DNA of 24,000 nucleotides from Desulfonatronovibrio magnus. Its GTDB lineage: Bacteria > Desulfobacterota > Desulfovibrionia > Desulfovibrionales > Desulfonatronovibrionaceae. The position numbers and the translations under genes were made by a program. Shown piece after piece: positions 1 through 24,000 of this stretch. How positions within the stretch are numbered: the first letter of the stretch is position 1; every line of letters begins with the position of its first letter. The stretch spans positions 456-24,455 of the forward strand of contig NZ_KN882175.1 in the NCBI RefSeq assembly GCF_000934755.1, written 5' to 3'. Below the pieces are notes generated by a model. It did no database searches. It worked only from the letters and a program-made list of their open reading frames with translations, and was not told the DNA's origin.

Positions 1-1889
1 ATGGCGTAGGATGTCACAGCTATGATAGGAATCTCTTCAGCATTGGCAATTTTATCAGAATTACGAATCTCATGTGTGGCTTCTACTCCATTCATAACCG
101 GCATCTGAACATCCATGAGAACACAGTCAAAAGTATCATTTTCAAGGCATTGAACCGCATCTTTGCCATTCTCAACACTCTTGACAATACACCCGAGTCT
201 TTTGAGCATCTTTTCCACGAGAAGCCTGTTTATTCTATCATCCTCTGCCAGTAAAATTCTCGGAGCTGCAAGTGACTTTTGACCGGAAACCTCTGCTTCA
301 TCCAAGGCTTGAACATCACTTCCACGAGCAACACTGAAGGATATTTTGACGTATACCGAACTGCCGGCATTATCTTCTGATTCAATGGAAAGGTTGCCGT
401 TCATAGCCTGAAGCAGTCTTTTGACAATGCTCAATCCAAGCCCTACTCCCTCATAATCTTTGGTATATGAAGAGTCAGCCTGAGTAAATGGTTCAAACGC
501 CTTTTCCAGAATTTTGTCAGGGATACCAATACCTGTATCACTAACGATAAACAAGAGGTCAACCTTTTCTTCATCCTGTTGGAGACGATGCACATCAATC
601 CTGACACTGCCTTTGGAAGTAAACTTCAAAGCATTGCCCACAAGATTCAAAAAAATTTGTGAAACCCTCTTGCTGTCACCCTTGAGCATGTGAGGGACTT
701 TTTTATCAATATTCAAATTAAATGAAATATCCTTGATACTGGCCTCATGCAAAAAGGCTTCGTATACTCCGCGCAATAACTCTGCGAGATCAAATGTTTC
801 ATGGGATATTCTCATCCTGCCTGATTCAAATCGTGAAATGTCGAGAATATCACTAAGTAATTTAGTCAGCCTGCGTCCAGATGACAATGCATTGTGGATA
901 TACTCAGTCTGCTCCTCGTCAAGGGGGGTTGTTTCCACAAGCTGCAGCATTCCCAGAATTCCATTCAGGGGAGTTCTTATTTCATGACTCATATTGGCAA
1001 GAAACTCACTTTTGATCTTACTCGCTTCCTCAGCCTTCTGAGCCATTTCTCTGGAATAAACCAGGGCCTTTTCCAGTTGCGTGTTAATTTCTTCAACTTC
1101 GGCCCTGGTCTTGTCAGCCTGATGCTTGGCTTTTAACAGGTCGTTGCGATCCTGAATGCGCTGCGTTATATCTCTAAATATAACTGCAACGTAATTCTTC
1201 ATGGTAGAATAGGCAGAAACCTCAAAATATTTATCAAACTGTACGCTGTAACCATCAAACTGATCCTGTTCTCCTGTCAGGGCTACTCTGCCGAATCTTT
1301 CAATCCAGAATTTTTCGATTCTGGGAAACAAATCAAGAATTCTTTTACCAACAACATCAGCAGCAGAAAAATCAATGATTTTTTCAGCTGACTCATTAGC
1401 TGAAAGAACTTCAAGGTCAACAGGTTGTCCGTTCTGGTCACAAATTACTTTGCTAAAAAAGTAACCTTCAAACATCTTTGCAAAAATGGACTTGTAGGCA
1501 ATGCGCGCTTTCTGCTCTTCTGTAACGTCCCTGAAGATACACAATACACTTGCTACTTCATCCCCTTGAAATTCAGGAATAATCCTCCAGTTAAAAATCA
1601 GCTTTTTATCTAACCATGTAAAGGCAAAGCTAGTTTCGCGACTCTTGGCAGTTTCAAAAACCTGTTTAATTTGACTTTCCAGAAACACAATCTGATCAGA
1701 CTGCAAGCCAAGATCACTGAAGGTCTTGCCAAGAATCTCATCAATACTCATATGCAGATACTTTTCTATAGCAGGGCTTATATAAATATGCCTGCAATCC
1801 TTATCCAAACGGGCAATAACATCTGGAAGGTGGCTGATTAGCGACCTGCAATGATCACAACCATTATTGTTTTCCTGATTTTGATGCAT
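1..1889 (-). CDS. hybrid sensor histidine kinase/response regulator (PAS-PAS-HisKA-HATPase_c-REC); the 3' end (receiver domain) runs off the window
   Basis: Absent from the ORF track because there is no stop inside the window. My translation of the minus strand from ATG 1889..1887 stays open to base 1 (MHQNQENNNGCDHCRSLISHLPDVIARLD...). It has an H-box FLANMSHEIRTPLNGILGMLQL and ATP-lid boxes VSDTGIGIP and GVGLGLSIVKRLL. A receiver follows: RILLAEDDRINRLLVEKMLKRLG...FDCVLMDVQMPVMNGVEATHEIR. Confidence 0.9.
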   Translation of the reverse strand, partial: MHQNQENNNGCDHCRSLISHLPDVIARLDKDCRHIYISPAIEKYLHMSIDEILGKTFSDLGLQSDQIVFLESQIKQVFETAKSRETSFAFTWLDKKLIFNWRIIPEFQGDEVASVLCIFRDVTEEQKARIAYKSIFAKMFEGYFFSKVICDQNGQPVDLEVLSANESAEKIIDFSAADVVGKRILDLFPRIEKFWIERFGRVALTGEQDQFDGYSVQFDKYFEVSAYSTMKNYVAVIFRDITQRIQDRNDLLKAKHQADKTRAEVEEINTQLEKALVYSREMAQKAEEASKIKSEFLANMSHEIRTPLNGILGMLQLVETTPLDEEQTEYIHNALSSGRRLTKLLSDILDISRFESGRMRISHETFDLAELLRGVYEAFLHEASIKDISFNLNIDKKVPHMLKGDSKRVSQIFLNLVGNALKFTSKGSVRIDVHRLQQDEEKVDLLFIVSDTGIGIPDKILEKAFEPFTQADSSYTKDYEGVGLGLSIVKRLLQAMNGNLSIESEDNAGSSVYVKISFSVARGSDVQALDEAEVSGQKSLAAPRILLAEDDRINRLLVEKMLKRLGCIVKSVENGKDAVQCLENDTFDCVLMDVQMPVMNGVEATHEIRNSDKIANAEEIPIIAVTSYA

Positions 1890-1900
1890 ACATATCCCCA

Positions 1901-1944
1901 ACTTGAGAGTTCAAAGTTCCTGGTCCTTCGTTCCTGTTTGCAAG
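1901..1944 (+). repeat. 44-45 bp dispersed intergenic repeat module, copy a (ACTTGAGAGTTCAARGTYCCTGGT..TTCGTTC.TG.TTG.AAG)
   Basis: Aligns almost base for base with 15781..15825 in the same orientation. It lies in the divergent intergenic region 12 nt upstream of the kinase start codon. Confidence 0.7.
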
Positions 1945-2135
1945 AAACAATTAATATCTTATCTTTGTCATTTTGACTACAAAAATTCACCATCAGTTTT
2001 TGCAGTTTGCAACTCATGGTCAAAGTCGATAAAGTAGTGAGCGCCGAAAGCACTTGGCACTCGAAAGTTTGATCCTGAGCCGCCCGAATGCAGCTCTTTT
2101 CACTTTCAATTTCTCCTAAGGATGCGACATTTATC

Positions 2136-3626
2136 ATGAAAAACTACTCTTTAGAATTAATAGTTTTCACATCAGGGGCTGTAGTTATGATCCTGGAACT
2201 GGTTGGGGCCCGAATTATGGCTCCATACTTGGGGACTTCAATTATTGTCTGGACAGGATTGATAGGTATAGTCCTGGCAAGCTTGAGCGTGGGGTATGCC
2301 GTGGGTGGAAAGTTTGCAGACCAGGGCCCTACCATGGGCAGACTGTCCATTATAATACTTTCTTCAGGACTTTTGATTGCCTTCTGTACTATGATTCACA
2401 GGCCTGTACTCTCTTTTCTCCTTGACTCAGGTGCGGGCATTTATATGAATGTGATTCTGGCCACCACAATTTTGTTTGGACCACCAAGTATTGGACTGGG
2501 AATGATCACTCCATATGCTGTGAAAATGAGGATCAAAAGTTTAGAAACATCCGGGTCAGCAGTTGGTCGCATGTATGCACTATCTACTATAGGCAGCATC
2601 ATAGGAACCTTTCTTTCAGGGTTTGTACTTGTGGCCTTTTTTGCCAGTACAAGCATTTTGTTTTTTCTTGCTATGGTCATGGGTCTTCTTTCTTTACTTG
2701 CAGCAATTAAACCTGCTGCCTGGGCCAAGCTTGCTCTCATGCTTGTTGGTGCTCTGGGCATAGCAACTGTTACATCTTACCGCAGCCTGGCTCAGGAACA
2801 GGGCTTCTATGATTATGATTCGCGTTATAGCCGGATACAAATCTTTCAAGGTTATGAACAGGATTCAGGCAGAATGGTAAGGGTTGCAACCACCAGCCCC
2901 AACAGATTTCAATCTGCAATGTATGTTGATGATCCAACCGAGCTTATCCTTGAGTACACCAAATACTTCAAGCTCATTGAGCACTTCAATCCAGATATTC
3001 AAATATCTCTAATGCTTGGTGGCGGAGCCTACTCATTTCCCAAATATTACCTGGCTTCATTGCCCAATGCTGAAATTGATGTTGTTGAGCTTGACCCTCT
3101 CTTCACCAGTCTGGCCAAAAAACACTTTAAATTGAACGAAAACCCAAGAATGCGCACCATTCATATGGACGCCAGGTCTTTTCTCAACACCGCTCAAGAA
3201 AAGTACGACGCAATCATATCCGACGTTTTCAGCAGCTCGTACTACATCCCGTTTCAAATGACCACCATTGAGGCGGTAAAACATATGTATCGGCTTCTAA
3301 CACCTGGATCAGTGGTCCTTATGAACATAATATCACCTGTTGAAGGTCCCAACAGCCGTTTCTTTCAGGCCCAATACCAGACCTTTGCCGAAATCTTTCC
3401 GCAGACAATGGCTTTTCTTGTGGACAGCCATAAAAATCCTGAAAGTAACCAGAATATTATTATTGCAGCGTTTAAATCTTCTGATCCGGTAAGTCTGGAA
3501 AGTACTGATCCAGAAATTGACAGGATGCTTCAGAATGTATGGGCTGGAGATTTTGAACATTCACTTCCTGTTTTAACGGATAACTTTGCTCCTGTTGACA
3601 GGTATCTTATTCCGGTTATTAACTGA
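2136..3626 (+). CDS. fused polytopic membrane domain / spermidine-synthase-like (class I methyltransferase fold) protein
   Basis: ORF track gives 2088..3626. I prefer the internal ATG at 2136 (MKNYSLELIVF...), which has taaggat about 13 nt upstream; 2088-2135 lies in the divergent promoter region. The N-terminal ~220 aa are hydrophobic helices (IVFTSGAVVMILELVGARIMAPYLG, IVWTGLIGIVLASLSVGYAVGG, ILFFLAMVMGLLSLLAAI). The C-terminal half has a SAM-fold-like pattern (LMLGGGAYSFP, IDVVELDP, YDAIISDVF). Confidence 0.8.
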   Translation: MKNYSLELIVFTSGAVVMILELVGARIMAPYLGTSIIVWTGLIGIVLASLSVGYAVGGKFADQGPTMGRLSIIILSSGLLIAFCTMIHRPVLSFLLDSGAGIYMNVILATTILFGPPSIGLGMITPYAVKMRIKSLETSGSAVGRMYALSTIGSIIGTFLSGFVLVAFFASTSILFFLAMVMGLLSLLAAIKPAAWAKLALMLVGALGIATVTSYRSLAQEQGFYDYDSRYSRIQIFQGYEQDSGRMVRVATTSPNRFQSAMYVDDPTELILEYTKYFKLIEHFNPDIQISLMLGGGAYSFPKYYLASLPNAEIDVVELDPLFTSLAKKHFKLNENPRMRTIHMDARSFLNTAQEKYDAIISDVFSSSYYIPFQMTTIEAVKHMYRLLTPGSVVLMNIISPVEGPNSRFFQAQYQTFAEIFPQTMAFLVDSHKNPESNQNIIIAAFKSSDPVSLESTDPEIDRMLQNVWAGDFEHSLPVLTDNFAPVDRYLIPVIN

Positions 3627-3800
3627 ATGATAATTTTTTTACCTGAATTTATCAGTGAGGAACGCTTTGTCCTGATTGGGCGATCCATTCAAGGGCGGCT
3701 TATGGTTATCGTCCATACTGACAGAGGGGAACGAATACGAATCATCAGCTCCAGATTGGCTACAAACAACGAGAAGGGAAGATATGAAGAGAATGAATAG
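3627..3800 (+). pseudogene. BrnT-family (DUF497/COG2929) toxin, C-terminal half only
   Basis: A 57-codon ORF, below the ORF-track cutoff, starts 1 nt after the upstream stop: MIIFLPEFISEERFVLIGRSIQGRLMVIVHTDRGERIRIISSRLATNNEKGRYEENE*. The segment ERF.LIG...GRL..VVHT.RGE.IRIIS.R.AT..E...YE matches the conserved C-terminal core of BrnT-type toxins. The N-terminal F.WD..K...N..KHG.. half is absent. Confidence 0.6.
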
Positions 3801-3852
3801 TGAATCAGTCAACGAGGCTCCGAGGACTGACAGCAATCATAAAAAGGCATAA
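3784..3852 (+). pseudogene. possible BrnA-like antitoxin N-terminal stub (22 aa)
   Basis: ATG 3784 overlaps the end of the BrnT stub, the usual toxin-antitoxin coupling. The product MKRMNSESVNEAPRTDSNHKKA* resembles only the unstructured N-terminus of BrnA-type antitoxins. No ribbon-helix-helix part is present. Confidence 0.25.
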
Positions 3853-4246
3853 AAGGGCCGAAGCAGGGCATGGAGAGCACTCATCAACTCTTCATGCCAG
3901 GGTTATGTAACTGGTTTCCATCCGGAAATTTATTATTTCCGGATGCTGAACTGATTGTTTTCTTTCCGGAAACAGGTTTTTTTTTGCAGTCACATCCTCA
4001 ATGCTGGAGGGTTTGGCCTTGAGCCATCAGGAACATTTTAATGAGATACGCACCAGATATGGTGGGGTTAGCCTGCAAAAACATGATCTGACTCTTAAGA
4101 CTGCCTGGCAGGCTACCCACAGGATTGAGAGAATAACGTACCTGCTTGATGATTATGTTTTATTGCGCCTACCTAAAAAGGAGACAGAAGCGTGACTGTC
4201 ATCCAATATAAAAATACAGCAAACCCATCTTTTGTCCTGAATAAAA

Positions 4247-6043
4247 TTATGAGCCAGAGTAGATTAACCCCAGACGATACTCAGTTCCATGAAGACCAAT
4301 GCTGGTCCAGATGATCTTTTTTTCTACGATTTGATCCATATATGCGTCCATAAACCGATATTCACCCTTACCTTCAGGCTCTTTGACCATTTTACGGGCA
4401 ACCTTTATAACTGATGGAAAATCTTCATACATTGGATCATAAAAAGCATTTTTGCCGATTTCCTCTTCATTTATCTCGTATATAATTGTGCCGTCTGTCT
4501 GAAGGACAAGCATTTCAACAGGAAAATTATATACCTTCTGTTCAATAACGCTGGCAAAAAATTCAGGTTTCAGAAGGATACTCACTGATCCAATAAATTC
4601 ATTGTCAGAATCAAAAACAGGATACTCCAGATCAATGCTTACAAAACCTTCAACCATTGGAATAGCCTGACTTAATACCGGTTTCTGTGTCTCGTGCAAA
4701 CGAATAATCTGTTCCTGATTGCTTATGTCTTTCCCAATAACTTCCTCGTAAATATCAGGAGCTACATTTTTGATGATTCCCTTTCTGTCTACACTGACCG
4801 AGTTAAAGGCGTATGGATTCTCGCTGTATAAGTTTTGAAGTATTTTTGAAGCTTCCGGTCCGGTAAGACCAGTATGAGAAAGTTTTTTTGCAGCTTTTGC
4901 AATGTTCTTATCCATTTGGGCAAGGATAGATGTTAATTCTTCCTCAGCTGACTTCAAAAGCATGGGAAACTGAAAATCAGCTACCTTAAATTTACCTTCA
5001 GCTATTTCTTTATAAAGATAAGGATATGAAGCATCACCCTGAGCATTAAATTCTACCCTGCCCAATGCACCTGTAAATATCTTCCCTTCATACCAGCGAA
5101 ATAGCTCATCAGGTCTCGAAAGACCATTTTCCATGGCCTGAGACAGAGTTGTTATGGCATCAAATGCTTCAACACCAAAGAAACCGGGTATTTCCTGATG
5201 TAGTGCTTCAAAGTCAGCTATGAAGCTGTGATCTAAATTGTAGGATGGATAAGTATAGACAAGACCATTTGTAAACTCTGGTTCATTTAAGAGCTCTGAT
5301 CTCTCTATAGGACGTGTCCCCACGAGCTGTGAGTTAATCCCGGACAGACGGGCCTTCTTTGCAATTTCAGCTGCCTCACCGGCACTGATAAGGACTAAAG
5401 CATCCGGACTGCTGTTATATATATCCTTAAGTTTTGTTCTGATGTCTAATTGTTGAGGATCGTACACATGGTCAGCAACTATTCGGTCTGGGAATCTGTT
5501 TTTAAGCATTTCAATCCAGCTTTTTCCCAGATTATTGTCCATTCCCATAACAGCGATACGTTCAAAAGATTCAAGGTACTCATTTAGTTGACGCTGCTCC
5601 TGTACGGCATCAAGGGTAAACCTCACTGTCCTGTTTTCAGCTTTACGATCAAGAGCGGCACTTCCAATGGCTATATGGAATATATTCTCTTCAGCCGCCA
5701 GGGGGTGAATTGCATCTGAAGCCCAGCTTGAACAGGAGATGACAGTGTGAAGTTTGTCCTCAAAGCGGATTAGTTCCTGGAAAACGTTGACAGCACTTTG
5801 TTTGTCAGCACCACCATCTTTAAAAACAAGTTCATAAAGTTGATTATATTTTTCAGCGCCAATCATGATTGCTTTTTGTTGCTCCAAAGCAATGTCAGAA
5901 AATGCTGATGAAAAAGGCAGTATGACCCCGATAACAGGTTTACCGGAATTATCATTTTTGTCCTGGGCAAGTATCACGCCAGGATTAAATGAGTATAATT
6001 GTAAAGCAAAAATAATTGTCAACAGGTATGTTACTTTTGGCAT
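4247..6043 (-). CDS. secreted type-1 periplasmic binding protein (LivK/amino-acid-binding-like) fused to a C-terminal Cache/PDC-like domain; no transmitter domain
   Basis: 598-aa ORF with ATG 6043 preceded by GGAGGG-tagga. There is an N-terminal signal-like segment MPKVTYLLTIIFALQLYSFNPGVILAQ. The PBP1-like core includes KPVIGVILPFSSAFSDIALEQQKAI...VFKDGGADKQSAVNVFQELI. The last ~220 aa resemble Cache/PDC sensor modules (NSVSVDRKGIIKNVAPDIYEEVIGKDIS...VSIDLEYPVFDSDNEFIGSVSILLKPEFF). No TM helix or kinase/MCP/GGDEF output follows. Confidence 0.7.
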   Translation of the reverse strand: MPKVTYLLTIIFALQLYSFNPGVILAQDKNDNSGKPVIGVILPFSSAFSDIALEQQKAIMIGAEKYNQLYELVFKDGGADKQSAVNVFQELIRFEDKLHTVISCSSWASDAIHPLAAEENIFHIAIGSAALDRKAENRTVRFTLDAVQEQRQLNEYLESFERIAVMGMDNNLGKSWIEMLKNRFPDRIVADHVYDPQQLDIRTKLKDIYNSSPDALVLISAGEAAEIAKKARLSGINSQLVGTRPIERSELLNEPEFTNGLVYTYPSYNLDHSFIADFEALHQEIPGFFGVEAFDAITTLSQAMENGLSRPDELFRWYEGKIFTGALGRVEFNAQGDASYPYLYKEIAEGKFKVADFQFPMLLKSAEEELTSILAQMDKNIAKAAKKLSHTGLTGPEASKILQNLYSENPYAFNSVSVDRKGIIKNVAPDIYEEVIGKDISNQEQIIRLHETQKPVLSQAIPMVEGFVSIDLEYPVFDSDNEFIGSVSILLKPEFFASVIEQKVYNFPVEMLVLQTDGTIIYEINEEEIGKNAFYDPMYEDFPSVIKVARKMVKEPEGKGEYRFMDAYMDQIVEKKIIWTSIGLHGTEYRLGLIYSGS

Positions 6044-6129
6044 TCCTACCCTCCTGAATATGAATGATTGATTCTGATAAACAATTGAATTTATTAGTTT
6101 GCCGTATGAACTTTTTTTGTCGGGGTTTC

Positions 6130-6157
6130 ATTTAAAGCTATTATCTCTTATATGCAA
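6130..6157 (-). promoter_or_regulatory. candidate sigma70-type promoter for the PBP-Cache gene
   Basis: The minus strand reads TTGCAT-N16-TTAAAT (TTGCAT = complement of 6152-6157; TTAAAT = complement of 6130-6135), about 85 nt upstream of ATG 6043. This is a pattern match only. Confidence 0.25.
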
Positions 6158-6396
6158 CCATAACCTTAACCCCAGCTTCCGCATGTTTAGTCGAAATTCT
6201 ATGTTATTTCAAAATGTTATCTTATTTCAGGCTTATTTTTTCGGCACTACTTTTGTGGCGATGTAAGAATATCGGAACACGGATACGATGAACTGGTAGA
6301 AGATGGGCTGAATGTCAGAGAAGTACTCGGTAGCAACCTTACATAAAGAACCTTTTAAACATCAAGCTCAGACGATCAGGTCTTCATGAGCGTGAA

Positions 6397-6510
6397 TACG
6401 GGCCTGCCTTTTTCGCTTGTAATCCCCACCAAAAAATGGTTACTTGACCGGAATTTGATTAAACAGGGACTTTTCAAGGCTTTTCTGATAATACCCAGGG
6501 AACAGGCTGG
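6397..6510 (+). repeat. ~113-bp imperfect direct repeat, copy 1 (left of fic)
   Basis: Aligns with 7990..8102: ..GGGCCTG.CTTTTT..CTTGTAATCC......AAAATGGTTACTTGACC.GAATTTGATT.AA.AGGG.CTTTT..AAGGCTTTTCTGATAATA.CCAGGGAACAGG. By eye the match is roughly 85% with 2-3 small indels. Confidence 0.8.
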
Positions 6511-6586
6511 GGGCAAGCCATTGGCTAATTGAGAATAATGAAATGATGGTTAAAGAAAACAACTTGCCGTACAGAGGGAAAAAGTC

Positions 6587-7654
6587 ATGACGACCCTGCG
6601 GCTATTTTCCAGCAGGTTCGATTCCGTGCCGGCAGCCACATCCTGGTATTTGGCGGACCTTGGCGAGGCACGGGGCAAACAGGAATTATTTTCCCGCCAA
6701 TCGCCCCAGCGTCTCAAGGCTCTGCGGGAGCACGCCCTCGTTGAAAGCGCGGTGTCGTCCAACCGGATTGAAGGCGTTGAAGTCGATCAATCTCGTATTA
6801 CCACCATCGTTTTCGGCCAGCCTCTTCTGAAGCACCGTGATGAGGAAGAAGTCCGGGGATACAGACAGGCCTTGACCTGGATTCATGATCAAGGCTTAAA
6901 AATCCCTGTATCCGAAGAAACGATTCTTCAGTTCCACCGTATGACACGCGGTGAGATCTGGGATGCCGGAAAATACAAGGAGAAAGACGGCGATATTATC
7001 GAAAAGTATCAGGATGGCCGGTCACGGGTCCGCTTCAGAACTGTTTCAGCCAAGGTTACACCGAGTTACATGAAGGAGATGATCGGATTGTACGAAGATG
7101 CCATCGGTGATCGTATAGTTCCAGGGTTTGTCCTTCTGGCTGCCTTCAACCTTGATTTTTTGTGCATCAACCCCTTTCGTGACGGCAACGGTCGTGTTTC
7201 AAGGCTGCTCTTGCTTCTGCAGTGTTACCATTTGGGTTTAGAGGTAGGACGGTATATCAGTCTGGAGCGCCTCATCGAACAGAACAAGGAACGATATTAC
7301 GAGACCCTGGAGCAAAGTTCCCAGGGCTGGCATGAAGGCAAACACGACCCCTGGCCATACATCAATTTCATTCTTTCCATCATCAGGACGGCCTGTCTTG
7401 AATTTGAGCAGCGTATCGGGCGAATGCAGAGTCCCAAGGGCGAAAAAACAAGACTCGTATTACACGCTATCAACAACATATCTGGTTCTTTCAGTGTGGC
7501 CGAACTCCAAAACAAGTGCCCCAACGTTAGCGTGGATATGATCCGGCGCATTCTCAAAAATCTTCGGGCCAGGGATCAGGTTAAATGTCTAGGCCGCGGC
7601 CAGAACGCCCGGTGGGAAAAAACCGCCAAGTGGGAATTGGGTAATGTCCAATGA
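6587..7654 (+). CDS. Fic-family protein (Fic_N with inhibitory-helix motif, Fic core, C-terminal winged-helix) with a degenerate active-site motif NPFRDGNGR
   Basis: 355-aa ORF with GAGGG 9-13 nt upstream of the ATG. The N-terminal motif SSNRIEGV fits the (S/T)xxxE(G/N) inhibitory helix. The core reads FLCINPFRDGNGRVSRLLLLLQCY, against canonical HPFx(D/E)GNGRxxR. The C-terminal FSVAELQNKCPNVSVDMIRRILKNLRARDQVKCLGRGQNARWEK looks like a wHTH. Confidence 0.9.
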   Translation: MTTLRLFSSRFDSVPAATSWYLADLGEARGKQELFSRQSPQRLKALREHALVESAVSSNRIEGVEVDQSRITTIVFGQPLLKHRDEEEVRGYRQALTWIHDQGLKIPVSEETILQFHRMTRGEIWDAGKYKEKDGDIIEKYQDGRSRVRFRTVSAKVTPSYMKEMIGLYEDAIGDRIVPGFVLLAAFNLDFLCINPFRDGNGRVSRLLLLLQCYHLGLEVGRYISLERLIEQNKERYYETLEQSSQGWHEGKHDPWPYINFILSIIRTACLEFEQRIGRMQSPKGEKTRLVLHAINNISGSFSVAELQNKCPNVSVDMIRRILKNLRARDQVKCLGRGQNARWEKTAKWELGNVQ

Positions 7655-7681
7655 ATTGGGTAACGCATTGGGTAATTTTAG

Positions 7682-7938
7682 GGATTTTCTGTTGCCAACC
7701 TCAAGAATTTCAGACAGTTCTTCCTTACGTTTCCAGATTTGGGAAAAGGCTACACGTTGCGTAGCGAATTGGGTTGGTCCCATTACCGGCTCATAATGCG
7801 GGTTCCTGATCCTGAATCGACAGAGAACAGTTCCTTGCTGCCAAATATCTGCGAGTCCTGCCCAGTGAGGATGAGCTGGCACGGGAACTGGATGCCAGAC
7901 ATGTGTTTAAGGTCAATAGGGAAGGAGGAAAAGAATGA
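7682..7938 (+). pseudogene. DUF1016/YhcG-type PD-(D/E)xK nuclease remnant: N- and C-terminal pieces joined, central ~250 aa missing, frameshifted
   Basis: Frame 2 reads GFSVANLKNFRQFFLTFPDLGKGYTLRSELGWSHYRLIMRVPDPE, the conserved N-terminal signature of YhcG/DUF1016 proteins. After ~7815 homology continues in frame 1 as EQFLAAKYLRVLPSEDELARELDARHVFKVNREGGKE*, the typical ..KY.L.LPseeEL..EL C-terminus. The nuclease core between them is absent. Confidence 0.6.
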
Positions 7939-7989
7939 GAGCAGAGCCGGGCTAACCTGCATTCCTGCCGCGACCCTGGCTGCATAGAT

Positions 7990-8102
7990 ATGGGCCTGGC
8001 TTTTTTTCTTGTAATCCACTGAAGAAAATGGTTACTTGACCTGAATTTGATTCAAAAGGGCTTTTTTAAAGGCTTTTCTGATAATATCCAGGGAACAGGG
8101 TG
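7990..8102 (+). repeat. ~113-bp imperfect direct repeat, copy 2 (right of fic and the DUF1016 remnant)
   Basis: See 6397..6510. Same orientation; the copies start 1593 bp apart. Confidence 0.8.
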
Positions 8103-8347
8103 TGGTCATCAGTGCTCCAATGACAACCTGAAGACTCTTACAGTGCCCATTTTGAGGGTAAAACAGGCGTTCTAAGGCAGAATATCAGCCTGTTTTTGGA
8201 ACGTATCATTTGAAAATTCAGCAGATTGGCTTGGTCCGACCCCAAACAACTGTTCCGCCAGATAATCTATAAGAAATCAATGGCCAGGAGATAAACATCC
8301 AACATGGTTTGCATCTCTTGAATTAACAACCAGCACCAATCAAAACA

Positions 8348-9571
8348 ATGGAATACACCACCAAAAACGAAGTTAATGATCTTTCCATCTTTCAAGAAGA
8401 CCAGAGGATTTATGATCAAAGAGCATGCGGCCGATTAAGAGGCAGTAGCACAAGTTTCCGAATTATCGACGCATTCTCCGGGGCTGGAGGTATGACTTTG
8501 GGATTTTCCGGGTTTCTCAACCACGCCTTTAAGCCGGTTTGGGCCAACGACTTCGATAAATACTGCGTTGAGACATACAATAAAAATTTCGGAGGACACT
8601 GTATTCCAGGAGACATTGTCGAGATATTGAAAAATCCCGCCATTACCATACCGGATGCTGACGTGGTAATCGGGGGGCCTCCTTGCCAGGGGTTCAGCCT
8701 GTTGAATAAAAATCGTGATGGCGATCCCAGAAAACAGCTTTGGAGGCCTTTTCTTGAAATTGTCGAACGTTCAGGGGCAAAGGCCTTTGTCATGGAAAAC
8801 GTTCCTCAACTTTTAGGATCATTTGAGCACGGTGAAATTATCGGCATGGCCCAAGCCATGGGCTTCAAGGTCTGGGCCGAGGTACTATGCGCTGCAGACT
8901 ATGGGGTCCCTCAGACCCGCCGCCGGGCGTTCATCATAGGATGCAGGATAATCGATCCCAAAGTGCTGTTTCCGCCACGAAAAACCCATTACAATCCCAA
9001 TGGAAAAAACAGTAAGCATTCTTCGTCGTTATTAAAACTGAGCGATTATCTGCATAAGCCAAAGAAATGGAAGAGTGTCAGGGATGCAATAGGAGATTTG
9101 CCCCCGCCTGAAGGAACTGAAATAAGAAATGTTCCACCACCGTTGGATCTGCATTTTGGACGTAATCCTACTGAACTCAGCCGGAAAAGATACCGGGCAA
9201 TCCCGGATGAGGGAATGAACCGCTTCGATCTGCAAAAAGTCGCCCCTGATCTCACACCCAAGTGCTGGCTCAGAAAAAAATCAGGTGGAACGGATTTATT
9301 TGGAAGGCTTTGGTGGGACAAACCTGCGTTCACCATCCGTACCGAGTTTTTTAAACCCGAAAAGGGCAGATATCTTCATCCTCAGCAACACAGACCCATA
9401 ACCCACCGTGAAGCAGCCAGACTGCAGACCTTTCCGGATGAGTTCGTCCTCAAGGGAACCAAGATTGAAATTGCCAAGCAAATCGGCAATGCGGTTCCTC
9501 CTGTGATGGCGGCCCGTGTAGCGGACGTGGTTTACACTCTTTTGACCTTCAAGGGTTACCACAATGGTTGA
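8348..9571 (+). CDS. dcm: DNA (cytosine-5)-methyltransferase
   Basis: All hallmark m5C-MTase motifs are in order: I DAFSGAGGMTLGF, IV GGPPCQGFS, VI FVMENVPQL, VIII QTRRRAFIIG, then a variable TRD, IX-like RPITHREAARLQTFPDEF, and X IGNAVPPVMA. Confidence 0.95.
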   Translation: MEYTTKNEVNDLSIFQEDQRIYDQRACGRLRGSSTSFRIIDAFSGAGGMTLGFSGFLNHAFKPVWANDFDKYCVETYNKNFGGHCIPGDIVEILKNPAITIPDADVVIGGPPCQGFSLLNKNRDGDPRKQLWRPFLEIVERSGAKAFVMENVPQLLGSFEHGEIIGMAQAMGFKVWAEVLCAADYGVPQTRRRAFIIGCRIIDPKVLFPPRKTHYNPNGKNSKHSSSLLKLSDYLHKPKKWKSVRDAIGDLPPPEGTEIRNVPPPLDLHFGRNPTELSRKRYRAIPDEGMNRFDLQKVAPDLTPKCWLRKKSGGTDLFGRLWWDKPAFTIRTEFFKPEKGRYLHPQQHRPITHREAARLQTFPDEFVLKGTKIEIAKQIGNAVPPVMAARVADVVYTLLTFKGYHNG

Positions 9572-9977
9572 CTGCTTCAGCGAAGAAAAAAGAAGCTGGG
9601 TCATGAGCCGGGTAAAAGGCTGTAATACCAAACCTGAAATGATAGTGAGGTCCATGGTCTTTCGCATGGGATTCAGGTTTCGCCTCCATCGGAGAGATTT
9701 ACCCGGAACCCCTGACATCGTCCTGCCCAGGCTCAAAAAAATCATATTCGTTCACGGATGTTTCTGGCATGGACATGAAAAGTGCTCCAAGCGTAAACGG
9801 CCGAATGAAAACCAGTCTTTCTGGAACAAGAAGCTCAACGACAATATCAATAGGGACAGGAACAACATTCAGCATTTGAAGGATCTGGGCTGGGACGTAC
9901 TTGTGATTTGGGAATGTGAAACCAGAAATGCACAAAACTTGTCAAAAAAATTAGAGGTTTTTTTAAATGACGGTTGA
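9564..9977 (+). CDS. vsr: very-short-patch repair endonuclease
   Basis: Contains SEEKRSWVMSRVKGCNTKPEMIVRSMVFRMGFRFRLHRRDLPGTPDIVLPRLKKIIFVHGCFWHGH...FWNKKLNDNINRDRNNIQHLKDLGWDVLVIWECE, the Vsr family signature. It overlaps the dcm stop by 8 nt (ATGGTTGA), like the classic dcm-vsr overlap. Confidence 0.93.
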   Translation: MVDCFSEEKRSWVMSRVKGCNTKPEMIVRSMVFRMGFRFRLHRRDLPGTPDIVLPRLKKIIFVHGCFWHGHEKCSKRKRPNENQSFWNKKLNDNINRDRNNIQHLKDLGWDVLVIWECETRNAQNLSKKLEVFLNDG

Positions 9978-10503
9978 TCAGGAAAAAACACTTCAGGAAA
10001 TCGAAAACCTGATTCTCAACTTCAAGGTCGAGCTTAAGAAGGATGACCTTCGATCAAAAGTAACTGCCTTGGTGCCGGTTTTCCATAAACTACGAAAGAT
10101 GGGCCAATCGTTGGTCTCTTCAAAGCACACATCCTCTGCGAGAGAGCGTATTCTTTATTACTTTCGTAAATATCCCAAAGTGGTGATTGCCTGTGATGAA
10201 CTGATGGTTGTCTCCGGAATACAGGATTACCCTCGAAGGATAAGGGAATTGAGGGTTCAGTTCGGTTGGTCCGTTGCTAGCGGTGTGACCATAAAGGAAA
10301 TGCTTCTGGATCAGGAGGTGGAAATTCCTGATGAATACCGGGACATGAAACCAGACGATTATGTACTGCTTGATGAAGACCAGGACAGGGATGCGGCCCA
10401 CCGGTGGAATCTGGCCAATAGCATTCGTAAAGAAAAAGGTTCGATTCGCAGCAAAATTCTCAAATATCTCCGGAAAAATGTGGGCAAACAGGTCACCAAC
10501 TAA
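9967..10503 (+). CDS. N-terminal portion (coiled-coil, first wHTH-like module, start of second module) of the cassette nuclease; ends at an in-frame TAA
   Basis: Overlaps the vsr stop by 11 nt. Contains RERILYYFRKYPKVVIACDELMVVSGIQDYPRRIRELRVQFGWSV. Near its C-terminus it starts a second copy of the same module (RSKILKYLRKNVGKQVTN*). It is in the same reading frame as 10531..10884. Confidence 0.6.
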   Translation: MTVDQEKTLQEIENLILNFKVELKKDDLRSKVTALVPVFHKLRKMGQSLVSSKHTSSARERILYYFRKYPKVVIACDELMVVSGIQDYPRRIRELRVQFGWSVASGVTIKEMLLDQEVEIPDEYRDMKPDDYVLLDEDQDRDAAHRWNLANSIRKEKGSIRSKILKYLRKNVGKQVTN

Positions 10504-10530
10504 GAATTACGATATGTTTCAGGAAACAAA

Positions 10531-10884
10531 ATGGAATGGGCAAGACGGGTCCGCGAGCTCAGGACTGAACTAGGGTGGCCCATAGTCACCAAGTCTACAG
10601 GCCGCCCGGACCTGGCAATAGGTGCCTACACGCTTGAAGCCGACCGTCAAGGTTATGAACACGATAGGAAGATACCAGACAATATTCGCAGGGAAGTGCT
10701 GCGGAGAGATGGATACAAATGCAGTGAGTGCAGCTGGTCACATGAAGAATGGAACCCCTCCGATCCAAGGCACCTCGAATTGCACCACATTCAATATCAT
10801 GCGAAGGGTGGTAAGAATACAAAAGAAAACCTCCAAACTTTTTGTACTGTATGTCATGACAAGATTCATAAGGTTAAGAAGTGA
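10531..10884 (+). CDS. HNH endonuclease (rest of the second wHTH-like module plus a Zn-finger HNH domain)
   Basis: Begins MEWARRVRELRTELGWPIVTK..., followed by YKCSECSWSHEEWNPSDPRHLELHHIQYHAKGGKNTKENLQTFCTVCHDKIH. That is CxxC...HH...N...CxxCH, the beta-beta-alpha-metal HNH signature. AGGA lies 6 nt upstream of the ATG. Confidence 0.8.
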   Translation: MEWARRVRELRTELGWPIVTKSTGRPDLAIGAYTLEADRQGYEHDRKIPDNIRREVLRRDGYKCSECSWSHEEWNPSDPRHLELHHIQYHAKGGKNTKENLQTFCTVCHDKIHKVKK

Positions 10885-10897
10885 TTTTTTTTGTAGC

Positions 10898-11086
10898 CCG
10901 TCTTTCGACAAGGCCAGATACACGGACTGGGACCGCCGTGACGATATCAAGGCCGAACTCAAGGCTGATCTGATCATTCTCCTGGCCGAGCACGGCTATC
11001 CCCCGGTGGACCGGGATGAAGTATATAAGGAAATCTTTGAACAGGCTGAGAATTTCAAGAAGTATCAAACCAGGGTCGGGGCTTGA
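10898..11086 (+). pseudogene. hsdR: 3'-terminal stub of a type I restriction enzyme R subunit
   Basis: The last ~60 codons of track ORF 10622..11086 read FDKARYTDWDRRDDIKAELKADLIILLAEHGYPPVDRDEVYKEIFEQAENFKK. This is the characteristic HsdR C-terminal tail (..L...gYPP......v..v.eQAe). The upstream part of that ORF merely overlaps the HNH gene out of frame. No helicase or nuclease domains are present anywhere in the window. Confidence 0.6.
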
Positions 11087-11195
11087 AAGGTCCCGTGCCA
11101 TAGACCAGGCTAAGCAGATACATTGGAATAAATCTTTTGTTGCAGCGTGAAAAAATATCTTTCCAACCTTTAACAAAACATATATGAGCTAAAGC

Positions 11196-12641
11196 ATGAA
11201 CCTTGAACAAATATTCTATGCACTAATCATTATTGGCATTCTGCTCATTGCAGGAAAAATAATTCGTCGCAAATTCGAAATCTTTCAAAAGCTATTCATA
11301 CCCGCGTCCATCATTGCCGGCTTTATCGGGCTGATTTTAGGCCACCAGGTCCTTGGCAACGGTCTTCAATTGATAATCAAACAAGAACACTGGCTCTGGC
11401 AGGGTCTATTCCCGCAAAGCATTCTTGATGTCTGGTCAGGACTTCCCGGGCTGCTTATAAGCGTGGTTTTTGCTGCCCTGTTTCTCGGCAAAAAAATTCC
11501 TCCAGTAAAAGAAATCTGGCATAAAGCAGGCCCCATGGTGGCTCATGGTCAAACCATGGCCTGGGGACAATATGTAATAGGCATTTCCCTTGCTCTTTTT
11601 CTGCTGACTCCCGTGTGGGGCATCAGCCCCTTATCCGGAGCACTGATAGAAATCAGCTTTGAAGGCGGCCATGGGACTGCTGCAGGCCTTGCCGATACTT
11701 TTAAGGAGCTTGGTTTTGCAGATGGAGCAGATCTGGCTCTGGCGCTGGCAACTGTTGGGGTTGTAATGGGAACTCTTCTTGGCATTTTGCTCATCAACTG
11801 GGGAGTTCGTACTGGCAGGATTAATCCCCCTGACAAAACCAGCAGTCAGGACATGGAAGAACTTGCAGACCATGATGAAAGAGAGACCCAAAATCTTGAT
11901 ATTGATAAATTCAGCGCCATGACCGAGCCTCTTTCCCTGCATCTGGCTTTGGTCGGTGCAGCCATAGGCTTTGGCTGGCTTTTACATCAGGGACTTATGA
12001 TCTTGGAACGAATGGCTTTTGGTGGAAGTGACTTTGAACTTATGCGCCACGTGCCTCTTTTTCCCCTGGCCATGATTGGCGGCGTCCTTATCCAGATCTT
12101 TCTGGATAAAGTACATTACTCAAAATACATTGACCGCAAACTTATAAATCGCATTTCTGGTGCAGCATTAGATATACTTATTGTTTCTGCCCTGGCTACA
12201 CTGTCATTAATGGCCATTGGCGAAAATATCTATCCCTTTTTAATAATTGCAGCTGCAGGAATAGCCTGGAACCTCTTTGGTTTTATCGTGCTTGCCCCGC
12301 TTATGTTTCCGAGAAACTCTTTTGCCATGGGCATGGGTAACTTTGGGCAATGCATGGGAATGACAGTCATAGGACTTCTGCTTATGCGTATTGTTGACCC
12401 TGACAACAAAACAGGTGCCATGGAAAGCTTTGGCTACAAGCAGCTGATGTTTGAGCCGGTTGTAGGAGGAGGCTTGTTCACTGCAGCTTCCCTGCCACTA
12501 ATCTATCAATTCGGCCCTGCACCAATACTCGCTGGAACTTCGGTCTTAGCTCTGGCATGGCTGATATTTGGACTGATTTATTTCGGACCACAAAAAAACA
12601 GCAAAAAAATGCAAAACACAGAGGAAGATGCTGCTCAGTAA
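11196..12641 (+). CDS. sodium/glutamate symporter family (GltS/ESS-like) transporter
   Basis: 481-aa polytopic membrane protein. The N-terminus LLIAGKIIRRKFEIFQKLFIPASIIAGFIGLILG and the central IEISFEGGHGTAAGLADTFKELGF match GltS signatures (compare E. coli GltS ITLSGGHGTGAAW). It is longer than classical GltS (~400 aa). Confidence 0.75.
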   Translation: MNLEQIFYALIIIGILLIAGKIIRRKFEIFQKLFIPASIIAGFIGLILGHQVLGNGLQLIIKQEHWLWQGLFPQSILDVWSGLPGLLISVVFAALFLGKKIPPVKEIWHKAGPMVAHGQTMAWGQYVIGISLALFLLTPVWGISPLSGALIEISFEGGHGTAAGLADTFKELGFADGADLALALATVGVVMGTLLGILLINWGVRTGRINPPDKTSSQDMEELADHDERETQNLDIDKFSAMTEPLSLHLALVGAAIGFGWLLHQGLMILERMAFGGSDFELMRHVPLFPLAMIGGVLIQIFLDKVHYSKYIDRKLINRISGAALDILIVSALATLSLMAIGENIYPFLIIAAAGIAWNLFGFIVLAPLMFPRNSFAMGMGNFGQCMGMTVIGLLLMRIVDPDNKTGAMESFGYKQLMFEPVVGGGLFTAASLPLIYQFGPAPILAGTSVLALAWLIFGLIYFGPQKNSKKMQNTEEDAAQ

Positions 12642-12730
12642 CTCTATCATTGGTGGCAGGATTCAGGAGCTTCCAGTCAAATTTGCCAACTGATCTTGTT
12701 CCTGAAAATATTGTCATAGTATTCTAATGC

Positions 12731-12748
12731 GGGTTGTGCCCACAACCC
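12731..12748 (+). terminator. GC-rich hairpin downstream of the gltS-like gene (possible terminator)
   Basis: GGGTTGTGCCCACAACCC is a perfect palindrome with a 6-7 bp usable stem, 90 nt after the stop. It is followed by AATTTA rather than a clean T-run. Confidence 0.3.
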
Positions 12749-12799
12749 AATTTAAACAAGGATCGTTTCAACCCGGGGCGATAACCGTATTTTTCAGAC

Positions 12800-12846
12800 T
12801 AAAGGCTAAAGGCTAAAGGCTGAAGGCTAAAGGCTGAAGGCTGAAG
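12800..12846 (+). repeat. 7-bp microsatellite (AAGGCTR) x ~6.5
   Basis: The sequence reads ctAAAGGCTAAAGGCTAAAGGCTGAAGGCTAAAGGCTGAAGGCTGAAGaat; units differ only at the R position. Confidence 0.9.
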
Positions 12847-12949
12847 AATAAGGACCCTGGATATTATTGCTCTTGTCAGGGTTAAAAAATTTCTTTTTTT
12901 CTACAGGACTGTGGCAGTAAGTTACTAAGGTTAAAACCCGATTGTGACG

Positions 12950-13030
12950 GCTTGACACTGCTTCCTGCCTGGAGGGGGACTGTCCATGCTTCGGGACTGT
13001 CTCCAAGTGACTTTTCAGAAACGCGTAGTG
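12950..13030 (+). repeat. collapsed/partial copy of the GGGAC(A/T)GTCCC-bearing repeat family
   Basis: CACTGCTTCCTGCCTGGAGGGGGACTGTCCATGC matches 23674-23720 (CACAGCTTCCTGCCCGGAGG..GGAGGGGGACTGTCCCTCGC). A second degenerate GGGACTGTCTCC and GTGACTTTTCAGAAA follow. It overlaps the track's ATG 12986. Confidence 0.5.
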
Positions 13031-13075
13031 CACCCTTTAGTCAGATGTCTTTTCACCAGAATTGAAGGAAAAAAT

Positions 13076-14290
13076 GTGCAATCTTTAAAAGAGCTTTACC
13101 GCTACGGCATGGGGCCTTCCAGCAGCCATACCATGGGGCCCAGACGGGCTGCGGAAATATTTCGCGAGCGTAACTCAAAAGCCTGCCAGATAAAGGTGGA
13201 TCTTTACGGAAGCCTGAGTCTGACCGGCAAAGGACACCTTACAGACCAGGCAATATTATCGGGCCTTGCACCCTTATCCTGCGAAATTATCTGGCATGAG
13301 AGCAGTCTTGACTTTCATCCCAATGGCATGCGCTTCAGATCTTTTGATGGCAACAACAATCTGCTGGAAGAATGGACTGTATTCAGTATTGGAGGCGGAG
13401 AACTGCGTGAACTGGGGCAATGTCAGGCAGAAACCCCTTATGTGTACAAGCAGGATTCCATGGCCATGGTGCTGGAGTGGACCGAAAAGACCGGCCAGCC
13501 CATATGGTCTCTAACAATGGAAACCGAGGGCCCATCACTTTGGGAATATTTGAAATTTGTCTGGGCCAAGATCAAACAGTCAGCTGAAGAAGGTCTTGGT
13601 AAAGAAGGCTGTCTGCCTGGTGGCCTGCACCTCAAGCGCAAAGCCCATAGCTTTATGGCCAGAACAAAACAGCTGCATAAAAAATCACAGCGCACAGCAC
13701 TCCTTTCAGCTTACGCCCTGGCTGTATCCGAGCAGAATGCTGCTGGGGGTTTTGTTGTGACTGCGCCAACCTGCGGATCGTGCGGGGTGCTCCCTGCGGT
13801 TCTTCTTTATCTGAAAAAAGAGCTCAAAGTCTCTGAGGACAGCATAATCAAGGCCATGGCCACTGCCGGCATTGTGGGCAATCTGGTTAAGAGAAACGCC
13901 TCTATTTCTGGTGCAGAGGTGGGCTGTCAGGGTGAGGTGGGAGTAGCCTGTGCCATGGCTTCTGCTGCAGCTGCTCAATTGATGGGAGGTACACCGCATC
14001 AGGTGGAGTATGCTGCTGAAATTGGTCTTGAGCATCATCTGGGACTGACATGTGATCCGGTTTTGGGGCTGGTGCAAGTCCCCTGCATAGAACGAAATGC
14101 ATTTGGTGCCATAAGAGGCCTGGCTGCTGCTGAATATTCCCTGCTTTCAGACGGTCGTCACCTGATAAGTTTTGACCAGGTGGTGGATGTTATGCAGCAG
14201 ACCGGACATGACCTCCCAAGTTTATACCGGGAAACATCCCAGGGCGGTCTGGCCAGGGCATTCAAACCTCAAAATAATGCAAGAGTTTAG
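13076..14290 (+). CDS. sdaA: L-serine dehydratase (iron-sulfur-dependent L-serine ammonia-lyase, single-chain)
   Basis: Family signatures are LYRYGMGPSSSHTMGP, VTAPTCGSCGVLPAVLLY, GAEVGCQGEVGVACAMASAAAA and LGLTCDPVLGLVQVPCIERNAFGA. The track start ATG 12986 lies inside an intergenic repeat and adds 30 non-conserved residues. I place the start at GTG 13076, with GAAGGA 6 nt upstream, giving VQSLKELYRYGMGPSSSH. Confidence 0.88.
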   Translation: MQSLKELYRYGMGPSSSHTMGPRRAAEIFRERNSKACQIKVDLYGSLSLTGKGHLTDQAILSGLAPLSCEIIWHESSLDFHPNGMRFRSFDGNNNLLEEWTVFSIGGGELRELGQCQAETPYVYKQDSMAMVLEWTEKTGQPIWSLTMETEGPSLWEYLKFVWAKIKQSAEEGLGKEGCLPGGLHLKRKAHSFMARTKQLHKKSQRTALLSAYALAVSEQNAAGGFVVTAPTCGSCGVLPAVLLYLKKELKVSEDSIIKAMATAGIVGNLVKRNASISGAEVGCQGEVGVACAMASAAAAQLMGGTPHQVEYAAEIGLEHHLGLTCDPVLGLVQVPCIERNAFGAIRGLAAAEYSLLSDGRHLISFDQVVDVMQQTGHDLPSLYRETSQGGLARAFKPQNNARV

Positions 14291-14450
14291 TCTTTTTGTA
14301 AGTAAACAGAGGACAGGTACACCGCGCCCCCTCGTTCCCAGGCTCCAGCCTGGGGACGTTAAGTACTTGCGGCTCCAGCCGCTTCTTAATATCAAAACCT
14401 GGATTCCGGCTTTCGCCGGAATGACGATAATGAGCTTCACTTTGCTTTAA
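14291..14450 (+). repeat. array of three GC-rich stem-loop repeat modules
   Basis: Three palindromes occur: CCCAGGCTCCAGCCTGGG (14337-14354), GCGGCTCCAGCCGC (14369-14382) and TTCCGGCTTTCGCCGGAA (14404-14421). Spurious ORFs across them give PRLQPGD and IPAFAGMT-type strings. I recognise these as recurring artefacts of intergenic repeats in many bacterial genomes. Confidence 0.6.
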
Positions 14451-14523
14451 CCGTCACCCCGGATCCCGGATCAAGGTCCGGGACAGGCTTTGATCCGGGG
14501 TCCAGTTTTTTTGAAGTTACTTA
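14451..14523 (+). repeat. ~70-bp hairpin repeat module, copy 1
   Basis: CCGTCACCCCGGATCCCGGATCAAGGTCCGGGACAGGCTTTGATCCGGGGTCCAGTTTTTTTGAAGTTACTT is nearly identical to the reverse complement of 17901..17970. It has an internal imperfect palindrome CCGGATCAAGG...CTTTGATCCGG. Confidence 0.85.
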
Positions 14524-14545
14524 TAAAATTATAAGGAATAACAAA

Positions 14546-15781
14546 ATGCATAGTCAAAACAAACAGGTATCGCCGGGCACTGGGCTCATTATTGCCTGCT
14601 CAGCTCTAATTGCAGGCAATCTGGTGGGGGCTGGGATTCTTGGTCTGCCAATAAATACAGGACTTGCAGGTCTTGGTCCATCAATGCTGGCCATGATTGC
14701 AGGCGGGGCAATGATGTTTTTAACCGCTGTAATCCTTGGAGAGCAGTCAGCCAAAGGCCGAAACGAGACTTTTGACTACCCTTCCCTGTATGAAACTTTT
14801 CTGGGCAGATTCGGCAAATGGGCAGCCATCATTGCCAATATGATAATCCTTTATGGACTGCTAACCGCATATTTTACTGGAGGAGCTAAGATTGTAGCCA
14901 GTCTGGCAGGAATTGAGGGTCAGGCAACGCTGGTTACCCTGTTTTTTGCCATGCCCCTGATCGTGCTGACATGCATAAACTTATCCATTATTCAGCGCCT
15001 GAATACTTTTCTGGTGATTTTTCTTGCTGGAACGTTTATTCTGCTGGTGGCCTTAAGTTCCGGACACGTAGAATTATCAAGGGCTAATTATTCAGACTGG
15101 TTTTTTTTACCAGCCACCCTGCCCATCATTGTTACGGCATTTCATTTCCATAACATAATCCCCACGGTCAGCACTCAGCTGAACTGGGATATGAAGGCTT
15201 TTAAAAAGGCAGTATTGCTGGGAATGTTTATGGCCTTTATCATGAATTCCCTGTGGGTTCTGGTGGGCATCGGAGTGGTACCCCTGACTGGCGAAAACAG
15301 TATTCTTGCTGCCTGGCACACCAATACTCCGGCTACAATTCCCATGGGAGTCATTATTGCAAATCCTGTATTTATAATAATGGGATCTGTTTTTGCCCTG
15401 GTGGCCATTTCCACATCATTTCTTGCCAATGGTCTGGGTTTACAGGGATTTCTCCGTGATCTTCTCTATAACACCTTTGGAATAAACAACCGGGTTATGG
15501 TTATCTTTGCCACCTTTACCCCCCCTCTTCTAACTGCGCTTGTCTATCCTGATATCTTTCTCAAAGCTCTGGACATTGTTGGAGGCGTCGGCATTGTAAT
15601 TTTATTCGGCATCCTTCCTACACTCATAGTCATCTTAGATAAAGCCCATTCTACCAAAATGCGCATTATATGCAGTCTGGCCTTAGTTTTTGCAGGAGCC
15701 ATCCTGTTGATGGAAATTTTTCAGGAAATAGGAATGCTGCGCCTTCATCCGTGGGCGGACATCCATGCTTCAGGTAATTAA
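14546..15781 (+). CDS. HAAAP-family amino-acid permease (Trp/Tyr/Ser transporter type: TnaB/Mtr/TyrP/SdaC-like)
   Basis: 411-aa protein with about 11 hydrophobic segments. The N-terminal IIACSALIAGNLVGAGILGLPINTGLAGLGPS matches the family pattern ..G.aIGAGmLalP. AAGGA lies 9 nt upstream. A serine substrate is suggested only by adjacency to sdaA. Confidence 0.8.
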   Translation: MHSQNKQVSPGTGLIIACSALIAGNLVGAGILGLPINTGLAGLGPSMLAMIAGGAMMFLTAVILGEQSAKGRNETFDYPSLYETFLGRFGKWAAIIANMIILYGLLTAYFTGGAKIVASLAGIEGQATLVTLFFAMPLIVLTCINLSIIQRLNTFLVIFLAGTFILLVALSSGHVELSRANYSDWFFLPATLPIIVTAFHFHNIIPTVSTQLNWDMKAFKKAVLLGMFMAFIMNSLWVLVGIGVVPLTGENSILAAWHTNTPATIPMGVIIANPVFIIMGSVFALVAISTSFLANGLGLQGFLRDLLYNTFGINNRVMVIFATFTPPLLTALVYPDIFLKALDIVGGVGIVILFGILPTLIVILDKAHSTKMRIICSLALVFAGAILLMEIFQEIGMLRLHPWADIHASGN

Positions 15782-15825
15782 CTTGAGAGTTCAAGGTCCC
15801 TGGTTTTTTCGTTCTTGGTTGTAAG
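15781..15825 (+). repeat. 44-45 bp dispersed repeat module, copy b
   Basis: Matches 1901..1944. It begins on the last base of the permease stop codon and abuts the long repeat. Confidence 0.7.
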
Positions 15826-16128
15826 CTCTTCACCCGGGCGGACCGGGACCGCACCTGTGAGTAACTTTAAGACTCTGTCACTTTTCTGAAAACTGGGACA
15901 GTCCCCGCGAGGTACTATAAAAAAGATTGATACTGCATTGGTTCCTGGAAGAGATTTGCTTAAATGAAAAAATTTACACAGCGAGGGACAGTCCCTGTGC
16001 CAGGCGCAAAGTTCCCATCTTTGACGGAACTTTTCAGGCAAATGTGCATGAATCATAAGCAGAAATCGTAAAAATGTGAAAACTGTAACCAACTGATTTT
16101 ATTAGAAAAACGATTCTAGTTACTTGTA
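15823..16128 (-). repeat. ~305-bp intergenic repeat unit carrying two GGGACAGTCCC palindromes 90 bp apart (inverted copy)
   Basis: The reverse complement aligns end to end with 23881-24000 (first ~120 bp) and 23640-23880 (remainder). The exception is a 31-nt segment present only in the 23.6-kb copy. Palindromes are at 15895-15905 and 15985-15995. Confidence 0.85.
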
Positions 16129-16327
16129 AGAAATAAAGTCAATATATTTGCATAGGATGTAGCGCACCAGGCAGGCTATCTTAGTGATGGCGGGCAACTT
16201 TGTGATCATGAAGGGGAGCATTCAAGGCTTGACTGCCGTATTTGGTACTTTCCTCAATTTTTCAATATTAATTCTGTTGGATATAATTCGCAAAACCGTG
16301 CTGAATCTCCACTTTCCGGGACAAAAG

Positions 16328-17650
16328 TCATGGCGCTGGGGACATATCACTTAGAGAAAGGCCTATGAATTCAGCAGTGTATTGCTGATGCGAAGCCAGA
16401 ATGTTGACAGCTTTTCTGCGAAGAACATTAAGATTAATATGTTTTTTGTTTAGTTTTACTTCAGCCATGACCAGTTTTTTGTCCATATCATTGACCGCCA
16501 CGATATCGATCTCATTTTTATTCTTGCGCTCCCATGAAGGTCCAATGCGGTTGAATTTTCCAGACAGTTTCATCTCTTGAATAAAGTACTTTTCCAGGAA
16601 TGCCCCGCTGAAGGTGTCCAAGTCACGCTGTACTACATTGAATACATAGTCCATGTTGCCCATCTCTACGGCACTCAGGTTTTTGAAAATGAAGCGAAAC
16701 CAGAAGTTAAGAAAGTTATCATCTATGGCATACTTCTGATTTCTACTTCCTGGTTTGGCGAAAAGCGGTCTGACCTTGTGGATGATTCCATAGTCTTTTT
16801 CCATTCGTTCCAAGTGGCCGCCGATATTTTTCCCAAGAAGACTTTCCATTTCAGGTCTGGCTGTTCTTGAACCGGCAATAAGGGATAAAATTGAAAAATA
16901 GGTTGCATGATCCTTTCCAAATTCATCAATCAATACATCGCGGCCCTCATAGAGAAAAAAAGAATGCTCATCAAGCACAGCCCGGATCATGCTGTCCAGG
17001 CTCAGGGCATTTTGTTCAACCAGCAGCTCAATGTATCTGGCAATTCCTCCAGTAAGCATAAAAAAACACAGCAAATCCCTGTTTGAATAATCCGGATGGT
17101 AATCACTCATTATCTGCTTGAGAATGTTTGTGCCAAGAGGTTTAAGCACTATTTTCCTGTCTGCCCGGCCATAAAGAGGCTCTTTGCTGTTTTCAAAGAT
17201 TTTTTTCATTAAAGAATATACAGAACCACAAAGCACAAGGTTCATTTTTGAACGTTCTTTGTATGTATCCCAGAGGTGCTGTATTTCAGAATATACAGCA
17301 GGATTGACCGTAACAAACTCCTGGAATTCATCTATTGCAAGGGTAAATGGATGATTGCAGGAGTACTCAAGCAGATACTCAAATATCTGGGAAAAGCTTG
17401 AAATCTGGCCTATGATTTTAGCTCCCAGGGATTCCTGAATAATACTGCAGTACTCTTCACAAAGTAAGTTTTCATTTTTTTTGGCTACAAAAAAATATAC
17501 AAGATTATCAGAAGAAAATGCCTCTTTGATTAATCTGGTTTTACCAACTCTTCTTCTTCCGACAATAAAGGTCATTCTGGCTTTTTGTCTTGACTGTAAA
17601 CGCATATCCTGCAGGATCTTCAGCTCAGCTTCCCTGTCATAAAAACGCAT
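16328..17650 (-). CDS. ATP-binding protein of the archaeal-type ATPase/DUF234 family (P-loop NTPase with a C-terminal PD-(D/E)xK-like module)
   Basis: The track start 17671 is TTG. I prefer ATG 17650 (MRFYDREAELKIL, the typical family N-terminus) with GGAG 7 nt upstream. Walker A is GRRRVGKT and the Walker B/DExx box is FTLAIDEFQEF. The C-terminus reads SWERKNKNEIDIVAVNDMDKKLVMAEVKLNKK (D...E.K). Confidence 0.82.
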   Translation of the reverse strand: MRFYDREAELKILQDMRLQSRQKARMTFIVGRRRVGKTRLIKEAFSSDNLVYFFVAKKNENLLCEEYCSIIQESLGAKIIGQISSFSQIFEYLLEYSCNHPFTLAIDEFQEFVTVNPAVYSEIQHLWDTYKERSKMNLVLCGSVYSLMKKIFENSKEPLYGRADRKIVLKPLGTNILKQIMSDYHPDYSNRDLLCFFMLTGGIARYIELLVEQNALSLDSMIRAVLDEHSFFLYEGRDVLIDEFGKDHATYFSILSLIAGSRTARPEMESLLGKNIGGHLERMEKDYGIIHKVRPLFAKPGSRNQKYAIDDNFLNFWFRFIFKNLSAVEMGNMDYVFNVVQRDLDTFSGAFLEKYFIQEMKLSGKFNRIGPSWERKNKNEIDIVAVNDMDKKLVMAEVKLNKKHINLNVLRRKAVNILASHQQYTAEFIGLSLSDMSPAP

Positions 17651-17900
17651 GGGCACACTCCGGTATTGCAATTCATGTATCCAGAATCATCGAAACCAGG
17701 GTTATCGTAACCCCTGTTTCAATTTCTATATTACATGTCCTGATGAAAGTCCAGTCTGATTTGTTTTTGGGGAAAGAGTCAGGAATCAGGAATCAGATTG
17801 ATCGTCATGGGGGCAGACCTGACCAAGCGATTGAATTAATCAACCTGCGATTTAACATCCTCGCAGGTTCGATTCCGAACCAGCGGGGTGAGGAGATTGC

Positions 17901-17970
17901 AAGTAACTACAAAAAACTGGCCACCGGATCAAAGCCTGTCCCGGACCTTGATCCGGGATCCGGGGCTACG
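17901..17970 (-). repeat. ~70-bp hairpin repeat module, copy 2 (inverted relative to 14451..14523)
   Basis: See 14451..14523. It lies 5 nt downstream of the hybrid-kinase stop, so it may double as a terminator hairpin for the minus-strand operon. Confidence 0.85.
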
Positions 17971-17975
17971 ATATT

Positions 17976-19925
17976 TTAAATGCAACTGAGGAGTCTGTTC
18001 AGAGCCTCAACCAGCTTATCTTTATCCACAGGCTTGGGAATATAGTCATCCATACCTTCGTTTAAAAATCTTTCCCGATCTCCGGCCAGAGCGTGGGCAG
18101 TAAAGGCAATAATGGGTGTAGTTGATTTATCTTTAAATTTTGGATCATTGCGGATTACCCTGGTTGCTTCAATGCCGTCCATGTCCGGCATTTGAATATC
18201 CATAAAAATGGCATCATAAGTATTATTGAGAATAAGTTCCAGAGCAGGCTTGCCATCGCTGGCCTCATCAGCATTATAACCAAGCCTGCCAAGCATATGA
18301 GCCATCATGATCCGGTTGATTGGTTCATCATCAACAACCAGAACACGTTTTTCTGCATGAGACTCCTCAATTTTCTGAGTTGCACAAGGCTCAGCCTTTT
18401 GATCTTGGGCATCATGTCTTTCAAATACAGGATTGAAGTAAATATCAGTCCCGCATCCAGGTTCGCTGTCTACAGCAATACTCCCACTCATCAGGCCTGC
18501 AAGAGATTTGACTATGGACAGGCCTAAGCCTGCTCCCTGGTGCTTGCGAGTCAGGGAGTCATCGACCATGGTGAAGGGCTTGAAAAGTCGGGACAAGTGC
18601 TCGGGGTCCATTCCAATGCCAGTATCTGAAATTATGAATAAAACCCTGATCTTTTGGTCACTCTTAGCAGGAATGGCCCATGCCTGCACCTTGACTGTTC
18701 CTTTGCTGGAGAATTTAAGGGCATTGTCCACAAGATTCGACAAAATCTGCTGCAGTCTAATCGGATCACCTATGATGTGCTCAGGGATATTGTCATCCAA
18801 GCTCCAGGTCAGTGATATTCCCTTCTGTCTTGCTGAAAATTCAAACAGCTGGCAGGTATTTTCCAGCACCTCATGCAGTTTGAATTTGACTGGATGAACA
18901 GACAGCCTGCTGGCTCCAATACGACAGACATCCATGATATCGCCCAAAAGCCTGGTCAGTCTGGTACATGACTGGATTCCAAGCTCAATGTATTCCCTCT
19001 GATCTTCATCCAGATTGCCCATTTGCAGAAGCTGCAGCATGCCCATCATTCCGTTGATGGGAGTTCTGATTTCATGACTCATGTTGTCCAGAAACCTGCC
19101 CTTGGCCTGGCTGGCTGCTTCAGCCTCATTCTTAGCCTTAAGCAGAGCCTTTTGATCCTTCTTGCGCTGTGAAATATCCTGGAAAAAAACCAGAGCTCCC
19201 TTTTCACCATCATATTCAAATGGTACTGCTGACAGCTCAACGTCAAAAGAGCTTCCGTCAATTTTGAGCATAATTTGTTCAGCTCTGTAAACTTCCTGAC
19301 GTTCAACATTAAGAGTATGAAATCTCTTTTCCACCATGTCATGAAAATCAGGATGAACTCTGTCCAGTACAGGTCTGCCAAGGAGCTGATCTTCATTATC
19401 AGCTCCCAGAAGTTCAAGAGCAGCAGGATTCAGAAAGGCAAATCTCTTGTTTGTCTGAATATAAATGCCATCTGGGGCTTTCTGGGCCAGAAGTCGAAAT
19501 CTTTTTTCACTGGCTCTCAAAGCCTTGTCCGCCTCCCTCAATTTAATTCTCTCCTGACTTTGCTTGAGAGCCGAAATTACAGCAGGTCCAAGCCTGAGAA
19601 TACGTTCTTTAAGAATATAGTCCCAGGCTCCTGCTTTCATGCATTCTACAGCTGTTTCTTCGTCCAGAGCTCCGGTTACAAGGATGAATGGAATATCAGG
19701 AAAATTGCTGCATAAAATTTCAAGGGCCTTCATGCCGTCAAAGCCTGGCAGATTATAATCCGAAAGCACTATATCCGGTTCGTATTCAGTCAAAGCCTTA
19801 ATATAAGCATTTCGGTTATCAACCCGGCAAAAATCAGGTTCAGAAAGCGACTTTCTGACTTCACGCTCAATAATTTCAGCGTCAAAAGGGTTGTCTTCAA
19901 GGACAAGTACACGTGTATTTTTCAT
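17976..19925 (-). CDS. hybrid sensor histidine kinase (REC-PAS-HisKA-HATPase_c-REC), cytoplasmic
   Basis: N-terminal receiver: VLVLEDNPFDAEIIEREV...DIVLSDYNLPGFDGMKAL. H-box: FLDNMSHEIRTPINGMMGMLQLL. ATP-lid boxes: ISDTGIGMDP and GAGLGLSIVKSL. C-terminal receiver: RVLVVDDEPINRIMM...YDAIFMDIQMPDMDGIEATRVIR. GGAG lies 6 nt upstream of the ATG. Confidence 0.92.
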   Translation of the reverse strand: MKNTRVLVLEDNPFDAEIIEREVRKSLSEPDFCRVDNRNAYIKALTEYEPDIVLSDYNLPGFDGMKALEILCSNFPDIPFILVTGALDEETAVECMKAGAWDYILKERILRLGPAVISALKQSQERIKLREADKALRASEKRFRLLAQKAPDGIYIQTNKRFAFLNPAALELLGADNEDQLLGRPVLDRVHPDFHDMVEKRFHTLNVERQEVYRAEQIMLKIDGSSFDVELSAVPFEYDGEKGALVFFQDISQRKKDQKALLKAKNEAEAASQAKGRFLDNMSHEIRTPINGMMGMLQLLQMGNLDEDQREYIELGIQSCTRLTRLLGDIMDVCRIGASRLSVHPVKFKLHEVLENTCQLFEFSARQKGISLTWSLDDNIPEHIIGDPIRLQQILSNLVDNALKFSSKGTVKVQAWAIPAKSDQKIRVLFIISDTGIGMDPEHLSRLFKPFTMVDDSLTRKHQGAGLGLSIVKSLAGLMSGSIAVDSEPGCGTDIYFNPVFERHDAQDQKAEPCATQKIEESHAEKRVLVVDDEPINRIMMAHMLGRLGYNADEASDGKPALELILNNTYDAIFMDIQMPDMDGIEATRVIRNDPKFKDKSTTPIIAFTAHALAGDRERFLNEGMDDYIPKPVDKDKLVEALNRLLSCI

Positions 19926-19938
19926 AAGTTTCTCCAGT

Positions 19939-20406
19939 CTATCCGACTGATACAGTCCCTGATGTTTCTGGGTGCCGGTTGAGCATCAGCCAGTAATATC
20001 CTATTCTGTTCATGGCCTCAAAAAAATCATCAAAATTGACGGGTTTGACAACATAGCTGTTGGCACCCAGGGCGTAGGCCCTTTCAATATCAGGATCTTC
20101 ATTGGAAGAAGTTACAATAACTACTGGTATTATCCTGGTATCTTCATTGCTTTTTACGGCCTGCAGAACTTCCAGTCCATCAATTTTGGGCAGCTTGAGA
20201 TCCAGTAGAATAACCTTGGGTTTATGCTTGCAGATCCTTTCGGAGTAATCTCCTCTGCAAAAGATATAATCAAGAGCCTTTGCTCCGTCTTCAACATGAT
20301 AGAGGCTGTTGGCAAGGTTTCTTTTTCTAAAAGCCCTTATAGTCAATTCAGCATCCTGAGGATTGTCTTCCACCAGCAAAATATCAACAGCCTGAGAATA
20401 ATCCAT
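19939..20406 (-). CDS. stand-alone receiver-domain response regulator
   Basis: Contains DILLVEDNPQDAELTIRAFRK...KVILLDLKLPKIDGLEVLQAVK...PVVIVTSS...GANSYVVKP. The track start 20412 is GTG. ATG 20406 has AAGGAG 5 nt upstream, so I call 20406. Confidence 0.9.
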   Translation of the reverse strand: MDYSQAVDILLVEDNPQDAELTIRAFRKRNLANSLYHVEDGAKALDYIFCRGDYSERICKHKPKVILLDLKLPKIDGLEVLQAVKSNEDTRIIPVVIVTSSNEDPDIERAYALGANSYVVKPVNFDDFFEAMNRIGYYWLMLNRHPETSGTVSVG

Positions 20407-20408
20407 TT

Positions 20409-22334
20409 TCACTCCTTCTTTAAAGGTAAAGAAAAATTAAATTTTGCACCCTTATCAACAACACCTTCGGCCCAGACTCTTCCATTATGACGGTTCACTA
20501 TTCTCTGCACAATGGCCAGACCCACGCCGGTTCCGGGAAATTCCGCTTCTGTATGCAGGCGTTGAAAAACCCCGAAAAGTTTATCGGCATAGGCTTCATC
20601 AAATCCTGACCCATTATCAATAACCTGATAAACAACTTCCTGATCATCTTCCCAAGCCCGAACTCTTATTTCAGGATTATCCTTTTTGGATGTATATTTT
20701 AGGGCATTTGACAAAAGATTTTTCCAAACCTGACGCAAAAGGGCCGGATCACCATATGCCATGGGCAGGGGATCAACCTGAAAATCAATTATATCCGGAG
20801 CATATCCTGTAACCAGCTCTTTATACACTGATTCTGTCAGGTCCTGCATGTTAACATCAGACAGGCTCATTGAAGTTCGGCTCAGGCGGGAAAACTTGAG
20901 GATATCATCAATCAACTGGCCCATTTTGACTGCATTATCAGTGATCACCTTACATATCCTGCGGCCCTCATCATCTAAAGATGAGCCATAATCCTCCACC
21001 AGGATCCTGGTGAATCCATTGATGGCCCGCAAGGGGGAACGAAGATCATGGGATACGGAGTAGCTGAAGGATTCCAGTTCCTTATTGGCTTCCTCCAATT
21101 GGGCAGTACGTTCTCTTACTTTATCCTCAAGCCTTAAGTTTAATTCTGTAATGTACCGGCGATGCTGGATCATCTCGGTAATATCCCTTACAAAAGCCTG
21201 AGCTGCCGGCTTACCTCCATAAGTGATGGAACCTGCTGAAACTTCAACATCCACGGATTGTCCATCTACTCTGAGCATGCGCTGTTCTCTCGGGGGCACT
21301 CTTTCCTGACCTGCAGACAGCTCTTTAAGTCTTTCTATAACCCCAGGCCGGTCTTCGGGATGAATAAAATCAAGCAATTCCCTGCCTTTGACCTGTTCAA
21401 GGTTGTCATAGCCCAGCAGCCTTAGACCTGCTGGGTTCATGTAAACAATTTTTCCCTGAGACTGCACTATTATGGCCTCAGGAGCCAGCTCTACAAGGGA
21501 ACGATAACGTTTTTCACTTTCCTTTAAAATACTTTGAATTAATTCTTTTTCAGAAATTTCTAAGCTCAGCTGTTTTGAAGACGCACGTTCATTATTAACA
21601 AGATTTTGAATACTCTGCGCCATATAGTTAAAGGATTTTGCAAGTTTTCCAAGTTCGTCTCTGCGCTTATTGGGTATCCGGTAGTCAAGCTTTCCTTGCC
21701 CCATCCGATCTGTACCTGCTACCAGAGCATTTATGCCTTGAGAAATATTCAGTCCTAAAATTATCAGGAGGAAAAGAGAGGCAACAAACAGAAAAATCCC
21801 AAGACCAGCTACGATCCTGAAGTTACGCTGCTGCAGCAGGACTGATTTTTCCTGTGCCTGGCTGGCCACCACAAACATCCTGGAGAGCAGATTCTGTGTG
21901 TCCATGCGCATGCGGGAGCTTATACGTTCAGCAACTTCCTGCAGCCTCCTTATTTCCTCATCATTATTATCAGTAATCATAAGTTCTGAAATTTGGTGAT
22001 GATTTTCCCGCAGGATTGCAAAAGCTCTGGTAAGCGAATCAAATACCAGAAGCATAGAAGTGATATCATCAGGAATATCGGGCCTGTTCATGGCATCTTT
22101 AATCCGCTCAGCTCTGGACAGCCACTGTATTTCCTTGCGTGCTTCCTGGTGGGAAATATATGATTCGGTCAGGAGGGAGAGTTCAGCAATAGATCTTGCC
22201 AGTTCCTGGGCCATTGCATCTTTTTTTATCTCCTGGGTTACTGCCCTGGAAAAATAAAGATTGGCTGCAATGACCGCAAAAATAATTATTGATAAAAAAA
22301 CTGACAGGAATATCAGCTTGGCTCTAATGGTCAT
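20409..22334 (-). CDS. membrane sensor histidine kinase (TM-extracytoplasmic helical region-TM-HAMP-PAS-HisKA-HATPase_c)
   Basis: Two TM segments are present (LIFLSVFLSIIIFAVIAANLYF and IVAGLGIFLFVASLFLLIILGL). There is a HAMP-like DELGKLAKSFNYMAQSIQNL and a PAS region. H-box: FSYSVSHDLRSPLRAINGF. ATP-lid boxes: VIDNGSGFDEAY and GTGVGLAIVQRIV. The start overlaps the SBP stop (ATGA). Confidence 0.92.
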   Translation of the reverse strand: MTIRAKLIFLSVFLSIIIFAVIAANLYFSRAVTQEIKKDAMAQELARSIAELSLLTESYISHQEARKEIQWLSRAERIKDAMNRPDIPDDITSMLLVFDSLTRAFAILRENHHQISELMITDNNDEEIRRLQEVAERISSRMRMDTQNLLSRMFVVASQAQEKSVLLQQRNFRIVAGLGIFLFVASLFLLIILGLNISQGINALVAGTDRMGQGKLDYRIPNKRRDELGKLAKSFNYMAQSIQNLVNNERASSKQLSLEISEKELIQSILKESEKRYRSLVELAPEAIIVQSQGKIVYMNPAGLRLLGYDNLEQVKGRELLDFIHPEDRPGVIERLKELSAGQERVPPREQRMLRVDGQSVDVEVSAGSITYGGKPAAQAFVRDITEMIQHRRYITELNLRLEDKVRERTAQLEEANKELESFSYSVSHDLRSPLRAINGFTRILVEDYGSSLDDEGRRICKVITDNAVKMGQLIDDILKFSRLSRTSMSLSDVNMQDLTESVYKELVTGYAPDIIDFQVDPLPMAYGDPALLRQVWKNLLSNALKYTSKKDNPEIRVRAWEDDQEVVYQVIDNGSGFDEAYADKLFGVFQRLHTEAEFPGTGVGLAIVQRIVNRHNGRVWAEGVVDKGAKFNFSLPLKKE

Positions 22335-23362
22335 TGAATGATGGTGACTCCGTGAGGCTTAACCTTAAGCATTGGTTCAAAGTGTATCAGGCTTAAAAAA
22401 TCCGGGAGGTTTAAACGGGCTGACTCATGGCGCCCCATTACCCAGCGTGCCTCATCTTCCATGGTAGTCAACAGGGCCTCTCCCAAATTTACTTCAAAAA
22501 GGATGTCTTTCCATGAGTGGGCAATGACATCAGGGCTGAGATTTGAATACTGGGCATGAATAGATATGGCCTGGGCAGGGTATCGACTCATGAACTGCTC
22601 AGCCTGAAGCAGTGCCTTGAGAAAACTTTCCAGGACATGGGCATTGGCAAGGGCGAACTCTCTGAGGGTTACTGCCAGCCAGGCATTATGGTAAAAGAGA
22701 TTCAGCGGCATCAGGTATGCTTCACTGTCAAGAAGTTCAATTGCCTGTGCAATATGGGGTTGCCATGAAAAGATGGCATCTACGTCCCCGTAGACAATGG
22801 CCTCAACCTGCGATCTAACATCCTTGTCTATAATAATGATTTCAGAGCGCTCAATACCATGAGTCAGCAGAAAAAGGTCCAGGAGATAATCAATGCTGGT
22901 CCCTTTTGGCACGGCAATGGTTTTTCCGCGAAGATCCTCAGGTTTTTCTATGCCCCGGTCCCTGCGGGTCAGGATACGGGAAATATTATTGGAAAGGACC
23001 ATGTCCGCTATAATGACCAGATCTTCCCACTTTTCATCAGTATATTTATATTTATCAAAGTAGGAGTAAACAATGGGCAGTTCTGCCACCATGGCCATAT
23101 GGGCTCTTGACTCTTTGAGATCTGTCAGAGATTCAACCCCTGCATCATTGACAATCAGGGTCACAGCTAAACCCTGATCCAGGAAAAAACCTTTTTCTTT
23201 AGCCACGAAAATTGGAGCGCTGCCAATATAAGTGGAAGCAGCCAATGTTATGCTAATGGGCTCGGTTTTCTCATTTTTTCGGTCAGGCTGACAGGATAGC
23301 AGAAAAATAATTGCTACAGCAGCAAGAAACAAAAAAAGTTTGGATTTTCTGATATAATACAT
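22331..23362 (-). CDS. lipoprotein, ABC-type substrate-binding protein fold (NMT1/nitrate-sulfonate-bicarbonate-binding-like), first gene of the sensor operon
   Basis: The signal peptide has a lipobox: MYYIRKSKLFLFLAAVAIIFLLSC. The body reads ITLAASTYIGSAPIFVAKEKGFF...GKTIAVPKGTSIDYLLDLFL, typical of the NMT1/SsuA/TauA-like SBP family. No ABC permease or ATPase genes are nearby. Confidence 0.75.
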   Translation of the reverse strand: MYYIRKSKLFLFLAAVAIIFLLSCQPDRKNEKTEPISITLAASTYIGSAPIFVAKEKGFFLDQGLAVTLIVNDAGVESLTDLKESRAHMAMVAELPIVYSYFDKYKYTDEKWEDLVIIADMVLSNNISRILTRRDRGIEKPEDLRGKTIAVPKGTSIDYLLDLFLLTHGIERSEIIIIDKDVRSQVEAIVYGDVDAIFSWQPHIAQAIELLDSEAYLMPLNLFYHNAWLAVTLREFALANAHVLESFLKALLQAEQFMSRYPAQAISIHAQYSNLSPDVIAHSWKDILFEVNLGEALLTTMEDEARWVMGRHESARLNLPDFLSLIHFEPMLKVKPHGVTIIQ

Positions 23363-23570
23363 GTCTTGTTGCCTTATTAAGATTATGTTCGGAAAAAAAT
23401 TGCAAAAAATGTTAGGTATTAAAAAGCTGCTGAATCAACTGATGCAGGATGAACAACTGCCTTTTAAAAAGCTTTTTAGCAAAACAATTTGATTTAAGTC
23501 AAATCTAAGGTATTGCTGTGTCAAAAAATATTTCATATAAGCTACTTAAATTAAATTTATAGCAAAAACA

Positions 23571-23880
23571 GACAGTTATAACTTGAACATTTTTACGATT
23601 TTTGCTGATTGCTGATTATTGATTCTCAATTACGAGACAAATTCCGTCAAAGATGGGAGATTTGCGCCTGGCACAGCTTCCTGCCCGGAGGCTTACAGCC
23701 CGGAGGGGGACTGTCCCTCGCTGTGTAAATTTTTCCATTGAAGCAAATTTCTTCCAGGAACCAATGCAGTATCAATCTTTTTTATAGCACCTCGCGGGGA
23801 CTGTCCCAATTTTCAGAAAAGTGACAGATTCGTAAAGTTACTCGCAGGTTCGGTCCCGGGCCGCCCGGGTGAAGAGCTTC
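23571..23880 (+). repeat. ~305-bp intergenic repeat unit, tandem copy 1
   Basis: Palindromes GGGACTGTCCC are at 23707-23717 and 23797-23807, again 90 bp apart. It aligns with the reverse complement of 15823..16128. The 5' ~70 bp are more diverged. Confidence 0.8.
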
Positions 23881-24000
23881 TAAGTAACTGGAATTGTATT
23901 GCCAATAAAATCAGATACTTACAGTTTTCACATTTTCTCGATTTTTGCTTATGATTGATGCACATTTGCCAGAAAAGTTTCGTCAAAGATGGGAGCTTTG
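23881..24000 (+). repeat. ~305-bp intergenic repeat unit, tandem copy 2 (truncated by the window end)
   Basis: TAAGTAACTGGAAT...TTACAGTTTTCACATTTTCTCGATTTTTGCTTATGATTGATGCACATTTGCCAGAAAAGTTTCGTCAAAGATGGGAGCTTTG aligns with the reverse complement of 16010-16128. It restarts the unit directly after copy 1. Confidence 0.8.

Follow-up and report, generated by a model that had tools for sequence, protein, structure and literature searches.

In Escherichia coli, dcm and vsr form an orphan pair, which is generally seen as a relative of EcoRII-type systems: the m5C methyltransferase gene overlaps vsr, Vsr repairs the T:G mismatches arising from 5-methylcytosine deamination, and there is no working restriction partner. 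On the predicted functions, the same description holds for a locus in the window analyzed here, a 24,000-nt stretch of DNA from Desulfonatronovibrio magnus (contig NZ_KN882175.1), except that the window keeps the restriction gene, one base from intact. The nuclease concerned is of the HNH type, whereas EcoRII is a PD-(D/E)XK enzyme.

Parts of this system are also seen in other enzymes. Hpy99I, an HNH enzyme, is likewise paired with an m5C methylase. Together with KpnI and PacI, it belongs to the Type IIP HNH restriction enzymes that have Cys4 zinc sites (PMC4081073), and the three have in common with the window nuclease a beta-beta-alpha-metal core stabilized by a CxxC...CxxC arrangement. The window family, however, has in addition a helical hairpin and a tandem pair of winged-helix-like modules, and none of the three enzymes gave a sequence match in the PDB profile search of the nuclease. 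A winged-helix reader fused to an HNH cutter is also the layout of HhiV4I; winged-helix-HNH fusions of this type are solitary, m6A-dependent Type IV enzymes (PMC11037411), whereas the window family is linked to a methylase (78/78 loci), is usually accompanied by Vsr and has two reader modules. NaeI (Type IIE, GCCGGC; PDB 1ev7) has a CAP-like winged-helix DNA-binding domain and an m5C methylase partner, as proposed here for the window family, but its catalytic domain is PD-(D/E)XK instead of HNH, and as a Foldseek match it is weak and non-significant (E = 1.3).

Among profile collections, the PADLOC REase_II model PDLC03478, with 219 positions, matches module 2 and the HNH domain of the nuclease (aa 187–297, E about 1e-9), and a PADLOC Type IV model matches at 4e-5. 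As PDLC03478 covers only a part of the protein, it resembles the short single-module relatives described below. The PHROG model phrog_119, “HNH endonuclease”, matches aa 33–302 (E = 1e-47); neither PDLC03478 nor phrog_119 names an enzyme or a specificity. A literature search for a system of HNH, Vsr and m5C methylation found no paper on a dcm-vsr-HNH nuclease family. The comparisons presented below indicate that the window probably carries a mobile Type II cassette with a single-chain HNH nuclease, which was recently lost by a G-to-T change at position 10501.

Reading frame and homologues of the nuclease gene

The putative HNH restriction-nuclease gene, a pseudogene unless its stop is a base-call error, occupies 9967..10884 on the + strand, where all features described here are located. 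Translation gives a single 918-nt frame, whose lone internal stop is TAA at 10501–10503. The ORFs 9967..10503 (178 aa) and 10531..10884 (117 aa) are in-frame with each other, as each starts at a position of the form 3n+1; the 27 nt 3′ of the TAA translate as ELRYVSGNK and are followed by ATG 10531, and the conceptual read-through is 305 aa long. An earlier note, made from the letters of the window, had described one frame split by a single TAA, a 305-aa read-through and an AGGA placed 6 nt before ATG 10531, and all of these are found in the sequence (AGGA 10521–10524, 6-nt spacer, ATG 10531–10533). Two other large ORFs of the window also terminate with TAA, so that TAA is an ordinary stop there.

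When the read-through was queried against 5.8 billion proteins, 3534 matches were obtained, the best 120 of which are all single polypeptides of 299–329 aa with 65–89% identity and 96–100% query coverage. Furthermore, when GTDB species were scanned with one genome each, 193 genomes were seen to encode a relative, and the best 80 of these, together with six from exact protein look-up, made up a set of 86 loci. The column of the stop is Glu in every one of the 86 loci (GAA in 48 and GAG in 38), and it is also Glu in 133/133 motif-bearing proteins among 270 fetched; in the homologue alignment this Glu179 column sits within an invariant EELRYV motif. Thus, on the point raised in the earlier note, the homologues are single chains with a sense codon at this position. 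In the closest relative, L001, a metagenome-assembled genome (MAG) of Desulfohalobiaceae (89% aa and 91% nt identity), the codons are AAT GAA GAA, compared with AAC TAA GAA in the window. One G-to-T transversion at 10501, converting GAA of the invariant Glu179 to TAA (10501..10503), therefore accounts for the split.

No gene boundary or stop is located at the Glu179 column in any of the related loci (0/86). In addition, when the 178-aa product served as query in an exhaustive HMMER search (165 representative clusters, E up to 1e-10), no conserved C-terminal boundary was seen among the short matched proteins, whose ends are scattered and coincide with frameshifted tails or contig ends; those ending at scattered positions with frameshifted tails are metagenome sequences. 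Two readings had been offered in the earlier note. Knock-out of a restriction partner by a nonsense mutation fits the single-chain homologues, the invariant Glu and the one G-to-T change. A design of two subunits, of 178 and 117 aa, is refuted by the finding that no orthologue is split at the Glu179 position, the comparison chosen beforehand to judge it, and residues E179–K188 would be lost from both products. As judged from these sequences, the nuclease gene belongs to a common family of putative single-chain enzymes, as a member that is either broken or wrongly sequenced.

The dcm-vsr-nuclease cassette

The gene upstream, an apparently intact m5C DNA methyltransferase gene (dcm, 8348..9571), matches PF00145 at positions 1–321 of 324 (203.6 bits, E = 6.9e-60) and TIGR00675 with 179 bits (cutoff 100.65), and its product is 92% identical in amino acids to that of L001. 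It is followed by vsr (9564..9977) for a very-short-patch mismatch endonuclease, which is also apparently intact and matches PF03852 and, over positions 1–119 of 119, TIGR00632 (139.3 bits, cutoff 97.85). This near-complete coverage of the PF00145 and TIGR00632 profiles agrees with the earlier description of the methylase and Vsr as intact. As vsr shares 8 nt with dcm and 11 nt with the nuclease gene, the three genes look like one translationally coupled operon; a promoter and terminator scan of 7600–11300 gave nothing above the shuffle background.

Nucleotide homology to L001 is confined to 8258..10919 (blastn, one HSP, 91.3% identity), and the flanking genes differ between the window and L001, which suggests that this 2.66-kb unit is a mobile cassette. 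Its neighbors in the window are a Fic gene on one side and a glutamate-symporter gene on the other, that is, ordinary chromosomal surroundings. Copies are also carried on plasmids of Pandoraea and Sphingomonas. Among cultured strains, Desulfacinum hydrothermale DSM 13146, Desulfurivibrio dismutans AMeS2 and Pandoraea oxalativorans DSM 23570 are carriers.

The gene association is highly conserved. An orthologous dcm (56–92% identity) adjoins the nuclease gene in all 78 genome loci with upstream DNA, and vsr is placed between the two, complete in 67 of the 78 and partial in 2, with the other 9 having none; in three Nitrospira-type loci, dcm-vsr is divergently oriented. Indeed, natural fusions exist both of methylase and nuclease (P0160, 714 aa) and of Vsr and nuclease (L087, 452 aa, from Pandoraea plasmid pPO70-1), which argues that dcm, vsr and the nuclease are functionally tied. 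The dcm linkage, the fusions and the better match of the PADLOC Type II model than of the Type IV model support the assignment of intact cassettes to a Type II methylase-Vsr-nuclease restriction-modification system, with biochemical roles that we infer. In such a system, the winged-helix modules would read the unmethylated target and the HNH domain would cleave it, while the methylase would protect host DNA and Vsr would repair the T:G mismatches resulting from 5-methylcytosine deamination. In the window, the restriction-enzyme frame is interrupted by TAA 10501–10503, and since this TAA replaces the invariant Glu179, the system there is at best a methylase plus Vsr.

As to specificity, palindrome avoidance measured over 610 kb of host loci showed a mild depletion of many palindromes (CTAG, GGATCC, GGGCCC, CGATCG, and others), none of them standing out. 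In comparison of Dcm with solved structures, the catalytic motifs alone match M.HaeIII, M.HhaI and DNMT1, and the target-recognition region is uninformative.

Domain architecture of the nuclease

The C-terminal part of the read-through is an HNH (beta-beta-alpha-metal) nuclease domain with CxxC...CxxC zinc ligands (10720..10872; aa 252–302), scoring 35 bits against PF01844 (cutoff 21.4), in accordance with the HNH finger described earlier. The invariant residues, C252, C255, H273, H274, N284, N288, C293, C296, H297 and H301, are all retained. Matches in the PDB profile search are restricted to this core (IscB, EcoKMcrA, ZRANB3, and ScoMcrA), those to EcoKMcrA and ScoMcrA falling within profile positions 241–311. 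For the N-terminal ~235 aa, no family of Pfam or NCBIfam scores above threshold. The earlier statement that the architecture has no characterized counterpart is not contradicted by these searches, as Pfam lacks an N-terminal family and the PDB matches cover only the HNH core.

The remaining regions were assigned on an AlphaFold2 model of an intact, 89%-identical homologue, P0001 (mean pLDDT 75, with 85–93 in the modules; module 1 modeled alone, 80). The model begins with a two-helix hairpin at aa 3–49 (9973..10113; helices 3–24 and 28–49), possibly a dimerization element. Module 1 (aa 57–136, 10135..10374) and module 2 (aa 159–223, 10441..10635), the latter holding the stop, both show the alpha1-beta1-alpha2-alpha3-beta2-beta3 topology of a winged helix, with an insert before beta3 in module 1. 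The predicted elements of module 1 are helices 58–68, 76–83 and 88–99 and strands 102–105 and 132–136, and those of module 2 are helix 160–170, strand 175–177, helices 178–185 and 190–201, and strands 206–208 and 220–223.

The two modules are related to each other with 39% identity over 54 aa in BLASTP (E = 4e-11) and with a probability of 98.2% over 52 columns in profile-profile hhalign (E = 4e-14). A duplication of ~100-aa modules had been claimed in the earlier note; the duplication itself is significant by both methods, but its core is ~54 aa rather than ~100 aa, and past this core the equivalence of the modules is that of the AlphaFold topology (wing strands 132–136 and 220–223). The placement of the stop in the column of an Asp in module 1 was correct, the residue being Asp77. 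As for the winged-helix-turn-helix (wHTH)-like nature of the modules, the model topology fits, but no solved structure is matched significantly: in Foldseek against the PDB, the whole model reached no better than E = 0.16, and module 1 no better than 0.48. The top matches are mostly winged-helix DNA-binding domains (MarR, OmpR/PhoB, Z-alpha, Rok, and Fox) with TM about 0.5 and non-significant E-values. As Pfam also has no family for the region, “wHTH-like” is a reasonable but not proven label for what the models predict.

There are shorter relatives of ~200 aa that carry a single module, module 2, together with the HNH domain, and one of them (201 aa) adjoins a dcm on an Acidithiobacillus plasmid. 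Because these short relatives hold only module 2 and HNH, sequence comparison suggests that module 2 is the ancestral copy and module 1 the duplicate.

Origin of the stop codon and meaning of the family

The proposed intact nuclease combines the helical hairpin, two tandem winged-helix-like DNA-reading modules, which would have arisen through internal duplication, and a zinc-stabilized HNH cutter. The G-to-T change at 10501 would have turned the GAA codon of Glu179, within helix 2 of module 2, into TAA. Translation would then halt at 178 aa, ahead of the recognition helix of module 2 and the entire HNH domain, with the consequence that restriction activity would be lost, while dcm and vsr would stay intact as an orphan methylase-Vsr pair. 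Mapped on the model, the stop falls where helix 2 of module 2 begins. Besides the hairpin and module 1, the 178-aa product retains only helix 1 and strand 1 from module 2. The 117-aa product of the downstream ORF (10531..10884), comprising the HNH domain preceded by helix 3 and the wing of module 2, would begin just before the recognition helix.

Apart from the stop, the gene has no sign of decay. In comparison with the closest relative, the nuclease gene has a dN/dS of 0.17, with dcm at 0.11 and vsr at 0.24. When amino acid changes were assigned to lineages by outgroup polarization, 11 in the window and 15 in the sister were counted for the nuclease, 12 and 9 for Dcm, and 5 and 5 for Vsr, and no relaxed constraint was seen in the window lineage (Fisher's test, p = 0.43). 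Consequently, the stop is either very recent or a sequencing error.

In the latter case, the codon in the organism would be GAA, the nuclease of 305 aa would be intact, and the TAA would stem from a base-call error or from the consensus of a minor allele. We regard such an artefact as rather unlikely, and the stop as likely a real mutation. It is true that one base separates the window from every homologue, that the catalytic and zinc residues are all intact and that the rest of the gene looks fully constrained (dN/dS 0.17; 11 vs 15 changes), and this absence of further decay is as compatible with an error as with a recent mutation. However, substitution errors creating a stop are rare in polished assemblies, and no data point directly to an error. 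Moreover, the restriction gene is broken independently, at other positions, in 4/80 species (nonsense codons in L042, L082, and L083, and a C-terminal frameshift in L073), which makes inactivation common in the family and a real one plausible here. Exact look-up of the Dcm and of the 178-aa product of the window in public collections gave no match, and a metagenome scan with a 32-nt pattern across the stop, permitting either allele, gave 0 matches. If the mutation is real, the inactivation would be a very recent event, as the gene is otherwise undecayed.

Even a real stop might leave an active enzyme, if the 178-aa product served as a DNA-binding subunit and assembled with a 117-aa HNH subunit made by reinitiation. 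A Shine-Dalgarno-like AGGA is present 6 nt 5′ of an ATG lying 27 nt past the stop, and this ATG was itself created by a lineage-specific change of Thr189 to Met (ACG to ATG in the AGGA-N6-ATG stretch 10521..10533, by comparison with the closest relative). The AGGA, however, arises from the conserved codon context of Gly186. Position 189 is Thr in 125/133 homologues and Met in one other, and as the latter is intact, an adaptive origin of the start codon was rejected. The break, moreover, is within module 2, and the segment absent from both products, E179–K188, is helix 2 of this module in the AlphaFold2 model and holds six invariant positions (E179, E180, L181, R182, Y183, and V184). With 0/86 related loci divided at this position and with the scattered, frameshifted ends of the short metagenome proteins, a functional split is highly improbable, and rescue of a trimmed HNH fragment by the new AGGA-ATG is unlikely. 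Equally improbable is that the HNH protein is a modification-dependent (Type IV-like) or repair-associated winged-helix-HNH nuclease traveling with dcm-vsr. Modification dependence is known from characterized winged-helix-HNH fusions, HhiV4I among them (PMC11037411), and the PDB relatives of the HNH core include EcoKMcrA (E = 3.4e-4), but the similarity to McrA is confined to that core, and of the PADLOC models, that for Type II gives a stronger match (1e-9) than that for Type IV (4e-5). McrA-like Type IV enzymes are solitary nucleases, while here a methylase is linked in all 78 loci with upstream DNA and is even fused to the nuclease in one case; a methyl-dependent nuclease beside or fused to an active cassette methylase would be self-toxic unless their specificities differ.

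If loss of the nuclease by the G-to-T change is the correct reading, the window would show the system one base after the loss of restriction, and would thereby illustrate the way in which orphan pairs such as the dcm-vsr of E. coli originate. In annotation, both ORFs are best joined into a single gene, labeled as a disrupted restriction nuclease, and the strain should be treated as having methylase and Vsr without restriction unless GAA is restored by resequencing. The window by itself would add a further case of restriction-gene decay, a well-known phenomenon, and the part worth following up is the uncharacterized tandem-reader architecture of the family. As its N-terminal ~235 aa are outside Pfam and have no solved structure, the nuclease family is a reasonable target for enzyme discovery, possibly offering a novel specificity that tandem winged-helix modules would read. 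Tentatively, the family may represent an uncharacterized class of Type II restriction enzymes, in which a hairpin, two duplicated winged-helix readers and HNH are firmly coupled to an m5C methylase and, in most cases, to a Vsr of their own. The comparison in any case defines a large and tightly conserved dcm-vsr-HNH cassette family, relatives of whose nuclease are encoded in the genomes of at least 193 species of the scanned collection, across many phyla.

Disrupted and intact forms of the nuclease gene

In the window, the start codon of the downstream reading frame, ATG 10531-10533, is derived from a lineage-specific change of ACG to ATG, by which Thr189 of the nuclease was replaced with Met. 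Residue 189 is Thr in 125 of the 133 homologues, and Met is found there in one other intact protein. Probably, the emergence of this new ATG so close to the stop codon TAA, just 27 nt past it, is a coincidence.

The nuclease gene is also disrupted in four further species, at positions that are all different. A stop codon is located near amino acid 27 in the copy of locus L042 (2094-3002), at the invariant Trp101 in that of L082 (2863-3777), and at Lys68 in that of L083 (4001-4891), while the copy of L073 (4001-4960) has a C-terminal frameshift by which the last CxxCH is lost. These copies indicate either that restriction has been lost repeatedly or that the MAGs contain assembly errors.

Fused and short forms

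A plasmid of Pandoraea oxalativorans, pPO70-1 (NZ_CP011518.2, 75122-76480; locus L087, 3557-4915), encodes Vsr and the tandem-module HNH nuclease as one in-frame polypeptide of 452 aa, annotated simply as "Vsr": this protein is a natural fusion of Vsr and a restriction enzyme. In a metagenomic representative of 714 aa (P0160), the orthologous m5C methylase is fused in-frame to the hairpin, tandem-module and HNH nuclease, and this protein is a single-chain methylase-nuclease form of the dcm-vsr-HNH system.

A shorter relative of 201 aa is encoded immediately after dcm in the Acidithiobacillus ferriphilus plasmid pGT2 (locus L089, 2037-3600). It consists of a single winged-helix-like module, sharing the motif EWARRVRELRTEEG with the nuclease family, and an HNH domain, and looks like the ancestral short form of the nuclease. 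Partial matches resembling this short form are found in one Priestia plasmid and one Blautia phage.

Genomic surroundings of the cassette

In one host (locus L003), another restriction-modification system lies directly downstream of the cassette (6114-7619). It is composed of an N6/N4 methylase and a nuclease resembling XhoI, which was called in two separate parts. Such a side-by-side arrangement suggests a defence island, with a further restriction gene that is possibly split.

In the window, a 512-aa reading frame (2088-3626) had no match in Pfam with an E-value of 1e-5 or lower. A Fic/DOC-family gene (6587-7654) is located upstream of the cassette, and the approximately 600 nt between this gene and the start of cassette homology at 8258 (7655-8257), devoid of a convincing reading frame, may represent the junction at which the cassette was inserted.
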